From Planctomycetota bacterium (GTDB lineage: Bacteria > Planctomycetota > UBA8108 > SXIK01): a stretch of DNA of 64,000 bases. Positions 1-64,000 of the stretch are shown in pieces. The translations under genes were made by a program, and so were the position numbers. Position 1 is the first letter of the stretch; each line of letters begins with the position of its first letter. The stretch covers positions 4,896,001 through 4,960,000 of the forward strand of contig OZ244999.1 of NCBI GenBank assembly GCA_965223265.1, read 5' to 3'. A model generated the notes under the pieces. The model saw only the letters and a program-made list of their open reading frames with translations, searched no databases and was not told where the DNA came from.

Positions 1-565
1 GGCCGGCGACGAGAAGACGACCGTTGAGATAGGCCATGTCCGTGACCGCCAGCACCCGCAGCGGTCGCCCACGCCGCTCCGCACCCGGTGCAGGCGGGTC
101 CGGGATCTCGACCTTGCTGTAAAGAACACCGTCAAGCGACAGGGCGTGAAGTTTCGATTCTCGGTCGACCTTGAGAAGGATTGGCTGTGCGTTCGGACCG
201 GTTCCCCGCGACACCGAGAGGTAGGCACTCCCTGACAGCGGGTTGACGATCATATCGTTGAAAAGCAATTTGTCGGACGTTGTCCCAAGGAGCGCAGCCA
301 CCTTTTCGTCGAGCTTCTCTACCTTGACCGCGCCGTGCGCGCGGGCGGGCCCTCGGTCGTCCGTGGCGAGGGCGAAGATGGCCGCGCCTTGTGGGTCGGC
401 GACGAAAAGGACGGCCTCAGGGCCGAACGCGAGCGTTCCCGCGGATTTCAGGTCGGGTTTCCCATGCTTCATGCCGGAGGTAGCGTCTGCAGACGTGGAG
501 GAAGTGACCACGACCGCCGAGAGAAGGGCCGCTGCGAACAAGAGGGATCGCGTACTGGTAGGCAT
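1..565 (-). CDS. Secreted hypothetical protein, probable beta-propeller (runs off window start)
   Basis: Not in ORF track. Read manually from ATG at 565 (GAGGA RBS upstream): MPTSTRSLLFAAALLSAVVVTSSTSADATSGMKHGKPDLKSAGTLAFGPEAVLFVADPQGAAIFALAT..., open to position 1; signal-peptide-like N-terminus. Confidence 0.8.
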   Translation of the reverse strand, partial: MPTSTRSLLFAAALLSAVVVTSSTSADATSGMKHGKPDLKSAGTLAFGPEAVLFVADPQGAAIFALATDDRGPARAHGAVKVEKLDEKVAALLGTTSDKLLFNDMIVNPLSGSAYLSVSRGTGPNAQPILLKVDRESKLHALSLDGVLYSKVEIPDPPAPGAERRGRPLRVLAVTDMAYLNGRLLVAG

Positions 566-689
566 CGTAAGTTCCTCGAACCGGACAGGTTGGGAAGTCC
601 GTTGTGACTCGTAACACCACCGGCATGTTGCCGCAGCGCACACGCAGAGACAAGCCGAACTTGGCGACGTAGAGCTCAAATAAATATAC

Positions 690-718
690 TTGACTGATCG
701 GTCAACTAAGGCTAAACT
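690..718 (+). promoter_or_regulatory. Sigma70 promoter of tetR overlapped by palindromic TetR (NemR-type) operator
   Basis: TTGACT(690-695)-17 nt-TAAACT(713-718); palindrome TTGACTGATCGGTCAA at 690-705. Confidence 0.75.
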
Positions 719-803
719 CTGAAGGTGCTCGTGCGAGTCGGACACGTCGCCAGCCGACCGATCCGCCGCGAGTGCCAGCGAACCTTCGATAGGAGATTTG
801 ACG

Positions 804-1391
804 ATGCCGCGCTTCCGAGAGTTCGACCTCGACACCGCGCTCGACGCCGCCATGGAGCGGTTCTGGCAACGCGGTTACGAGGCGACGTCGATGGCGGACC
901 TCCTCGAGGCGATCGGCATCCACAAAGGAAGCCTCTACAAGGCCTTCGGCGACAAGCACTCGCTCTACCTGGCGGCGCTCGAGCGCTACCTTGAGCAGAG
1001 CCGTGGAGATCTGAGCGCGGCGTTCACGTCAGCGCCGTCGGCTCGCGAGGCTCTCGGTTGCTGGCTCCGCGAGGTCGCCGAACGGTGCGTCTGTCAGCAG
1101 GCCGCGGCGCGTGGCTGTTTCGCAGTCAACGCAGTGGTCGAGTTGGCGCCACACGACGAAGAGGTCCGCCACGTGCTGCGCCAACACACTGTGGCCGTCG
1201 AGAAGCTCGTAGCGAACACGATCCAACGTGGGCAAGAACGGGGAGAATTCTCCCATCAGCAAAACCCGATACAAATGGCACGATTCCTCGCGACGTTCGT
1301 CTTCGGTCTCAGCGTCCGAGCCAAGGTCGCGCCGCTAAAGCAAAAGGAAGTGAACCAATTGGTTGCGGCGGCGCTTTCATCCCTCTCTTGA
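804..1391 (+). CDS. TetR/AcrR family regulator, NemR/ComR-like
   Basis: HTH ALDAAMERFWQRGYEATSMADLLEAIGIHKGSLYKAFGDK; C-terminal RGCFAVN with four Cys; AGGAG RBS at 791. Confidence 0.92.
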   Translation: MPRFREFDLDTALDAAMERFWQRGYEATSMADLLEAIGIHKGSLYKAFGDKHSLYLAALERYLEQSRGDLSAAFTSAPSAREALGCWLREVAERCVCQQAAARGCFAVNAVVELAPHDEEVRHVLRQHTVAVEKLVANTIQRGQERGEFSHQQNPIQMARFLATFVFGLSVRAKVAPLKQKEVNQLVAAALSSLS

Positions 1392-1431
1392 CGTTAAGTT
1401 GTCATGAACGTTCTCTTTTTTTGATTGATAG

Positions 1432-1447
1432 TTGACCGATCGGTCTA
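1432..1447. promoter_or_regulatory. Second TetR operator upstream of thioredoxin
   Basis: TTGACCGATCGGTCTA, near-identical to the 690-705 box and to the NemR box TAGACC-N4-GGTCTA. Confidence 0.75.
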
Positions 1448-1488
1448 ATATTTCAAGAGCTGTCACACCTTAAGGAAAGGAGCTCAGC

Positions 1489-1815
1489 ATGAGCAAAGCA
1501 TCTACGTTTACCGCCGAGAACTTCAACGCCGAAGTCATCGACAGCCCCACCCCCGTATTGGTGGATGCTTTCGCCACGTGGTGCGGCCCATGCCGCGCCC
1601 TCGCCCCTGTGGTGGAGGACCTGGCAACAGAGTTCGACGGCCGCGTCAAGGTCGGCAAGCTCGACATCGATCAAAACCCCGACCTTGCTGCCGCCTACGG
1701 CATCGCCTCGATCCCGACGGTCCTCGTCTTCAAGGGCGGCGACGTCGTCGAGACCATCGTCGGGCTTTACCCAAAGGAGCACTACCAAGCCGTCCTCGAG
1801 GCCGCCGCCGCGTGA
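1489..1815 (+). CDS. trxA: Thioredoxin
   Basis: WCGPC active site, SIPT cis-Pro motif, 108 aa, GGAG RBS. Confidence 0.95.
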   Translation: MSKASTFTAENFNAEVIDSPTPVLVDAFATWCGPCRALAPVVEDLATEFDGRVKVGKLDIDQNPDLAAAYGIASIPTVLVFKGGDVVETIVGLYPKEHYQAVLEAAAA

Positions 1816-1847
1816 AGTCTTCTGACGCAGTAGGCGTGTGAAGCGTG

Positions 1848-1877
1848 GAGCCCCCACCGAGAGCGGTGGGGGCTCTT
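1848..1877 (+). terminator. Stem-loop after trxA, probable intrinsic terminator
   Basis: GAGCCCCCACCG-AGAG-CGGTGGGGGCTC perfect 12-bp stem; weak U tract. Confidence 0.6.
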
Positions 1878-2000
1878 GCGTCACTCTTCGCATGAGGTTG
1901 CTCGGAGGCGGAGGCAGAGGCAGAAGCCCTACAGTTGCATAATTTTTCGCAGGAAGGGCTCAGAAACCCTTTCCCTGAGGTTCGATCGGCAGTTGAAGGA

Positions 2001-2048
2001 CGTCGCGGCGGACTTCACGTTTGGTGAGGTTTGCTGGTGTGTCGTGTT
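2001..2048 (+). repeat. Dispersed ~48-bp element, second copy at 34816-34862
   Basis: CGTCGCGGC..TCACGTTTGGTGAGGTTTGCTGGTGTGTCGTGT versus CGTCGCGGC..TCACGTTTGGTGAGGTTTGCCGGTGTGCCGTGT. Confidence 0.8.
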
Positions 2049-2054
2049 CCCCCT

Positions 2055-2201
2055 CGCACGCCCACGCCCACGCACACGCACACGCACACGCACACGCACA
2101 CGCACACGGTCACGCACACGCACACGGTCACGGTCACGAACACGGTCACGAACACGGTCACGCACACGGTCACGGTCACGGTCACGGTCACGGCCCACGC
2201 C
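2055..2201. repeat. Compound hexamer microsatellite (CCCACG/CACACG/GTCACG variants)
   Basis: Period-6 tract of about 24 units, directly visible. Confidence 0.95.
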
Positions 2202-2685
2202 CTCGCAATCGCGCACGGTCTTGAGGCGCGCCTCTTTTGCAACGTTGGAGGCAGAGTCGGATCGATCACACTCGCACATTGAGCGACACCTCCAAGTCGT
2301 CGCGAGTGAGCGCGGTTGGGGGGTCTCGATTCCGGCTCAGATCGACCGTGAATCGACGTGAATCGCGGAAGCCTTCAAGCCCCGGGCCAGTCGATCGAGG
2401 CCGATAGACTCTGCAAGCGACGAGTCACGTCACCCCGACATTCTACGAACGACTCGTGCCAAGTTGCGCGGCACTGTTTTTCGATCGTCGCCAACACGAG
2501 GAATCGTCGCGTAAAATGAAACCGGAAGTCGTAGGACCGAGCACGCCAAAAAAACGGACGGGAGCGGGCAAGAAGAGGGAGGCCCAACGTCACGAGTTCG
2601 ACGCGCTCGAATCAGACGTTAAGTTAAGTGTCTTGCACTCGTTTCAAGGCACCAAAGCGAATCGGGCAACTTGAAGGCGGGCCTT

Positions 2686-5600
2686 ATGTCACGTGCACGC
2701 GCGCTCTCTCCTTCCGCGGTGACGTACGTCGCGATCGTCATCGTCGCAGTCAACTTTCTCTCGCGTGAGAACGCTCAGGCGGGCGCGAACGACTGTCCTG
2801 GCGTCTGGGACTTCTACGCCGTCGGCTTCAGCGCCGACACCATCACGGCGATTGTTGCGGCGCCCGACGGCCGACTTTTCGTCGGGCTCCGGGAAGAAGG
2901 TTTGCGCATCTACGCGCCTGGGCCAGACGGTGTCTACAGCTGGACGTTCGTCAACGCGTCCCTCTTCGGTCTGGCGAGTGACTTCATTCGCGACCTCGCG
3001 ATTTTTCTCGACGAGCTGTGGGTGGCGACCCCCAACGCCGGCATCAGCGTGATGAATTTGACCACCGGTGCGTGGAGCAGAATGAATACCTCGAATTCCG
3101 ATCTTCCCAGCAACGACGTCCGCCGACTCACGGTCGTGCCGCCGCTGCCGACAGACCCAAACCCGCTCGCGACGGACTGGTCGGTTTGGGCAAGCACGGG
3201 CAATGGCGCGGCTCGGTATCGCTTCGCCGTCCTTCCCTCCTTCGGCTGGGACTGGGTTGTGACGAGCACGCTCAACGGTCTCCCGAGCAACTCCGTGCGC
3301 GACATCGCCGTGAGCTACAGTCGGGTGGAAGATAGGAACTACACTTGGTTCGCAACCGACGACGGCGTCGTGCGCGCTTCCGGCGGTAGCCCCGTGGGAA
3401 TCGCCACCTTCGGCGACTGTCGGGTCGACTCGGCGAACCGCTTCGCCGTCGATACAGACGGCGATGTCTGGATCAACTCGCTGCGCGAAGTGCCGGCTCT
3501 CCATGGACCGAACGGCGCCGGCGGCGGCACACCGCTTGTACCTTGGGGCGTCTGCCAGGTCTCGGGGCCCAATCGCCTGGGTACGTTCTTCTACACTCAA
3601 TGGAGCGATCGCCGTGGCCAAGACATGAGTGTCGACCCTGCCGGTCGCGTCTGGTTTGCCGACCCGATACTCGACAACCTCGGGGAAGGCGCGCTCCACG
3701 ACGATGGTCGCTTCTGCGTCTTCGAGCCAGACCTCGACCCGATCGCCGACTTTCCAAGCGCCGTGCACGCGCTCGGGGAACGCACCTGGTTCGGCCACCA
3801 GGGAGCAACCCTTCTCTCGACCTACACACCGAATTGGGAACGCCACGAAGACTTCGCATCCAATCCCCAGGCGATGCTTCTCACACCGGACCGTGCCTAC
3901 GTCGGCTTCGGCGGTGCGTTCGCCTATCGCGGCAGACTTCCCGGCGATCCGTCCGTGTGGACTAACGTCAATCTTCCGGCGTTATCGTCAGTGACGGCAT
4001 TCGTTTTCTCGGAGGACGATCCTCTACCGCTCTGGGTGTCAACATCGATCGAGGGGATCTTCAACGTCGACCCTGACACTGGGATTGTCGAGACGCACAC
4101 AACCGCCGATGGCCTGCCATCGAATCGCGTCACGTCGATGGTGAGCGACAGCCGCGATCGCATCTGGGCTGGGACACGGAGCGGGCTGGCGCTGCGAGCG
4201 AACGGCTACTGGCTGCCATTGACTACGAGTACCTCTCCGCTCGTCAGCGACAATGTCCGCGCCCTCACTTTCGACGCCCTGGGACGCCTCTGGATCGGCA
4301 CCGGCGACCTCGGCATCAGCATCTTCGACCCGGCCGCGAAAGCGGACGCCTGGAGCACGCAGTCAATCGAGGATGGACTGCCGTCGCGAAACATCCGCGC
4401 CCTGGCGACTGATCAGGCCGGCTGTGTGTGGGCGGCGACAAGCGACTCCGGCGTCGGACAGTGGATTCCGACGACCGGGGAATGGACGACCCACGACGTT
4501 TCGACTGGCGCGCTTCCGAGCGACGACACGAGGGCTATCACCGCGAGCCCCTTCGGGCGTGGCCGCGGGCGGGTTTGGATCGGAACCGAGCGAGGCTTGG
4601 CACTCTTCCACAATCAGGATTGGACGCATTACCACGTCCCGGGAACGACGCTGGCCACGGATCTGATCCACCGACTGGCTGCAGACGGCGACCAGCTCTG
4701 GGTGGCCGCCGGCGACAGTATCGCCGTGCGCAACAATATCACAGGGCCGCTTGGGAACTTCACGCCGCAGATCTCGTCTTTCGCGCCCATGCAAGGCGCC
4801 CCCCAATCGCTCGTTACCATCTCGGGGAGCTTCTTCGACGACCGTGGCCCTGAGTTCAACACGGTCGTCATCGGCAACGAAGCAGCCGGATCCAATTCGG
4901 AGCCGGCACCGGCAGCCGAGATCGTCTCGGTCACTTCCTCAGAGCTCGTCTTCAGGGTGCCGCGACTCGCCAAGAGTGGCTTGATCTACGTCGAATCGCA
5001 CTGTCTAGGCACGACGAGCGCGGTTCCGTTCACCGTCGCACCCACAATCACGAGGCTGGTACCAGATTGCGTCACCACCGGCACGTTCCTCGAGATCCGC
5101 GGCGGCGGGTTTTCTTCCGCCGGTCTCTCGGAAGTGAAGATCGGTAGCGGCGACTGGCGCGCGGTCCAGATCGGCGCCGAGAGTCAGTCACCAGGAGTCA
5201 TTCGCGTGCGCATCCAGGCAGGCGACACGAGCGGCTTCGTCCGCGTCCGCAGCCTCTCGGGCGGCCCGGAGGCGGTGAGCCCGGACCCACTGCAAATCGG
5301 GACGCTCTCGCTCAATCGAGTCGAAGTGCAGCAGGGCATCCAAGGCCTCCCGCTCATCTGGGGTAAGCGCACGCACGTTCGCGTTGTCCTCGACGCGTCA
5401 GATTGTGACGGCGAAATCACCGGCGGCACGATCTACTGGCGCAAGAAGAACGGGACGCGAGCGCAGGCCGGTTGGGCGTACGCACAGGCCGGGGTTGGCC
5501 TCGCTGTCAAGGTTGATAAGGCGAACGCGGCATCCCTTACCGATGGCATCGACTTCGTCGCCGAGATGGAGTCGACGCGGAGCGGCAACACGGATCTCTT

Positions 5601-8244
5601 TCCGCTCAGCGACTTTGACGGTATGGAAGTCGTTCTCGAAAACAATGGCGTCGAAGTCGCCGAAATCTCCATCTCCAAGGGAAACTTCAACTTCATCGAC
5701 ATCGGCACACCGCTCCACATGCGCGCCATGGCGGTAGCACCGAAGTCAGGTCCGGGAACTCCGAACGACGTCTTCTGGAACAATGCCCTCACCGCGTTTG
5801 GCCACTTCGCGCGCCTCTTCCCGCAGCCGGACATCGGCTGGTTTCACGGTCCGAACGTCTGGATCAGCTACACGCCGATCTTCACGAGCGTCACCTCCGC
5901 CGATCTCGACGATGAAAGCGACGACTACAGCGACATCCGCGACACGGTCGACGATCACCTCGATCCTGGATACGGTCAAATCGCCATGGCGATGATCGAC
6001 GGCATGCTCTACGTCGATGGGCCGAGCGGCAAGGCGCCGTACGGTCCTTTCTTCTTCGGGCAAACGGCGGTCTCGTTCAACCTTCTCCCGAACGACTGGA
6101 ATCCGGCCGATCCAACGACACCAGGCTCGTGGGAGCGCGCTCAGACCGCAGCGACAGTAGCGCAAGAAGCCTGCCATATGATGGGGCTGACGAATGAGGA
6201 CGAAAGCAACCACGACGAGGACAATGAGCACCACTCGCGCTTCGATGAAGGCGAGGACATCGTCGACGGTTGTGCGAAGAATCGGAACCTATCGTTCCGC
6301 GATGCGCTCCTCTCCCAAGTTGGTTTTGAAGCACGTGTCATTCGGCTCGACAGCGGCCCGCCATATTTGCACCCGCTCAGCCCATGCGACGATGAGCGTC
6401 CACGGTCGGTGATGTCCTACGCGGATAACCAACGCGGCGACAACGGCTACCTCGAACCGGCGGAGTACTTGCGGGCCCTCCAATACCTGCAAGATCTCAA
6501 GAATCCGTTTGATTTCATCGGAGTCGGCGGAGGCGGCGGCGTGGATCAAAACACGCCGACCCTTCGGCTCCGAGGGCGGCTGTCAATCTCAGGCGCCGTC
6601 GACATCACAACGTCGTACGTCGATCCGGAGCTGCCGCCGATTTCAGTTCCTGAGCTGGGAAGCGCCTATCGCTTCATCGTGCGCGCGCCAGGCGGTGATG
6701 TCCTCAGCGAGACTCCGTTTCGCGCCGACTTTCACGCCCACGATGCCGAAATCACGTCGACTCGCTTTGGCGTCGAGCTGCCGTTTCCCCCCGAAGCAGC
6801 GAGCGTCGAGCTACGCCGCGACGATGACCTTCTGTGGTCACGGGTGAAGAGCGCCAACGCACCGACTGTGTCGCTCCTAACACCGAATGGCGGCGCCTAC
6901 GACGGCAGCGAGGTCGTCCCAATCAGCTGGCAAGGTAGCGACGTCGACGGCAACACGCTCCAGTATGCCCTCCACTACTCCGGCGACGACGGGGCGACCT
7001 GGGTGCCACTGCCGCAGTATCTGACGGGAACATCGTACGACTGGGAACCTCAGTTCGCCGCACCGAGCACGACAGCGCGGATCCGCGTACGAGTCAGCGA
7101 CGGATTCAACGTTGGTTTCGATGTCTCTGAGAGATTCCGCATCGGAGCCAAAGCACCGATGGTCTTCATCAGAGCGCCGCTGAAAGACCAGATCTTCACC
7201 GAAGGCCAGCGTGTCGATCTCTGCGCCGAGTCGATGACGGCATTCGGGCCGAACGCGGGCACGTTTTCGTGGCGCGTCGACGGCGAGCGTCTCGGGTTCG
7301 GGCGCACCCGAGCCTATATCGCCGACCGCATTGGCGAGCATGTCGTGCAGGCTTCGGTGACTGATCTTTCCGGCCAGGGCGCCAGTGCGGAGGTAGCCAT
7401 CCATGTCGTCGCCGACTACGACGGTGATGGCATTCCGAACGACTGGGAGCTCGAGCACCGTCACAACCCGATCCAGCTCGCCGACGCTGCCGATGACCTC
7501 GACAACGACGGGCTCACGACCCTCGGCGAGTTTCAACGCCAGAGCGATCCGAACAACCCGGACTCCGATGGCGACGGCATCTTGGACGGCGACGAAGCCC
7601 TTCTCGGGACCGATCCGATGGACGCGCTCGACGTGCCGCAGGCCGGCAAGATCCTCTACGTTGGTGCGGAGAACGTCGGTTTCACCGTCGGCGAAGGCCA
7701 GGCCGCCTCCGAGCCAAAATCGTTTTGGGTCACTCACCTCGGCCTCGACGAAGTGGACTGGTCGGTCGAGTCGGACGTGCCATGGCTCGATGCTTCGCCG
7801 CTGAGCGGCACGTCGCCGACAGAAGTCGAGGTCTTCGCCCTCCCCGCCGCACTCGCGAAAGGTGACTACGATGGGCACCTCGTCTTCACCGCCCCCGGGG
7901 CGCAGGGAAGCCCGTGGATGGTGAACGTACACCTGCACGTCGTCGACGCGAGCCAGGTGCCGCAGCCGGAGTTTCGTCGCGGCGACAGTAACGATGATGG
8001 CGGGATCGACATCTCCGACCCGATCGCAACGCTCAACTTCCTCTTCGCCAACGGTGAGACGCCGCCCTGCATCGATGCGGCCGATGCAAACGACGATGGC
8101 GGCGTCGATATCTCAGACGCAATCTTCGAGCTCAACCACCTCTTCACGCAGGGCTCCGAGCCGCCGCCGCCGCCCCACCCGGGCTGCGGGCCTGATCCTA
8201 CTGCGGACAACCAGGGATGCGCATCATCGGTTCAGTGCGGCTAA
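2686..8244 (+). CDS. Large secreted multidomain protein: Reg_prop-type propeller repeats, IPT/TIG, metzincin-like domain, Ig/PKD-like, Ca-binding repeats, BACON-like, C-terminal dockerin-like module
   Basis: Signal peptide; GLPSNxVxxL..D..GRLWIGT repeats; PQISSFAPMQGAPQSLVTISG (IPT); QEACHMMGL...SVMSY; DYDGDGIPNDWE/DSDGDGILDGDE; WSVESDVPWL; FRRGDSNDDGGIDISD tail. Confidence 0.85.
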   Translation: MSRARALSPSAVTYVAIVIVAVNFLSRENAQAGANDCPGVWDFYAVGFSADTITAIVAAPDGRLFVGLREEGLRIYAPGPDGVYSWTFVNASLFGLASDFIRDLAIFLDELWVATPNAGISVMNLTTGAWSRMNTSNSDLPSNDVRRLTVVPPLPTDPNPLATDWSVWASTGNGAARYRFAVLPSFGWDWVVTSTLNGLPSNSVRDIAVSYSRVEDRNYTWFATDDGVVRASGGSPVGIATFGDCRVDSANRFAVDTDGDVWINSLREVPALHGPNGAGGGTPLVPWGVCQVSGPNRLGTFFYTQWSDRRGQDMSVDPAGRVWFADPILDNLGEGALHDDGRFCVFEPDLDPIADFPSAVHALGERTWFGHQGATLLSTYTPNWERHEDFASNPQAMLLTPDRAYVGFGGAFAYRGRLPGDPSVWTNVNLPALSSVTAFVFSEDDPLPLWVSTSIEGIFNVDPDTGIVETHTTADGLPSNRVTSMVSDSRDRIWAGTRSGLALRANGYWLPLTTSTSPLVSDNVRALTFDALGRLWIGTGDLGISIFDPAAKADAWSTQSIEDGLPSRNIRALATDQAGCVWAATSDSGVGQWIPTTGEWTTHDVSTGALPSDDTRAITASPFGRGRGRVWIGTERGLALFHNQDWTHYHVPGTTLATDLIHRLAADGDQLWVAAGDSIAVRNNITGPLGNFTPQISSFAPMQGAPQSLVTISGSFFDDRGPEFNTVVIGNEAAGSNSEPAPAAEIVSVTSSELVFRVPRLAKSGLIYVESHCLGTTSAVPFTVAPTITRLVPDCVTTGTFLEIRGGGFSSAGLSEVKIGSGDWRAVQIGAESQSPGVIRVRIQAGDTSGFVRVRSLSGGPEAVSPDPLQIGTLSLNRVEVQQGIQGLPLIWGKRTHVRVVLDASDCDGEITGGTIYWRKKNGTRAQAGWAYAQAGVGLAVKVDKANAASLTDGIDFVAEMESTRSGNTDLFPLSDFDGMEVVLENNGVEVAEISISKGNFNFIDIGTPLHMRAMAVAPKSGPGTPNDVFWNNALTAFGHFARLFPQPDIGWFHGPNVWISYTPIFTSVTSADLDDESDDYSDIRDTVDDHLDPGYGQIAMAMIDGMLYVDGPSGKAPYGPFFFGQTAVSFNLLPNDWNPADPTTPGSWERAQTAATVAQEACHMMGLTNEDESNHDEDNEHHSRFDEGEDIVDGCAKNRNLSFRDALLSQVGFEARVIRLDSGPPYLHPLSPCDDERPRSVMSYADNQRGDNGYLEPAEYLRALQYLQDLKNPFDFIGVGGGGGVDQNTPTLRLRGRLSISGAVDITTSYVDPELPPISVPELGSAYRFIVRAPGGDVLSETPFRADFHAHDAEITSTRFGVELPFPPEAASVELRRDDDLLWSRVKSANAPTVSLLTPNGGAYDGSEVVPISWQGSDVDGNTLQYALHYSGDDGATWVPLPQYLTGTSYDWEPQFAAPSTTARIRVRVSDGFNVGFDVSERFRIGAKAPMVFIRAPLKDQIFTEGQRVDLCAESMTAFGPNAGTFSWRVDGERLGFGRTRAYIADRIGEHVVQASVTDLSGQGASAEVAIHVVADYDGDGIPNDWELEHRHNPIQLADAADDLDNDGLTTLGEFQRQSDPNNPDSDGDGILDGDEALLGTDPMDALDVPQAGKILYVGAENVGFTVGEGQAASEPKSFWVTHLGLDEVDWSVESDVPWLDASPLSGTSPTEVEVFALPAALAKGDYDGHLVFTAPGAQGSPWMVNVHLHVVDASQVPQPEFRRGDSNDDGGIDISDPIATLNFLFANGETPPCIDAADANDDGGVDISDAIFELNHLFTQGSEPPPPPHPGCGPDPTADNQGCASSVQCG

Positions 8245-8345
8245 TCGCCTGCAACAGTCACATCGCCGAAGTCGCCGAAACGCGGCGCGAGACCGATCGT
8301 TCGCAATTGCCCCACCCGCGTCTGCCGCTGAGTGCGCAGACGACG

Positions 8346-11300
8346 CTAAACCTCGCACTTGAGTGAATCCTCGCTGCGGTCGAGACCTGGCTGTTCGAAC
8401 GGCGGCGCCGGCGGCAAACCGCCACCAAAGAGATGGAGGAGGAGACGAATGGCATCGGAGATGTTGAGCCGGCCGTCGTCATTGGTGTCGACCGCGTCCT
8501 CGCAGCTCGCTTCGCCGCCGCGGAAAAGAAAGTTCAAGATCGCGAACACGTCGTCGACGATGACGCGGCCATCGCCATCCGCATCACCACGCCGGAAACC
8601 GTTCAAGGTGTAGGTGAAAGCGTCAGCGAGCACAGCGCTACGGCCGTCAGCGATGAATGCAGCGACGTCAACGACCCCTTCCTCGGCGCCAAGAGGAACG
8701 ACTGCTTCAAGCTGTGTCTCGGAGAGGATGACCGTCTCCTCCGCCACACTCCCCCCGACCTCGACCCACGTTCCCTCGCGGAAACCGGCACCGAATAGCG
8801 TCATACGCGTACCACCACCAAGCGGACCAGAAATCGGGTCGATGGCCGTAAGTGTGGGATCCGGCCAGGTGGTGGTATCAAAAACACGCGCCAGCGCTGT
8901 TCCCACGAGGTTGTCTTCGTGGTCGAACGCGGCCAGGCGGATCTCATTGTCGCTGTCGACCAAGCCTGCGATCTCAAACGTCCACTCGACCGGGACTCCG
9001 CCGACGAAGGTGTTGCGATCCTGGTCGGCGGGCACGCTCCAAGTCGGCGACGTCTCCTGAGGATCGCCGCTGTTGACAGAGACTAAGATCCTCTGGACGT
9101 TGAGCGGCGCCGTTCCGCGCAGCAACACCACTCCACTCCGAGTTCCCGACGGATTCGGTGAAACGATCGCAAACTCAGTGTCCGCGATATGTCTCAGCGC
9201 CGTGCCAAGCACGTACGCACGCCGTCCCGAGACGAAGCTAACAATGGGTCCACCAGTCGGCGCTGGTCGACCGACCGCATGAACAAGGTCGGTCCACTGC
9301 TCGACCCGGTCACGATTGAATCGCTCGTCCAAATGTTCCTGAAGAAGTCGAAAGTAGAGGCGCCGATACTCTGGAAAGCGAGCAAGGCGCCCAAGGCCGA
9401 ACGTGGTACTCGTCGGCAGCAGGCGGGCCGTCGTGCTTCCAAACGAGTTGTCCATATCCCACGGCAACAGGTAATGGCGTCCCTCATTGGGAGCGTAGTA
9501 AAGATAGGCGTTCTGGCCGTTGCCGATGTCGATGGTGTCCCAGTCGTCATGCAGGATCCTGGCGACAAAGACGCGGAGCGTCGACTCGACGTTGAGAATC
9601 GACTCGATCTTCTCTACGTACTCCTCGTCGGGCGTCGTCCTGGAATCCATCGCGGTAAGGAGTCGAATCAGCGGCTCGAACGAATCTTCGTCTCGCCGAA
9701 GTTTCGGATTGTAAAAGAAGCGGTAGTTCTCCGCTGAGTCGACGCCAGGGAAAGGCCCCTCGCGCAGCGTTCGAAACTCGGTCCAAAACGGCCGATCGCT
9801 CATCGTCCCCGCGTCGTTGAACGCGATCTTACCGGTGATCTTCCAGAGAAGGCCATCGCCGTCGTGCGGCCAGTGATGGCGCGCGTAGATCGAGTCAACC
9901 GGACGAATCTCGGCCATGACCGGACTACTGTGCTGCTCGCCGTTGAGTTTGACGTCAATGTACTGAAAGCGCTGCGAAAATGGTGTCGGTGCGTCGATCG
10001 TGCCCGCTTCACGCACCATGTAATACGCCATACCCTCTCTCTGGCCACTGCCGCGGGAGCTCAAGTTGACCCGTTTGGCACCGTCAGGAAGCGTCCGGTC
10101 TCCGGGAAAGCGCAGCCGAAACTGCTTTGGAACGGACGGTCGGCCCCACGGACTGCCGCGGTAACGAACACCGACATCGTAGAAGACTTCCTCTTCCTCG
10201 AGGACGAGTGTGGCGGGGAGAAGCGCGTTCGAATGCAGAGCGCGCGTCTCCAATTCGGTCAGATCGAGATCATTCATGACAAGGCGGAATCGCGACAGAG
10301 GATTCCCGACCGTCCGGAGATCGACGGCGAAGGTACGAGCGCGCAACGGCGCGCCTATCGGGAACTCGCGCTGCGCCTCAAGTCCGTCCACCGCTTCGAC
10401 CCAGAAACTGATCACGTCACCGCGCTGAAACGGGCCGATCGCGCCGCCATAGGTCCCGTCACCGGGCAAGCCATCCCCGTGCAGCCCGTCATCGTGGAGC
10501 GCGATGGAGCCTTCCCCCAGCGCGACTTCCGCACCTTCCTCAGCACGATTCGCCATACGGTCAACTCGGTAGTAGGCCGTCACCGCCTCGACGCCATCCG
10601 AATCCGTGACGCGAGCCAAAAGCTGCACCGACTGCCCTGGCGCGGGCACTGCTGGGGCGTGACGCAGGCTGGCGACGACGGGACCTAAGTTGCTGTCGCC
10701 CGTCGTTTCGCGCAGCCAGCGTGTGGCGCCATTCTCGCGCCCGGGAGAGCCGTTCGTCCGCGGCGCGGCAAGATAAACCGTACGACCGAACGCATTGTTG
10801 TGCCCACTGACGTGAAGAGCATTCGAACCGGTGAGCCAGCGCGCCTTGAAACGCACGCGAATGGGTCCCGCTGGTATCGACTCGGTCGTGTCGATCTCGA
10901 TGCGATTGACTTTGTTGTTCCCGGCGCCGGTGGCGATCAACCGGAGACTGGCGTTGCCGTCACTCGCCTCCTCCGTCGTGCGAAACGATTCGATGTGGTT
11001 GCCCATGATGCGCCACGGCCGGGTGTCGACCTCGAAGCTACCGTTTTCGATGTACTCCACGGCCGGCTCTCCCGCCGTGATCGACACGCCATCGATTAAG
11101 CATTCGCCGTCATCGAGAAAAAACAGGTGCAGCTCTGCTTCAATCAAACCCGGCCCCGTGAGAACCACGTTTTCGATTTCGTAGTCGAATTCAGTCCACG
11201 GCGCCGCAGCCGACTCATCGCTCGGCGCCCACGCAGACGCGACACTGTTGTCCTGAAGAGGATCGATTAACTCGATGCTGGACCCGCCTCCGTCGGCGGC

Positions 11301-13337
11301 GGCGGGCCACTCTCCACCGTCGAAGTAGGTCACTTCGTCGATTGTTCGCCCCAAATGATCCACGAGGCGAAGACGCTCCCCTCGGTTGCTCAGCGTGCCG
11401 AACGCCTCGCGCTCATCGAGGCTTGCGTCGCCGCGCAGTCCGACCACCTGCTCAGCACTCAGTCCATAGAGCGCGCGGACATAACTCGGGTCTTTCGCCA
11501 CGACCAAGTACGCGCCTGGCGCAAGAACCTGGCCAGGCGCAAAGGTGTAGTTGTAGCCATCGTCGATGGCCATGCCTTCCAGATTGATCGGACTCGCGGA
11601 ACGATTGTAGAGCTCAACATACTCGCCCGCCTCGCCTTCGGGCAGCCGCTCCCCGTTGTCGTCAAGAGTTCGCGGGTGATAGTGGATCTCGCTGAAGACA
11701 ACACCCGTCTCGACGTCGAGGTCATTCGACGCCGCCGGCGTCGGACGCGACGACAATCTCCACCCAGCGTTGCCGTCGGGGTAGCGCACATGGCTCGTCC
11801 CTCGACTGACGTCGTCCAGCGGGTCGAAAAGCGCGGCTGTCTCGACCGCGACGCCGCCGCGATCGTAAAGAAACAACTCCAGACTTGAAGACGCGCCGAG
11901 CGAGAAACCGAGCTCCGCTTCCGTGAAGACAAGCAGTTCAAAATCGGCGAGAGTTGTACCGTCCGGAATCTCGAACCGCTCGACTGCTGGATCGGCCGAC
12001 CTTGAGATCTGAAAGCCCGACAAATCGATCCTCTCGGGAGTGAGGTTCAGCAGTTCAATCGCTCCCGATGAATCCTCTGTGGTACGGACGACTTCGTTGA
12101 TCACGATGCGCTCCGTCGGCGGCCCGGGAAAAGTATCGACTGTCTGAAAGTGGAGCGACGGGATCAGCGACGCGTCCGACGAGCGCTGCAGGTTATTGTT
12201 GTGAATCTGAATCGCCAAAACGTTCTCGCCCGGCAGAATCTTCTCCTTCGCGAGCTCGAAGACGATCGGGTCATCGTCCGACTCACGAAAACGAGTTGCT
12301 CGTGCGTCGGCCGGTACGTCCTCACCCGGCTCACCTGGAACGTTGTTGCGTCCGATTTCCTCACCGTTGAGGTACGCCACAAATCCGTCGTCGAAGCGCA
12401 GCTCGAAGCGGACGAAGACGGCTTCTTCCAGACTCTCGGGGGCCAAGGTGAAAGATTTACGCGCCGCAAACGCGAGATAGTTGCCGAGCATGTCGTCGAG
12501 CACAGTGACGATGTCTTCGTCGCCCATGCCGATCGGCGTGATGCCGACGCGCCACTCGCTGTCGTCGAACTCAGGTGAGCGCCACGCGTCCAGCGGATCG
12601 GAGAACTCCGCCATAACCAACGTCTCGGAATCCCAGCCCGTCCGAAACCGCCACTCGGCGCCTGCACCGGTCTCGGGGATGACGTCGTTGCGCACGGGGA
12701 GGGGTTCGCGGAAGTTGATGGTCCCTGGGGTACCACCTCGCTCAAGGCTACGCACCCAGGCGCGAGCGGAGTCCGGATCCGCGGCGACGTTCTTCAGCGC
12801 CAGTGTAAACCCGGTGCCGTGAGCGGTACCCGGCCACTGCACAGCGGGACGATAACGCACATCGGTGACCTCACCGCCACGACGATCGACAATTCGAAGC
12901 CGTTCGCCACCATTGTCAAGGCGACCCTCGTAATCGCCGATGACGTTTTCGATCCCGTAGACTTCACGGACGCGTGCGGAGCTGCGGCAGAGGACGAGAT
13001 AAGAGCGGCCGCGCATCATCACACCTTCAGGAAACGTGTAGCGAATCCCGTCTGTGAAGGAATAACCCGAGAGATCGATCGGATACGCGATCTCGTTGCA
13101 GAGCTCGATGAACTCGAGCGTCTCGTCGGGATCGGTCTCCGCATCCGGGCGATAGTTGATCTCAGAGATCGTGAGCGCCTGCAGCGCTCCCGGTACCGAG
13201 ATGATCGAGAACACGAGTGCGAGTGCTGCGGCCGTCGCGGATCGCGTTCGCGCGTTCAGGTGAAGCGCATGAGCGACGCTCACGAAAAAACCAGCATCGA
13301 CGGCCTGCCCCGCTCGACTCCTCACGCTTGAAGCCAT
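8346..13337 (-). CDS. Lamin-tail-domain/CotH kinase family protein with IPT and C-terminal dockerin-like module
   Basis: ISEINY/VINEV/FSEIHYHP..EYVELYN lamin-tail motifs; LHDDGLHGDGLPGDGTY; CotH-like VRYRGS, DWD..GNGQNAYLY, LLPWDMD; FRRGDADGDG tail; start uncertain (13337 or 13382). Confidence 0.85.
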   Translation of the reverse strand: MASSVRSRAGQAVDAGFFVSVAHALHLNARTRSATAAALALVFSIISVPGALQALTISEINYRPDAETDPDETLEFIELCNEIAYPIDLSGYSFTDGIRYTFPEGVMMRGRSYLVLCRSSARVREVYGIENVIGDYEGRLDNGGERLRIVDRRGGEVTDVRYRPAVQWPGTAHGTGFTLALKNVAADPDSARAWVRSLERGGTPGTINFREPLPVRNDVIPETGAGAEWRFRTGWDSETLVMAEFSDPLDAWRSPEFDDSEWRVGITPIGMGDEDIVTVLDDMLGNYLAFAARKSFTLAPESLEEAVFVRFELRFDDGFVAYLNGEEIGRNNVPGEPGEDVPADARATRFRESDDDPIVFELAKEKILPGENVLAIQIHNNNLQRSSDASLIPSLHFQTVDTFPGPPTERIVINEVVRTTEDSSGAIELLNLTPERIDLSGFQISRSADPAVERFEIPDGTTLADFELLVFTEAELGFSLGASSSLELFLYDRGGVAVETAALFDPLDDVSRGTSHVRYPDGNAGWRLSSRPTPAASNDLDVETGVVFSEIHYHPRTLDDNGERLPEGEAGEYVELYNRSASPINLEGMAIDDGYNYTFAPGQVLAPGAYLVVAKDPSYVRALYGLSAEQVVGLRGDASLDEREAFGTLSNRGERLRLVDHLGRTIDEVTYFDGGEWPAAADGGGSSIELIDPLQDNSVASAWAPSDESAAAPWTEFDYEIENVVLTGPGLIEAELHLFFLDDGECLIDGVSITAGEPAVEYIENGSFEVDTRPWRIMGNHIESFRTTEEASDGNASLRLIATGAGNNKVNRIEIDTTESIPAGPIRVRFKARWLTGSNALHVSGHNNAFGRTVYLAAPRTNGSPGRENGATRWLRETTGDSNLGPVVASLRHAPAVPAPGQSVQLLARVTDSDGVEAVTAYYRVDRMANRAEEGAEVALGEGSIALHDDGLHGDGLPGDGTYGGAIGPFQRGDVISFWVEAVDGLEAQREFPIGAPLRARTFAVDLRTVGNPLSRFRLVMNDLDLTELETRALHSNALLPATLVLEEEEVFYDVGVRYRGSPWGRPSVPKQFRLRFPGDRTLPDGAKRVNLSSRGSGQREGMAYYMVREAGTIDAPTPFSQRFQYIDVKLNGEQHSSPVMAEIRPVDSIYARHHWPHDGDGLLWKITGKIAFNDAGTMSDRPFWTEFRTLREGPFPGVDSAENYRFFYNPKLRRDEDSFEPLIRLLTAMDSRTTPDEEYVEKIESILNVESTLRVFVARILHDDWDTIDIGNGQNAYLYYAPNEGRHYLLPWDMDNSFGSTTARLLPTSTTFGLGRLARFPEYRRLYFRLLQEHLDERFNRDRVEQWTDLVHAVGRPAPTGGPIVSFVSGRRAYVLGTALRHIADTEFAIVSPNPSGTRSGVVLLRGTAPLNVQRILVSVNSGDPQETSPTWSVPADQDRNTFVGGVPVEWTFEIAGLVDSDNEIRLAAFDHEDNLVGTALARVFDTTTWPDPTLTAIDPISGPLGGGTRMTLFGAGFREGTWVEVGGSVAEETVILSETQLEAVVPLGAEEGVVDVAAFIADGRSAVLADAFTYTLNGFRRGDADGDGRVIVDDVFAILNFLFRGGEASCEDAVDTNDDGRLNISDAIRLLLHLFGGGLPPAPPFEQPGLDRSEDSLKCEV

Positions 13338-13458
13338 GCGCACGTCGCTCCGCGTCCGTTCCAATTGGCTTTCACAGCACACGTCTCCAGGATACCCGCG
13401 AACGAAGTTCTGCGAAAATCAAACCTCGCCCGTGATCCGCGACGCAAGTCGTCATGCG

Positions 13459-14379
13459 TCACAGGGACTCGAGCTGGGTCCGAACCTCAGTCGAGAGTCC
13501 CCTGTCGCCTGCCGCGAACGCTTGATCAATGTGCGCAGGCTCACGCGCACCGATGAGGACGGAGGTCACGTCCGGGCGCGTCAACACCCACGCGAGCGCT
13601 AGGTCGTGCATTGTTCTTCCCTCTTGCGCCGCGATCTCGCGTAATCCATCGACGACTTGAAAACCGCGGTCAGTGAAATAGATCGGCTGGTGGCCTGGAA
13701 TGACATCGAAACGAGTGCCGCGCGGAACCTCGCCGCCGCGTCGATATTTTCCGGTCAAGAACCCCGCGCCGAGCGGGCTGTACGTCAGCGTCGCGACGCC
13801 TTGATCGCAGCAAAGCGGTAAAAGATCGGATTCGATTTCACGTGCGACAAGGCTATACGGAGGTTGTACGGAGACGACGTTCGCGACCGCTTGGCTAGTG
13901 CTCTTTCCCGTCGACAAGAGGAGCGCCTTGGCGACCTGCCATGCACTCCAGTTGCTGACGCCACAAAACCGCACTTTGCCCTGCTCCTCGAGGCTCTGCA
14001 GAGCAGCCAGCGTCTCCTCGAGCGGCACCTCATCGTCCCAATTGTGCAGTTGAAACAGATCGATGACCTCGGTCTTCAGCCTCTTGAGACTCTCGTTCAC
14101 CGACGCCAGCACACGCTCACGTGTCAGGCTGCCAGCGACTTTAGTAGCAAGTACGATCTCGTCACGTACGCCGCGACTAGCCAACCAATCGCCAAGCACC
14201 GTCTCCGAGGCGCCAGCAGCATAGGCCTCAGCCGTGTCAAAACAGTTGATGCCGCGCTCGCGCGCATGATCGAGCACGGCAAACGATGCGTCACGGTCGA
14301 TCTCACGGCCGAAGGTGACGCAGCCGAGCGAGATCGAGCTGACTTCGAGTTCCGTGCGTCCGAATCTGCGGTATTCCAT
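13459..14379 (-). CDS. Aldo/keto reductase
   Basis: FDTAEAY, LATK, DLFQLH tetrad motifs; YSPLGAGFLTGKY. Confidence 0.93.
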   Translation of the reverse strand: MEYRRFGRTELEVSSISLGCVTFGREIDRDASFAVLDHARERGINCFDTAEAYAAGASETVLGDWLASRGVRDEIVLATKVAGSLTRERVLASVNESLKRLKTEVIDLFQLHNWDDEVPLEETLAALQSLEEQGKVRFCGVSNWSAWQVAKALLLSTGKSTSQAVANVVSVQPPYSLVAREIESDLLPLCCDQGVATLTYSPLGAGFLTGKYRRGGEVPRGTRFDVIPGHQPIYFTDRGFQVVDGLREIAAQEGRTMHDLALAWVLTRPDVTSVLIGAREPAHIDQAFAAGDRGLSTEVRTQLESL

Positions 14380-14465
14380 CGTCTCGCCGCCTCATCCCAT
14401 CGAGCAATCTGGCACCCCTCCACGCGAGGAGTTTCGCGGGAGATCACCGACACGGCCGGAAGGCC

Positions 14466-15266
14466 TTAAGTTTCGACCCAATGACGATACAAAGGTCGAA
14501 CGTTCGCAGGCAAGCCCTCGTAGACTTCGCGCCTGATCGCAGGCACCTGATTGTCGCTGCGGCCCGGCTCATCGACCATGCGCCGGCGCTCATCCGAATT
14601 CGGGCGCAGCACGTCGAGGTTCAGCCACCACGGAGCGTAACGCACGGCCAACGCGACACGTGGCACCGACGACTGGTTCGGTGCGGTCGCGTGCCAAAGT
14701 CGGCTGTCGAAAACAAGAACGCTGCCAGCCGGCCCCATCACTTGCATCTGCGCGGAGAGGTCGCGCGCTGGCTCAACTCCCATGCGAGCCGTTGGATTGG
14801 TGGACGATCGGTGACTTCCGGGAACGACGAGCGTACCACCGTTGTCAGCGGTGAACGGACTGAGCATCCAAAGGGTGGTCAGATGCATGGTGGCATCCGG
14901 ATAAGGCGCAGGGACGTGACCCGCGTTGCGCTGATTGAACGGCCAATCCGCATGCCAATCGCCACGCGCGTTCCCTGGTTCGTTGACAATTGCTGAGGTG
15001 AACGAAACGCGCACGTCATGGCCGAGCAGCGAGGTAACGATCTGCAGCAGTCTCGGCTCGGCAAGGTACGGAGCAAACGACTGCTCGTGATTAATGATGC
15101 CGGCACAAAAGCTGACATTCTCTGGCGCAGTGCCCGGCCGGCACTGGCGACGCGCCGCCTCAAGGACGCGCGCTTCGACTTCCTCGCAGCACGCCGCTGG
15201 AATCACCTCCTCGATGACGCAGAAGCCGTGGACCTTCATTTCGAGTTCGAGTCGATCGGGATGCAT
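14466..15266 (-). CDS. Phytanoyl-CoA dioxygenase (PhyH) family Fe(II)/2OG oxygenase
   Basis: WHADWP, NGGTLVVPGSH, GSVLVFDSRLWH; ATG overlaps upstream TAA (TAATG). Confidence 0.88.
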   Translation of the reverse strand: MHPDRLELEMKVHGFCVIEEVIPAACCEEVEARVLEAARRQCRPGTAPENVSFCAGIINHEQSFAPYLAEPRLLQIVTSLLGHDVRVSFTSAIVNEPGNARGDWHADWPFNQRNAGHVPAPYPDATMHLTTLWMLSPFTADNGGTLVVPGSHRSSTNPTARMGVEPARDLSAQMQVMGPAGSVLVFDSRLWHATAPNQSSVPRVALAVRYAPWWLNLDVLRPNSDERRRMVDEPGRSDNQVPAIRREVYEGLPANVRPLYRHWVET

Positions 15267-16771
15267 TAGCGATGGGACTCTGTTCGTCGGCGCGGCAGCG
15301 TGACAAGGCGCCAGTGAACCGCCGAGACGACCGCGCCTGCAAGCAGCGTCACGGTCAATGAGGCCGGGGCGATCCATAGAAAGCTGATCAAGGCGGTGTC
15401 AGTGATTTTCGTACCGAAAGCGATCCAAAGAGACGTCATAGTACCGCAGAACATGCCGGCAAGAGCACCTGCAAGCGTTACAAATGGCATGAAGAGCGCC
15501 ATGACGAAGACTCCAAACAGCGGACCGATGAGAACGTTTGTCGTCCGCTTGGCGACGGCGAGAAAGTTCCCCGGCACTTCCTCCATCAAAGGAGACGCGA
15601 GAACGACCACAAGCCCAATGGCGAACGCCAGAGCCCGCGCGACGCGCAGCTGAAGAGTCGGCGAAAGTGGCTTCGAGCGCAGCTGCGGCAAGAAGTCGGT
15701 AACCACAACAGCGCTGATCGAATTGACGCCCGAGTCGAGACTCGACATCGCGGCGGCGAACATGCCCGCCATGACAAATCCCGAGACGCCCGGAGGCAAT
15801 TCGTGCGAGATGAAGCGTGGAAAGATGAGGTCGGCGCTGACGCCAAGGTTGGGGGCGGTACGGTAGTATCCCAGAAGGGCCAGCCCGACGAGCGCGAGGA
15901 GAGCCATGACGCCGCCGCCGGCAAGGCTGTTGGCGAGATACGAGCGGCGCGCCGAACGCGCGTCCTGAGTCGCCATAAAACGCTGGATAGCTGTCTGATC
16001 GGAACCCGCAGTGCAGACATGCCAGGTCGTCGCGGAGATCAAGACACCGAAGACGGAGGCGCGGACACGAGGATCGAGACTGAAAAATGGTTGCGTGTCC
16101 CAAGTCTCGACCCACGCGGTAGGAAACCAGTGAAACCCACCGACTCGAACAGTGATGGTCCCAAGAACAAGCAGCGTGCCACCGGCGAGCAAGGCGAACT
16201 GAATTGCGTCGGTGATCATGACCGCACGCAGGCCACCAAGGGCGGAATAGACGACAGCGACACCGCCGATCAGGAACGTGACGAGCGTTCGCGCTTCTGG
16301 CTCGAGGTCGAGCATCACCCGAAGGGCGTCCGCGATAAAGTAGACGAGAAGCGACATCCAAACGAGTCGAATAGCGACGAACGATGCGGCTCCAACGATC
16401 CGAGCGGGACGACCAAAGCGCGCACCTAAGATTTCGTAGGCGCTCGTGACGCGATGTTTCATCAACGCTGGAATGAGTAGGTAGCCGACGACTATGTACG
16501 CAAACGGGATCGCGAGCAGGCCTGCGAGCGTCGCCGGCCCCTTGGCGTACACTTCGCCCGGCGTCGAGAGAAACGTAATGGTGCTGAAGAGCGTCGCGAA
16601 GAGCGAAATGCCGACGAGGACTGGATTCATGCGACGATTGGCGACGAAGTACTCTTCGCCGCTCGACTGCCGCCGGCCGTAGTACCAACCGAGAGCGGTC
16701 ACGACAGCGACGTAAACGCCCACGATGGTGATATCAATCCAGTGAAGGCCGGGTGCGTCCGGGGGTGGCAC
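15266..16771 (-). CDS. Sodium:solute symporter (SSS/SLC5) family transporter
   Basis: EEYFVANR, GISLFATLFSTITFL, GGLRAVMITDAIQ, DQTAIQRF, AAAMSSLDSGVNS; many TM helices. Confidence 0.93.
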   Translation of the reverse strand: MPPPDAPGLHWIDITIVGVYVAVVTALGWYYGRRQSSGEEYFVANRRMNPVLVGISLFATLFSTITFLSTPGEVYAKGPATLAGLLAIPFAYIVVGYLLIPALMKHRVTSAYEILGARFGRPARIVGAASFVAIRLVWMSLLVYFIADALRVMLDLEPEARTLVTFLIGGVAVVYSALGGLRAVMITDAIQFALLAGGTLLVLGTITVRVGGFHWFPTAWVETWDTQPFFSLDPRVRASVFGVLISATTWHVCTAGSDQTAIQRFMATQDARSARRSYLANSLAGGGVMALLALVGLALLGYYRTAPNLGVSADLIFPRFISHELPPGVSGFVMAGMFAAAMSSLDSGVNSISAVVVTDFLPQLRSKPLSPTLQLRVARALAFAIGLVVVLASPLMEEVPGNFLAVAKRTTNVLIGPLFGVFVMALFMPFVTLAGALAGMFCGTMTSLWIAFGTKITDTALISFLWIAPASLTVTLLAGAVVSAVHWRLVTLPRRRTESHR

Positions 16772-17133
16772 GATGAAGTCTCTCCGTCAGCTTTGAGGAG
16801 CTTGTCGAATCGGGCGTTGATCGTAACGTTCCCATGTCCGATTGCGTACCGTGGAGCGGTCATGTGACTTCGTGCCCGAGCCCGTAGACGGGGCTGCGTG
16901 CCAGCGGTCGGTGTGTGAGTCCGACCGGGAGGCCGCTCCGGAATGCGTTTGCGTGGGCGTGGACATCTCCTATAGTAGCCGGCGCGCCACATGCCATCCG
17001 GTCTTGCGGGCGAGAGCTGGACGTACCGGTACTCTGCTGCTGACTCTCTATCTGCGTCTGATTCCGTATCCGTATCCGCCTCCCCGCCAAACCCACCGCG
17101 CCAACTAGTGCACGGCGGGCCAAGGCTCCCGAG

Positions 17134-17457
17134 TCAGCGCGTCAGTTTCCAGAGCATTGCCTGCAGCCGATCGACGTCCGCGAGCACCGCAGCAGCCTCG
17201 GCTTGATCAATGTAGCCCCATGCCTCAGCAACCTTGAGCGCCGTGCGCACTTCCTCGGCACTACCCGAAGCAATGCGCCAAAGATGCCCGCGGTCACGAC
17301 CCTGACGCCGATTTCCCTCGCCAAGGTTGAGCGCGACCGACGAACCAGCATCGCGCAGTTGAGCGGCCAGCTTCGAATCGTGACGACGGATGCTCGAGAC
17401 AAGGGGACGCAGCTGACGAACAATGCCAAAAGTGTGATCCAGAACGAGAAAGCTCAT
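17134..17457 (-). CDS. Four helix bundle protein (23S rRNA-IVP / bAvd-like family)
   Basis: 107 aa, LAAQLRDAGSSVALNLGEG..R....HLWRIASGSAEEVRTAL..A..WGYI family signature; GGAG RBS. Confidence 0.88.
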   Translation of the reverse strand: MSFLVLDHTFGIVRQLRPLVSSIRRHDSKLAAQLRDAGSSVALNLGEGNRRQGRDRGHLWRIASGSAEEVRTALKVAEAWGYIDQAEAAAVLADVDRLQAMLWKLTR

Positions 17458-17524
17458 GTGTGACTCCGGTAACGGCTGAGTGACCTGTCGCCGGCGCCCG
17501 ACGCGGCGGCGTTTCACTCCCGCC

Positions 17525-17603
17525 AACCGAAGCAGAGACGGGGTCAAGGGCGCGAAGCGCCGAGCGCAGCGAGGACACCCTTGAGGCCGGCTCTGCTTCG
17601 GTT
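17525..17603. other. Long imperfect inverted repeat upstream of the four-helix-bundle gene
   Basis: AACCGAAGCAGAG(17525-37)/CTCTGCTTCGGTT(17591-603) and TCAAGGG/CCCTTGA arms; loop holds CGCGAAGCG and GCGCAGC mini-hairpins. Confidence 0.75.
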
Positions 17604-17605
17604 AA

Positions 17606-17764
17606 CAGCCCGTTGAAAAAGTCATTCGGCTGAGAAACCGGCCTCTTCACGCCCAGATCAGCCGCGGCGAGCCTCGAAAATCTCGGAGATTACCTGCGTT
17701 CGCCGCGGCCGATCTGGACGCGAAGCGACCAGTTTTCAGCTCGAAGCACTTTTTCAACAGGCTG
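17606..17764. mobile_element. MITE, copy 1 (IS5/IS1182-like ends)
   Basis: 17-bp TIRs CAGCCCGTTGAAAAAGT / ACTTTTTCAACAGGCTG, TTAA on both flanks; homologous to 57231-57408. Confidence 0.85.
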
Positions 17765-17850
17765 TTAAGATCGACCAAACCGCCGCCGAACGCACGCCCC
17801 GAGCAGCAGAGCTCTTCTCTACCTCCGGCTCGATCGCCGCGGCCGCACCG

Positions 17851-17970
17851 GTTTGCGTTTGCGTTTGCGTTTGCGTTTGCGTTTGCGTTTGCGTTTGCGT
17901 TTGCGTTTGCGTTTGCGTGGGCGTTTGCGTGGGCGTTTGCGTGGGCGTGGGCGTGGGCGTGGGCGTGGGC
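17851..17970 (+). repeat. Hexamer tract (GTTTGC)x11 grading into GTGGGC
   Basis: Directly visible. Confidence 0.95.
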
Positions 17971-17971
17971 C

Positions 17972-18296
17972 GAAAGTAGCAGGCACACTCCCGTGTGCCG
18001 TCCGGTCTTGTGTGGGCGTGGGCTGAAAGTAGCAGGCACACTCCCGTGTGCCGTCCGGTCTTGTGTGGGCGTGGGCTGAAAGTAGCAGGCACACTCCCGT
18101 GTGCCGTCCGGTCTTGTGTGTGAGCGTGGGCGTGGGCGTGGGCGTGAGCGTGGGCTGAAAGTAGCAGGCACACTCCCGTGTGCCGTCCGGTCTTGTGTGG
18201 GCGTGTGCGTGGGCTGAAAGTAGCAGGCACACTCCCGTGTGCCGTCCGGTCCTGTGTGTGCGTGTGCGTGTGCGTGGGCGTGGGCGTGGGCGTGGG
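17972..18296 (+). repeat. Five direct copies of a 43-bp GTAG-type REP-like hairpin separated by hexamer runs
   Basis: GAAAGTAGCAGGCACACTCCCGTGTGCCGTCCGGTCTTGTGTG at 17972, 18025, 18078, 18157, 18216; stem GGCACAC/GTGTGCC. Confidence 0.9.
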
Positions 18297-18319
18297 ACCA
18301 GTACGCGGCCTGCGCCTCG

Positions 18320-18590
18320 GTCTCCGTCTCCGTCTCTGACCCGGTCTCCGTCTCCGTCTCTGACCCCGTCTCCGTCTCCGTCTCTGACCCGGTCTCCGTC
18401 TCCGTCTCTGACCCCGTCTCCGTCTCCGTCTCTGACCCGGTCTCCGTCTCCGTCTCTGACCCGGTCTCCGTCTCCGTCTCTGACCCCGTCTCCGTCTCCG
18501 TCTCTGACCCGGTCTCCGTCTCCGTCTCTGACCCCGTCTCCGTCTCCGTCTCTGACCCCGTCTCCGTCTCCGTCTCTGACCCCGTCTCCG
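18320..18590 (+). repeat. 11 x 24-bp tandem repeat GTCTCCGTCTCCGTCTCTGACCC(C/G)
   Basis: TGACC recurs every 24 bp from 18337 to 18577. Confidence 0.95.
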
Positions 18591-18625
18591 CCCACCTCTC
18601 CCCGCTCTTCACCGCCGCCGAGCAA

Positions 18626-18674
18626 TTGCCCTCGCCAAATCAAGCTGATAAACTGGATACGCGGATCCAATTTA
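18626..18674 (+). promoter_or_regulatory. rrf2 promoter with overlapping palindromic operator
   Basis: TTGCCC(18626)-17 nt-TAAACT(18649); palindrome AAACTGGAT-ACGCGG-ATCCAATTT at 18650-18673. Confidence 0.7.
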
Positions 18675-18688
18675 TGGAGCGAGCCCCG

Positions 18689-19132
18689 ATGCTCTCCCAG
18701 ACCACCGAATACGCCCTCCGAGCTGCGGTCTGCTTGGCGCGCGACTCCGAGGTCGCCAAGACGACAGCGGAGATCTCGCACGCCACGCAAGTGCCGAGCG
18801 CGTACTTGTCCAAAGTGCTCCAAGGGCTAAGCCGCGCCGGGCTGGTCAAATCGCAGCGTGGCCTCCACGGCGGCTTCATGCTGGCTGAGTCCCCGAGCCG
18901 GGTGACGATCCTCGCGATCATCGATGCCGTCGAACCGATCCGCCGGATCGAGACCTGCCCGCTCGATCTTCCCGGGCACGGAACGAAGCTCTGCGCGCTC
19001 CACAGTCGCCTTGATGATGCGATCGCCCATGTCCAGACAGCGTTCCGAACAACGACGCTCGCCGAGGTGCTCGAAGAGCGCGGCGGTGCCGTGGCGCTCT
19101 GTCCCGTGCCGAAAGAGAAAAAACGCACGTAG
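18689..19132 (+). CDS. Rrf2 family transcriptional regulator
   Basis: [12 protein letters not shown]..., [27 protein letters not shown] wHTH; CPL..HG..LC.LH; GGAG RBS at 18676. Confidence 0.92.
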
Positions 19133-19185
19133 GGGTGACTCAAGACACCCGCGTCATGAAATCCCCGCTCGTCCAATGATTGGGG

Positions 19186-20700
19186 CTACGTCGGCGTCGG
19201 CCCCCGTCTGAGAAGCTCCGTCAAGACTTCGCATTCCTCGACCCCGGTGACGCGCGCGTCGAGGCCTTGAAACTTCACCGACAGGCGATCATTGTTGATC
19301 CCGAGGCAGTGAAGAATCGTCTTGTTGATGTCGGCGATTTTGACGGGTCGCTCGACGATGTTGTAGCTAAAGTCGTCAGTCGCACCGAGTGTCACGCCGC
19401 CCTGGATGCCACCGCCGGCCATCCACATAGTGAAACAGCGAGGATGGTGGTCACGGCCATAGTCGTCGCGCTCCAGCTTCCCCTGGCAGTAAACGGTTCT
19501 GCCAAACTCGCCGCCCCACACGATCAGCGTGTCGTCGAACATTCCGCGCTGCTTGAGATCCCGGATAAGCGCCCACGTCGGTTGGTCGATGTCACGACAC
19601 TGATTACGGATATCCCGCGGCAGCTTGTTGTGCTGGTCCCAGCCGCGGTGAAAGATCTGGATGCACTGAACGTCACGCTCGGCGAGGCGACGTGCCAAGA
19701 GGCAGCTCGCGGCGAACGTCCCAGGCGTGTTGACGTCCGGTCCGTAGGCGTCGAGCACATGCTGCGGTTCCTGCGAAAAGTCTGTGAGCTCAGGAACCGA
19801 CGTCTGCATGCGAAACGCCATCTCGTACTGGGCCATGCGCGCGTTGATTTCGGGATCGCCGATGAGGTCGAAGCGTCGCGCATTGAGCTTGGCGAGTCCA
19901 TCGATGACCGCACGCCTCGTATCACCGTCGACACCGGGCGGATTCGACAGGTAAAGGACCGGGTCGCCCTTGGAGCGCAGCGCAACGCCTTGCATCTTCG
20001 ATGGCAGGAATCCAGAACCCCAAAGGCGCGAGTAGAGTGCCTGGGCACTCTTACGCCCTGTCCAAGTAGGCGTCATGACGACGTAGTTGGGGAGATTCTC
20101 GTTCGACACACCCAATCCGTAGGAAAGCCAGGCGCCAAGACTCGGCCACCCCGGAAGCTCACGCCCCGTCTGGATAAACGTGATCGCCGGGTCGTGATTG
20201 ATCGCGTTGGTGTAGACCGAACGGACAATCGCAAGATCATCGACGAGCTCGCCAGTGTAAGGCAGAAGCTCGCTGACCCAGGCGCCGCATTGGCCACGCC
20301 GATCAAACCGAAACATCGACGGGGCTAAGGGGAGCCTCTTCTGGCCCGAAGTCATCGTCGTGATGCGTTGGCCGCGTCGCACGGAATCGGGCAGGTCGCG
20401 GTCGAAAAGCTCGCGCAGACGCGGTTTGTAGTCGAAGAGATCGATCTGCGAAGGCGCTCCGCCCATGAATAAATAGATGAGCCGCTTCGCCGTCGGCGGA
20501 TGGTGTGGAAGACCGTCGAGACCGCCGACCCGCCTCGGGGCCGTGCTCGTCGCAGTATCGCCCGCCTCACCGCCCGCCGCTGCGCCGAGATGCCGCGTCC
20601 CCGCGAGCGACGCCAGGGTAGCGCAGGTTGCAGCCTGAGCGCTGCGCGTCAGAAGCTGGCGCCGCGTCAGGCGCAAGAGGAGGTCCGTTCGAGAATCCAT
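19186..20700 (-). CDS. DUF1501 domain protein (sulfatase-like, Tat signal)
   Basis: TRRQLL Tat motif; [49 protein letters not shown]. Confidence 0.92.
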
Positions 20701-20708
20701 CGTCTACG

Positions 20709-23700
20709 CTACTCCTTGCTTACGGTCTCGTCGAGGTTCAGAAGCAGGTTGGCCGCGACCGTCCATGCGGCAAGCTCAACCGGTTCAACGTCGGCCGGCG
20801 GCGGCGACTCGCCGACAGCCACGAGCGCGCGAGCCGCCTCGCCGTCGCTGGCGAATCGAGAGCGGCTGGACGCACGGACTTCGAGAACGACCGCAACTTC
20901 GTCGTCGCTGGGGTTCCGGCCGACGACGAGACGGAATCCGAGTCGGGCGCGCTCCTCGTCCGAGAGTCCGTCGCGGCGCAAGAGGCGCGTGGCGAGATGG
21001 CGCGCGGCTTCCACGAACTGTTCGTCATTCATGAGCGTCAACGCTGCAAGCGGCGTGTTCGTCCGCGAACGTCGCACAGTGCACGTCTCGCGTGACGGAG
21101 CATCGAAAGCAACCATCGATGGAGGCGGCGCGGTTCGCTTCCAAAACGTGTACAGGCTGCGGCGGTAAAGGGACCTACCCGTGTCGCGCTGGTAGTTGGC
21201 AGTGTTGCTATCGGTGTAACCTACCGCCTTCCAGATGCCTGACGGCTGATAAGGACGCACCCCCTGCCCACCCAACGTGCGCACCAAAAGGCCGCTGGCG
21301 GCGAGAGCGCTGTCCCGGATGACTTCGGCATCCAGCCGATAGCGCGAACCACGTCCGAGAAGCCTGTTCTCCGGATCGGCACGGTATGCTTCGGCGCTGG
21401 CAACTGACGCCTGTTGATACGTCGCCGACGTCACGAGCATCCGCTGCAGCGCCTTGATGTTCCAACCGCGCTCGCGAAAGTCAGCTGCGAGCCAGTCAAG
21501 AAGGTGGGGATGGCTCGGTTGCTCACCCTGCGAACCGAAGTCCTCGGCCGTTTTCACCAGTCCGACGCCAAACAATTGCTGCCAAAAACGGTTGACGGTA
21601 ACGCGGCTGGTGAGTGGATGCTCCGGCGCCACCAACCATCGTGCCAGGTCGAGTCGGGTCGGGACGGCCCCGTCGTCGATGTCGCTCAGCGGCGGCAACG
21701 CTGCTGGGGTGTCGCGCTCGACGGGCTCGCCAGGCTTGTCATACTCACCTCGGGTGAGGACGAACGCAGGGCGCGGTTCGGCGCGCTCCTTCCAGACGAG
21801 TGAAGCGATCGGACGATCGAGCTCGAGGCCGTGCTGCTTGCGCGCAAGAACGGTGAGTTGGTCACGAACGCGGCGGTATTCGTCGTCGAAATGAGTCAGG
21901 TAGAACGCCTTCAGGCGTGCCGTCTGCGCTTCAGTGCGCTCCGCAGAGGGACTCCTGAGCAAGTCCTGAATCTCATGTTCATGGACGAGATCGCGGACTT
22001 CATCGGGATGAAGAGCCCGTCGCGCCACCCGCACCTCATCGACGATGCCATGAAACGCCGCGTCGCGACTGCGCCGCGCGACGCGTAGTGAAACCTCGGC
22101 GCGGAGAGATCCTTTCAGGCTGTCGTTCTGCGCCACCGTCGTCGCGGGGGCGCCGTCGATGTAGATCCGCACGCCCGCGGCCTCACCGGAGCCGTCGTAG
22201 GTCACGAAGAGGTGACGCCACGCGTCCGGCTCGATCTTTTCCTCGGTCTCGACTTTGATCGCATCGCTCGGCCAAGAGTGCGCTAAATGCGCCATGATGC
22301 GTCCGCGCGAGACGTAAAGGTCGAAGCCACGGTTGCTTTTTTCCTGATCGACGCGTGCCAGCACGGCGCCATGCCGATGCTTCGCATCGAGCTTGACCCA
22401 GGCCCCATAGGAAAACGCCTCGTCCCCATCGAAGTCTGCCACGTCGCCGAGATCGACATACGCCTCACCGCCGACGCGGACAGCGTCGCCAAACTTGCCC
22501 GCGACACGTTCAGCACCACCGGCGAACACCGCGTCTTCCGAAGGCCCGCCGCTGTTCAGGGAAAGATCGCCGGCGGCATCCGTCGCTGCAGCCGCGCCGT
22601 CGATCACCGCAGGAGAGGCGTCCTCGACGCCTGCCTTCGCGACCGCTCCGGGAGCGTCGAATGTCCAGCGCCCGACGAGCCCGAGCTCAGGCATCGCGGG
22701 CGCTGGCCCTTTCGATCTTGCTCGAGTCATGAGCCAGTTGTCGAACGCTGCTTCAGCAGCGGCGCCGCGCGCCTCGAGGTGCTGCCGCAGCTCCGCCGCC
22801 GACGCCTCGAGTGCAGCGAGCTGCGGACGGTGTTCGCGCCTCGCCGCGCGGAGGATAGGCTCCGGCAAGGGACGATTGCCGTCCATGACGGGGCCGTCGA
22901 GGTTGTTGAAAAACGCGAACAGCTGGTAGAAGTCCTTCATGCTGAACGGATCGAACTTGTGTTCGTGGCAGCGCACGCACCCCATGGAGATGCCCATCCA
23001 AACCGTCGACATGGTTGCAACTCGGTCGACGGTGTAGTGAACGTCGTACTCCGCAGGAATGACCCCACCTTCACTCGTCGTGACGTGGGCGCGGCAGAAA
23101 CCGGTTGCGATCCTCTGCTCGACCGTCGCCTCCGGCAGCAGATCGCCAGCGAGCTGCTCAACAGTGAACTGGTCGAACGGCATGTTGCGGTTAAACGCCT
23201 CGACAACCCAATCACGATACGGCCAGATCTGCCGCACGTTGTCGAGATGAAGTCCATGGGTATCACCGTAGCGCGCCGCGTCGAGCCAGTAGCGCCCCAT
23301 GTGCTCGCCGTAGTGCGGCGAGTCGAGAAGTCGGTCGACGACGCGGTCGTAGGCACCGGGGCGTGCATCGGCGAGAAAGGCGTCGACCTCCTCGGGTGTC
23401 GGAGGCAGTCCCGTCAAATCGAGAGTGACCCGCCGAATCAGCGTCGTGCGGTCGGCACGCGGCGAAGGTGCAAGCCCGTTTGACTCGAGGCGCGCCAAAA
23501 CAAAGTGGTCGATCGGTTGCTTGGGCCACTCTGATCTTTGCACCTGCGGAATCGCGGAACGGACCGGAGTCACGTACGACCAATGCTGCGCCCAAGGCGC
23601 GCCTTCCGCGATCCAGCGACGAACGAGCTCGATCTCCTCCGGTGAAAGATCTTTCTTCAGGCGCGGCGGTGGCATGCGTCGACTCTTGCGCGACGTGATC

Positions 23701-24002
23701 AACCGCGTGTAGACGAGACTCTGATCGGGCTCGCCGGGCACGACCGCGAACTCGTCCGAGTCCAACTCGGCGAACAGCCCTTCGCGCGTATCCAGACGCA
23801 GGTCTGCCTTGCGCTGCGCCTCGTCTGGGCCGTGGCAGGCGAAACACTTTTCCGCCAAAAGGGGTCTGATTTGACGCGCGAAGTCAACTCCGCCGTCGCT
23901 GGCAGCGACCTGCTGCGAAAAAGAAGTGACCGCGATCACGACCGTGACAAGGAAGGTGCCAACAGCAGGTGCTCGCGTTCCGCCGAGTCGATTCCATTGC
24001 AT
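20709..24002 (-). CDS. Planctomycete cytochrome C (PSCyt1) + DUF1549 + LamG-like + DUF1553 protein
   Basis: VDFARQIRPLLAEKCFACHGPD, CVRCHEHKFDP, RVTVNRFWQQLFGVGLV, RRSLYTFWKR, TNTPLAALTLMND; LamG-like insert (WRHLFVTYDG, GIVDEVRV); GGAG RBS before ATG 24002. Confidence 0.92.
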   Translation of the reverse strand: MQWNRLGGTRAPAVGTFLVTVVIAVTSFSQQVAASDGGVDFARQIRPLLAEKCFACHGPDEAQRKADLRLDTREGLFAELDSDEFAVVPGEPDQSLVYTRLITSRKSRRMPPPRLKKDLSPEEIELVRRWIAEGAPWAQHWSYVTPVRSAIPQVQRSEWPKQPIDHFVLARLESNGLAPSPRADRTTLIRRVTLDLTGLPPTPEEVDAFLADARPGAYDRVVDRLLDSPHYGEHMGRYWLDAARYGDTHGLHLDNVRQIWPYRDWVVEAFNRNMPFDQFTVEQLAGDLLPEATVEQRIATGFCRAHVTTSEGGVIPAEYDVHYTVDRVATMSTVWMGISMGCVRCHEHKFDPFSMKDFYQLFAFFNNLDGPVMDGNRPLPEPILRAARREHRPQLAALEASAAELRQHLEARGAAAEAAFDNWLMTRARSKGPAPAMPELGLVGRWTFDAPGAVAKAGVEDASPAVIDGAAAATDAAGDLSLNSGGPSEDAVFAGGAERVAGKFGDAVRVGGEAYVDLGDVADFDGDEAFSYGAWVKLDAKHRHGAVLARVDQEKSNRGFDLYVSRGRIMAHLAHSWPSDAIKVETEEKIEPDAWRHLFVTYDGSGEAAGVRIYIDGAPATTVAQNDSLKGSLRAEVSLRVARRSRDAAFHGIVDEVRVARRALHPDEVRDLVHEHEIQDLLRSPSAERTEAQTARLKAFYLTHFDDEYRRVRDQLTVLARKQHGLELDRPIASLVWKERAEPRPAFVLTRGEYDKPGEPVERDTPAALPPLSDIDDGAVPTRLDLARWLVAPEHPLTSRVTVNRFWQQLFGVGLVKTAEDFGSQGEQPSHPHLLDWLAADFRERGWNIKALQRMLVTSATYQQASVASAEAYRADPENRLLGRGSRYRLDAEVIRDSALAASGLLVRTLGGQGVRPYQPSGIWKAVGYTDSNTANYQRDTGRSLYRRSLYTFWKRTAPPPSMVAFDAPSRETCTVRRSRTNTPLAALTLMNDEQFVEAARHLATRLLRRDGLSDEERARLGFRLVVGRNPSDDEVAVVLEVRASSRSRFASDGEAARALVAVGESPPPADVEPVELAAWTVAANLLLNLDETVSKE

Positions 24003-24051
24003 GACGCTCGCTCTCCGTGAGACGGCTGACTCTTGGCTCCGGACCGTCGGC

Positions 24052-25572
24052 TCAAAAATTCGCCTGGCGCGGCAGCCCATCCTGTTCTGGCTCAGGCGAA
24101 GACGAACGTGACGTCGCTTGCGTCGTCGAGACTCCGGAGCCTGTCGAGGGGTCGTCTTGCGCGGTTGCCGCCAAGTACCACTCGTCCGGAAGATCATACT
24201 TCGTTTCACTCACGATCTCGACGATCGCCCGGCGAGTTGCCGCGGTCAGGTGCTGGTACTTTGGGTCCGTGACCGCGCCGCTGAGGACGCTCCACAGCCT
24301 CGAGTAGACGGATTCCTTGGCGGCATCCGGAAGCGCGCCGAAGGCCTCGGAGTAGATCACGTAACTGAGTGGGTAGGCAAAGAGTCGGGTCTTCAAGTCG
24401 AACTGACGGAGCGAACGACCGTGTCGATCACGCTCACCCCGAGCGACGAAATCCGCCGCAAACGTCGATGTGCCGCGCACAGGCTCGTCGAACGTCGCCT
24501 CGTCCACAAAGAGGAGATAGTCAACGAGCGGCTGGACAGCGCTATGCAGTCGCCGCTTCGTCGACGGAGAGAGGTGTGAAGTTTCCTCCCCGAGCATTTC
24601 ACTGACGACTCTTTGGTCCTCGAGCGCGACGCGGGTCAGATAACTTGCGCGGGTGATCAGGTTTTGCGCCTGCGATTGATGCTCGAGGACGAGGAGGGCA
24701 ACCAGATCGCTATCGTCGGTGAGATACGGACTCGTGTCAAAGTAATCGGTCAAGTCGGTGACGTTGGCGCCAGTCCGCCCACCGAGCGGCGTGCCACGCT
24801 CTGCATCCGAGAGCAAATTCCCGAGGTGGCGCTGTTCACCGTGCTCGCCAGTGACATACCAGCCTCCCCAGCGCTCGGCGAGCGGGCTCGTGTGGTCGGT
24901 GAGAAACGTCCCGGCCCTGAGAATTGGACGCCCGTCTGGCGCTGTACGTACGGAGCGAACAAGATGGCCGGGAACGCCCTGCGTCAAGTTGGAGCTATGA
25001 CACTGAAGGCAGTCGTGCGTGCGGCGCACGAGGCGGGGTCGCTCTTCGGTCTGCGAGAGTGTGTAGAAGATCGCACCCTTCTCTGGGTCGACCGCGGAGA
25101 GCTCGAGGACGTCCCCGCCACGCACCCAACCAACATAGACGTCGTCCGAAAAGTAGACGGCACGTGGCGTCACCGGGGAGATGCGTCGCAGTTGGAAGCT
25201 GGTCTTTGAAAAGACGAGCGTCTGTGAGCTGGGCGGGACATTCAAGTTTTTGAGCAGTGAGGCAAGATAGCCCTGCGACCCTCGTTCAAGCGTGACCTCG
25301 CCCGCATCGATACGCTCCTGCAGCTGGCTCACCGGATCTTTCGTGGCGTCCGAGAAGTAGCTGATCGGCTCCTCCTCTAGCGCCACTTGCGCCATCGCTG
25401 GACGCCCCGACACCCCGAGCAGCGCTGCGAGCATTGCGACGCCGAAAGCGCAGAGAGGAGAACAAGCCGGTCGGTGCCGTGCGGAGCGACAACCGACCGG
25501 CAGGACAAGAACCGGGCGATGGATGGGTTCGATGGTGTCTGTGCGTGGGTCCCGGGCCTTGTCTGGGGACAT
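24052..25572 (-). CDS. Secreted hypothetical protein with one CxxCH (putative c-type cytochrome)
   Basis: AGGAGG RBS, signal-like segment, SQTLVFSKTSFQ, CLQCH, ERWGGWYVTG, LVLEHQ. Confidence 0.8.
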   Translation of the reverse strand: MSPDKARDPRTDTIEPIHRPVLVLPVGCRSARHRPACSPLCAFGVAMLAALLGVSGRPAMAQVALEEEPISYFSDATKDPVSQLQERIDAGEVTLERGSQGYLASLLKNLNVPPSSQTLVFSKTSFQLRRISPVTPRAVYFSDDVYVGWVRGGDVLELSAVDPEKGAIFYTLSQTEERPRLVRRTHDCLQCHSSNLTQGVPGHLVRSVRTAPDGRPILRAGTFLTDHTSPLAERWGGWYVTGEHGEQRHLGNLLSDAERGTPLGGRTGANVTDLTDYFDTSPYLTDDSDLVALLVLEHQSQAQNLITRASYLTRVALEDQRVVSEMLGEETSHLSPSTKRRLHSAVQPLVDYLLFVDEATFDEPVRGTSTFAADFVARGERDRHGRSLRQFDLKTRLFAYPLSYVIYSEAFGALPDAAKESVYSRLWSVLSGAVTDPKYQHLTAATRRAIVEIVSETKYDLPDEWYLAATAQDDPSTGSGVSTTQATSRSSSPEPEQDGLPRQANF

Positions 25573-25602
25573 GACTCCTCCTGCTTGGTTAAGATGCGCC
25601 CT

Positions 25603-25634
25603 ATTATATATATCTGGACCTTTATATCCAGTTA
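25603..25634 (-). promoter_or_regulatory. Promoter of cytochrome/PSD1/DUF1501 operon with Rrf2-type palindrome
   Basis: Minus-strand TATAAT at 25608-25603; AACTGGAT-ATAAAG-GTCCAGAT covers the -35/spacer. Confidence 0.7.
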
Positions 25635-25757
25635 ATTCTTCGGTTTCTGTCAGCGGGTTTTCCGGCGCCCGACCGCCCGAGCAGCGCCGAAAGTAGAAAC
25701 TCAAGAGAGCAGCGGGGTACGATTGCAGGCCCACCAAACGACGACAGGAGTTGAGCG

Positions 25758-26996
25758 ATGCAGCACCCCGTGCGACGACGTGCTTTTTTGAAGAAATGCG
25801 GCCTCGGGGTCGCCGGCTTGGCCGCGATCCACAGCCCGCGGATAGCTCTGGGCTACCCAGCGAACGAAACCCTTCGCGTCGGCGCGATCGGCACGGGCGG
25901 TCGCTGCCGCCGCGCCCTGATCCCCGCGGCCAAAAAAGTTCCGGGCGTCAAGATCGTCGCCGCGTGCGATGTTTGGGACGGCGCCCTGGAGCCTGCCAAG
26001 GCGCTCGTTGAGCCGGGGTCCCTGGCGACACGCCACTACGAAGAGGTGCTCGACCGGCGCGACATCGACGCGGTGATCGTCGGCACACCCGATCACTGGC
26101 ACGTCCCGGTGACGATCGATGCATGCAAGGCCGGAAAGGACGTCTACGTTGAAAAGCCGCTGACGTGGAACATCGCCGAAGGCAAGAGCGTCGTCGCGGC
26201 ACAGAACGACCACCAGCGCATCGTACAAGTCGGCATGCAGCAGCGCAGCATGCCGCACTTCAAAAAGGGCTTCGAGATCATCCGCAGCGGCGAGCTCGGG
26301 GAGGTGAACAAAGTTCATCTGACGTGGAACCGCAACTCCAAGCTCCGGCACCGAAAGTTCGGCATCGACCCCAAGAGCGTCGATTGGCGGCGTTGGCTCG
26401 GACGCGCGAAGGATCGCCCGTTCGACGACTATCTCTTGCGCAACTTCCGCTGGTTCTGGGAGTTTGGCGGCGGCATCCTCACCGATCTGATGGTGCACTA
26501 CATCGACGTGGCCAACTGGTTCCTCGATCTCACCCACCCCACCACCGCAGCGTCAATCGGCGATTTCATCCAAGCCAAGGAGTTTTGGGAAACGCCCGAC
26601 TCGATCCAGACACTACTTCACTATCCCGACAAACGGCTCGAGATCTACTTCGAAGGCACGTTTTCCAATGCACGCAACGGCGCCATGCTCGAGTTCATGG
26701 GCCGCAAGGCAACGCTTTACATGGACCGCGGCCACTGCGAAATCCACACCGAGCGGGCGCACGGCGGCGGTGTTCGTGACCTGTCGCCCGGGAAGGACCA
26801 CCGCGGCAGCGACTTCGACCGCAATGTCGACGGCGGCCTTCACCACATGCAAAACTGGGTCGATTGCATCCGCAGCCGCAAGAAGCCGAACGCGCCGGCG
26901 GAAGCGGGGGTCTGGGCCGCCAGCGGTGCTCACCTCGGTAACATCGCGTTTCGCAGCGGCGAGGTGGCACGCTGGAGTGAGCAGGCTTCGGGTTAG
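25758..26996 (+). CDS. Gfo/Idh/MocA oxidoreductase, Tat-exported
   Basis: RRRAFLKK; GAIGTGGR; TPDHWH; YVEKP; VGMQQRS. Confidence 0.92.
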   Translation: MQHPVRRRAFLKKCGLGVAGLAAIHSPRIALGYPANETLRVGAIGTGGRCRRALIPAAKKVPGVKIVAACDVWDGALEPAKALVEPGSLATRHYEEVLDRRDIDAVIVGTPDHWHVPVTIDACKAGKDVYVEKPLTWNIAEGKSVVAAQNDHQRIVQVGMQQRSMPHFKKGFEIIRSGELGEVNKVHLTWNRNSKLRHRKFGIDPKSVDWRRWLGRAKDRPFDDYLLRNFRWFWEFGGGILTDLMVHYIDVANWFLDLTHPTTAASIGDFIQAKEFWETPDSIQTLLHYPDKRLEIYFEGTFSNARNGAMLEFMGRKATLYMDRGHCEIHTERAHGGGVRDLSPGKDHRGSDFDRNVDGGLHHMQNWVDCIRSRKKPNAPAEAGVWAASGAHLGNIAFRSGEVARWSEQASG

Positions 26997-27036
26997 AGAG
27001 CCCACGGAACGCAAGCGGAACGCGGCTCTTCCCGCT

Positions 27037-29493
27037 TCATCGCGCGTCGAGCATGGCACGCGCGCGCTCCAGATTGCTCTTCGCTTCGGCGTCGTCCGGG
27101 TTGATGGCGAGAGCTGCCTCGAAGTGCTCTGCTGCGACGGCGACGTTGCCGCGGCGAGCGAGGAGGACGCCGAGATTGTTGTGTGCCTTGCCGTAATTTG
27201 GATTGCTCTTGAGGGCCTGTTTGTAGTGCTCGATCGCGGCAGTGAAATCACCACCGCGCGCGAGAAGACGCGCGAGATTGTAGTGAGCCACCGCGTGGTC
27301 CGGAGTGCGCTCAAGCGCCAGCTCATACTGCTTCACCGCACGCTCCGCCTCCCCACGCGCGTCATAAAGCTGGCTGAGCTGGATGTGCGCCTCGACGTAA
27401 TCTGGCCGGATCTCGATCGCTTCGCGAAACCTCGCCTCGGCCACTTCGCCCGCCCCCTCGTGGCGTAGAAGCGCGCCAAGGTTGTAATGCGCCTCTGCAA
27501 GGCGCGGCTCGACCGCGAGCGCACGCTCGTAGTAAGTCCTCGCCTCGGTGAGCTGCCCCCTATCGAAGAGAAGATTCCCGAAATTGGTGAGGAGCTTGTA
27601 GTTCCCACGTTCGACGCTCAAACCTCGCTCGTAGGCACTCGCCGCGGCTTCGAAGCGCCGCAGCTTCGCCAGCGCCATCCCCAAGCTGTTGAGCATCTTC
27701 ACGTCCCGAGGCTGGCGTTCGAGCACGAAGTTGAAGTGTTCAATCGCCTCGGAAAACTCACCGACGTGCGCCAAAGCGAGGCCCAGGCTCGCATGGCCGT
27801 CGACAAACTCGGGCTCCAGCTCGATCGCACGACGATGATGCGACGCCGCCTCGACGTACTCGCCGCGCTTGGCGAGAACCACCCCAGCTTGGTGATGCGT
27901 CAACGCGGTCCCGGGGACGAGCGTCACGGCTCGGAGGGCGAGCTTTTCGGCCTCCTCAGTTTTCCCCGCCCAACTGAGCACCTTCGAAAGATTCCTCAGC
28001 GCCATCCCATGCGCCACGTGATCGATCGACGCTTCCACCTCAGCGGTGACGCGCTCGATAGCCGTCTCTCCCCAGGTATCGCCTGGCTGCACCAATCCAC
28101 GCGCCACCATCTCGTCGACGATGGCGAGTGCAAGTCGTCGATGGCCGTCGATGGTGGGGTGCACATGGTCGAGGAAAAATTCGTCGTCCGCGATTCCCTC
28201 TTGCGAAAGCTTCTCCATGAGTGCACCGAAATCGACCAGCGGTGCGTTCTTCTGTGCTGCGACGTCGGCAACAATTGCAGCCATCGACGTCAGCGCTCTC
28301 AGCGGGCAAACGTCTTCGTCTCGAGCACGTCGTAGGGCCTCTTTCGCTTCATCGATTCGGCCAAGGGCTCGAAGCGCACGACCGCGCAGATAGTGCGCGT
28401 GCGCATGGCGATCGTTGATGGCGAGCGCTTTCTCGACAAGTTCGAGCGCGCCGGCGTGATCCCGCGCGCCATGCTTCTTCTCGGCGGCAGCGAACGTCTT
28501 CGCGAAGGTGTCGATCTGCGATGGCATCAGGCCGGAGCGATGCTCACTCTTGAACGGCGCGCAGGCACCGATGTTGCTCGCAGGCTGCACGACAACAACC
28601 TTGGCCCCGCCCGAGCGCGTCAGATCGATCAGGCGCGCGAGATTGAATCGATAGTGCTCGAGGACGTTCGCAGTCAACTCGTCGTCACGTGTGTAGGCCT
28701 CGAGCCCGACGGAATCGTCGAGTAGAGCCTGCACTTCCCCAGGCAGAAGATCACGCGCGCCTTCCGCCGCCGAAGAATCGTCACTCGCGGGTTCGTCCGC
28801 ACGCGCGCCGTCAGTCGCGGGTGAAGGGCGACGAACGAGTCGGCTGAGGGCAGCCCAAGTGCGCGTGCTCGTCAACAAGGCTTTGAAGCTACGAACAGCT
28901 TCAGGCGTCTCCACGAGCGCTGCGTACGTGCGCCGTTCGAGGAACTCATTGTGACCCGAGTAGATCACGACGAGATCTGGATCGTATCGACTCAGCTCCT
29001 CGACGACAAGGGCGACGCGATAGCTCGCGTAGCTGATGCCGCCGGCGTTGATCACCTCCCAGTGTCGCTTGGGATCAGCCACAGGTAGGAACGCCGCGAG
29101 CCAACCTGCGAACGACGTGGAGGCACGATACGGCCGGCCATACGTCGTAGAGCCGCCAACGCAAAAGATGCGAAACGTGTCTGCGCCTTTCGACTTCGCG
29201 AAGCTCTGCTCGTTAAAGAAGCTGAGCTTGTTCTGAGCCGTCATCATATGGACGTTGCCACTGTCGTCGGTGGTATCGACGAAAAGCGGAATTCGTGTGG
29301 AGAATCCAACGAACGGATCTTCCTCGAGCGTCACCGGCCTGACCCCGACGAGCGCCAGAATCCCCTCTAACGCGACGAAGAAAAGGACCAAGACGACGAG
29401 CGAGAACAGTGTCTTCTTCCACCAGGGAAGCCGCGCCGATCCTCTGCCGCGCACGCGATGTGCACGGCTTTCCCTGCGTTCACGGCTTGACAT
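27037..29493 (-). CDS. Membrane-anchored SGNH/GDSL-like hydrolase with TPR repeats
   Basis: N-terminal TM; GGSTTYG, NAGG, GHNE, DHVHP blocks; many AHYNLG/AHNNLG TPRs. Confidence 0.88.
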   Translation of the reverse strand: MSSRERRESRAHRVRGRGSARLPWWKKTLFSLVVLVLFFVALEGILALVGVRPVTLEEDPFVGFSTRIPLFVDTTDDSGNVHMMTAQNKLSFFNEQSFAKSKGADTFRIFCVGGSTTYGRPYRASTSFAGWLAAFLPVADPKRHWEVINAGGISYASYRVALVVEELSRYDPDLVVIYSGHNEFLERRTYAALVETPEAVRSFKALLTSTRTWAALSRLVRRPSPATDGARADEPASDDSSAAEGARDLLPGEVQALLDDSVGLEAYTRDDELTANVLEHYRFNLARLIDLTRSGGAKVVVVQPASNIGACAPFKSEHRSGLMPSQIDTFAKTFAAAEKKHGARDHAGALELVEKALAINDRHAHAHYLRGRALRALGRIDEAKEALRRARDEDVCPLRALTSMAAIVADVAAQKNAPLVDFGALMEKLSQEGIADDEFFLDHVHPTIDGHRRLALAIVDEMVARGLVQPGDTWGETAIERVTAEVEASIDHVAHGMALRNLSKVLSWAGKTEEAEKLALRAVTLVPGTALTHHQAGVVLAKRGEYVEAASHHRRAIELEPEFVDGHASLGLALAHVGEFSEAIEHFNFVLERQPRDVKMLNSLGMALAKLRRFEAAASAYERGLSVERGNYKLLTNFGNLLFDRGQLTEARTYYERALAVEPRLAEAHYNLGALLRHEGAGEVAEARFREAIEIRPDYVEAHIQLSQLYDARGEAERAVKQYELALERTPDHAVAHYNLARLLARGGDFTAAIEHYKQALKSNPNYGKAHNNLGVLLARRGNVAVAAEHFEAALAINPDDAEAKSNLERARAMLDAR

Positions 29494-29781
29494 CGACGGT
29501 CCTCATGCCGTTGGAGCGTCCCGCAGTTCGTGAGCACTTGTCATGCGTCGCTCAGCCGGCTCCACGGTCAACAGCGATCGAAGGAAAGCGAACAGGACAC
29601 TCACGTTTTGATGCCAAGAATTTCGGCGGAAGTGCAAGCTGACACCCAGTTCCAGGCTACACTGTTCCAAAGAGAAGGCAAGAGCCTACGCAGCGTCCTC
29701 GCTGTGGCGGGCGAAACAAGGAAAACAGACGTGAAACTGCTGGCGCAGATCGCTGCCTCATTCAACAAAGCCAATCTCGGA

Positions 29782-32055
29782 ATGACGCGCCTGAACGCAG
29801 TGGCATGCGCAACTCTTCTCTTGGTGCCGTGCGGCGCACAACCGCACGCCGCCGGCGTCAAGCTGGTTCAAGAAGGTCGGGCACGAGCGACGATCTATGC
29901 TGCAGCGGATATTTTCGAGAACCCAGCGCGAGAGCGGCTGCGGGCGTCGGTGCGAGACCTGGCGCACTACCTCAGCAAGATGTCCGGCGCGGACATCCAG
30001 ATTGTCCGCGGTCGCCCGACGCCGGGCGCGCCTCTCCTGCCTATACTCGTCGGCAAACTTGCGGAGGCGACGTTCGAGCAACCGAAAACAACCGCACCTG
30101 CGCGGCAAGGCTTCCGTGTCGTCGTCACGCAGAGCGCGGTCGGACTCCTGGGTCACTCCGACTTGGCGACGAGCTACGCAATCTACGAAGTCCTGGACCA
30201 GCTCGGCTGCCGCTGGTATATGCCAAGTTCGATGGGTGAAGTGATTCCGCGCCGCCGCACGATCACGCTGAAAGAGCAAGATCTCGACGCGGCACCGTAC
30301 ACCTTCACGCGCACGGTCTGGCACGCCGACCGCGACTACCGGCGCCGCAACCGCCTCGGCGGCAGGCAGCTGAACACAGGGCACGCGCTTGAGGGCTACG
30401 TCAGCGCGGATTTACTCGCTCAGCACCCGGAATGGCGCGCTGTCTACTCGGATGGTCAGAGTTACAACCGTCGTCTCAAGTTCAGTCACCCGGGCGTCGC
30501 CGAAGCGATCGCCGATCACATCATCGAGCGACTCGAGAGCAACCCGCAGTACGACACGGTCTCCCTGTCGCCCGACGACGGCCCGGCCAACGGGCTCGGA
30601 TTCGACATGACCGACGATCTCAAACTCGACGCAGGCGATTGGGATCCGACAATCCCGGGCCCGTCGCACACGGACCGACTCGTCTGGTTCTGCAACCGCA
30701 TTGCCGAACGCGTCACGGCGAAGCATCCCCACGTCCTCTTCGGCATGCTCGCCTACCGCAACTACACGCGGCCACCAGTGCGCGAGAAGTTGCACCCCCG
30801 GATCGTGCCGCAGATCGCCGCGCTCTCTTACAGCCGTGCCCACCCCTGGACCGACCCCAGCGAGCCGAACAACGAGGCGATGCGTCACATCGTACGCGGC
30901 TGGGGCGCGGCGGCGCAGGCGGTGTCCTACTACATGTACGGTTACTTCTGGCCCGAGCTGTCGACACCGAATCCGTTCATCACCAAGTGGTCGAAAAACG
31001 TGCCCCTGGCGCTGGGCGAAGGGAAATGCAAGTTTTGGCAACCCGAGACGCTGCCCAACTTCGACACCACCATGCATGCGCTCTACCTCGGCATCCGCCT
31101 GGCGTGGGACCCGCAGCAAAACCCTCGCGACATCATCGACCGGCTGCACCGCGACTTCTACGGCCACGCTGCCGAAGAGATGGCCGCGTACTGGCACTTC
31201 GTCGACTCCTGCTGGGTGAGCACGCCGGAATACTCAGGCGGCGGTTATGGTCACTTGCGTCGCTTCACCCGGGAGAGGATGGCGACCGCACGACGGCTCA
31301 TGGATCGAGCCCTGGCAGCGGTACGATCGCCTCCGGAGAGATTCCGCGTTGTCATGGCTGACGATTCACTCAGACTCTTCGAGCTCTTCATGAAGATGCG
31401 GCGGGATCTCGCGGCTGGGCACTTTTCGGCGCTCGGACGCGACGCACACCGCTGGCGCGCGACCGCGAGCGCGCTTGCAGAGCGCTACCGGGCGCAGTTC
31501 GCGTTTGGTCGCATCCCCTGGGATGGAGGGAACTCCATCTACGGCCGTCTCTTTCGCAAGCTCTACCAAGCAACCTATGAGGATGCAGCGCGCATCGCAG
31601 AGAGGTACGACATCCTGACGAATCCACCACTGCGCTCTTGGCGCTTTCGTGTCGACCCTGCAGACCACGGCATAACGGAGGGCTGGGCGACGCTCGACTT
31701 TGACGACGATGACTGGCGCCTCTCGGACATCTGCCTCGAGACAATGTCGACGCTCGGCCACCATGACTACCGCGGTTCGATGTGGCACCGCACCAAAGTC
31801 ACACTGCCGGCGCTCGCGCCACAGCGGAAGATCTACCTCTGGGTCGGCGGCGCGTTCGACGAAGCGCAGCCCTTCGTCAATGGTCGTGCGTTCGACAAGT
31901 TCCGCAGTCGCGGCGAACCGCTGTCGTTCGACATCACCGATGTTGTCCGCCGCGGCGAGGTGAATCAATTGGCCATTCGCTGTATCCGTGGCAAGGGACG
32001 TTTAGGCCTCGGCGGGCTGGTGGCTCCAGTCGTGATCTACGCGGCCAGGCCATGA
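29782..32055 (+). CDS. DUF4838-type secreted protein with C-terminal sugar-binding-like domain
   Basis: DLAHYLSKMSGA, YAIYEVLDQLGCRWYMP, SLSPDDG, LAYRNYTRPP, LAWDP; WRFRVDP...WHRTKV; start uncertain. Confidence 0.75.
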   Translation: MTRLNAVACATLLLVPCGAQPHAAGVKLVQEGRARATIYAAADIFENPARERLRASVRDLAHYLSKMSGADIQIVRGRPTPGAPLLPILVGKLAEATFEQPKTTAPARQGFRVVVTQSAVGLLGHSDLATSYAIYEVLDQLGCRWYMPSSMGEVIPRRRTITLKEQDLDAAPYTFTRTVWHADRDYRRRNRLGGRQLNTGHALEGYVSADLLAQHPEWRAVYSDGQSYNRRLKFSHPGVAEAIADHIIERLESNPQYDTVSLSPDDGPANGLGFDMTDDLKLDAGDWDPTIPGPSHTDRLVWFCNRIAERVTAKHPHVLFGMLAYRNYTRPPVREKLHPRIVPQIAALSYSRAHPWTDPSEPNNEAMRHIVRGWGAAAQAVSYYMYGYFWPELSTPNPFITKWSKNVPLALGEGKCKFWQPETLPNFDTTMHALYLGIRLAWDPQQNPRDIIDRLHRDFYGHAAEEMAAYWHFVDSCWVSTPEYSGGGYGHLRRFTRERMATARRLMDRALAAVRSPPERFRVVMADDSLRLFELFMKMRRDLAAGHFSALGRDAHRWRATASALAERYRAQFAFGRIPWDGGNSIYGRLFRKLYQATYEDAARIAERYDILTNPPLRSWRFRVDPADHGITEGWATLDFDDDDWRLSDICLETMSTLGHHDYRGSMWHRTKVTLPALAPQRKIYLWVGGAFDEAQPFVNGRAFDKFRSRGEPLSFDITDVVRRGEVNQLAIRCIRGKGRLGLGGLVAPVVIYAARP

Positions 32056-32086
32056 CGCGGTCAAATCGATCGCAAACGATGCGTCT

Positions 32087-32623
32087 ATGAGTACCCAGCG
32101 AGACGGTTCACGCGTTGATCTCGTGGCAGCGAGCGCGGACGACCGGCTAGCGATCGCAGCTCTCTTGAAGTGCCATCTGCGCGAGCTCGCGAGCCTCGCC
32201 AGCAAGCCAGGCGACGTCGACGGCGACGGCGGTGTCGACGCCTACCCGTACTTTCCGCTCTACTGGTCGGACCCGGATCGCTTCCCGTTTGTGTTTCGCG
32301 CCCCGGGCGACGACGGCGCACCGCTTGGGTTCGCCCTCGTTCGCCGCATCGGCAGCGGCGACGATGAGATCATGGAGATTGCCGAGTTTTTCGTCGAACC
32401 GAACCGCCGTCGCCGCGGAATTGGCACCGCCGCGCTCTCGCGCCTCGTCGAGCGATTTCCGGGCAGCTGGAGTCTGACGAGTGGGATCGAGAATCGTGCC
32501 GCAGTCGAATTCTGGCGCAGCGTGCTCCGACGTCTGTGGCGCGAAACGCTGAAGATCGCGGCGTCACCACAAGGCGGGCGCGTGATCTTCAGCTGGCGCG
32601 CTGGCAACGGGCAGAATCCGTGA
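32087..32623 (+). CDS. GNAT family N-acetyltransferase
   Basis: IAEFFVEPNRRRRGIG acetyl-CoA motif; NRAAVEFW. Confidence 0.88.
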   Translation: MSTQRDGSRVDLVAASADDRLAIAALLKCHLRELASLASKPGDVDGDGGVDAYPYFPLYWSDPDRFPFVFRAPGDDGAPLGFALVRRIGSGDDEIMEIAEFFVEPNRRRRGIGTAALSRLVERFPGSWSLTSGIENRAAVEFWRSVLRRLWRETLKIAASPQGGRVIFSWRAGNGQNP

Positions 32624-32753
32624 GTTCTCGGTAGAATACAGTTTCGTCCGGATCCACGGTTCGACGACCGAAGAGAGGGGTACGCGCGGATCCATCCGGC
32701 AGCCGTCCGGTTTCCCCTTCCCGCCCTCAAAAACTGTCTCCCCAAGGTCGCAC

Positions 32754-34646
32754 ATGAAGTTCCAGTCGATAGCGATAGCTCTGGCATGTGCCGCCGCGCT
32801 GGCGTCTCTTGTTGGCTGGGCCCTTCTGCATTCAGACTTCGCCGCTGAGCGAGAGGAGCAAGATGACTCCTCGGCAGGGATGACAAACTCCGCCGACTCC
32901 GGAGTTGGCGACGACCCGGGGGCTCCTCAGGTTGCGTCCGAATCTTCGAGTGCGACAGCCGCAGAGCGCATCACCAACCCAGGGATGCACAGCACTGACA
33001 CCACGCGCTCCGCCGCGGCAATGACCGCGCGAGCGGGCGAACTAGTGCTCGCATTGGAGAACGCGCATCGCGAAGCGGTGGTGGACGCCGCCATCGCGCT
33101 ACGGCGAACCCAACCGACCGCCGACACCGTCGTGATCGAGGTCCGCTCCGATGCAGACGGACGCGCGATCGTGAGCGATCTCGCCACGGGCCAATACAAC
33201 ATCGTGGTCGAGGCCACTGGATTTCCTAGGCTGCGTAGCAAGGCGCCGGTACACATCCGGCACGACACGCCAACCTACGCCCGGTGTGTGATCGCTAGTG
33301 GAGACGCATCGCTCTCTGGACGCGTCCTTGATGCGAAGGGTGCTGCGCTGCCCGGTATGACCGTTCTGTGGCACCCACTCTCGCCAGCGCCGGCCGAGAC
33401 CGTTCACCTCGTCCGGCAAGAAACTCAGGCCATCATCTCAACAGACTCGGAAGGCAGTTTCTCCATCACTGGAGTCACGGCGGGAGAATACTCCGTTGAG
33501 ACAGGAGCGCGAGAAGGGTTCGGAACGACGCGAAAGCACGTCGCGGCTCCGGCCGATGACGTACTCCTCGTCGTTCACGCAGAGTTTGCCACGATGATCA
33601 CCGGGGTGGTGACGGAACGTGATGGGGACGTGGTCCCCGCCGCTACGGTGCGCTCCGCGACCGGGGAGGTGGCCACCACTGACGAAGACGGGCGCTACGA
33701 GCTCGCGGTCAGGATCACCGAGACCCCCGGATCCTCAGTCGTCGTCTCAGCCGCCAAACCCGGTTTCTCAGAGCGTTACAAGACAGTGACGATGCGAGAC
33801 GCACGCGCAACGAACCCTCTCGAGATGTCTTTTCAGCTCAGCCGATTGCGAAACCTTGGCGCTCTCGAAGGGCAGCTCGTCGGCAGCCACGGGAGCGCCG
33901 CAGCAGGCGAGGCTGTCTATCTTCAAAGTGCGTCGGTGCGGCAGCTTCACACCGCGACCGCTGACCGCATCGGTCGCTTTCGTTTCGATGCTGTTCCTGC
34001 CGGCGACGACTATCGCCTCTGGGTCTACCCGATCTCTGGCTATTCGGATGTCACGGTCGAGCCAGTCGAAATCTCGTCAGGGGTCAATGAACTCGAAGTG
34101 ACCCTCGCTCCCCTTCTGACCGGCACGCTCAATGCCACGCTCATGGACGCGGCTGGCGACCCACTGCCGAACTTTACCGTGCGCGTGCGCAGCAAGCAGG
34201 CGCGTGCAGCCGTGGTCAGCGTCACGTCCGACGCCGAAGGGCGCTTCCGCGCTCTGGACGTACCTGTCGGCGACTTGACGGTGGAGACCATGAGCATGCC
34301 GAAAGTGACCGTGAGAGGACTTCGCCTGGAGGTAGGACAGGAGCTGAGCTCTGAGATCCCGATCGGAGTCGGCCCACGGTCGCTCACGGGGCAGGTCGTT
34401 CTCGCCGGCGGCTCTCACATCGCGGGGGCCCGCGTCGTGGTCACGTGGTCGCACCGGACGCAGCACCTTCACAGTAGTCTCTTCCAAGATCTGGTCACGG
34501 ACGCAACCGGACGCTTTCGTGCCTCCGGTTTGGGAGCCGGTCGGTGCGCGGTTAGCGTCAGCGCGGTCGGCGTCCAGTCAGCGCGTCGGACGGTCGAAAT
34601 TGCTCCTGATCATGATCCCGAATCACTACGCATCGAAATGCGCTGA
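32754..34646 (+). CDS. Membrane-anchored protein with carboxypeptidase-regulatory-like (Cna-B/Ig) repeats
   Basis: N-terminal TM; repeated G.V.D..G.P...V and TD..GRF motifs. Confidence 0.8.
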   Translation: MKFQSIAIALACAAALASLVGWALLHSDFAAEREEQDDSSAGMTNSADSGVGDDPGAPQVASESSSATAAERITNPGMHSTDTTRSAAAMTARAGELVLALENAHREAVVDAAIALRRTQPTADTVVIEVRSDADGRAIVSDLATGQYNIVVEATGFPRLRSKAPVHIRHDTPTYARCVIASGDASLSGRVLDAKGAALPGMTVLWHPLSPAPAETVHLVRQETQAIISTDSEGSFSITGVTAGEYSVETGAREGFGTTRKHVAAPADDVLLVVHAEFATMITGVVTERDGDVVPAATVRSATGEVATTDEDGRYELAVRITETPGSSVVVSAAKPGFSERYKTVTMRDARATNPLEMSFQLSRLRNLGALEGQLVGSHGSAAAGEAVYLQSASVRQLHTATADRIGRFRFDAVPAGDDYRLWVYPISGYSDVTVEPVEISSGVNELEVTLAPLLTGTLNATLMDAAGDPLPNFTVRVRSKQARAAVVSVTSDAEGRFRALDVPVGDLTVETMSMPKVTVRGLRLEVGQELSSEIPIGVGPRSLTGQVVLAGGSHIAGARVVVTWSHRTQHLHSSLFQDLVTDATGRFRASGLGAGRCAVSVSAVGVQSARRTVEIAPDHDPESLRIEMR

Positions 34647-34743
34647 AACAGACGGCGGCGCTGACCCGGTTCCAACACCGACCAGGTGACCTCGAGGCGC
34701 GGCCGCTGCAGTAGACGACGACGGCGGGCGAGAGGTATGGGCG

Positions 34744-34866
34744 GCGTTTGCGTGGGCGTTTGCGTGGGCGTGGCGTTTCCTAGAATAGCAGGCGCATGCC
34801 GTGGACGGTCGTGACCGTCGCGGCAGTCCTCACGTTTGGTGAGGTTTGCCGGTGTGCCGTGTGTTC
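34744..34866 (+). repeat. Hexamer tract plus expanded REP-like multibranch element
   Basis: GCGTTT/GCGTGG tract, then ATAGCAGGCGCA...GTGTGCCGT enclosing two hairpins. Confidence 0.75.
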
Positions 34867-35085
34867 GGCCGGTGGCGAGTTGTCGTCGCCGTCGCCGCAC
34901 GAATCTGCGCGAGACGTCCTGCCGAACGCTCACCGTGCAGGTTAGACTTAACCTCGAGTTAACAGTCCGCCTGAAAAAGTGTTCAACAGCGGAATCGGAC
35001 GGCGACCCCGAAACCCCGACGGCTGCGTAGAACGACGGCACGAAAACGCGTCGCTGTAGCAGCTGCGCAACGAGTGAGGAGACCC

Positions 35086-36507
35086 ATGGCTAAGAGGCGG
35101 ACCGCAGCGGTCGAACATGACGTCATCACCCCACCGACGGCGACGGCTCCGGAGACAGAGCCCGACGCGTCGCGTCCGTCCGAGGATCTCAACCCCCTCC
35201 ACATCACCCGCCAGCAGCTCGACCGCGCCATTGCAAATTTTTCCCACTTGCAGTCGGGATTGATCGAATTCTTGAAGTCCCCGGCGCGTACGGTGACCGT
35301 TTGCTTTCCCGTTGAAATGGACGATGGCTCGGTACGCATGTTCACGGGCTATCGCGTCCTCCATAGCCGCATCCGAGGGCCTGGCAAGGGTGGCATCCGC
35401 TACCACCCTGACGTGACGGCTGACGAGGTGCGAGCACTCGCCAGCTGGATGACGTGGAAGTGTGCTCTCATCGACGTGCCGTTCGGCGGTGCCAAAGGCG
35501 GTGTCGTTTGCAACACGAAGGAACTCAGCGCCACCGAATTGCGCAAAGTAACGCGACGTTTCGTGTCGGATCTTGGTGACAACATTGGGCCGCACACGGA
35601 CATCCCGGCGCCGGATCTTTACACCGATGCCCAGACGATGGCGTGGATCTATGACACGTACGAGGGCATGCACCCGGGGCGCAACAACCTCCCGGTCGTG
35701 ACGGGCAAGCCGATCGATCTGGGCGGCTCCCTCGGGCGCGACGAGGCGACCGGCCGCGGCTGTCTCTACGCGACCGAGCGCCTGATCGCGTCGGGGATCG
35801 TGCCAGGGCTGCATCAACTTGAGGGTGCACGGGTCGCTGTGCAAGGATTCGGCAACGCTGGTTCGGTCGCCGCTCGACTCTTCCGTGAACGCGGTGCAGC
35901 CATCATCGCGCTCAGCGATTCGCAAGGTGGTGTGTTTTCGCGAGCAGGACTCGACCTCGACGCGGCGGTGGCGTTCAAACGCGAGCATGGCACAGTCGTT
36001 GGGCTGCCCGAAACCAAGACGATCACCAACGACGACCTTCTGACTCTCGACTGCGACATCCTCATCCCCGCCGCCCTCGAAAACCAAATCCGTCGCGACA
36101 ACGCCGACCGCATCCGTGCGTGCCTGATCTGCGAGGCCGCAAACGGCCCGACGACCCCTGCTGCGGATGACTTGCTCGCCGCGCGCGGCATCTTCGTGCT
36201 GCCTGACATCCTCGCCAACTCGGGCGGCGTGTGCGTCAGCTACTATGAGTGGGTGCAGAACATCGAAAACGAACGCTGGGACCTCGAGGAGGTTCATGCA
36301 AAACTGCTGCGCCAGATGCAGCGAGCCGTGGATGCTGTTGTTGAACGCTGGCGTGCGTTGAATTCGGGTACACAACTCGACACGGTTGAAGATGCCCCTG
36401 AAGAAACGAACCCCGCTTCGTGCGCTGCGGATCTACGCTGCGCTGCGTTGACCGTGGCGATCGAGCGCGTCGCGCGGGTGACGTTAGGGCGGGGGATTTG
36501 GCCGTAG
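35086..36507 (+). CDS. gdhA: Glu/Leu/Phe/Val dehydrogenase (glutamate dehydrogenase)
   Basis: GPGKGGIRY, MTWKCA, GGAKGG, DIPAPD, VQGFGNAG, EAANGP, PDILANSGGV; AGGAG RBS. Confidence 0.93.
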   Translation: MAKRRTAAVEHDVITPPTATAPETEPDASRPSEDLNPLHITRQQLDRAIANFSHLQSGLIEFLKSPARTVTVCFPVEMDDGSVRMFTGYRVLHSRIRGPGKGGIRYHPDVTADEVRALASWMTWKCALIDVPFGGAKGGVVCNTKELSATELRKVTRRFVSDLGDNIGPHTDIPAPDLYTDAQTMAWIYDTYEGMHPGRNNLPVVTGKPIDLGGSLGRDEATGRGCLYATERLIASGIVPGLHQLEGARVAVQGFGNAGSVAARLFRERGAAIIALSDSQGGVFSRAGLDLDAAVAFKREHGTVVGLPETKTITNDDLLTLDCDILIPAALENQIRRDNADRIRACLICEAANGPTTPAADDLLAARGIFVLPDILANSGGVCVSYYEWVQNIENERWDLEEVHAKLLRQMQRAVDAVVERWRALNSGTQLDTVEDAPEETNPASCAADLRCAALTVAIERVARVTLGRGIWP

Positions 36508-36605
36508 CGCTCCGACAGGGAGCAGCGAACGCGCCTCGACCGAGGATAGCGAAAGCTTATCCGTTGTCGCCGGCGCCGCCGTAGGAACCTCGCGTCGCGA
36601 AGCCC

Positions 36606-36926
36606 CTACCCCTTGACTTGCATGCCGCGCGCACGAACAAAGTCCCGTGCACGATCGCGGTGGTCGCCTTGAAGCACGATCTCGTCGCCCTTAACGCCGC
36701 CACCGGTGGCGCAAGCTGTGCGGAGCTCGCGCGCGATCTCCGCCAACTGCGACGAGTCGAGCCCTTCAGACGCCAGCACCGTGGTGGGCTTGCCGCGACG
36801 CTTCTCGAGGCGCAGACGAATCATCGCGCGTCCCGACGAGCGCTGCGACTCCGGCACCGCGCGACCGTCGCCGCTCACCAGCGACCAGCCGTCACCCGAA
36901 CTGACGCGGCGCCGTTTCTTGGCCAT
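36606..36926 (-). CDS. yciH: Translation initiation factor SUI1/eIF1-like protein
   Basis: RLEKRRGKPTT, LRTACATGGGVKGDEIVLQGDHRD. Confidence 0.88.
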   Translation of the reverse strand: MAKKRRRVSSGDGWSLVSGDGRAVPESQRSSGRAMIRLRLEKRRGKPTTVLASEGLDSSQLAEIARELRTACATGGGVKGDEIVLQGDHRDRARDFVRARGMQVKG

Positions 36927-36998
36927 GCTTTCCCCCTTTGATGTGGCGGCACGACACGTCTCGGCCGCGCGCAACGAAAACGCTACGGCGTCGGCAGC

Positions 36999-38294
36999 CT
37001 AGCGTCCAGCTTGACCGATGCAGTAGAGAACTTCCTGGCGGCGCCCCGCCACACTGCGCCCCACACGCATGTAGATGCGGCTGGAGCAAATCGCCGGCGT
37101 CGCGAACACTTCCCCCGCAAGCTCGTTCTCGGCGACGAGCTCAAAGGCTTTCGGGTCGGCCTTGAAGACAAACGTCTTGCCGACCTCGTTGGTGACATAA
37201 ATCCGATCGCCGACAAGCACCGGCGATGAGCTGAACGTGCCGCCGAGCCGGCCTTTCCACATCTCGTTACCCGTCGCACTGTCCCAGCAGTTGGCGATGC
37301 CAGCGTCGGCAACGCCGTAGAGATAGCCGTCGTGAACCAACATCGATGGCACGTAGACACGCACCGTGTTCTCCCACGTGATCTCTTTCGAACCGTCCGC
37401 CTCGACGGCAGAAACGTGGTTCTTGGGATAGCCGCCGCTGGTGAAGATTCGCGCCCCGTCGGTGACGGTCGAGGTAACGCACTCCGTCGTCGCGCCTTCC
37501 ACCTCCCAGAGCTTCTCGCCGGTGAGGGGGTCAAAGCTGACGATGAGATCGCAACCGACCAGGAAGAGTTGTTCGCGGCCACCGGCGGTCAAAATGATCG
37601 GTGATGGATAGTTTGGCTTTTCGGGACGCTCCACACGCCAGACGATGTCCCCGGTGGCTCGGTTCATCGCACACAACGCCCCACCACTCTTGTTGTCGGC
37701 GGAGACGATGACGAGGTCGCGATAGATCGTCGGCGATGACCCGTAGCCCTGATGGACGACGTAGTCGCTGATCTTGGTTTGCCATAGTTGATCGCCTGCC
37801 CGGCTCAGCGCGGTCGTGTGCACCGCGTCACCATTCAAGAAGTTGACGAAAAACCTTTCGCCGTCACACGCCAAGGTCGTAGATGCCTGCGATGCCTTCT
37901 TGTTGCCGCCTTTTTCCAATCCCCCCTTGTGCACGTCCGTCTTCCAGAGGAGGTCGCCGTTCTTGCGGTGAAAGCAGAGGACCGACTGAATCTCTTTTTC
38001 TTCGTCAGCGGTCGCGAGCACGACTTGGTCGCCCACGACAATCGGTGAACCATGACCGCGTCCCGGGACGTCGCTTTGCCAGAGGACGTTCTCGCTTTCG
38101 CTCCAGGTAAGCGGCAGGTCTTGGTCACTTGCGGCAATGCCGTTGCGCTGGAGCCCACGCCACCACGGCCAATCGTCAGCGGTGAACGCACTTGCGATCG
38201 GGTCGCCAGCTCGATTCGAAGCCGTGCAGGAAACGATGCCAACGAAAACGAAAGGCATGAAGAGAACGAGCGAGTAGCGTCGAGGCGTGATCAT
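36999..38294 (-). CDS. PQQ-binding-like beta-propeller protein (planctomycete BamB-like family), possible lipoprotein
   Basis: DWPWWRG, PGRGHGSPIV, GYGSSP, FSSSPV, FATPAI; IVSC after hydrophobic stretch. Confidence 0.88.
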   Translation of the reverse strand: MITPRRYSLVLFMPFVFVGIVSCTASNRAGDPIASAFTADDWPWWRGLQRNGIAASDQDLPLTWSESENVLWQSDVPGRGHGSPIVVGDQVVLATADEEKEIQSVLCFHRKNGDLLWKTDVHKGGLEKGGNKKASQASTTLACDGERFFVNFLNGDAVHTTALSRAGDQLWQTKISDYVVHQGYGSSPTIYRDLVIVSADNKSGGALCAMNRATGDIVWRVERPEKPNYPSPIILTAGGREQLFLVGCDLIVSFDPLTGEKLWEVEGATTECVTSTVTDGARIFTSGGYPKNHVSAVEADGSKEITWENTVRVYVPSMLVHDGYLYGVADAGIANCWDSATGNEMWKGRLGGTFSSSPVLVGDRIYVTNEVGKTFVFKADPKAFELVAENELAGEVFATPAICSSRIYMRVGRSVAGRRQEVLYCIGQAGR

Positions 38295-38516
38295 TTTGCG
38301 ACAAAACCTTGCAGAAAAGGGCACAGGGACTTGCTAGGCCAGCCCCAAAGCCTAACGATCGCGACGCTGGAAAGCCAGCCCCGGGAGGTGCGGCCGCCGG
38401 GGGGGCGCGACTGGATTTTTTCCGCAGCGATGTCGCGCGGTTCGCACCGTCGGACACACTGCGAGTGCCGACCTTTGGCGTGCTGAGACTCATGCGGCGA
38501 TGTGAAGGTGTCTGCC

Positions 38517-39884
38517 TCAAGGTGGCAGCACCAGCGTCGGTTCCGTCTCGTCGACGAACCACAAGTCTTCCGCCCCATACAGATCGGCGCCACCCTCGTC
38601 GATAAAATCTTCTCCGACCGAGTAGACTATGCGGCGCTCCACCTCCGCGTGCGTGCCGTAGCGCAGCGGCTTGCCGTCGTACGGATCCAGTGGCACCTGA
38701 GGTAAGAATTCCGGCACCAGTTCAGTGAGCGAATCCGGGTAACGGCCGTGCACTTGGCGATAGTGCATCAGTGCGATGAAACAGATGGTCGCGCGAAGTT
38801 GGAATCGGAGCGCCGCGCGGCGATACTGGATTGGTGGCGGGCACGACAGCACGTAGGCGACCAGCCAATACCCCCTGCCGAGTGGATCCGCTTTGGGCTT
38901 TGGATTTGGCTCGACGGAAATCAGAGCATCAGATTGATTCTCGACAGCGACCCGATAGGACTTCGAGAGCAGCTCCAACATGCGGTTGCGACGAAACGTC
39001 AACGCCGCCCAAACTCGCCACAGAGGATTAATCGTCCCGCCCTCAGCTTCGACTGATTCGACGACGTCGTCGAGATCACTGTTTCGCATGACGCTGTAAT
39101 CCGCTCGGAATACGTCTTTCATCACGGCGGAGCTCACTTCCAAGGACCTCAGTTCCTCGCCAAGCCTACGCAAATCTTTGGTCGACTGCTCAGAAGAGGC
39201 CACCAACGCCAACGTGCAATTGACACCGATTCCCTTGATCGCCATGCCGACCGCACACTGGGTGACGGAGCCCTGCCCCAGCTCGATCCGGTGTCCAAAT
39301 CGTGCGATCTTCAATGCGTCTTCGAGCGCAATTCTCCCGTCGCCACCGAGCCGCTGGAGATTCGCGCGTAGAGCCACGAGGTAGGTCAAAACACGCCAAT
39401 CGGCCATGTACGGCACTCGCTCGTTGATCGAGTTCGAGTGACGCACCTGAAAGTCCGGTCGCTGCAGGCTGCGCTCGAACCGCTCGAGCACCTCGGTGTT
39501 CTCGGCCAGCGCCTGCTCAATCGCCGCGACATCCGAGGCGACGTCGGCAGGAGCCTTTGCCACGTCGTCGTCATCTTCTCGAGAGCTCGCTGCTTCGCCC
39601 TCGATATCAAGATCGATCGCAACGAAATCGCGATAGACTTCTCGCGCCCATCCGACTCGCTGCCCCAGCTCGTCCGGCAATGTCGCCGCGTCACCGGGCA
39701 GATCAACGTCGAGAAAGCCGTTGTCGGCGTCCTTGACCTGTCGGCGCGCCAGCAGGAGATCGCTGTCATCGATCGGCGCAATGTCAGGCCACAAAGCGAA
39801 GCACGCAAGGATGGCGAGCAGGATCAGAAAAACACCGCAAAGAGTCTTCACGAAAACACTGAAGAGTCGCCAGCGTTTCGCCAT
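38517..39884 (-). CDS. Membrane-anchored hypothetical protein with GspG-like C-terminal motif
   Basis: GGAGG RBS; N-terminal TM; YRQVHGRYPDSLTELVPEFLPQVPLDPYDGKPLRY...YSVGEDFIDEGG. Confidence 0.75.
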   Translation of the reverse strand: MAKRWRLFSVFVKTLCGVFLILLAILACFALWPDIAPIDDSDLLLARRQVKDADNGFLDVDLPGDAATLPDELGQRVGWAREVYRDFVAIDLDIEGEAASSREDDDDVAKAPADVASDVAAIEQALAENTEVLERFERSLQRPDFQVRHSNSINERVPYMADWRVLTYLVALRANLQRLGGDGRIALEDALKIARFGHRIELGQGSVTQCAVGMAIKGIGVNCTLALVASSEQSTKDLRRLGEELRSLEVSSAVMKDVFRADYSVMRNSDLDDVVESVEAEGGTINPLWRVWAALTFRRNRMLELLSKSYRVAVENQSDALISVEPNPKPKADPLGRGYWLVAYVLSCPPPIQYRRAALRFQLRATICFIALMHYRQVHGRYPDSLTELVPEFLPQVPLDPYDGKPLRYGTHAEVERRIVYSVGEDFIDEGGADLYGAEDLWFVDETEPTLVLPP

Positions 39885-40148
39885 ACAGACTGCCTCCGTT
39901 CGGACGTGGAACACGCCGGTGGCTCGTCGGTCGGGAGGGACACCGTGGTTTCAACGGCGCAACTGCGTTCAACGCGCGACGCGGCCGGCGCCAACAATTG
40001 ACAGGCAAGATACCAGGACGGACCGCTTCGAGGTAGGTTGGATCGAAGATCTTTTGTGATGCTCAGCCGCACTCCGCGGCGCGAAGACTTGGGCAAAAGT
40101 CGAGGCGAACGCGCCATCTACTGACCTGACTGTCCGGCGCCCACGCCC

Positions 40149-43100
40149 TCACCCACGCTTCGGCTTCGACTTGTCCGGCAGCGGCGGCTTCTCGTGATGG
40201 TTCACCGGCTCGGCGGCGATGCGTGCCTCGAGCTCCGCGATGGCACGGTCGAGCTGTGGATCCCGTCGCGCGCGCCAGTCCTCAGGCAGTATGTCGAGCT
40301 CGATGTCCGGCTCGACCCCACGGTTCTCGAGTCCCCAGCCTTTCTTCGGATGCCACCACGCGAATTCCGGTTGGCTGCTCATGCCTCCATCGATGAAGGC
40401 CTTGTCTCGACGGATGCCGACGACGCCGCCCCACGAACGCATGCCGATCACTGGCCCCAACCCGAGCACCTGGAAACTCTCAGGAAAAATATCGCCGTCG
40501 GAACCAGCGTTCTGGTTCGTCAACACCACCTTGTGGCCGATGTGGACGCGGAATGGATACGTGTAGTCGACTCCGCGCCGCGGCGTCATGTAAGCCCACA
40601 GCGTACGCCGCAGCCGATCAATCACCAGCTGCGAGACGTTGCCACCGCCGTTGTAACGCACATCGATGATGAGGCCAGGCTTCGCGACTTGCGGATAGAA
40701 CGCCTTGGCGAACTCGGTCAAGCCGCGCCCGCTCATGTCAGGTAGGTGGAGATAACCGATGCGACCGCCCGAGGCGCGTTCGACATACTCGCGGTTGCGC
40801 CGCACCCAGTCCCTCAGCCGGAGGTTTCTCTCGTCAGCGAGAGTGTTGATTTGGATGTTGCGTGCGTCGCCGCGGTCTGCAGATAGTCCCACTGTCAAGA
40901 CGACCTCCTGCTCGGCGCGGTTGGCGAGTGCATCGTAGACGTTGGCGCTTGCTGGCAGATCTCTCCCGTCGACGGCGAAAAGATACTCGCCCTCCTGGAC
41001 TCTCGCATGGCTCATGGTGAGCGGCGAACGCACGTCGGTTTCCCACACTTCAGGTCGCAGGATGCGTGCGAAGCGGTGGAGTCCGCTCGCCTCGTCGACT
41101 TCGAGCTCCGCCCCTAGAAGCCCGACGCCCACCCGCCGCGCCTGCTCGAGATCTCCACCTGTGATATACGTGTGCGACGTGCCAAGCTCCGCGAACATCT
41201 GCCCGATGAGGTCATTGAGCTCGTCGCGCGAACCAATCCGCGGCAGCAGAACTTCGTACTTCTTTCGGATGTCGACCCAGTCGACGTTGGCCAAGTTCTC
41301 GGCCCAATAAAAGTCTCGCTGCAGCCGCCAAGCCTCGACGAAAATCTGTCGCCACTCCGCAGAAGGCTCCACTCGCAGCGACAACTCAGAGGGGTCCAAG
41401 GCATCGGCGTCTCGTTCACCCTTCGAGTCCACTCCCTCGACGAGGATCTTTTTGTCGACACGGTAGGCTATGCGCTTGCCATCGCCGCTCAGTGTGTAGT
41501 CAGAAACTCTTTCGGCGCGGACGCTCTCCTCCTTGGCTTTCAGGTCGTAAGCCATGAGGCGATTCTTGGCATCTTTTTCAAACAGCCCACGGCGCCCACG
41601 CATCGGTTGCCGGAGATAAAAGACCTTGTCCGCGGTCGCTCGCAGCGCGCCGTACGCGTCCGCAGCGACGGGAAACTCGACGACGCGGGAGGTAATCCCT
41701 TGAATATCGATTTCAACGGGCGCGACCACCGTTTCCGTCTTCGCGCCACGCTTTGCAGCATCGTTCACCGGATCGGGTGCCGTGTCGGCGTCACTCGCAC
41801 CGTCCTCCAAGAGCTCGTCGGGAAGGAAGGGTGACTTTCCGTTAGCTTGAAGGATCACCGCGCACGGCTTCTCCGTGCGCGTCACGATGAACTGATAGTC
41901 AAGTTCGCCGTGCAGCGGGTTGAACGAGCGCGACGACAGGAAGTAGAGGTAGCGGCCCTTGGGGTCCCACGCCGGACTCGTCTCGCGCGTGAAGTTCGTT
42001 GTCACGGGAAAAGAGTGCTGCTCGCTCATGCTATAGATATGAATCGTGTCGAGCTCGTTCGCTTCCGGCTTAACGTACGCAAGCCAAGCAGAGTCGGGCG
42101 AGAACACGTACTCGCGAATCTCCCAGGCCGCGCTGCGATCGACGAGCTTCGACTCCTTCGTTTGCACATCGACGACGAAAAGACTGAAGGTGTAATCGGC
42201 GTAGGCGATGGACTTGCCGTCGGGAGCCCATGCTGGCCCGAAGACCCACCCTCTGCCGCCATCGGTGATCAGCGTCGGCTCCGAACCTGCGGCAAGATCG
42301 AGGACGGCGATTTCCTGCTCGCCGCTCTGATCCGTCACGTAGGCGATACGCTTCCCGTCGGCAGAAAATACCGGCTCGCGCTCCCGCACCCCCGAGGAGC
42401 GCATGAGTTGGCGACGCCGTCCCTTGTTCGTTCGCACCGTCCAAATCTCGCCGCGCGAGCAGATCGCGAGGTTCTTGCCCCCTGTGTCAAGCACGTAGCC
42501 CTCGACGGTCTTCGACGCGTCTTCGAACCGAGCGTGCTGTCGGACGCGATCGCTCGGAATCTCGATGGGGATCCGCTTCGCCTCGCCACCGCGAGTCGAT
42601 GTAATCCACAGGTCGCCGCCGAGCATGTAGACGATCCGGTCGCCGTTCAGGTCTGGCCAGCGGACGTCGTAATCAGTGTGATGGGTCACGGCTTCGACGC
42701 CGCCGCCATCGACGCCCATGCGGTAGAGATTCATCGTGCCGCTTCGGTCCGACGCGAAGTAGATTCGCTCCCCGTGCCACATCGGAAAGCGGTCGGTCCC
42801 TTTCCAGTCCGTGAGGCGCGAAAAGGTGCCGCTTTCGAGGTCGCCGACCCACACATCTTGCGCACGTCCGCCGTAGTAACGTTTCCAGTTGCGAAACTCG
42901 CGCGAGAAACGATTGAACGCGAGGCGACGGCCGTCGGCGGCGAAACTCACCAGCGCCGCAGGTCCGATGTCGATCGGTTCGGGATGACCACCTGCAGCCG
43001 CAACACGAAAGAGACGAAGCTCACGAGCATTCGAAGCGCGTGAGCTTCGAAAGACAACCGATTCGCCGTCGGCACTCCAGGCAACGACCTCGTCGCGCGC

Positions 43101-43445
43101 GGGATGGAACGTCAGTCGACGCGGCTCGCCGCCGTCAATCGGCATGACGAAAACGTCGCGGTTGCCGTGGTAGTCCCCTGAAAAAGCGATCAGCTTGCCC
43201 GCCGGGTGAATCTTCGTGAACAGCTCACTGCCGTTGTGCGTCGTGAGACGAAGCGCGAGTCCACCTGAAGCCGCGACGCGCCAGAGATCACCCTCCGCCG
43301 CAAAGACGACGGTGTCGTCGTGGATCGCTGGAAAACGGTAGTACCCCTGCACCGCGGAAATAAGCGGCGAGTTTGCTGCGAGCAGCAACACAAGGGCGCA
43401 CCAAAACCGGGTTTTTCGACACAACTTTCGCACGGCTGTGGCCAT
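40149..43445 (-). CDS. Tricorn protease homolog (S41)
   Basis: GYYRFPAIHDDTVVFAAEGDLW, PD40-like propellers, SHTY, PDZ-like segment, DVRYNGGG, GSDGD, RSWGGVVG, GVEPDI. Confidence 0.95.
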   Translation of the reverse strand: MATAVRKLCRKTRFWCALVLLLAANSPLISAVQGYYRFPAIHDDTVVFAAEGDLWRVAASGGLALRLTTHNGSELFTKIHPAGKLIAFSGDYHGNRDVFVMPIDGGEPRRLTFHPARDEVVAWSADGESVVFRSSRASNARELRLFRVAAAGGHPEPIDIGPAALVSFAADGRRLAFNRFSREFRNWKRYYGGRAQDVWVGDLESGTFSRLTDWKGTDRFPMWHGERIYFASDRSGTMNLYRMGVDGGGVEAVTHHTDYDVRWPDLNGDRIVYMLGGDLWITSTRGGEAKRIPIEIPSDRVRQHARFEDASKTVEGYVLDTGGKNLAICSRGEIWTVRTNKGRRRQLMRSSGVREREPVFSADGKRIAYVTDQSGEQEIAVLDLAAGSEPTLITDGGRGWVFGPAWAPDGKSIAYADYTFSLFVVDVQTKESKLVDRSAAWEIREYVFSPDSAWLAYVKPEANELDTIHIYSMSEQHSFPVTTNFTRETSPAWDPKGRYLYFLSSRSFNPLHGELDYQFIVTRTEKPCAVILQANGKSPFLPDELLEDGASDADTAPDPVNDAAKRGAKTETVVAPVEIDIQGITSRVVEFPVAADAYGALRATADKVFYLRQPMRGRRGLFEKDAKNRLMAYDLKAKEESVRAERVSDYTLSGDGKRIAYRVDKKILVEGVDSKGERDADALDPSELSLRVEPSAEWRQIFVEAWRLQRDFYWAENLANVDWVDIRKKYEVLLPRIGSRDELNDLIGQMFAELGTSHTYITGGDLEQARRVGVGLLGAELEVDEASGLHRFARILRPEVWETDVRSPLTMSHARVQEGEYLFAVDGRDLPASANVYDALANRAEQEVVLTVGLSADRGDARNIQINTLADERNLRLRDWVRRNREYVERASGGRIGYLHLPDMSGRGLTEFAKAFYPQVAKPGLIIDVRYNGGGNVSQLVIDRLRRTLWAYMTPRRGVDYTYPFRVHIGHKVVLTNQNAGSDGDIFPESFQVLGLGPVIGMRSWGGVVGIRRDKAFIDGGMSSQPEFAWWHPKKGWGLENRGVEPDIELDILPEDWRARRDPQLDRAIAELEARIAAEPVNHHEKPPLPDKSKPKRG

Positions 43446-43656
43446 GGGATCGGCGCTCCGAACTGCCTTCGCTCGCAAGAGATGTGAATCACTTCTGACA
43501 CCAATCTACACGCTTTGAAGTGGCGCTGCGACGGTTCTACGAAAATGGGTCTGCGGTGCTGGTGGCTCGTTCGCGCAGTGACTTGTGAGGCCCAACGCCT
43601 CGCGGTTCTCCCGAATCACCTCTAAATCACTTCCCGCCACCAAAAAGGAGTCACCC

Positions 43657-46600
43657 ATGCAGCCCAAACAATCCCCTCACCAACCAGGCACACCTCTTTC
43701 GCAAAGCACTTGTGTCTCACGCTCTCTCTACGTTCTCGTCTGCGCCTGCGGTCTCGCCGCCGCCCAGCTTGCTGTCGGCGCCGAGCGGGTTGACTACTAT
43801 GTTCCCAACAGCGTCAGGATCGACGTCGAGGCGAGTGGCGGCGGCAGCGCTGCCTGGCAGCTCGTCAGCGAACGAGACACTGACGGCCGATGGATCGTTG
43901 ACGACGCCTTCTGGCGCCCTGCGAGCTATACCGAGACGAACGTGCCTCCCGGGTGCTACGGCGTCGTCTTTCGCGCCGCACCCGGTTGGAGCCCACCTGC
44001 GGAAATGAGGCTCGAGCTCACGGGCGGTGAAGAATTCTCGCGCACCGTGTCGCTCGCCAAAGTGCCAGAATACGTCGTCGGAGAAATCCCGCCACTTTCA
44101 GTCCGGCACGGTGAGACGCTCCGGTTCGCGATCGAGTCGTTCGACGCCAACCTCGAGTTTGAGCCGCACCCGGACGTCGAGCGCGACATCACGTTCGACG
44201 GTCGCGTCTTCGCGTACACACCGAGCCCTGCTGAACGCGTCGCGTTCACGGTAACGCTGACGCTCAGCTCCGGAGTCGAACAGACGATCGCCGTGGCGCC
44301 CACCGCCGAAACGCAGCCAGAGCAGACCATCTTGCAGTACCGCGGCGACCTTGTCGATGCAGAAGCGAAAACCTATCTCAAGGTGATCGAGGAAGACCTC
44401 GGCGAGGAAAACTTCAACTACCGAACAAGGAACGTTCGCAGAGTCGTGATCTCCGGACCGACTGTGGTGTTCGAAGCCGGTCACGAAAACGACCTCTACA
44501 CTCTCTACGCCGATGGCGTCGACGACATCAAGGAGATGGAAATCTACGCCGACACCGTCGTCTTCCGCAGTCCCACCCGTCTCCAAGGGACGACGGTATC
44601 GATCTTCGCCAGGCAGCTGCGCTTCGAGGATCTCGGAGAGGAACCGGCCTCCCTTAGCACCGTCCCTGCGGAGATCTCCACGACCTCGAACTCTGACGGC
44701 GCGCATGGCCTTCCCGCCGGCGACGTCACCCTCAACGTCGCCAGCATGGTCGCACCAGGTTCGGATCCGCGGTTGATCCTGCGCGGCGGTGAGGGTCAAG
44801 ACCCACATCCGGGCGCCGACGGCGGCAGCTGGCCGTCGCTCTCGTGGTACAGCGAGCCGGACGGTCATTCTAACGGTTGGCCCACGAGCGGTGTGGTCAC
44901 GTATGTCAAGCAGAAGTCAACCTGTGGTCCGCTGGACTCGAGGACAGACGACTGGGGCACAACTGCTTGCCCGAAGAACGGCAAGAATGCCGTCGCGGCG
45001 AAGGTGCCCGGCGATGGTGGAGCAGCGGGGAGATTGAGTGTGCCTTTCGGCGTCGATTCGAGCATCGTCGACATCCGCGGGGGCAATCCGGGGAAGGACG
45101 GCCCTGACCGCTTCGGCGGCCGTGCGCAGGGACCGAGCAAGGTCCACCACGTCTACCGAGTGTGCGCCCTGAAGTACGAGTTTCCCATCTCATGCCGCGG
45201 GATTTCCTCGTGTGACAACTGGAGCATTACGAAGACCTGCCCGACGCCCAAAGACGGCGTCGACCAGCCCGGCACCTTTGGCTCGCCAGGCGTCGACGGA
45301 ATCGTGGAAGGTACAACCGCGATCGATGGCTGGCTGCAACCGGTGACGATTCGGACGCTCCTGCAATACGCCAAAGATGTGTACCTCAACGGGCACGTCG
45401 ATGCCGTCGCGACGATCTTGGCGCCTTACGACACAGCCCTCGCCAAAGTCGCAACGGACGGGGAGAGTTCTATGGAGCTCGTGCAGCTGGCGCAGGAAGT
45501 GAACACGCTACGGCATCGCGCCGCTGGGCACCTTGACTACTTCGGCAACCCCGCTGGTTGGGTGCCGATGCTGTCGTTCGAAGTCACGCGCGATCTGTTC
45601 GAGGACGAGGTCCAAGCTGCTGGCAACCTTCTCTACCTGACGTACTACCTGGGTGGCGAGATCGAAGGTGTCACCAACAAGCAGGCCGCGTTGAGTCGGC
45701 TGCGCGCCGAGCTTTGGGAAGAGATCGCCGCGTTCGAGTCCGAACTCGAGGAGCGTCGCTATGAGATCGAGGACTTGGCCGACGAAGCGGAAGCCATCGA
45801 CTCGGAAATCCGCGATCTCGGTCGCGACCTCAAGGCCCGTGCCGAGAATCTGCGCGAACAGGCAAAGCGAAACGCTGCGCTCAAGAAGTCGCTACGAGTC
45901 ACCGGGACGGTGTTGACGTCAATGCCAATCGGTCAACCGGCGCTCGGTCTTACGGGTATCGGCCTAACGTCCGCGTCGAAGTTCAATGAGGAAGACCCGA
46001 TCGACAGCGCCATCAATGGCACCAACGCAGCACATGAATTCCTCATGGCACAGATGCACCAGGACATGGAAGACTTCCAGACGGTGAGTGGTGCCGGTGA
46101 TCCGCGGCTCGGAGCGGCGATGCTGGCGCGGCAGAAGTCGATCCAGAGCCTCGACGCTGGTGTCGTCGGGGTCAACCAAGTCCTCCGGGAGGCGAAAAGC
46201 TGGGACAGCGACGTCGACGCCGAGGTGAGTCTGCTCATGTCAGAAGACCCACGTTCGAAGCAGCTCGTCGGAGCAATTCGAGAGCTCAACGTCCGCAAAC
46301 AGCGCTTCGTTGAAAGAATGGCCGCCGCAGTGCAGCGAGCGAAGTTTCTCATGACCAGCATCAATCAAGACTACCTTGCGCTCGACAGCCTGCAAAGAGA
46401 CCTGGTCGCTGTCACCGAAAAGATCGACCAAGAAGCATTCAGCTACATCAAAGAGATCGAACGCCGCGCCAAAGACCGCTTGCTCAAGTACCAGTACTAC
46501 CTCGCCAAGGCGTTCGAGTACCGCACGGTGCGACCATATGTCGGCAGCTTCCAGCTGGGCCGTATCTACGATTTCTTCGCTGACAACTTCACCAACACGA

Positions 46601-47853
46601 TCTCCGAGGTTCCGGGGGAGGCGATTCTCGATCCCGCGTCACTGATCGCGGTCTACGACGAGGAACTACGTACGATCACCGATGCGATCGTCGACGACCT
46701 TGCGCAGCGCCCACAAGAGCAGACGCTCCCGATCTTCTACACGCTCAGTCAAGAAGAGCTCGCACAGCTCAACACGCCGCCCTACTCGGTCAACCTCAAC
46801 CTGGTCGAGGTCGGCGCCGTCTTCAGTCGCACGCAGGAGAATCTGCGCATCTCCGAGCTCAAGGTTGAATCAGTGGCGGCGGCACCGCGCAGTGGAGCGA
46901 ACCGTGCGAACCTATCGATACTCCTTCAACACTCCGGTGTGTCGTTGATCTCGTCGGAGGGCGATACGTACAAATTCCACCACTACAACACCCTCGAGAC
47001 GCCGCCGATCACGTGGGAAGCGCAGTTCTCACCGTTTACGGGAGACCTGACGAACACCGAACCGAGCGAGGCGAGCCGCTCCCTTCTCAAGTCGCTCATC
47101 GGCGACACCGACGATCTCCTCCTCTACTCGCGGCCATCGGCCTGGGCGGACCTTCTCGTCACGAAGGAGACGCTTTCCGACTCCGTCGACATGGTGGTCA
47201 ACGAACTGACGCTGCGGGTCAGCGTTGACTTCGCTCGCAAGTCGAGCGGCCAATCAGACCTGGAGGTGAAGCCGGTGAACGCGGCAGGAGAAACGCTCGC
47301 GGCACGCGTGGCGCTCGGAGCCGCCGACCAGAACCGGCGACAGGATGGACGCGGGATCTTCACACGCGTCTTTCGCGCCGGTGAACGCGTCGAGCTCGAA
47401 GCATCCGCGTCCTACGGTTCGCAGGTGTTCGATCGCTGGGAATCACGCAGCGGAGAGCTTCTCGGCACCGAGCCGCGTCTCTCCGTGACGCTCCCGACGT
47501 CCCCGAACGGATCGGCGACGACTGCTAAGGTGCGGGCTGTCTACGCTCCCGGCGAGCTCGTCCCAGGCGGCGGCGACACGCCCTTCCGACGCGGCGACGC
47601 GAACACGGACGGTGGAGTCGACATGAGCGACGCGATCGCGATCCTCAACCGGCTCTTTGTCGGCGGTTCCGAACTGCCGTGCGAAGACGCCAGTGACACC
47701 AACGACGACGGTCGGGTCGATATCTCCGACCCCATGAACCTTCTTCTCCACCTCTTCGTCAGCGGTTCAGCGCCGCCAGCGCCACACGACGCCTGCGGCG
47801 AAGACCCAACCGACGACGGTCTCGATTGCGACGCGTTTGCTCCGTGCAGCTAA
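43657..47853 (+). CDS. Large secreted protein with Gly/Cys-rich region, long coiled-coil core and C-terminal dockerin-like module (possible TcA-like toxin)
   Basis: AAGGAG RBS; signal peptide; LDYFGNPAGWVPMLSF; heptad-rich helices flanking hydrophobic GTVLTSMPIGQPALGLTGIGL; FRRGDANTDG tail. CDS is solid, function is inferred. Confidence 0.8.
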   Translation: MQPKQSPHQPGTPLSQSTCVSRSLYVLVCACGLAAAQLAVGAERVDYYVPNSVRIDVEASGGGSAAWQLVSERDTDGRWIVDDAFWRPASYTETNVPPGCYGVVFRAAPGWSPPAEMRLELTGGEEFSRTVSLAKVPEYVVGEIPPLSVRHGETLRFAIESFDANLEFEPHPDVERDITFDGRVFAYTPSPAERVAFTVTLTLSSGVEQTIAVAPTAETQPEQTILQYRGDLVDAEAKTYLKVIEEDLGEENFNYRTRNVRRVVISGPTVVFEAGHENDLYTLYADGVDDIKEMEIYADTVVFRSPTRLQGTTVSIFARQLRFEDLGEEPASLSTVPAEISTTSNSDGAHGLPAGDVTLNVASMVAPGSDPRLILRGGEGQDPHPGADGGSWPSLSWYSEPDGHSNGWPTSGVVTYVKQKSTCGPLDSRTDDWGTTACPKNGKNAVAAKVPGDGGAAGRLSVPFGVDSSIVDIRGGNPGKDGPDRFGGRAQGPSKVHHVYRVCALKYEFPISCRGISSCDNWSITKTCPTPKDGVDQPGTFGSPGVDGIVEGTTAIDGWLQPVTIRTLLQYAKDVYLNGHVDAVATILAPYDTALAKVATDGESSMELVQLAQEVNTLRHRAAGHLDYFGNPAGWVPMLSFEVTRDLFEDEVQAAGNLLYLTYYLGGEIEGVTNKQAALSRLRAELWEEIAAFESELEERRYEIEDLADEAEAIDSEIRDLGRDLKARAENLREQAKRNAALKKSLRVTGTVLTSMPIGQPALGLTGIGLTSASKFNEEDPIDSAINGTNAAHEFLMAQMHQDMEDFQTVSGAGDPRLGAAMLARQKSIQSLDAGVVGVNQVLREAKSWDSDVDAEVSLLMSEDPRSKQLVGAIRELNVRKQRFVERMAAAVQRAKFLMTSINQDYLALDSLQRDLVAVTEKIDQEAFSYIKEIERRAKDRLLKYQYYLAKAFEYRTVRPYVGSFQLGRIYDFFADNFTNTISEVPGEAILDPASLIAVYDEELRTITDAIVDDLAQRPQEQTLPIFYTLSQEELAQLNTPPYSVNLNLVEVGAVFSRTQENLRISELKVESVAAAPRSGANRANLSILLQHSGVSLISSEGDTYKFHHYNTLETPPITWEAQFSPFTGDLTNTEPSEASRSLLKSLIGDTDDLLLYSRPSAWADLLVTKETLSDSVDMVVNELTLRVSVDFARKSSGQSDLEVKPVNAAGETLAARVALGAADQNRRQDGRGIFTRVFRAGERVELEASASYGSQVFDRWESRSGELLGTEPRLSVTLPTSPNGSATTAKVRAVYAPGELVPGGGDTPFRRGDANTDGGVDMSDAIAILNRLFVGGSELPCEDASDTNDDGRVDISDPMNLLLHLFVSGSAPPAPHDACGEDPTDDGLDCDAFAPCS

Positions 47854-47883
47854 CGTCCAAAGCCCAGCCCTTGAACCTGGAAC

Positions 47884-47920
47884 AGCTCGACCCCGACGAC
47901 GTTGGGGTCGAGCTTATTTC
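47884..47920. terminator. Intrinsic terminator between convergent genes
   Basis: AGCTCGACCCC/GGGGTCGAGCT 11-bp stem followed by TATTTC. Confidence 0.7.
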
Positions 47921-47983
47921 GTTTCACGCCGGCGCTCAGCCCGACGCATTCGGGAGCGAAGCGCAACAGCGAAGACCCGACAT

Positions 47984-49504
47984 TCAACCCGACGAGCCCG
48001 TCTCGCTGCGCTCAGGCAACGGGTGTTTCCCCGCTTCCTCGCGAAGCGAGTCGACGCTTGCAGTCGCTCTGAGGTATTCACACAAGATCCCGACGTTGTC
48101 GACGAACGCTTTGGTGAACACGATCGGTTGACGTTCGCCTCCGCGCTTGAAACGCCCGAGCCGCACCCAGCGCCCGCGGTCGTCCAGAGTGTCGATTGTA
48201 CGCCGCACCTGTCGCTCGAAACGACGCCAGGCCTGCCCATCGAGACGTTCATCACGGCGCGGCAAAGCATGAGGTCCACGTGCTCTCAGCGCGGCATACT
48301 GCGCTTCGATTCCATCAAGCCGACTCGTCACCTTGAAGTCGTAATGCTCGGGCATATCGCCGTCGTCATACGTCAGCTCATAGTCATGCGTGAAGTAGAG
48401 CGGCCGATTCGTCCGCAGCTCGTTGAAACGAGGAATGCGGCCACTCGGGAGCTCACAGCGACGCAAATACGCCAGAGCTCTCGGCAGCGGTTCGAGAAAA
48501 CGCTCTTCGCCTGTCCGCCGGTAGAGGAGCAGGAGAGTCTCGAGAACCGTTTGAGATTCGCGCCCCGAGATGGCAGGCGGTTCAAAGCGGCGCGCCCACG
48601 CCGGATGCATTGCCGCGTCGTACTGCTGCGCCCACGCGGGCTGCGGTTCGGGCATTTGTGCGAGAAGGATGAAGTCACCCGCCTTCTCTGCGGTGCTCGC
48701 GTACTCAGCTCGATCATACACCTGCGCGGCTTCGAGAAAGAGAGTGATCGTCGCTGGAATGGCTCGATCATTGAACGTGTAGTGCGACCAGTAGGAAGCT
48801 CCTTGATAGGTCCGCGACCAAACCTCTGGGTACGATGCTCTGAGGACGGCAGATCGAGGCGACGGTGCGGTACCGTCGTAGCGCTGCGGCCAGGCGCCGT
48901 TCGGAAACTGCGCCTTGGTCAACTGTGCGAGACCATACTCGACCGCCTCATGAATCGCCTCGTCCTGAAATCCGAGAAGCTGATCGATCCGCATGAGGAA
49001 CTGAAACGCCCGTTGAGTCGTTCGGTCGTCGAGAACCGTCGTGTTTGCGCCTCCAGGCGTGGAGTTGACGCGATAGTTGTGAAGAGGTCGACGCCGCGGA
49101 TCAAGCTCGATGCGGTAGTGCCAGCCACCCGACCGCAGCTGCCCACGGATGAGGACCTGCGCGGTTTCGCGCGACGCTTCAAGGTAGCGAGGGTCGCGAA
49201 CGACCTCGTACGCCTCAAGGTAAGCAAATCCGACGCTGGGAGTCGCTGGCGGCTGCACTGTCACCTCGGTGGGCCCTCCCTTGCCCTCCCCTTGACGCAC
49301 TGACAAATCCGCTGCGTACTTGTAGACGTAGCCGCCCTCGTCGGCAACTTCGCTGCGGAAGAAGTCAATGGCACGCCTGAGCGCGTCGAGAGCGTCTCGG
49401 CGCAGCTCAAGGTCGCGGGCGTGCAAACACGGCATGCAGACCAGCCAAATAGTTCCAAACGCACAGCCAACGGCCAGGGAAACCGCACTTCTCTGTTCTT
49501 TCAC
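47984..49504 (-). CDS. Pectate lyase PL10-like (pectic acid lyase family) secreted protein
   Basis: LDDRTTQ, AQFPNGAWPQRY, YTFND, PAWAQQYD, ARRFEPPAISGRES. Confidence 0.8.
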   Translation of the reverse strand: MKEQRSAVSLAVGCAFGTIWLVCMPCLHARDLELRRDALDALRRAIDFFRSEVADEGGYVYKYAADLSVRQGEGKGGPTEVTVQPPATPSVGFAYLEAYEVVRDPRYLEASRETAQVLIRGQLRSGGWHYRIELDPRRRPLHNYRVNSTPGGANTTVLDDRTTQRAFQFLMRIDQLLGFQDEAIHEAVEYGLAQLTKAQFPNGAWPQRYDGTAPSPRSAVLRASYPEVWSRTYQGASYWSHYTFNDRAIPATITLFLEAAQVYDRAEYASTAEKAGDFILLAQMPEPQPAWAQQYDAAMHPAWARRFEPPAISGRESQTVLETLLLLYRRTGEERFLEPLPRALAYLRRCELPSGRIPRFNELRTNRPLYFTHDYELTYDDGDMPEHYDFKVTSRLDGIEAQYAALRARGPHALPRRDERLDGQAWRRFERQVRRTIDTLDDRGRWVRLGRFKRGGERQPIVFTKAFVDNVGILCEYLRATASVDSLREEAGKHPLPERSETGSSG

Positions 49505-49838
49505 GTCGAGATAGAACCTCTGCTTGTCCGGAACTTGCTGGCGCCCGGGTGGGGCTGGTTCTAACAGCCCGCGTCGTCAGCAGCAGCGTCGGCGCGCCGA
49601 GACAAGCGCGGCGACGCGGCGGCGCGGATCGAATCCGTGCATCGCGAAGCTCAAGATTGTATGGGAATTCGTCGGCGACAGCGAGGAATCGCACCGTTGT
49701 CCCGCTTCTTCCACCCTGGTTTACGACTTCGCGACGGACGACCGCACCACGACCAGTACTTTACGGATCTCGCAGCGTGACGTTACACTGGCGGGAGTTC
49801 TACGATCGACTTCAAGGACCTCCCACGGAGACGCCGCC

Positions 49839-51149
49839 ATGGCCCAGTCACGTTCCCTGAACCGCCGCCAGTTTCTCGGTCACGCCGCAGCAATCGCCGC
49901 CGCGCCGTACGTCATTCCGCGCCGCGTCTCCGCTCGCCCCAGTGCAAGCGAACGCCTCACCGTAGGTCTCATTGGCGCCGGCAAGCGCGGCGGAACGTTG
50001 CTGCGAAAGACGCTCAAGTTTGACGACGTTCAAGTCGTCGCGGTCGCCGAATGCGAGAGTCAACGGCGCGAGCACCGCGCAAACATGGCGGATGAGGTCT
50101 ACGCCGCACAGACCGAAAGCGGCAAGTTCAAGGGCTGCGCGCAGTACAACGACTTTCGCGAACTTCTCGAGCGCAAGGATATCGACGCAGTCATCATCGC
50201 GACGCCCGATCACTGGCACGCAATCCCTGTCGTCGAAGCCGCCAAGCGTGGCAAAGACATCTACTGCGAGAAGCCGCTGACGCTAACGATCCATGAAGCA
50301 AAGATGATGATCGACGCCGCGGCGAAGTACGGGGTCATCCTGCAGACTGGCAGTCAGCAACGCTCTGAATGCGGCGGACGGTTTCATCGCGCCTGCGAGC
50401 TCGTCAGGAACGGGCGCATTGGCAAGGTTAAGGAAGTCTACGTCAACGTCGGAGGTCCCTCCCGCCCTTGCGATCTTCCCGAGATGCCCACGCCCGAAGG
50501 TACGGACTGGGACCTTTGGTTGGGACCGGCACCGAAGCGTGGGTACCACGAACGGTTGTGCCCGCGCGGCGTCCACAATCACTTCCCGGCGTTTCGAGAG
50601 TACAAGGAGTACTCGGGTGGCGCCATGACCGATTGGGGCGCACACCACTTCGACATCGCACAGTGGGGACTGAACCGCGACGCCAGCGGCCCGGTCGAGA
50701 TCATCCCACCCGACGGCAAGGACTACCCACACCTGACGTACAAATACGACGACGGTGTCGTCGTCCACCATACGAGCAAGTGCGGTGATGAGGACGTCAA
50801 CGGCGTTCGCTTCGTCGGTAGCGACGGTTCGATCGAGGTCAACCGCAGCCATCTCAAATCGTGGCCGGACAAGATCCTCACCGAAGAAATCGGGGAAAAC
50901 GAGACACGGCTCTACAAGGTGCACGACCATCTCCGCAACTGGGTCGACTGCATTCGCAGCCGTAAGCAACCCATCTGTAACGCGGAAATCGGTGCACGCT
51001 CGGTGACCGTTTGTCACCTCGGCAATCTCGCCTATTGGAACAAGCGGCCGCTGAAATGGGATCCCATCAAGTGGGAGTTCCCCGGCGATGCCGAGGCGAA
51101 CGGCTGGCGCGATCGTCCGCGGCGCGATCCCTGGAAACTCACATTGTGA
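49839..51149 (+). CDS. Gfo/Idh/MocA oxidoreductase, Tat-exported
   Basis: NRRQFL; GLIGAGKRG; TPDHWH; YCEKP; DWDLWLGPAP; DWGAHHFD. Confidence 0.92.
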   Translation: MAQSRSLNRRQFLGHAAAIAAAPYVIPRRVSARPSASERLTVGLIGAGKRGGTLLRKTLKFDDVQVVAVAECESQRREHRANMADEVYAAQTESGKFKGCAQYNDFRELLERKDIDAVIIATPDHWHAIPVVEAAKRGKDIYCEKPLTLTIHEAKMMIDAAAKYGVILQTGSQQRSECGGRFHRACELVRNGRIGKVKEVYVNVGGPSRPCDLPEMPTPEGTDWDLWLGPAPKRGYHERLCPRGVHNHFPAFREYKEYSGGAMTDWGAHHFDIAQWGLNRDASGPVEIIPPDGKDYPHLTYKYDDGVVVHHTSKCGDEDVNGVRFVGSDGSIEVNRSHLKSWPDKILTEEIGENETRLYKVHDHLRNWVDCIRSRKQPICNAEIGARSVTVCHLGNLAYWNKRPLKWDPIKWEFPGDAEANGWRDRPRRDPWKLTL

Positions 51150-54100
51150 CGAAGCTTCTCGTCGCGGCGGTGCCCCCGTCGAATACGACCTACAGTCGAA
51201 CCCATTCGGGAAGACCAAGCACGCGAGTGCGAGGTCAGCTCATGGCGGGTGTCTGGGCGTTTCTCGCGGCGCTTTCAGGGAGTACCCCACAGCTCGGTGC
51301 GCAAGTCGTCATCAACGAGATCCTGGCGCTCAACTACCGCTCCATCACCGACGAAGACGATGATCTTTCCGACTGGATCGAACTGCTCAACACTGGATCC
51401 GCCGCGGTCGACCTCGCCGGATACAGTCTCACCGACGACGAACACCAGCCGCGCAAGTGGATCTTTCCAACGCGCGTGCTGCGGCCAGGTGATCGTACCC
51501 TCGTCTGGTGCTCGGGAAAGGACAGGGTTCACTTGGATCCTGATCGTGTCCGCGACAAGAAGTTGAAGTTTAGCCCCACGCTCATCTCACTGGCGTCCCC
51601 ATGGCACGTCTTGGCCGGTTTACCGAACGAGACTGGACCGCCGGTCGGGTGGGAGACGCCAGACTTCGACGATACGAGCTGGACAAGCGGTCCAGCCGGC
51701 ATCGGATATGGAATCGAGGGCGTCCAAACGGAAGTTCCCGAAGGATCGACGGCGGCGTTTCTTCGCACTTCGTTTCGCTTAGACAGCGAGTTTACCTTAC
51801 CGAATCTGGTCTTTCAGACACGGTTCGATGACGGCTTCGCGCTGTTTCTCAACGGCGAACGCGTTCTCAGTGTCAACGTGCGTGACGGAGATGAGCTGAC
51901 GTTCGCCAGTCGATCGCTGCGCTCCAGCAACCCACACTTGACGATCCGCTACGATCTGACCGAGTCAATGAACCTGCTGAGACCTGGCGAAAACGTCGTC
52001 GCCATCGCTCTATTGAATCTTCGCGAGACGAGCATCGACATGGCGATTTTTCCGGAGCTCGGCAGTGTCGAACAGGCGCTCCACACGAACTTTGGGCTGT
52101 CGAGAGACGGAGACGAGGTCTATTTGGTCGACCCTATGGGTAGGCTGCAAGACGGTGTCGAGTTCCCCGCGCAAACGCGCGACCAAACGTACGCACGGTC
52201 TCCGGACGGGTTCGGATCGTTCTTCTTTCATCTGAATCCAACCCCCCTCATGCCAAACGTCGGGCCGATCGCAGAAATGGCACTGACGACAAGATCGCCG
52301 ACGGCGAGCGAAACGCGTGGATTCTACACGGAGCCGCTTCTCGTCGAGCTGTCGACCGACGAACAAGGGGGCGAGATCCGGTACACTCTCGACGGACGGG
52401 ACCCGACGACAGCGGAGTCTTTGATCTACAGCGTCCCTATCCTGATCGATCGCACGACCGTGTTGCGGGCGGCCACGCTTCGCGTCGGTTCGGCACCTTC
52501 CCTTCCAATCACTCAAACGTATCTCTTCGTCGCCGACATCGCTGGTCAGCCAGCAATGGACCCGAGGATCACCGAGATCGAACGCTATCAAGACGAGATC
52601 GCGCCGGCGCTGACAGCCCTCCCGACTGTTTCTATAGCGACGTCGCAAGAGATCGCCGCGGACCGGGAAGTCGACGCCTCGATCGAACTGCTCGACCCAA
52701 ACGGCGAGCTGGAGTTTCACATCGACGCTGGCGTGCGCTACGTCGGCGGCCATTCCATTGGCTTTCCAAAGAAGAGCATGCGGCTCTTCTTTCGTGGCCG
52801 CTACGGAACCTCCACGCTCGATTATCCAATTTTCGCAGACACCAAATATGGCGAAGGTGCAGCCACGTCCTTCGATCAGCTGCAGCTTCGATCCGGCTCT
52901 CACGATTCCGTCTTCTACCTGGGATCCGCGCAGCAAAGCCCCGCCGACGCCCAGTACCTTCGCAATCGCTGGATGTCCGACATGCAGTTTGAGATGGGGC
53001 ATCTCTCCATTCACGGACGTTTCGTGCACGTCTACCTCAACGGCACGTATTGGGGGCAGTACCACCTCATGGAGCGACCGACGGCGAGCTTCATGGCGTC
53101 CTACGCCGGTGGCAACAAGGAAGACTACGAAGCCGTCAATTCAGGCCGCGGCTTGGGTGAATCAGCTCCGATCTGGGAGAGCGTGCGAACGCTCCGCGAA
53201 AACTACGCAGAGCTATCGCGGCGTATCGATTTCGAAAACTTCGCCGACTACATCCTGCTCAACTTCTATGCAGGAAACGACTGGGACTGGAATCCCAACC
53301 AAAACTGGATGGCGGCCGGGCCGACACGCGTCGATCGCGGTGGATACAAGTTCTTCGCCTGGGACTCGGACATCATCTTCCGACGTACGCGCGACCACAA
53401 CCTCAACCGCGGTGGGCCCGAGAACCTACTTCGTTCTCTGTTCGAAAACGAAGAATTCCGCGTTCTCTTCATGGATCAAGCTCACGCCCTATTCTTTAAC
53501 GACGGCGTGCTGACTCCGCAGAGAGTCGAGGACTCCTATCTCGATCGTGCGAAGGAGATTCGCATGTCGATCGTCGCCGAGACCGCTCGGTGGCAAAACG
53601 GTATGTTGTGGACACGTGACATCAATTGGCTTCGCGAACTCGAGCGCCTGCGCACCGAGTTTTTTCCGCAACGGACGGCCATCGTCGTCGATCAGCTCCA
53701 ACGTGCGGGGTGGTATTCGGCTGTCGAGGCGCCGGTATTCGTGCCGCAGCACGGCGGCGTGATCGACGCGGGGTTTGTCGTCTCCCTCACATCCATCGGC
53801 GGTGAAATCTATTACACCCTCGACGGCACAGACCCGCGGCTGACCGACGGCAGCATTTCGCCGCAGGCCCGGCTCTATCGCGTACCCCGCTCCGTAGTTG
53901 TCGACTCCCGAAGTCCGGCGCGAATTCTCGTGCCAACCGATGAGAGTCTCGGTCTCACCTGGACTCAACCCGACTTTGTCGACTCGCATTGGCTGGCGGG
54001 TTCCGCCGCGGTCGGCTACGAACTCGACAGCACTTACGACGAATTCATCGAAACAGACCTCGAAGCACAAATGAAGGATCGGAGCACGTCGGCCTACATC

Positions 54101-55318
54101 CGCATTCCATTCACGGTCGACGACGTCGAAAACGTCGTGCGCCTGACGCTCGCCTTGCGACTCGACGATGCTTTTGTCGCCTACCTAAACGGAGTCCGCG
54201 TTGCCTCACGAAATGCGCCAGAGGACCCGAGATGGGACTCCCAAGCACGATTCACGCCACCGGATCAAACCGCATCGATTCTGCAGCGAATGGAACTGGA
54301 AGATGCCGTCCCTGCGCTCCTCCGTGGCCGCAACGTTCTGGCAATTCATGGCATCAACCGCCGTACGAACGACCGCGATTTTCTCATTGTTCCCCAGCTT
54401 GCACGAGAGGACTCTTCGGGCGATGCTTTCGCTCTCGACGTGACAACTCGCGTCCGTGCGCGGACGATCCTCGATGGCGAGTGGAGCGCACTGACCGATG
54501 CGACATTCGCCATCCCATCGCCCCTACGGGTGACCGAGATCATGTTCAACCCCGCGCCTCCGACGCTCATCGCTGGCGCCCTCGACGCGCAGCAGTTCGA
54601 GTTCGTCGAACTGCAGAACGTCAGCGAAACCCCCTTCGACCTCGCCGGCATGTATGTCGGAGGTGGGATCGAATTCTCGTTCGCTGACGCCCCCGTCCAC
54701 GAACTGTTGCCCGGCGAATTCGTCCTCCTGGTCAAGAACTTCGATGCCTTCTCGCAGCGTTACGACACTCGTGGGATGACAATTGCTGGTGAATACGCCG
54801 GCAAGCTCAACAACGACGGCGAATCGTTCTCTCTCGTCGGACCGGGCGATGCCGTCTTCGCGAACGTTTCCTTCGACGAATCGTGGTTTTCGGAGACTGC
54901 AGGCGAGGGATACTCGCTCGTGCTGCGCGAAGATGTTCGACCGCCGATCGCCTTTGGCAAGCAGAGCAGCTGGCGACCGAGCGACTTGATCCACGGTTCG
55001 CCCGGACAGAACGACCGCGCGCCGCCCCCGTTCGGCTGGCAAATCCCTGGAGATCTCGACCAAAGCGGCCGTCTCAACGTCTCCGATGCGATCGCTCTGC
55101 TGCGAGTCTTCACGCAGCCGTTCCCAACCCTGCCATGCGGCGACGATCTCGACACGATCGGCCATCGACAGCTCCTCGACCTGAACTCCGACCAAACGCT
55201 CGACCTTGCAGACGGCGTTTTCATGCTGAGCTATCTCTTTCAGCGCGGACCTGAACCGCGGCTGGGGACAAGCTGTCAACCGCTGGCGGGCTGTCCGAAC
55301 CTTTGTGCGGGCGGGTGA
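51146..55318 (+). CDS. Lamin-tail-domain/CotH kinase protein with Fn3-associated domains and divergent dockerin-like tail
   Basis: VVINEILA..DWIELLN; IRYTLDGRDP and IYYTLDGTDP; KKSMRLFFR, VHVYLNGTYWGQY, DWDWNPNQNW, FFAWDSD; PGDLDQSGRLNVSDAI...DLNSDQTLDLADGV; GTG overlaps upstream TGA (alternative start 51242). Confidence 0.85.
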   Translation: MTKLLVAAVPPSNTTYSRTHSGRPSTRVRGQLMAGVWAFLAALSGSTPQLGAQVVINEILALNYRSITDEDDDLSDWIELLNTGSAAVDLAGYSLTDDEHQPRKWIFPTRVLRPGDRTLVWCSGKDRVHLDPDRVRDKKLKFSPTLISLASPWHVLAGLPNETGPPVGWETPDFDDTSWTSGPAGIGYGIEGVQTEVPEGSTAAFLRTSFRLDSEFTLPNLVFQTRFDDGFALFLNGERVLSVNVRDGDELTFASRSLRSSNPHLTIRYDLTESMNLLRPGENVVAIALLNLRETSIDMAIFPELGSVEQALHTNFGLSRDGDEVYLVDPMGRLQDGVEFPAQTRDQTYARSPDGFGSFFFHLNPTPLMPNVGPIAEMALTTRSPTASETRGFYTEPLLVELSTDEQGGEIRYTLDGRDPTTAESLIYSVPILIDRTTVLRAATLRVGSAPSLPITQTYLFVADIAGQPAMDPRITEIERYQDEIAPALTALPTVSIATSQEIAADREVDASIELLDPNGELEFHIDAGVRYVGGHSIGFPKKSMRLFFRGRYGTSTLDYPIFADTKYGEGAATSFDQLQLRSGSHDSVFYLGSAQQSPADAQYLRNRWMSDMQFEMGHLSIHGRFVHVYLNGTYWGQYHLMERPTASFMASYAGGNKEDYEAVNSGRGLGESAPIWESVRTLRENYAELSRRIDFENFADYILLNFYAGNDWDWNPNQNWMAAGPTRVDRGGYKFFAWDSDIIFRRTRDHNLNRGGPENLLRSLFENEEFRVLFMDQAHALFFNDGVLTPQRVEDSYLDRAKEIRMSIVAETARWQNGMLWTRDINWLRELERLRTEFFPQRTAIVVDQLQRAGWYSAVEAPVFVPQHGGVIDAGFVVSLTSIGGEIYYTLDGTDPRLTDGSISPQARLYRVPRSVVVDSRSPARILVPTDESLGLTWTQPDFVDSHWLAGSAAVGYELDSTYDEFIETDLEAQMKDRSTSAYIRIPFTVDDVENVVRLTLALRLDDAFVAYLNGVRVASRNAPEDPRWDSQARFTPPDQTASILQRMELEDAVPALLRGRNVLAIHGINRRTNDRDFLIVPQLAREDSSGDAFALDVTTRVRARTILDGEWSALTDATFAIPSPLRVTEIMFNPAPPTLIAGALDAQQFEFVELQNVSETPFDLAGMYVGGGIEFSFADAPVHELLPGEFVLLVKNFDAFSQRYDTRGMTIAGEYAGKLNNDGESFSLVGPGDAVFANVSFDESWFSETAGEGYSLVLREDVRPPIAFGKQSSWRPSDLIHGSPGQNDRAPPPFGWQIPGDLDQSGRLNVSDAIALLRVFTQPFPTLPCGDDLDTIGHRQLLDLNSDQTLDLADGVFMLSYLFQRGPEPRLGTSCQPLAGCPNLCAGG

Positions 55319-55498
55319 GCCACACGATCTCGCCCGAACCGAGCCGTTACGCCCGTAATTCAGCGAACTCTCAGCAGTTGCTGACTTTTCAAGTTTTCGA
55401 CTGCGGTCCTCTCTCCCTGATTGCGCAGGAAGTGTTGCGGCGACGACGTGTCGCCACTTGTCCACCTGCCTGGCAATACCGAAGAAAGGACCCCTGCC

Positions 55499-57022
55499 AT
55501 GACTCGCCCCCGTACTCAAACCACGATCTCCCCAGTCGTCGCAATCGTCGCTCTCCTCAGCGGTGCTTCGCATGCAACCCTCGACGCGCAGTGCTTCCCG
55601 GATCCGATCGCGATCGAGCTACCGAACTACGCGCCGGCGGTGGGAGGCTGGAGCGTCGCAAACCATCCGCGCCTTCTCGGTGACGTCGACGGTGACGGCC
55701 TCGACGACATCGTCGGCTTCGGCAACGCTGGCACTTACGCCTCATTTTCTTCCGGCGAAGCGTTCTCAGCTCCGTCTCGGATCATCGACGGTTTCGGGTA
55801 CAACAACGGCAGCTGGCGCGTGACGAAGAACCCGCGCATGCTCGGCGACATCAACGGTGATGGCCGGTTAGACGTCGTCGGCTTCGCCAACGCTGGAGTT
55901 GCCGTGTCGTTTTCCACCGGACGCAGCTTCACACCGCTCAAGGTTCTGGTCAAAAGCTTCGGCTATGACGCTGGAGGCTGGCGCGTCGGAAGACACCCAC
56001 GCATGCTGGCGGACGTCGACGGCGACGGCATGGATGACGTTGTCGGCTTCAGCTCAGCTGGAGTCGATGTCTCGTTCTCGCAAGGAGAGACGCTCAACGC
56101 CCCCCAACGTCTCATCGACACCATCTTCGCCTCCTCCACGTGGCTCGTCAGTCGCCATCCTCGGATGCTCGGAGACGTCAACGGCGACGGCAAAGACGAT
56201 GTCGTCGGCTTCGCTGATAACGGCGTTTGGATCGCTCTTTCGAGCGGACGCGTCTTTCAAGCTCCAAGGCACGTCTCGTCGGCGTTCGGACGCGTGTCCG
56301 GTGGTTGGCAGGTGAGTCATCACCCCCGCATGCTCGCCGACGTCGACGGTGACGGCAAAGACGACATCGTCGGCTTCGGGACCGCCGGCGTCTACGTCGC
56401 GTTCTCCACGAGCACCGTATCGGAAGTGTCTGTCGAACGACCGAGACTCATGGTCAACTCCTTCGGCTACAAGCACGGTTGGCGCGTCGCAAGCCATCCT
56501 CGCTTCATGGCCGACGTGAACGGTGACGGCAAAGCAGATGTGGTTGGGTTCGGAAACGCCGGCGTCCACATCGGCCTCTCTGTGGGGAACCGATTCACTG
56601 CGCCGCTCTTTGCGGTCCAGGGGATGGGCGCGAACGCCGGCAACTGGAAGATCGACAGACACCCGCGCATGCTCGCCGACGTCAACGGCGACGGCCGCTC
56701 TGACATTGTCGGTTTCGCCGAGGCTGGCGTTGTCGCACTCCGTTCCCGCGACTGCCCGGAGTTTCGGCGCGGCGACACCAACGACGACGGCGAGCAAACG
56801 ATCGACGACGTCCTCAACCTTCTCACAGGCGACGGAATCGTTTGCGACGACGCAGCCGACGTCGACAACGACGGTGCCGTGACGGTGAGCGACGCCGTTC
56901 TCTTGATCAACGTGCTCTTCAAAGACGCTGACCCTCCTGCGGGGTATCGCATCTGTGCTCCGGATCCGATCGAACCGGTCGATTTCCTCGGCTGTGACGC
57001 ACACAGCAGCTGTTCCGAGTAA
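55499..57022 (+). CDS. Seven-bladed PVL-like (FG-GAP/VCBS) beta-propeller lectin with dockerin-like tail
   Basis: Seven repeats of W.V..HPRMLADV.GDG..D(I/V)VGF; signal peptide; FRRGDTNDDG tail; AAAGGA RBS. Confidence 0.85.
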   Translation: MTRPRTQTTISPVVAIVALLSGASHATLDAQCFPDPIAIELPNYAPAVGGWSVANHPRLLGDVDGDGLDDIVGFGNAGTYASFSSGEAFSAPSRIIDGFGYNNGSWRVTKNPRMLGDINGDGRLDVVGFANAGVAVSFSTGRSFTPLKVLVKSFGYDAGGWRVGRHPRMLADVDGDGMDDVVGFSSAGVDVSFSQGETLNAPQRLIDTIFASSTWLVSRHPRMLGDVNGDGKDDVVGFADNGVWIALSSGRVFQAPRHVSSAFGRVSGGWQVSHHPRMLADVDGDGKDDIVGFGTAGVYVAFSTSTVSEVSVERPRLMVNSFGYKHGWRVASHPRFMADVNGDGKADVVGFGNAGVHIGLSVGNRFTAPLFAVQGMGANAGNWKIDRHPRMLADVNGDGRSDIVGFAEAGVVALRSRDCPEFRRGDTNDDGEQTIDDVLNLLTGDGIVCDDAADVDNDGAVTVSDAVLLINVLFKDADPPAGYRICAPDPIEPVDFLGCDAHSSCSE

Positions 57023-57230
57023 GCGACGATCCGAGCCAGCGGTTGTCTAGAGCCTGCGCCACACACGTAGGCTCTCTTTGCATCGCGAACATGAGCGGCG
57101 CCTGCACCCCAGCGGTCGTGGAGCGACCACCCCGGGCTGCGGCGTGTGCTCCGGTAACGCTCGCCGTCGTTTGCTCAAGGCGGCAAGCTCAGTGTACTCT
57201 CGTGCGACGACGCAGATAGATGAGCTCTAA

Positions 57231-57408
57231 CAGCCCGTTGAAAAAGTCATTCGGCCGAGGAAACTGGCCTCTTCACGCCCAGCTCGACCGCGTCAATACT
57301 CGCCATCAGAATCGAAAAAAGAGGGCCCGAAGATTGCCTGCGTTTGCCGCGGCCGATCTGGACGCGAAGAGACCAGTTTTCGGCTCGAAGCACTTTTTCA
57401 ACAGGCTG
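57231..57408. mobile_element. MITE, copy 2
   Basis: Same 17-bp TIRs as 17606-17764; CTAA duplicated on both flanks. Confidence 0.85.
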
Positions 57409-57441
57409 CTAAGCACGGGACTCCGGATGGGACACAACACG

Positions 57442-57867
57442 ATGACGAAGCAGACGAAACACCCTGGCGGAGCGTTCACGCTGATCGAGCTCATGATCGT
57501 CGTCGCTCTGATCGCCATTGTCGCAGCAGTGGCGATTCCCAGCCTCCTCCACGCCCGCAAGAGCGCCAACGAAACGACAGCGATCGGGTTTCTGCGGACC
57601 GCGGTGACAGTGAACGAGCAATACAAGACGCGCTTCCAAACGTACCCGGCGTCGGAGGTCGACCTGCAAGACGCCGGTCTCATCACAGATCAAGGCCCAC
57701 GAGGGTACGTGCTTGACTTCGTCACCACCGCGCATCGGTGGCGTTTGCGCGCCAACCCGGAAACGCCAGGCCAAACCGGTGATCGTTCGTTCTGGGTCGA
57801 TCAGTCTGGCGTCATTCGCTGGAGCGCCACCGGACCGGCCACATCAACGAGCCCTGCACTTGAGTGA
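57442..57867 (+). CDS. Type IV pilin-like protein (N-methylation motif)
   Basis: GGA-FTLIELMIVVALIAIVAAVAIPSL; ANE..AI..LR; PGQTGDRSFWVDQSGVIR; start 57442 or 57427. Confidence 0.88.
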   Translation: MTKQTKHPGGAFTLIELMIVVALIAIVAAVAIPSLLHARKSANETTAIGFLRTAVTVNEQYKTRFQTYPASEVDLQDAGLITDQGPRGYVLDFVTTAHRWRLRANPETPGQTGDRSFWVDQSGVIRWSATGPATSTSPALE

Positions 57868-57887
57868 CGCGGCCCCACCGAGCCGAC

Positions 57888-59135
57888 TCACCGCGTGGCC
57901 ACGAAGACGCTCGCCGAATGCAGAGAATACGCCCGTGTCGCCGCCGCAACGTCGGGGATCGAACGCACCCAAGAGAAACCTCGACGTTTGAGAAGTCGCT
58001 GCCATGACACACCATCCAAGAACCCCCATCGCAACCGATAGGGTGGTTCGGGAGACACTCTGCGAAATCTGTCGAGAAGCTGGAAGGTGAACTCAGGGTG
58101 CACGGGTTGGTCGACTTCCGGACGTATGCACTCTCCAATCAGTAAGCTTCCACCAGGTCGCAATGACCGGCGCAGCTCCCCGAGCGCGGCGTCCAGCTCG
58201 CCGACGGTATGAAGCACGTTGACGGCAACAATGACGTCGACGCTCTCAGGCTCGAGGCGCCAGCTCTCGGGTCGGTCGAGATCGAGGAGCTCGAAAGAAA
58301 CGCGGTGCATCGCTTCGATCCCTGGGGAGGCTAGTCGCTCGCGAGCTTTACTCAAGAACGTCGGTGCAATGTCGGTGACGTGGTACGACAGGTTCGACCC
58401 GACTTTCTCAAGAATCGCCTCAGCCGCGCTGCCGCAGCCGGCACCCACCTCGACAACGCGAATGCTCTCCTCCCTCGCAGGCTCGCGATCAAAAAGTTCG
58501 CGAAAAACGTGTGCCGTCAGCTCGTTGATCGGTGCGTACAGAGGATTCTCTCGGGAAAAATAGCGTTCCCACGTCGCGGCTCGATCAGCAGAAAAGAATA
58601 TGCTGTCGGCTACGGCTGCGCCGCGAAGAAACCCCGGGAACTGAGCGGCGGCGAGGTCGACGAGGTCGAGCACCGGCGCCAAGCCTGAGTCAACGTCAAG
58701 CAGCGATCGACGAACGTCAGAGATCAGGTCGTCGAGCGCTTCCGGCAAGTGCCACCGGTCCGCCGCCAAGCTCACTGCCGGAGGCCCGTCACTATGCCCT
58801 TCGACGAGGTGCCCTTCGACCAGGTGCCCTTCGACCAGGCGCGAATGCAGAAGCTTCGTGATCAGCCAACGCCACGATTCGATTCTATCGGTGGCAATCC
58901 CATATCGAAGTGGCTCGAGTCCCGCGAGCGACAAGGCGGCGTCCGGCTCGACGCCACACGTGCGCAACACCATCAAAGTCTGTAAGTCGACGTAGGTGTT
59001 GACGTCTTCGTTGGTACAAAAAAACTGACTCGATCGAAGCGCCGGTGGAAGTTTCGCGAATGGCTCCAGGTCGATGCTCTCAAAGTCCATCGTACGATTT
59101 CGTTCGAGAAAGCGTGCGACATCGCGCTCTTTCAC
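57888..59135 (-). CDS. Class I SAM methyltransferase resembling PKS C-methyltransferase domains
   Basis: VVEVGAGCGS, YHVTDIAPTFL, VDVIVAVNVLH, LRPGGSLLIGE; GTG start overlaps ACP stop. Confidence 0.85.
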   Translation of the reverse strand: MKERDVARFLERNRTMDFESIDLEPFAKLPPALRSSQFFCTNEDVNTYVDLQTLMVLRTCGVEPDAALSLAGLEPLRYGIATDRIESWRWLITKLLHSRLVEGHLVEGHLVEGHSDGPPAVSLAADRWHLPEALDDLISDVRRSLLDVDSGLAPVLDLVDLAAAQFPGFLRGAAVADSIFFSADRAATWERYFSRENPLYAPINELTAHVFRELFDREPAREESIRVVEVGAGCGSAAEAILEKVGSNLSYHVTDIAPTFLSKARERLASPGIEAMHRVSFELLDLDRPESWRLEPESVDVIVAVNVLHTVGELDAALGELRRSLRPGGSLLIGECIRPEVDQPVHPEFTFQLLDRFRRVSPEPPYRLRWGFLDGVSWQRLLKRRGFSWVRSIPDVAAATRAYSLHSASVFVATR

Positions 59136-59404
59136 CGCGCCGGGTCTCCCTTGCTTTCGAGGTAGCCCGCCAGCGTCGCGACACTCTGAAGGACACGCTC
59201 TCCTTCCTCCTGACTCTCGATTCGGACGCTGAACTCCTTCTCTACGCTGGCGACGACTTCGAGGACATCGATCGAGTCTAGTCCAAGCCCCTCGTCGCCG
59301 AACAGCGGATCCTCGTCACGGATTTCTGCGACCGGCGTCTGCAGCTTCAGTTGACGTACGAGCATCTCTTTGATCCGTTGTCTCAACTCTTCATCAGCAG
59401 GCAT
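59132..59404 (-). CDS. Acyl carrier protein
   Basis: PLFGDEGLGLDSIDVLE phosphopantetheine site; acidic, 90 aa. Confidence 0.92.
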   Translation of the reverse strand: MPADEELRQRIKEMLVRQLKLQTPVAEIRDEDPLFGDEGLGLDSIDVLEVVASVEKEFSVRIESQEEGERVLQSVATLAGYLESKGDPAR

Positions 59405-60350
59405 CTCGGGTGGTCCTTTCTTCAACTAACAGCCAACCACTACTCCCGGGTGCATCGTCAGCTGCCACTTCCAAACGAAACGGCAAAGACTCAGCACCAC
59501 GGGACCATCTCTCCATCCACTTTGCAACCGACACAAAGGGGAATACTCCACCTCCAGCGTGCTTCCAAAGCTGATCATGAGCAAGCATCTTTGACGCCTG
59601 TCTTGCCTCCATGCGGTCTTCAACATTCTGCATGGAATCGACGCCTACCCGGCACTCAACATGATGCGTGGCGTCGCCGCGCGAGAGGCAAAACGCGGCG
59701 GCTGCCCTGTCGACGTCAAGACCGTCGGCGAGAGAACTCTCGCGGCGGCGTCCGTGCAGAGGAGAGGAAAACACAGCCACAACCAGACGATCCAGACGTC
59801 GTAGCAACAGAAGGTCGCTGGCATGCTGCAAAGCATGGAACGCAGCGATCGCCCCACCGACCACCGTCGTCTGGTAGGACGTCAGGCCAAAGAGAAGCCC
59901 CAGGATCGAGCAACCGGTCGACGGTAAGGTGTGAAGGAACTCGCTCGGTCGTGGGATGTCGTCGGACGACGCGACGCACGCGAACCGCCGCGCCGCAGCC
60001 TCTGAAAACCCATCGTTGAGTACGATCAGACCGCCGTCCACCGCCGCACCGGAGCCGCGCTGCCACCAGCCCGCCGTCTCGAGCGCCGCCGCGACGACAG
60101 CCGGCAGCGGCGCGTACTCGGGCGCGATCTCGCGGCGACGACTCCATCGCCCCGGAAAGTCATCGACATGCGGCGCCCGACTCTCCGCCGCGAAACACTG
60201 CCATGGGGTTGTCGAATCCGCGGCTCCATCAAACACACCGCCGAAAAAATCCCCGTTTCGGATCGCGTAGGCGCCGGAATGCAGAACGACTCTTCGATCC
60301 TGATCGGTACGCGCCCCGCCCTCTCGCAGCCGCGACTGGCTCCCGCTCAT
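59394..60350 (-). CDS. Degenerate ketosynthase / chain-length-factor-like protein
   Basis: PSEFLHTLPSTGCSILGLLFGL...GGAIAAFHALQHASDLL resembles KS N-domain without catalytic Cys; coupled between KS and ACP. Confidence 0.65.
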   Translation of the reverse strand: MSGSQSRLREGGARTDQDRRVVLHSGAYAIRNGDFFGGVFDGAADSTTPWQCFAAESRAPHVDDFPGRWSRRREIAPEYAPLPAVVAAALETAGWWQRGSGAAVDGGLIVLNDGFSEAAARRFACVASSDDIPRPSEFLHTLPSTGCSILGLLFGLTSYQTTVVGGAIAAFHALQHASDLLLLRRLDRLVVAVFSSPLHGRRRESSLADGLDVDRAAAAFCLSRGDATHHVECRVGVDSMQNVEDRMEARQASKMLAHDQLWKHAGGGVFPFVSVAKWMERWSRGAESLPFRLEVAADDAPGSSGWLLVEERTTRDAC

Positions 60351-61753
60351 GGCGCGCCTCGTCGCGCCTGCTCAACACACGTCACTTGACGCGCGCGTTC
60401 ACTCAATCGACGACGAACAAACTCCTCGCCAGCAACAACGACGGCGCCGTTCTGGCCTCCAAATCCGACCACAAGCACCACGACAACGTCCGCTTCGAGA
60501 GGCAGCGCCGTTTCCCGTACGACCCGCAGCGCTGCATGTTCGAAGTCCGCTGCGAGTGGATACATCCCCGGAACCTCCCGGCGTCCAATGAGGCGTGCAG
60601 CAAATCCAACAGCCAACGTGCCGCTGGCGGCCAAAACGTGCCCGATCGCGACTTCCCAGCTCGTCACCGGAATCTCTGCAGCCGAGGCACCGAACACCTC
60701 TTCGACGGTCGAAGCCAGCATGCGATCGTACACCGGGGACCCTGTCGCTGTGAAGACGATGCAGCCAACGTCCGTGCGGTCGACTTCGGCATCGGTCAGC
60801 GCCTGGCGCAGCGCCGACTTCATGCCACTTCCATCGGGATTCGGTGTCGTCAAGTGATAACCGTCACTGACCAATCGCTGTGCCAGGAGGAAGGCTCTCG
60901 CAGATCCACCGCGCTGCGTCAATGCGTCGAGCGGTTCGAGCACGACGGCGCACGCCGCCTCTCCGATGACGACTCCGTCGGCGTCCGCAGCGAACGGGCG
61001 CAGCCGACCGGACTCTGACACGGCCCGCAGCGAACGAAACCCACTCACCATACTAGCACTCAGCGTGTCTGCGGCGCTGACGACGACCGCGTCGCGCCGC
61101 CTGAACGCCAAATCCGCCGCAGCACTCTCCAGCGCTGCTAACCCAGAGACGCACGTCGCCGAGAACAGAGCCGCTGGCGGCATGAGGCTGCGCCCACTCG
61201 TCGACGCCCCCAAGAGCGAGGCGATGGCGCCGATCGGTCGAGCCGCCCTCCCGGCGTGCGCTACTTGCGGCTCCGTTTGACTCCAAGTTTCAAAACCTTC
61301 GGTGCCGCCGAGCGCAGTCGCAACCGTCACACCCACGCCGGCGGACGCTGGCGCCAGCTCGGCAGCATCAAGCGCTGCGAACGTCGTGTTACGGAAGAGC
61401 TCGGCGGCGTCAGCGAGGTGTGCCGCAGTGCCCTCCGCAGCGCCGCGCCTGGGATCACTTGACGTCGCTGGATCCGCGCCTTGCGAACGCCCACGCCGAG
61501 CAAACTGCGCGTCGTCCATCCAGCCAGCGACGAATCCGTCACGCGCTGAGGCAATCGGTGGCACAAAGGATGCCGACGATGCCGACTTCGCCGCAGTCAA
61601 TCGCTCGTCGACAAAACGCGTGAAACAAGCGCGTCGAGCGGCAAGCGCCTCGAAAAGAACGTCGAACCCGCGCCCCGCCGGCGACACAAGAGCAGCGCCC
61701 GAAATCGCCAACGGCGCCGCCGCACCACCTAACCACGCGCTTTCTGTCACCAC
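60347..61753 (-). CDS. Beta-ketoacyl-ACP synthase family protein, non-canonical active site
   Basis: SATCVSGLAAL, RPFAADADGVVIGEAAC, SDGYHLTTP, IGHVLAASG, GFGGQNG. Confidence 0.85.
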   Translation of the reverse strand: MVTESAWLGGAAAPLAISGAALVSPAGRGFDVLFEALAARRACFTRFVDERLTAAKSASSASFVPPIASARDGFVAGWMDDAQFARRGRSQGADPATSSDPRRGAAEGTAAHLADAAELFRNTTFAALDAAELAPASAGVGVTVATALGGTEGFETWSQTEPQVAHAGRAARPIGAIASLLGASTSGRSLMPPAALFSATCVSGLAALESAAADLAFRRRDAVVVSAADTLSASMVSGFRSLRAVSESGRLRPFAADADGVVIGEAACAVVLEPLDALTQRGGSARAFLLAQRLVSDGYHLTTPNPDGSGMKSALRQALTDAEVDRTDVGCIVFTATGSPVYDRMLASTVEEVFGASAAEIPVTSWEVAIGHVLAASGTLAVGFAARLIGRREVPGMYPLAADFEHAALRVVRETALPLEADVVVVLVVGFGGQNGAVVVAGEEFVRRRLSERARQVTCVEQARRGAP

Positions 61754-61936
61754 TCAAACCTTTTCCTATACATCCAGCACTTTTGTAGTTACCCTGCCCT
61801 GACTTTGCCGTCAACCTTCCGCTGGCGACCCAGTGTCCACAGCGATCCGCCGCGACGCGAGACAACTCTCGCCGCGGGCGAACCGCAGTCTCGAAGTGTT
61901 CGAAGTGACGGTGCACGGGAAGTGCCTGAGAAAACG

Positions 61937-63175
61937 ATGCATGTGCTCGACTTGACGACCCTCTACATCGATGGAGGAGAGGGCGGCGTCAACACCTATC
62001 TGCGCGAGAAGGCGTCCTTTCTTCGTCGCGCGGACGGAATTCGACACACGATCATTGTGCCCGGAACGTCGGATCGCACGGACCGCCTCGAAGGCGCGGC
62101 GCTTCACGTCCTTCGCAGCCCAACAGTTCCCGGCAACAAGCAGCACCGCCTGCTGATTCGCTTGGGACGCGTTGTGCGGCTGATAGAATCGTTGAAACCG
62201 GACGTCGTCGAGGTCGACTGCGGCTACTTTCTCGCTCACGTCGCGCGTCGGGCCACTGCCGGAAGAAGCGTACCGGTGATCGGTGTCTATCACGCGCACC
62301 TTCCGGAACTCTACACTCGAGCGGTCCGCAGTCGCATTCGCCGCACTCTGACGCGCACGACTGAGGGCCTTGCGTGGCGCTACACGTCGTTCTGCACAGG
62401 TCCATGCCACAAGGTTCTCGTCACGTCGCGAGATCTTCTGAAGCGGCTGCAGGGCCGTCGGTTGCCTTCCCTTGAGTACTTGCCTCTCGGTGTCAACCTT
62501 GAACTCTTTCAACCCGGTCTGCGCGCCGATCGTGACGCGATCCCACGCGTCTCCGATGAGGAACAAGATCGGGGACAAGTCGTTCTGTACGTCGGGCGAC
62601 TCAGCGCTGAGAAGAACCTCGACACGCTTTTCGAATCGCACCGAACACTACGGCGCCAATATGGCACCCGCCTGGTCATCGCCGGCGATGGCCCCCTGCG
62701 CGGCTTCGTCGAGCGCGCGGCCGCACGAGACGCCGGCATCACCTATTTGGGTGTCTGCCCGTACGGAGAGCGCTTGGCGCACCTTTACCAGCAGGCTGCC
62801 GTCCTCGCCGCACCGAGCCCAAACGAGACGTTCGGCTTGATCATCTTGGAGGCATTCGCCTCTGGAGTCCCGGTCGTGACCGCAAACTCGGGCGGCGCAG
62901 CTGAACTCTTGCCATCCTCGGGATATCGACTCGCGCGCCCGGGAGATTCTGCCCACCTGGCGGAACAGATTGGGGCAGCGATCGTTGCCGGTCGACATCG
63001 AGGTGACGTCAGCGAAGCCCATGCCTACATCGAAAGTCGCTACTCATGGCGCAGGACGTTCGAACGTCTGCTATCGATCTACGGCCAAACGTGCGCTCAG
63101 ATCGCAGCGCATCGCGCCTCGCGCGCAGCCCGACACTGGGTGCGGCGGCCGCCAACCGAAAAGACGCGAGTCTAA
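61937..63175 (+). CDS. Glycosyltransferase family 4 (GT-B)
   Basis: GGVNTYL, LYVGRLSAEKNL, AGDGPLR, ETFGLIILEAFASGVPVV. Confidence 0.92.
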   Translation: MHVLDLTTLYIDGGEGGVNTYLREKASFLRRADGIRHTIIVPGTSDRTDRLEGAALHVLRSPTVPGNKQHRLLIRLGRVVRLIESLKPDVVEVDCGYFLAHVARRATAGRSVPVIGVYHAHLPELYTRAVRSRIRRTLTRTTEGLAWRYTSFCTGPCHKVLVTSRDLLKRLQGRRLPSLEYLPLGVNLELFQPGLRADRDAIPRVSDEEQDRGQVVLYVGRLSAEKNLDTLFESHRTLRRQYGTRLVIAGDGPLRGFVERAAARDAGITYLGVCPYGERLAHLYQQAAVLAAPSPNETFGLIILEAFASGVPVVTANSGGAAELLPSSGYRLARPGDSAHLAEQIGAAIVAGRHRGDVSEAHAYIESRYSWRRTFERLLSIYGQTCAQIAAHRASRAARHWVRRPPTEKTRV

Positions 63176-63459
63176 ACGGCGACGCGAGCACCTCTTCGGT
63201 GACCGACCCCGTCAACGATTTGAATGACACGGGCTCAACGACGCGGCATGTATTCATGGTGCGCAGCTCCTGTATACGGCAGCCGGTCCGTAGGTGATGT
63301 GCGGCACTTTTTCGTCGGCAATTTCGCTTCCATCTGAGGTAAACTGCGCCCTCATAGGTGGCTGCGGCCACCGAAGAAGCGGCGATCTGCCGGGTTCACT
63401 CGGAGTTCACCACTCGCTTCCTACTTTACGAAGCCCCGTAGAAGTCAGGAGAAAAAGAT

Positions 63460-64000
63460 ATGCGCGTCGTCTTCTTGCTTTTCTTCGCCGGAATCATAGG
63501 CGTCGGTTGCGCCCATCCAGTTCCGGTTCACTATCCCGATCTGAGCAAGCCACGCCACACCCGCGTCAACCTTCGCTCCAACGGCAACGAACTTTACTCC
63601 TCGAACTATTTGGGCCACGCCAGTGACTTGCCGATCGGCAGCCCTGCCGTTGTGACCATGTTCAGTGCCCAAGAGGTACGCCTGACAGTTCACGGCGCGG
63701 CGTACGTGATGAAACCCCACAAGACGCCCTTCGACACGTCGCAACTCAGCATCGGCTCTTTTCTCGACAAGTACTTCGTCGACAATCCGAGTCAGATCGA
63801 CGTCGCCAGCCTCGGCCCTGCAGACCTCAAGACACAAGTCGAGAGCGGACAGCACGTCATCGGCATGACCAAGGAACAGATCTACGCCTGCCTCGGACCG
63901 CCAGCAACCATCGACAGCGACCTACCTACAGCCAACCTGTCGCGAGAGCAAATCATGGCGAGCGACAAGTGGGTCTATCTGCACACGTTGGTCGTGTTTG
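63460..64000 (+). CDS. Putative lipoprotein with SmpA/BamE-like motif (runs off window end)
   Basis: Not in ORF track. AGGAGA RBS, MRVVFLLFFAGIIGVGC lipobox, IGMTKEQIYACLGPP; open to 64000. Confidence 0.75.
   Translation, partial: MRVVFLLFFAGIIGVGCAHPVPVHYPDLSKPRHTRVNLRSNGNELYSSNYLGHASDLPIGSPAVVTMFSAQEVRLTVHGAAYVMKPHKTPFDTSQLSIGSFLDKYFVDNPSQIDVASLGPADLKTQVESGQHVIGMTKEQIYACLGPPATIDSDLPTANLSREQIMASDKWVYLHTLVVF

Follow-up and report, generated by a model that had tools for sequence, protein, structure and literature searches.

An Avd-like gene with a structured leader forms a multi-copy cassette beside polar hexamer tracts in a Planctomycetota genome

Solo Avd-like/S23p proteins are common in bacteria, and rRNA intervening sequences (IVSs) were described in 1993; to our knowledge, no function has been assigned to the solo proteins in the roughly 30 years since then. 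The described systems closest to the locus analyzed here are the IVSs of 23S rRNA, the Avd proteins of DGRs, and the REP/REPIN systems. The 23S rRNA IVSs of Leptospira and the S23p IVS of Coxiella burnetii are small units with a single ORF of the PF05635 family, a strong stem-forming sequence and no recombinase, and in all of these respects they resemble the cassette reported below. According to a passage in PMC4990558, the ORF-bearing 23S rRNA IVSs have long been suspected to be selfish or mobile. However, these IVSs reside in rRNA, whereas the cassette occupies the intergenic space that separates an SSF symporter gene from an Rrf2 gene, with no rRNA match by Rfam in the surrounding positions 16500-19000. 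The terminal inverted repeats of an IVS form a stem that encloses the ORF, whereas the long stem of the cassette lies wholly 5' of it. The cassette is flanked by direct hexamer tracts; inverted-arm flanks were considered for this genome and rejected, since shared flank 10-mers are more often direct than inverted in 31 of 39 copies, more often inverted in 3 and tied in 5. Finally, unlike the IVSs, the cassette is present in 39 copies per genome and in two mirror-oriented subtypes.

Avd shares with the cassette protein a predicted four-helix-bundle fold and a gene located beside a structured nucleic acid, although the two proteins are only ~10% identical in sequence, and the cassette has no adjacent reverse transcriptase, the four RVT_1 genes of the genome being far off and of the group II intron type. 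The likeness to REP/REPIN systems consists of five REPs with a GTAG tag and a 7-bp stem at the locus and of a REP-flanked Y1_Tnp gene in the genome. GTAG REPs in Planctomycetes are mentioned in a passage of PMC3733652; unlike the usual REPs, those found here are embedded in hexamer tracts, with a tract within 40 nt in 108 of 253 cases.

In the literature outside subscription journals, we found no paper linking PF05635 genes with flanking tandem repeats, nothing on hexanucleotide repeats in Planctomycetes, and no published description of the cassette. Its 36 intact copies, with a selected leader structure, a strict microsatellite polarity and two mirror subtypes, offer a testable handle on both function and mobility. 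In addition, bacterial hexamer microsatellites can evidently be polar, composite and strand-biased, which is unusual in itself.

Composition of the locus

The window is a 64,000-nt stretch (4.896-4.960 Mb) of contig OZ244999.1 from a Planctomycetota bacterium (GCA_965223265.1), the genome of which is one 9.18-Mb contig. Four repeat systems make up a mosaic at this locus, with one copy of a subtype A cassette as the core. The features of the locus, in positions of the window, are as follows.

16944..16963, plus strand: short class-2 tract GCGTTT GCGTGG GCGTGG to the left of the cassette, matching the 17841-17960 tract in direct orientation
16965..17014, plus strand: degenerate REP-like unit, TAGTAGCC..., with the tail TGCCATCCGGTCTTG, recognized by the similarity of this tail to the REPs
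17031..17080, minus strand: degenerate class-1 tract (GANNCR on the gene strand, TCYGNN on the plus strand), directly past the 3' hairpin
17090..17122, minus strand: GC-rich 3' hairpin past the stop codon, GGCCCGCCGTGC...GCGCGGTGGGTTTGG on the gene strand, recognized by eye in the alignment rows of A copies
17134..17457, minus strand: gene for a four-helix-bundle protein of 107 aa, subtype A (PF05635/TIGR02436)
17458..17601, minus strand: proximal part of the leader, with the Shine-Dalgarno sequence GGAG, a second hairpin and the long hairpin, by alignment
17525..17603, minus strand: long leader hairpin with the inner stem TCAAGGG/CCCTTGA and a variable outer stem, by folding and covariation
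17606..17764, no strand assigned: palindromic MITE inside the leader with TTAA on both sides (17602-17605 and 17765-17768), by its palindrome and alignment
17769..17850, minus strand: distal leader, joined directly to the hairpin in MITE-free copies
17851..17970, plus strand: class-2 tract (GTTTGC)n(GTGGGC)n adjoining the 5' end of the leader, by TRF
17971..18296, plus strand: five GTAG-tagged REP hairpins, AAAGTAGCAGGCACACTCCCGTGTGCC, separated and then trailed by GTGGGC/GTGTGC/GTGAGC hexamers
18320..18590, plus strand: class-1-type array of 11.3 copies of a 24-bp unit, GTCTCC GTCTCC GTCTCT GACCCC, with 97% matches

The sequence features listed in the first-pass annotation are all present where it had placed them. 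They include the degenerate hexamers TCTGCG TCTGAT TCCGTA TCCGTA TCCGCC at 17051-17080 (TRF reports period 6 at 17063-17078), the (GTTTGC)n/(GTGGGC)n tract, the 24-bp array, the 79-bp hairpin with 26-nt arms (17525-17550 and 17578-17603) that are 88% complementary, the MITE (a palindrome at 17602-17768, of which we read 17606-17764 as the element), and the five REPs, spaced by 53, 53, 79 and 59 nt. The annotation's statement that no reverse transcriptase or transposase gene is nearby holds for PF00078 and PF01797, which have no match in the window, all of their genome-wide matches being located elsewhere. The gene that it described as lone is so only locally, as the genome contains 39 PF05635 matches, 36 of them over the cut-off.

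The 107-aa protein scores over the cut-offs of PF05635 (3.3e-15, 56.7 bits against 33.8) and TIGR02436 (6.8e-16, 58.5 bits against 24). In its AF2 model (pLDDT 95.4), helices are predicted at residues 2-24, 28-49, 53-79 and 85-106, forming a four-helix bundle like those of 2gsc and 2rld, and Foldseek aligns this model to 2rld_E and 2gsc_E with TM-scores of 0.88 and 0.89 and to the DGR Avd structures 8ub7_E and 4dwl_D with 0.85 and 0.83. The family profile matches 2gsc at 5.2e-15, and the 2gsc and 2rld entries contain 5 chains each. The predicted fold is that of the subunits of S23-family pentamers and of DGR Avd (TM 0.83-0.89).

The MITE entered the leader secondarily and is a separate passenger. 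It has 16-nt terminal repeats, CAGCC(C/T)GTTGAAAAAG, and a TTAA duplication, its merged loci of 140 nt or longer number 217 in the genome, and the cassette copies that lack it read GTCGATC(G/T)TAACCGAAG without interruption. The only Rfam matches in 16500-19000 are two sub-threshold, plant-miRNA-like ones on the MITE palindrome; nothing was matched on the leader. A scan of 16900-18000 for sigma-70-type promoters returned 0 sites. The REPs are passengers at the locus as well, lying outside the cassette and belonging to a separate RAYT/REP system: GTAG-tagged hairpins with matches of at least 30 nt occur 253 times in the genome, and a RAYT gene at G000:4206488-4207147 has REPs on both sides and a Y1_Tnp match of 26.4 bits against a cut-off of 23. 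The degenerate REP-like unit was not detected by blastn with a REP query; positions 16992-17014 within it match the five REP tails at 74-83% identity and have the same orientation. From the end of the 24-bp array it is 99 nt to the Rrf2 start (18689), and the array units show complementarity to the leader hairpin's 5' arm.

The cassette family and its leader

The cassette is a unit of ~0.65 kb composed of a ~230-nt structured leader, the 107-aa Avd-like ORF and the GC-rich 3' hairpin, with a degenerate class-1 hexamer tract as a further part. The boundaries of the unit are common to the copies and the outer flanks differ. The class-1 tract at 17031..17080 has homologous counterparts in other A copies (72-88%) and is inherited with the cassette. 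The 3' hairpin was not called by a strict terminator scan, the sole terminator-like site of which lies inside the MITE. The unit contains no recombinase, and none is consistently nearby.

The 39 copies were sorted by eye from their translations into subtypes A (18) and B (21). Subtype A is only 49% identical to subtype B and 62-64% identical to the proteins of genome G007. The 321-nt ORF is intact in 17 of the 18 A copies and 19 of the 21 B copies, the 3 others being degraded, and each ORF is preceded by a Shine-Dalgarno sequence. The copies are 77-97% identical and each has its own unique flanks. The ORF is under purifying selection, with dN/dS of about 0.14: 0.144 among the 17 intact A copies (134 pairs), 0.130 in B (170 pairs), and below 1 in every pair. 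Median dS among the copies is 0.55-0.62, which indicates that they are old.

The leader is conserved above synonymous sites. Its median identity is 0.877 in A and 0.872 in B, compared with 0.701 and 0.682 at third positions of the CDS and with 0.707 and 0.627 in the first 60 nt past the stop codon; the proximal leader of the window copy is 90-95% identical to other A copies, versus 79-89% for the CDS. The leader hairpin is maintained by compensatory changes. Folded as RNA, 17440-17610 of the minus strand reaches -87.4 kcal/mol (z = -4.2), a stability attained by 0 of 200 shuffles, and among 35 distinct leaders the outer stem is 95.7% paired, with two-sided changes in 5 of 6 pairs, against 24-47% pairing in shifted controls. 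Because one U.G pair is invariant, the hairpin can be assigned to the sense strand. The paralogs were expected to carry this hairpin, and 37 matches of its core are indeed located at cassettes. The distal leader has 11 matches in the genome, its own place included, and is contiguous with the hairpin at 2327334/2327344, 8820118/8820127 and 404432/404442.

Polar hexamer tracts beside the cassettes

The association of the cassettes with hexamer tracts is specific and polar. When tracts were counted inside set 300-nt windows beside each copy, all 39 cassettes had one on at least one side, as the first-pass annotation had anticipated for paralogs, and 24 had them on both sides (upstream in 30/39, downstream in 33/39). 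At random positions, the corresponding values are 2.65% upstream, 2.6% downstream and 0.16% on both sides. At the MITE loci, which served as an intergenic control, tracts lie on both sides in 1 of 217. Other A copies have a tract like that of the window copy at the same 5' boundary of the leader. The proposal that the gene marks a non-autonomous, tract-linked element therefore stands in part: a repeated unit without a recombinase is tied to the tracts, but the MITE and the REPs are separate from it.

Two classes of tract can be distinguished, both polar. In 16 of 18 A copies it is the gene strand on which class-1 runs read GANNCR, and in 18 of 21 B copies it is the other strand; sorted by subtype, this polarity has no exception among the 34 informative copies. 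The subtypes also differ in orientation relative to replication, A being co-directional in 17/18 and B head-on in 17/21. The tract strand itself is replichore-biased (leading strand for 116 of 164 class-1 runs and for 122 of 183 class-2 runs), so the polarity of the cassettes could partly come from their surroundings. A conserved palindromic junction, GTACCGGYAC, was considered between class-1 and class-2 tracts and rejected, as only 1 of its 59 occurrences passed the flank filter and the linkers of 34 class-1/class-2 composites vary.

The expansion of the cassette is lineage-specific. PF05635 has a match in 0 of 3 genomes of the same family, and six more distant genomes have 13, 4, 3, 3, 1 and 1. 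In the three same-family genomes, the flanking symporter has best matches of 32-43% identity; with the closest genomes only ~40% identical in the flanking protein, no empty site, target duplication or polymorphism of the cassettes was seen. A related-locus search with 7 closer sequences gave at least 30 confirmed loci among the matches listed (591 pattern matches). Of these loci in other phyla, again among the matches listed, 20/30 have an array with period 6, 12, 18 or 24 and a length of 40 nt or more within 500 nt; such arrays are present on 27 of 47 proximal sides versus 4 of 39 distal sides. Inverted arms are present in four of the relatives (L002, L006, L029 and L030). In contrast, the present genome has direct, polar tracts and a hairpin that forms a leader element of its own, and the two subtypes are replication-oriented with their tracts on opposite strands.

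Possible origins of the cassettes

The explanation that we favor, and to which we give an even chance, is that the cassette is a selfish unit without a recombinase of its own, related to the ORF-bearing 23S rRNA IVSs, which has increased in copy number in this lineage and is confined to places beside polar hexamer microsatellites. By analogy with Avd in DGR particles, its protein would bind the structured leader of its own transcript, or the same strand as DNA. New copies would be made by host or trans-acting enzymes in a recombination step that is strand-specific, linked to replication or guided by the tracts, and the tracts would serve as landing or retention sites instead of being products of the cassette. 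A far broader version, which we consider rather improbable, would make PF05635 cassettes in general widespread recombinase-free mobile elements that home strand-specifically into polar hexamer microsatellites at replication. The integration particle would consist of the Avd-like pentamer and the structured leader (as RNA or as a displaced DNA strand), the mirror subtypes A and B would be fitted to the two tract strands, and the rRNA IVSs would be a special case that landed in an rRNA helix.

The most serious rival, somewhat unlikely in our judgment, is a domesticated multi-copy family of host genes, for example for RNA- or DNA-binding factors. The leader would then be an ordinary regulatory 5' UTR, perhaps autoregulatory or an RNase III site, and strong hairpins would promote replication slippage and thereby the tracts. 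The 36 intact, strongly selected and old ORFs among 39 are explained no less well by a gene family useful to the host than by a selfish element, their dN/dS of 0.13-0.14 at the above dS implying long maintenance; selection on the leader and the Shine-Dalgarno sequence ahead of each ORF point the same way, and in Myxococcota relatives the Shine-Dalgarno sequence is part of the long 5' hairpin, an arrangement expected of a translational switch. However, the family is missing from the same-family genomes and patchy elsewhere, and its units keep fixed boundaries in unrelated contexts, with one tract beginning 11 nt past the stop codon of a neighbor. Gene-less remnants exist as well, namely 7 matches of the hairpin core away from any PF05635 match, and members wedged within cas operons are reported in a passage of PMC3936711. 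Hairpins alone do not make tracts, because the palindromic MITEs, also strong hairpins, have a tract on either side in only 13 of 217 loci.

The annotation had further proposed that the element spreads or expands hexamer tracts, the protein generating them with a trans-acting enzyme. We regard this as quite unlikely, although every cassette has tracts, the leader-adjoining ones are long (up to ~45 units) and nearly perfect, which suggests recent growth, and the upstream unit of paired A copies, CAGAAGCAGAGA, has GAAGCAGAG in common with the hairpin arm. The genome contains 764 tract loci against 39 cassettes (~20:1), and the tracts have a polarity of their own; the cassette is therefore not needed in cis for making them. 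Composites of class 1 followed by class 2 occur free of cassettes, 34 in this order and 0 in reverse, and the motifs differ from copy to copy. The sole reverse transcriptases are four group II intron copies (RVT_1 matches at 1.90, 3.42, 3.52 and 5.91 Mb, the scanned one carrying the maturase domain GIIM), and perfect tracts are explained by ordinary slippage.

Less probable still is that the cassettes are cargo between two direct REPs, moved as single-stranded DNA by the RAYT of the genome. This would explain the strong orientation of the cassettes relative to replication, and in its favor are the REP-flanked, RAYT-like Y1 transposase gene, several B copies (5662765, 5649708 and 4592970) with like-oriented REPs at about -320 and +315, and, at the window copy, REPs upstream and the degenerate REP-like unit downstream. 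Yet a REP match lies within the mapped flanks of only ~12 of 39 cassettes, the cassette's own hairpins have no GTAG tag, and many relatives in other phyla have tracts without such REPs (REPs judged by eye only). That the arrays or cassette copies stem from mis-assembly is extremely unlikely: array lengths do rest on the assembly, as short-read Logan contigs from four runs (X1-X4) end at 17162-17174, restart at 18561 and leave the cassette and arrays (17175-18560) unbridged, but the genome is a single contig, the divergent copies have different unique flanks, and the architecture recurs in independent assemblies of other taxa.

The favored explanation is further supported by six copies of a 2.74-kb serine-recombinase element, 99.3-99.9% identical, which are inserted at the same point of B leaders and thus use the base of the hairpin independently as a site on the DNA.

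Cassette structure and copy number

The genome is a single contig of 9.18 Mb (60.8% G+C) that holds the window at positions 4896001-4960000. All features listed around the four-helix-bundle gene in the first-pass annotation were found in place; they are given here in window coordinates, together with the neighboring genes.

Features of the locus
15266-16771, minus strand: SSF symporter gene (neighbor)
17051-17080: degenerate hexamers
17134-17457, minus strand: PF05635 gene, 107 aa
17525-17550 and 17578-17603: arms of the 79-bp hairpin
17602-17768: palindrome of 167 bp
17606-17764: MITE, 16-nt terminal inverted repeats, TTAA on both sides
17851-17970: (GTTTGC)n/(GTGGGC)n tract
Next after the 17851-17970 tract: five REP units
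18320-18590: 11.3 x 24-bp array (length as assembled only)
18689-19132, plus strand: Rrf2 regulator gene (neighbor)
Neighbor of the locus: DUF1501 gene

The encoded protein is a PF05635 member by both profile score (56.7 bits for PF05635 and 58.5 bits for TIGR02436, each above the curated cut-off) and fold. Its structure is predicted with confidence as a four-helix bundle (pLDDT 95.4), with the S23-family pentamers 2rld and 2gsc as the nearest matches (TM 0.88-0.89), ahead of the DGR protein Avd (TM 0.83-0.85). PF05635 is equated with Avd in a DGR survey (PMC10053308), and family members occur inside cas operons according to another report (PMC3936711).

The gene had been described as lone; however, a genome search with PF05635 gave 39 matches, 36 of them above the cut-off. 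Assigned by eye from the translations, they form subtypes A (MGFLALDH...; 18 copies, including that of the window) and B (MRFIALDV...; 21 copies), with 49% identity between the two. The 321-nt ORF is intact in 17/18 A and 19/21 B copies and is under purifying selection (dN/dS 0.144 for A and 0.130 for B; median dS 0.55 and 0.62, respectively). At seven loci, A and B copies form a convergent pair within a common composite of ~1.8 kb (75-97% identity), the outer flanks being unrelated with the sole exception of one segmental duplicate.

From 5' to 3', the unit consists of a ~230-nt leader and the ORF, then a GC-rich 3' hairpin (read by eye) and a degenerate GANNCR tract, as read on the gene strand. 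Homology between the window copy and other A copies covers 17030-17604 and resumes at 17764-17870; hence, the 167-bp palindrome is an insertion. It is a MITE, present at 217 loci in the genome, and its site is uninterrupted in other cassette copies.

The leader hairpin

The hairpin region of the window copy folds as RNA at -87.4 kcal/mol (z = -4.2). Homologous leaders occur in both subtypes and in cassettes from two relatives, G007 from another family and G021 from another family of the same class. Each of these leaders has a Shine-Dalgarno sequence and two hairpins, of which the long one combines a common inner stem (TCAAGGG/CCCTTGA) with a variable outer stem. Covariation was examined in 35 distinct leaders, after exclusion of 8 of 45 rows (two had lost the hairpin by deletion, five contained another element, and one was truncated at a contig end). 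Pairing reaches 95.7% in the outer stem, where 5/6 pairs show two-sided changes, and 95.6% in the inner stem, while shifting the partner column by 1-3 positions reduces pairing to 24-54%; as paralogues and relatives are not independent, these figures, like those for enrichment below, are descriptive and not probabilities. One invariant U.G pair indicates that the sense strand folds. The conservation of the leader exceeds that of silent sites: median identity is 0.877 (A) and 0.872 (B), whereas third codon positions reach 0.701 and 0.682.

Two cassettes, at genome positions 5176314-5176547 and 385791-385901, have lost the entire leader hairpin by internal deletion, and the former still has an intact ORF. 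These natural hairpin-less variants would be of use in comparisons.

At six B copies, a 2.74-kb element (mutual identity 99.3-99.9%) is inserted at the base of the leader hairpin, each time at the same point; the insertions are located at 2581199, 6779080, 7186418 (7186418-7189159, fetched as locus L020), 8597833, 8835385, and 8979568, with the junction sequence ...GCTCGCGGGTGT / element / GTCAAGGG... Two ORFs are encoded by the element: a large serine recombinase of 696 aa, in which the domains Resolvase, Recombinase, and Zn_ribbon_recom were recognized, and a 104-aa product, for which a search for a family match gave none. The shared insertion point and the encoded recombinase imply that the hairpin base serves as a DNA site for at least one site-specific recombinase, and the element looks like a site-specific integrative element that attaches at the cassette leader.

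Hexamer tracts and their association with the cassettes

TRF identified 719 merged loci with a period of 6 or a multiple of 6; together with phased-pattern runs, the genome has 764 such loci, 49.4 kb in total. Two classes dominate: class 1 is GANNCR (TCYGNN on the other strand), and class 2 includes ACGCCC, ACGCAA, ACGCAC, and similar units (GTGGGC, GTTTGC, and GTGTGC on the other strand). Composites with both classes on the same strand within 40 nt are polar, class 1 preceding class 2 in 34 cases and following it in none; in the window, the region concerned is 17851-18590. The cumulative GC-skew curve bottoms out at 7.9 Mb and peaks at 3.5 Mb. GANNCR is on the leading strand in 116/164 class-1 runs and ACGCCC in 122/183 class-2 runs, so that tract strand agrees with replichore in ~70% of runs. 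One long class-1 tract (805066-805552; GAGACA/GAGGCG units, then complementary TCTG-type units) has coding-looking sequence on both sides and may encode an acidic low-complexity linker within a gene.

The flanking hexamers noticed at the window gene recur at its paralogues. In fixed 300-nt windows, tracts were found upstream of 30/39 cassettes, downstream of 33/39, on both sides of 24/39, and on at least one side of all 39, compared with 2.65% upstream, 2.6% downstream, and 0.16% on both sides for 20,000 random positions. Among the MITE loci, taken as the comparison set for intergenic junk, 13/217 have a tract within 300 nt on at least one side and 1/217 on both sides. Six of the nine copies without an upstream tract carry the 2.74-kb element in the leader.

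Nearby class-1 runs lie solely on the gene strand at 16/18 A copies and solely on the opposite strand at 18/21 B copies, the remaining two and three copies having no class-1 runs; 17/18 A copies are co-directional with replication and 17/21 B copies are head-on. The flanks of these cassettes are direct, not inverted: 10-mers in common favor the direct orientation at 31/39 copies and the inverted one at three, with five ties.

Relatives and interpretation of the cassette

PF05635 matches were present in 7 of the 31 genomes searched, including the genome under study, and in 0/3 members of its own family (one a 4-contig assembly). Thirteen matches fall in G007 and four in the relative G017, many at contig ends. 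The genes in these two genomes (e.g., at loci L014, L015, and L016) are often no more than a few hundred bases from a contig end, as expected if repeat flanks break short-read assemblies, so that draft genomes probably hold more copies than were counted. Most of 16 loci fetched from relatives have period-6 or period-7 arrays adjoining the gene, some as inverted arms.

A scan with one genome per species gave at least 30 confirmed relatives in Planctomycetota, Myxococcota, Bdellovibrionota, and other phyla. Among the 30 relatives listed, 20 have, within 500 nt, an array with a period of 6, 12, 18, or 24 and a length of 40 nt or more, and arrays occupy 27/47 proximal sides versus 4/39 sides at 1001-1500 nt. 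Thirteen of the listed loci were folded; most, as read by eye, have a long hairpin directly 5' of the start codon. At L029, L035, L040, L048, L050, and L052 (Myxococcota and Planctomycetota), the Shine-Dalgarno sequence, again by eye, lies in the 3' arm of this hairpin, and translation would be blocked unless the stem were opened or cut. Literature searches found no published description of tandem-repeat flanks at PF05635 genes.

The cassette is a compact unit with fixed ends whose leader structure and protein are both under selection; its link to hexamer tracts is specific as well as polar, and it has expanded in this lineage. The best reading, which we hold at about even chances, is a selfish, IVS-like cassette family: the unit would propagate itself, the Avd-like protein may bind the sense-strand leader, and copying could be strand-specific and guided by the tracts. 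No mobility event was seen among the cassettes, which counts against this reading, as do the age of the copies and the near absence of decayed ones. Age and intactness fit a domesticated host gene family as well, an explanation that we consider possible but distinctly less probable.

Two known systems were ruled out. The locus is outside rRNA and has no inverted ends around the ORF, unlike a 23S rRNA IVS; the Coxiella IVS has a 28-bp terminal stem and is excised by RNase III, in a report that records mobile-element hypotheses as unresolved (PMC4990558). A DGR would require an adjacent reverse transcriptase, and there is none. The only reverse transcriptases in the genome are four RVT_1 copies of the group II intron type (1895227-1896576, 3424405, 3516453, and 5913461), with a GIIM maturase domain in the one copy scanned; their identical match scores suggest that this intron was recently active.

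That the cassette generates the tracts, akin to the first-pass proposal that the protein and a trans-acting enzyme spread or expand hexamers, is improbable, because tracts outnumber cassettes ~20 to 1. Mobilization as RAYT cargo is rated lower still. The genome has a single RAYT-like Y1_Tnp gene (locus L021, 4206488-4207147; 215 aa; 26.4 bits, cut-off 23), which has REPs upstream and, downstream, a REP array with interspersed GCACAC/GCTCAC hexamers, an arrangement indicating that class-2 hexamers travel with REPs; however, REPs flank only ~12/39 cassettes by a by-eye count. Like the MITE, the REPs are passengers of the locus; they have a GTAG tag and a 7-bp stem, and GTAG REPs are described from Planctomycetes in an earlier study (PMC3733652). 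An assembly artefact is the least credible explanation, with hardly any weight.

The 24-bp array at 18320-18590 ends 99 nt 5' of the Rrf2 regulator start codon (18689), and changes in its length could affect the promoter region of this gene.

Follow-up and report, generated by a model that had tools for sequence, protein, structure and literature searches.

We identified, in a planctomycete genome, a gene for an Rrf2-family regulator and a nearby three-gene operon that are preceded by the same 22-bp palindrome. Judging from the sequence, the regulator is probably an Fe-S repressor that would shut off both its own gene and the operon, and that would control a very small regulon. The position and recurrence of the shared site make it very likely that it serves as a genuine on/off switch for proteins of unassigned function: a new protein with a single CxxCH motif, a PSCyt/PSD1 protein and a DUF1501 protein.

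Two copies of one palindrome precede rrf2 and a neighboring operon

The window analysed here is a stretch of 64,000 nucleotides of the source genome (9.18 Mb), and the features discussed are listed in Table 1. The initial annotation had placed one palindrome before rrf2 and another before the operon, and both 22-bp sites were found where it put them. Their joint pattern, AACTGGATN6RTCCARWT, has two matches in the window, where 100 shuffles gave an expectation of 0.04, and these two are also the only matches in the entire genome; five places in the genome fit it with at most one mismatch and 20 with at most two.

Table 1. Features of the rrf2 locus (positions in the window)
Feature	Position	Strand	Remarks
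Putative extended -10 of rrf2, TGnTAAACT	18646..18654	+	read by eye; overlaps left arm of operator 1
Putative operator 1	18651..18672	+	22-bp palindrome AACTGGAT-N6-ATCCAATT; 17 nt from its end to the rrf2 ATG; -38 from ATG
rrf2, Rrf2-family regulator	18689..19132	+	147 aa; PF02082, TIGR00738; E7, C90, H97, C102, H105, C138
DUF1501 protein (third operon gene)	19186..20700	-	504 aa; PF07394, 483.7 bits; starts 8 nt past the PSD1 stop
PSCyt1/PSCyt2/Laminin_G_3/PSD1 protein (second operon gene)	20709..24002	-	likely ATG 24002, 49 nt past the P0001 stop
P0001 (first operon gene)	24052..25572	-	506 aa; signal peptide; one CxxCH (CLQCH; C188, C191, H192)
Sigma-70-like promoter of the operon	25603..25630	-	TGGATA 25630..25625, 16-nt spacer, TATAAT 25608..25603; 10/12 matches (promoter scan)
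Putative operator 2	25612..25633 (read 25633..25612)	-	22-bp palindrome AACTGGAT-N6-GTCCAGAT; over -35 and spacer of the operon promoter
Gfo/Idh/MocA oxidoreductase (divergent neighbor)	25758..26996	+	Pfam, NCBIfam; twin-arginine-like N-terminus; start 125 nt from operator 2

The proposal that a TATAAT promoter drives the operon, with its -35 region under operator 2, was likewise upheld: the coordinates of the two hexamers and of the spacer between them place the palindrome over both the -35 and the spacer. The promoter scan called two promoter-like sites in the region against 0.7 expected, and a Shine-Dalgarno sequence (AGGAGGAG) and the ATG at 25572 follow downstream of the operon promoter. 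The corresponding proposal for rrf2, that operator 1 overlaps its -10, is tentative: a -10-like element can be read by eye at this position, but the consensus promoter scan called no sigma-70 promoter there. Of the four sequencing runs listed for this stretch, all from one study, none is recorded as RNA. We also corrected the rrf2 start codon from 18690 to 18689, and the resulting N-terminus, MLSQTTEY, aligns with the starts of the orthologues.

To score sites across genomes, we used a symmetric weight matrix derived from 17 sites that precede rrf2 orthologues elsewhere, the source genome being excluded; because the training sites had been gathered with the core GGAY-N6-RTCC, itself derived from the sites of the source genome, this test is only partly independent of them. 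In the whole 9.18-Mb genome, no sequence matches this matrix better than operator 2 (25.6 bits), and operator 1 comes third (21.2 bits); both are intergenic. The remaining matches (22.0, 18.3, 18.1 and 17.8 bits, and lower), two of which were checked closely, fall inside long ORFs, that of rank 2 (22.0 bits) lying 100 nt into an ORF of 557 aa and that of rank 4 in an ORF that we take, from a reading of its translation, to be yajC-like, and a wider regulon in this genome was therefore set aside. A second P0001 paralogue, at positions 4121305-4122603 of the genome, has no site upstream by the matrix (best score -0.5 bits).

These counts bear on the possibility that the two sites are alike by chance and have no function. 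Such a reading would gain from the shortness of the sites and from their having been seen before the pattern was defined, but the excess over the shuffled expectation, the ranks reached with a matrix from other genomes and the conservation of the site before both gene families elsewhere make it extremely improbable.

The palindrome recurs with this Rrf2 clade in other genomes

The initial annotation had suggested scanning the genome and its relatives for the motif; besides the two sites of the source genome, the scan found it before rrf2 orthologues and P0001 homologues elsewhere. The palindrome, whose consensus is AAyTGGAy-N6-rTCCArTT, is also found ahead of rrf2 orthologues from other families of the phylum, where its proximal copy lies at about -32 to -45 and ends about 10-22 nt ahead of the start codon; several orthologues carry a pair of sites separated by about 35-48 bp. 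Of the 31 loci with an rrf2 orthologue, only 8 have a site within one mismatch of YTGGAY-N6-RTCCAR. For P0001 homologues, matrix matches of at least 15 bits lie immediately upstream at 13 of the 29 loci outside the source genome, in eight genera and three families; genome G414, with its two rrf2 sites, supplies the only other matches of this strength in about 122 kb. Every one of the 13 site-bearing loci belongs to a genome with this Rrf2 clade (13/22), and none of the seven loci from genomes without the clade has a site. Related genomes are not independent, so such counts overstate the support. The two genes are themselves adjacent in several genomes, rrf2 adjoining a P0001 homologue in G005, G311, G414, G238, G339 and G402.

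When 4-mer inverted repeats were counted without bias, in place of an exact 5-mer palindrome count that was too weak (counts of 2-3), TGGA-N8-TCCA ranked top in both upstream sets, with 5 of 31 rrf2 regions (shuffle maximum 3) and 5 of 29 P0001 regions (shuffle maximum 5). Over five complete genomes, a loose pattern matched ten places, four of them upstream of P0001 homologues and one upstream of rrf2. Pattern matches away from these two genes in G005, G002, G108, G366 and G297 were intragenic or low-scoring and were discarded. In G297, a 253-aa ORF of no assigned family has a single 17.8-bit site upstream.

The site also follows the sequence of the recognition helix: orthologues with YL(S/R)KVLQ have an upstream site of at least 16 bits at 13 of 18 loci, those with YLAK at 1 of 10 and those with YLSK(I/V)M at 0 of 4. 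By tracking both the presence of the regulator and its recognition helix, the motif agrees with the initial view of the two sites as one operator type tied to this Rrf2. Some other regulator might bind the palindrome, with its place beside rrf2 incidental, given that operator binding is only predicted and that several rrf2 orthologues lack the motif; however, the restriction of the motif to clade-encoding genomes (13/22 loci versus 0/7), the constant spacing between it and the rrf2 start in several families and its association with the helix variant render this very unlikely.

The expectation that the motif is conserved upstream of orthologues proved correct for several families, but not throughout: 16 of the 29 P0001 loci have no site, and neither has the rrf2 of G016, the one syntenic relative, in which rrf2 is convergent on DUF1501. 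In the 9 kb around the G016 operon we found no matrix match of at least 9 bits and no palindrome common with the rrf2 upstream region, and the recognition helix of the G016 Rrf2 differs. No operator was seen in the same-order relatives that keep the P0001-PSD1 gene order.

The conserved target is a CxxCH protein

Pfam and the translations agree with the operon content proposed initially, namely a CxxCH protein, a PSCyt/PSD1 protein and a DUF1501 protein, the gene for the last being convergent with rrf2. P0001 has no match in Pfam, NCBIfam or the PDB sequences. Its N-terminus is a hydrophobic, signal-like segment, and its one CxxCH motif is kept in 30 of 30 homologues, with C188-x2-C191-H192 invariant; a CxxCH motif in an exported protein is the mark of a c-type cytochrome, and heme attachment is accordingly a prediction for P0001. 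Proteins of this family measure roughly 440 aa, have a single CxxCH and, by the Atlas listing, occur also in Acidobacteriota and Verrucomicrobiota. For the second gene, the start at ATG 24002 is suggested by the signal-peptide-like MQWNRLGG... and by the point at which homology begins, and its product scores above the Pfam cut-offs for PF07635 (61.7 bits), PF07583 (PSCyt2, 294.4 bits) and PF07587 (PSD1, 342.1 bits).

A PSD1-type gene follows the CxxCH gene at 2 of 30 loci of the phylum sample, that of the source genome included, and in three further genomes of the same order. Since the site recurs before P0001, and the PSCyt/PSD1 and DUF1501 genes follow only in this order, the conserved target is the CxxCH protein. 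The DUF1553/DUF1501 module, which the initial annotation had proposed to tie to redox, NO or iron signals, is part of the operon in the source genome, but it is not what the operator is conserved with.

The AF2 model of P0001 (pLDDT 84.8) gave no clear fold match: Foldseek against the PDB returned nothing at E <=0.001 with either the whole model or the heme domain, and a wide VIA comparison of the whole model reached a best Z of 7.1, with helical hairpins only. When the heme domain was modelled alone, cytochrome P460 and cytochrome c' chains made up five of the top seven VIA matches among 48,161 representatives (P460: 2je3, Z 4.5, 6hiu, Z 4.4, and 6amg, Z 4.1, at ranks 1, 2 and 4; cytochrome c': 8brk, Z 4.3, and 7s5o, Z 3.3). 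This lead found no backing from Pfam or hhalign, in that PF16694 (cytochrome P460/c'-beta) matched 0 of 27 P0001 members, and hhalign against 13 true planctomycete P460 domains aligned the CxxCH motif alone (probability 10.6%).

The P460 lead matters for the nature of the signal, which might specifically be nitric oxide; the clade would then stand in planctomycetes for NsrR, and the CxxCH protein would be a heme protein with a P460/c'-beta-like domain that handles NO or hydroxylamine. Its gene neighborhoods are suggestive: in G339, an NO-inducible flavohemoprotein gene (NF009805, 530.5 bits, cut-off 432) lies directly upstream of the P0001 homologue on the same strand and is divergent from a subclade-2 rrf2, and in G172 and G414 protoglobin genes are divergent from rrf2, with operator sites in between. 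Yet every P460 or cytochrome c' match has a Z below 5 and the Foldseek, PF16694 and hhalign results give the fold no backing; the source genome has no Hmp above cut-off; the Hmp case belongs to subclade 2, with a different palindrome; and other neighbors differ, with ccoN after rrf2 in G041 and a gene for a ResA-like thiol-disulfide oxidoreductase in G005. We regard this version as possible but doubtful, and note that it would refine the Fe-S repressor model rather than replace it. Taken together, the Hmp, protoglobin, ccoN and ResA-like neighbors give a hint of an NO, O2 or redox signal.

The regulator combines an Rrf2 fold with a Cys-His-Cys-His loop

The regulator is a clear Rrf2 protein by PF02082 (95.9 bits, cut-off 30, residues 2-129) and TIGR00738 (103.3 bits, cut-off 73.3), but all the NCBIfam equivalogs score under their cut-offs: IscR 52.1/207.55, NsrR 51.7/182, RirA 48.6/193 and CymR 47.7/195 bits, and the SUF regulator 66.1 against 110.65 bits. 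In place of the three-Cys cluster site of the IscR/NsrR/RirA type it has the loop C90-x6-H97-x4-C102-x2-H105, whose four residues are shared without exception by 36 homologues; at least 90% keep E7, and C138 is mostly conserved. The initial annotation had rightly noted the missing three-Cys pattern, and its reading of E7 with a Cys/His loop was right as a pattern, but the numbering had to be corrected to C90, H97, C102 and H105, and C138 had gone unmentioned. Like other Rrf2 genes, rrf2 has a palindrome at its own putative promoter, which predicts autoregulation. The clade is most likely undescribed and phylum-wide. The literature searched, with subscription journals outside its coverage, held no description of this Rrf2 system in Planctomycetes, of an Rrf2 with protoglobin, of NsrR in planctomycetes or of DUF1501 together with DUF1553.

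A model for the switch

In the model that we favor, the 147-aa Rrf2 would act as a dimeric repressor that recognizes the 22-bp palindrome. Bound at operator 1, over the start region of its own transcript, it would repress itself, and bound at operator 2, over the -35 and spacer, it would block RNA polymerase and keep the three-gene operon off, and with it the monoheme CxxCH protein, the PSCyt/LamG/PSD1 protein and the DUF1501 protein. An Fe-S cluster is most likely bound by the regulator, probably of the [2Fe-2S] type that RsrR has; as its ligands, alignment and conservation suggest C90, C102, H97 and/or H105, E7 of the partner subunit and possibly C138. Modification or a redox shift of the cluster, for example by NO or O2, would then make Rrf2 leave the DNA.

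The direction of control might instead be positive, or dual as with IscR, which both activates and represses. The -35 TGGATA is part of the operator, so a protein bound there would be placed to contact RNA polymerase as an activator. RsrR, too, is described as both activating and repressing (PMC5015018), and such dual action would be in keeping with an activating role here. However, the promoter is close to consensus (TATAAT, 10/12) and should be strong unaided, the site takes up its -35 together with almost all of its spacer, and the proximal sites of rrf2 and its orthologues end about 10-22 nt before the start codons, as is typical of occlusion. Activation is thus unlikely, and we retain repression.

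A bolder version of the Fe-S repressor model, which we offer tentatively and think rather unlikely in full, would make the clade a new type of Fe-S transcription factor that uses 2Cys-2His ligation (plus Glu7 of the partner), Rieske- or mitoNEET-like, to sense NO or redox state, with a single conserved target in a new P460-like heme-c family that handles NO or hydroxylamine and has PSCyt/PSD1-DUF1501 partners in this order. We know of no Rrf2 protein with Rieske- or mitoNEET-like ligation.

Dozens of genes for PSCyt/PSD1 and DUF1501 proteins, along with many c-type cytochromes, are present in planctomycete genomes; to our knowledge, they have no known role and almost nothing is known of their transcriptional control. 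The locus offers a concrete, testable set of regulator, operator and target, one that is seen again in several families of the phylum, with a 22-bp site usable at once in gel shifts, reporter fusions and regulon scans, and it singles out an unannotated monoheme family of roughly 440 aa as the conserved target. The invariant Cys-His-Cys-His loop may extend the known ways in which Rrf2 sensors hold a cluster. If the signal is NO or redox, one PSD1/DUF1501 module would be linked to that physiology, and if the 2Cys-2His/NO reading is true, it would give the abundant PSCyt/PSD1-DUF1501 modules their first physiological context.

Comparison with known systems

The best solved relative is RsrR of Streptomyces venezuelae, a [2Fe-2S] protein (PDB 6HSD, 6Y45; E 5.7e-10 for the single sequence, 1.5e-20 for the profile). 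Structural work on RsrR reportedly identified Glu8, His12, Cys90 and Cys110 as ligands. E7 here aligns with its E8, and C102 with its C110, the Cys ahead of the dimerization helix, and in both proteins the ligand set, putative here, is not three Cys and includes His. They differ in that H12 of RsrR is Arg11 here, that its C90 falls within an insertion, out of register with C90 here, and that this clade has two invariant His (H97 and H105) in the Cys loop, which could take the place of the missing ligands. The operator here spans 22 bp (11-0-11 or 8-6-8), compared with 11-3-11 for RsrR. For RsrR, two full palindromes are reported in the intergenic region beside its own gene, resembling the two sites of several orthologues here, but so are 117 ChIP-seq peaks and 630 ChIP-exo sites, a large set against which the regulon here looks tiny (PMC5015018).

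NsrR, the NO-sensing [4Fe-4S] repressor of E. coli and Streptomyces coelicolor, shares the Rrf2 fold, a palindromic operator over promoters and a small regulon of heme and NO-related genes. In S. coelicolor NsrR, D8 is a cluster ligand (PMC5411485), and E7 here, also an N-terminal acidic residue, stands at the matching position. A relative of the clade lies beside hmp in G339. The regulator differs from NsrR in its score (51.7 bits against a cut-off of 182, NF008240) and in having C-x6-H-x4-C-x2-H in place of the three-Cys motif. The NsrR operator sequence is not known to be related to the 22-bp palindrome.

IscR, a [2Fe-2S] sensor of Fe-S status, binds its cluster through C92, C98, C104 and H107 (Cys3His) with a C-x5-C-x5-C motif. 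On that numbering, its 12 residues from first to last Cys and the His three past the last Cys correspond to C90, C102 and H105 here, but the middle Cys is absent, with a His one position further on (H97), and the score is 52.1 bits against 207.55 (TIGR02010). No isc or suf genes are found near the rrf2 locus.

Finally, the second and third operon genes are clear members of the PSCyt/PSD1 and DUF1501 pairs of planctomycetes, set apart from other such pairs in that a CxxCH protein without a known family comes before them and in that they stand under a putative Rrf2 operator.

Paired palindromes at rrf2 and the P0001 operon

The initial annotation had proposed that one Rrf2 operator serves both rrf2 and a convergent cytochrome/PSD1/DUF1501 operon, whose first product, P0001, is a CxxCH protein. 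The underlying observation was confirmed: the genome under study (G000; 9.18 Mb, 61% G+C, a single contig, of which the window covers G000:C1:4896001-4960000) carries one palindrome directly 5' of rrf2 (operator 1) and another 5' of the P0001 gene (operator 2), while rrf2 and the DUF1501 gene face each other across a 53-nt gap. Between operator 1 and the rrf2 ATG lies a GGAG at 18676-18679. As the promoter found by a promoter scan overlaps the second palindrome, operator 2 spans its -35 element and spacer. Transcription is predicted to begin near 25596 on the minus strand for the operon and near 18660 on the plus strand for rrf2. The start of the PSD1-type gene was placed at the ATG 49 nt past the P0001 stop, because a signal-peptide-like sequence (MQWNRLGG...) and the beginning of homology both lie there.

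Features of the rrf2-P0001 locus in the window
Feature	Position	Strand	Description
Operator 1	18651-18672	+	AACTGGAT-N6-ATCCAATT, directly 5' of rrf2
rrf2	18689-19132	+	147 aa, starts MLSQTTEY
DUF1501 gene	20700-19186	-	last in operon; begins 8 nt past PSD1 stop
PSCyt1/PSCyt2/Laminin_G_3/PSD1 gene	start ATG 24002 (listed ORF opens 24209)	-	second in operon
P0001 gene	25572-24052	-	506 aa, one CLQCH, signal-like hydrophobic N-terminal segment
Promoter of operon	25630..25603	-	TGGATA, 16 nt, TATAAT; 10/12 matches
Operator 2	25633..25612	-	AACTGGAT-N6-GTCCAGAT, 5' of P0001, then ATATATAAT
Gfo/Idh/MocA oxidoreductase gene	start 25758		divergent from P0001 operon

The 740 bases 5' of rrf2 (window 17851-18590) are full of tandem repeats, comprising the hexamers GTTTGC and GTGGGC, 3.2 copies of a 53-bp unit that contains a GC-rich hairpin, and 11.3 copies (97% identity) of a 24-bp unit. 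This region is probably non-coding, since the 321-aa ORF overlapping it is low-complexity (GSETETET and HAHA/NANA runs) and has no Pfam match.

The joint operator pattern matched twice in the window (0.04 expected) and, across the whole G000 genome, only at operators 1 and 2. It had been defined post hoc, and we therefore built a further test on other genomes. Of 401 genomes sampled from the phylum, 64 encode relatives of the Rrf2 protein (42-58% identical), and within up to 350 nt upstream of the rrf2 orthologues YTGGAY-N6-RTCCAR occurred, with at most one mismatch, at 8 of 31 loci outside G000 (L018, L034, L036, L038, L040, L044, L049 and L053). It is often doubled, the copies lying about 35-48 bp apart, and the proximal copy begins about 32-45 nt before the ATG (operator 1 at -38). 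With no prior motif, TGGA-N8-TCCA ranked first among all 4-mer inverted repeats 5' of these orthologues (5/31; none of 100 shuffles exceeded 3).

A symmetric weight matrix (consensus AATTGGATATTAATATCCAATT) was built from those 17 sites 5' of rrf2 orthologues, G000 excluded, whose core matches GGAY-N6-RTCC exactly; scanned over all of G000, it placed operator 2 first (25.6 bits) and operator 1 third (21.2 bits; next 18.3), a test only partly independent because the core of the training sites came from G000. The second-ranked site (22.0 bits; G000:C1:842721-842742, outside the window; L090 6722-6743) lies 100 nt into a 557-aa ORF (MSFQGDISSL...) and may be a chance or intragenic site. Rank four falls within a yajC-like ORF, identified from its translation, and the remaining lower matches are deep within long ORFs.

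Two weak matrix matches at 29591-29651 (11.7 and 9.1 bits, 39 bp apart), whose scores alone are not significant, lie 100-160 nt 5' of an 818-aa GDSL-lipase/TPR gene (27037-29493, - strand). GDSL-lipase genes are divergent from P0001 homologues in G108 and G366 and near rrf2 in G172, G082 and G325.

The operator recurs upstream of P0001 homologues

P0001 homologues are present in 49 of the 401 sampled genomes, and the Rrf2 clade in 30 of these 49 versus 34 of the 352 without P0001, related genomes in these counts being non-independent. Directly 5' of the P0001 homologue, matrix matches of at least 15 bits were found at 13 of 29 non-G000 loci (L062-L064, L069, L072, L076, L077, L079, L081, L082 and L085-L087), spanning 8 genera and 3 families; the only other such matches in the same ~122 kb were the two rrf2 sites of G414. 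All 13 belong to the 22 loci whose genomes encode the Rrf2 clade, and no site of at least 15 bits was present at the 7 loci from clade-less genomes (G323, G002, G392, G058, G274, G092 and G109). TGGA-N8-TCCA also came first among 4-mer inverted repeats 5' of P0001 homologues, at 5/29 (shuffle mean 3.1, maximum 5).

Over five complete genomes the loose pattern AANTGGAYN6RTCCNNTW occurred in 10 places, four of them 5' of a P0001 homologue (G190, G108, G366 and G082) and one 5' of rrf2 (G190). Four of the other five scored below 14 bits; three of these lie inside long ORFs of a mechanical ORF listing, and the one in G108 falls no more than 70 nt from the listed start of a 335-aa ORF, at its 5' edge. 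The remaining site, in G297 (17.8 bits; G297:C1:5254685-5254706, L103 1501-1522), lies 137 nt 5' of a 253-aa ORF of unknown function, downstream of an Nramp transporter gene, and could point to one more member of the G297 regulon.

An rrf2 relative adjoins or nearly adjoins the P0001 homologue on six contigs (G005 C123, G311 C11, G414 C41, G238 C18, G339 C21 and G402 C16). On G005 C123 (L003/L030) a 56%-identical rrf2 is divergent from the P0001 homologue, with a different AT-rich palindrome around AAAGATAAAAGG between them; as the best matrix match there reaches only 11.1 bits, its operator may have drifted.

PSD1 and DUF1501 are lineage-specific additions

A PSD1-type gene lies 3' of the P0001 homologue at 2 of 30 loci (G000 and G005 C165), and DUF1501 adjoins a P0001 homologue at one (L067). 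Elsewhere in the order the PSD1 gene directly follows the P0001 homologue (G012, G014 and G016) or is divergent from it (G003). P0001-PSD1 linkage is thus an order-level trait, whereas Rrf2-P0001 linkage is phylum-wide; G000 joins both, its PSD1 and DUF1501 genes having been added within the lineage. The earlier interpretation is thus partly supported and sharpened: the site recurs 5' of rrf2 and of P0001 homologues, but PSD1 and DUF1501 genes follow P0001 only within the order.

The operator was not found in any of these order-level relatives, and in G012 and G014 nothing matched the Rrf2 protein at E <=1e-10. Synteny is retained in G016, where rrf2 and DUF1501 converge at the end of a contig, and the operator is missing both 5' of rrf2 and from the 9 kb around the operon. 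By the initial annotation's own measure, conservation of the motif upstream of orthologues, this absence in G016 is the strongest result against its claim.

Loci with the operator mostly share a single recognition-helix variant, an association confounded by phylogeny and by a matrix trained on some of the same sites: an upstream site of at least 16 bits was present at 13 of 18 loci with a YL(S/R)KVLQ helix, G000 included, at 1 of 10 with YLAK and at 0 of 4 with YLSK(I/V)M. Since G016 carries YLAK, the weight of its missing operator is softened.

The target protein and the possible signal

P0001 had no match in Pfam, NCBIfam or PDB sequences. In the Atlas it falls with clusters labelled as hypothetical or putative cytochrome c, from Acidobacteriota, Planctomycetota and Verrucomicrobiota, and its single CxxCH is kept in all 30 homologues. 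In its AlphaFold model (pLDDT 84.8) the N-terminal half is beta-rich and bears the heme motif, and the C-terminal half is helical; the model as a whole gave no clear fold match. When the N-terminal half was modelled alone (pLDDT 68.5), the seven best of 48,161 representatives included three cytochrome P460 and two cytochrome c' chains, at Z of only 3.3-4.5; this likeness found no support in Foldseek, Pfam or hhalign, the last run against 13 real planctomycete P460 domains, and a P460-like fold of this half is a lead only. Of 201 genomes sampled from the phylum, 29 contain true P460 domains; in G000, outside the window, a 587-aa open frame carries three in tandem (G000:C1:5891523-5892962, L120; 99.2, 96.5 and 31.5 bits).

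Neighbouring genes offer hints of the signal, their functions all concerning heme, O2, NO or cytochrome maturation. In G339 an NO-inducible flavohemoprotein gene lies directly 5' of the P0001 homologue, beside a subclade-2 rrf2; a protoglobin gene is divergent from rrf2 in G172 and G414; ccoN, encoding a cbb3 oxidase subunit, immediately follows rrf2 in G041; and in G005 a ResA-like thiol-disulfide oxidoreductase gene and an rrf2 paralogue flank one operator-bearing intergenic region. No Hmp scored above cut-off in G000. We consider NO a doubtful candidate, tentatively give a broader redox or O2 signal somewhat more credence, and leave the rest to iron or heme status or something else.

A regulator related to RsrR

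The Rrf2 protein scored above cut-off for PF02082 and TIGR00738 and far under those of the IscR, NsrR, RirA, CymR and SUF-regulator models. Its loop reads C-x6-H-x4-C-x2-H, which bears out the earlier remark that the three-cysteine pattern of IscR/NsrR is missing. Among 36 homologues C90, P91, L92, H97, C102, H105 and D109 are invariant and E7 is kept in at least 90%; C138, which belongs to a PLC motif, is conserved in 27 of 32. We infer that the protein would bind an Fe-S cluster through a mix of Cys and His (and Glu) ligands.

A sister subclade (44-46% identity; L104-L108, from G339 C21, G311 C11, G238 C18, G402 C16 and G253 C87) has a loop one residue shorter (CPLGLxSHTxLCPLH) and adjoins the P0001 homologue at 4 of 5 loci (G311, G238, G402 and G339), in G339 divergently from an hmp-P0001 gene pair. 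Its upstream palindrome differs, being roughly AATTnTACACC...GGTGTAnAATT, and its loci held no matrix matches.

Literature searches found no description of this Rrf2-operator-P0001 system. Because the three-Cys feature and all equivalog models failed, the regulator is filed under the Rrf2 family only, as a new clade nearest RsrR. RsrR (6HSD, 6Y45) is the closest solved relative: E7 aligns with RsrR E8 and C102 with RsrR C110, whereas RsrR H12 is replaced by Arg. With its palindromic operator, predicted autoregulation and predicted promoter occlusion, the system would resemble known Rrf2 repressors.
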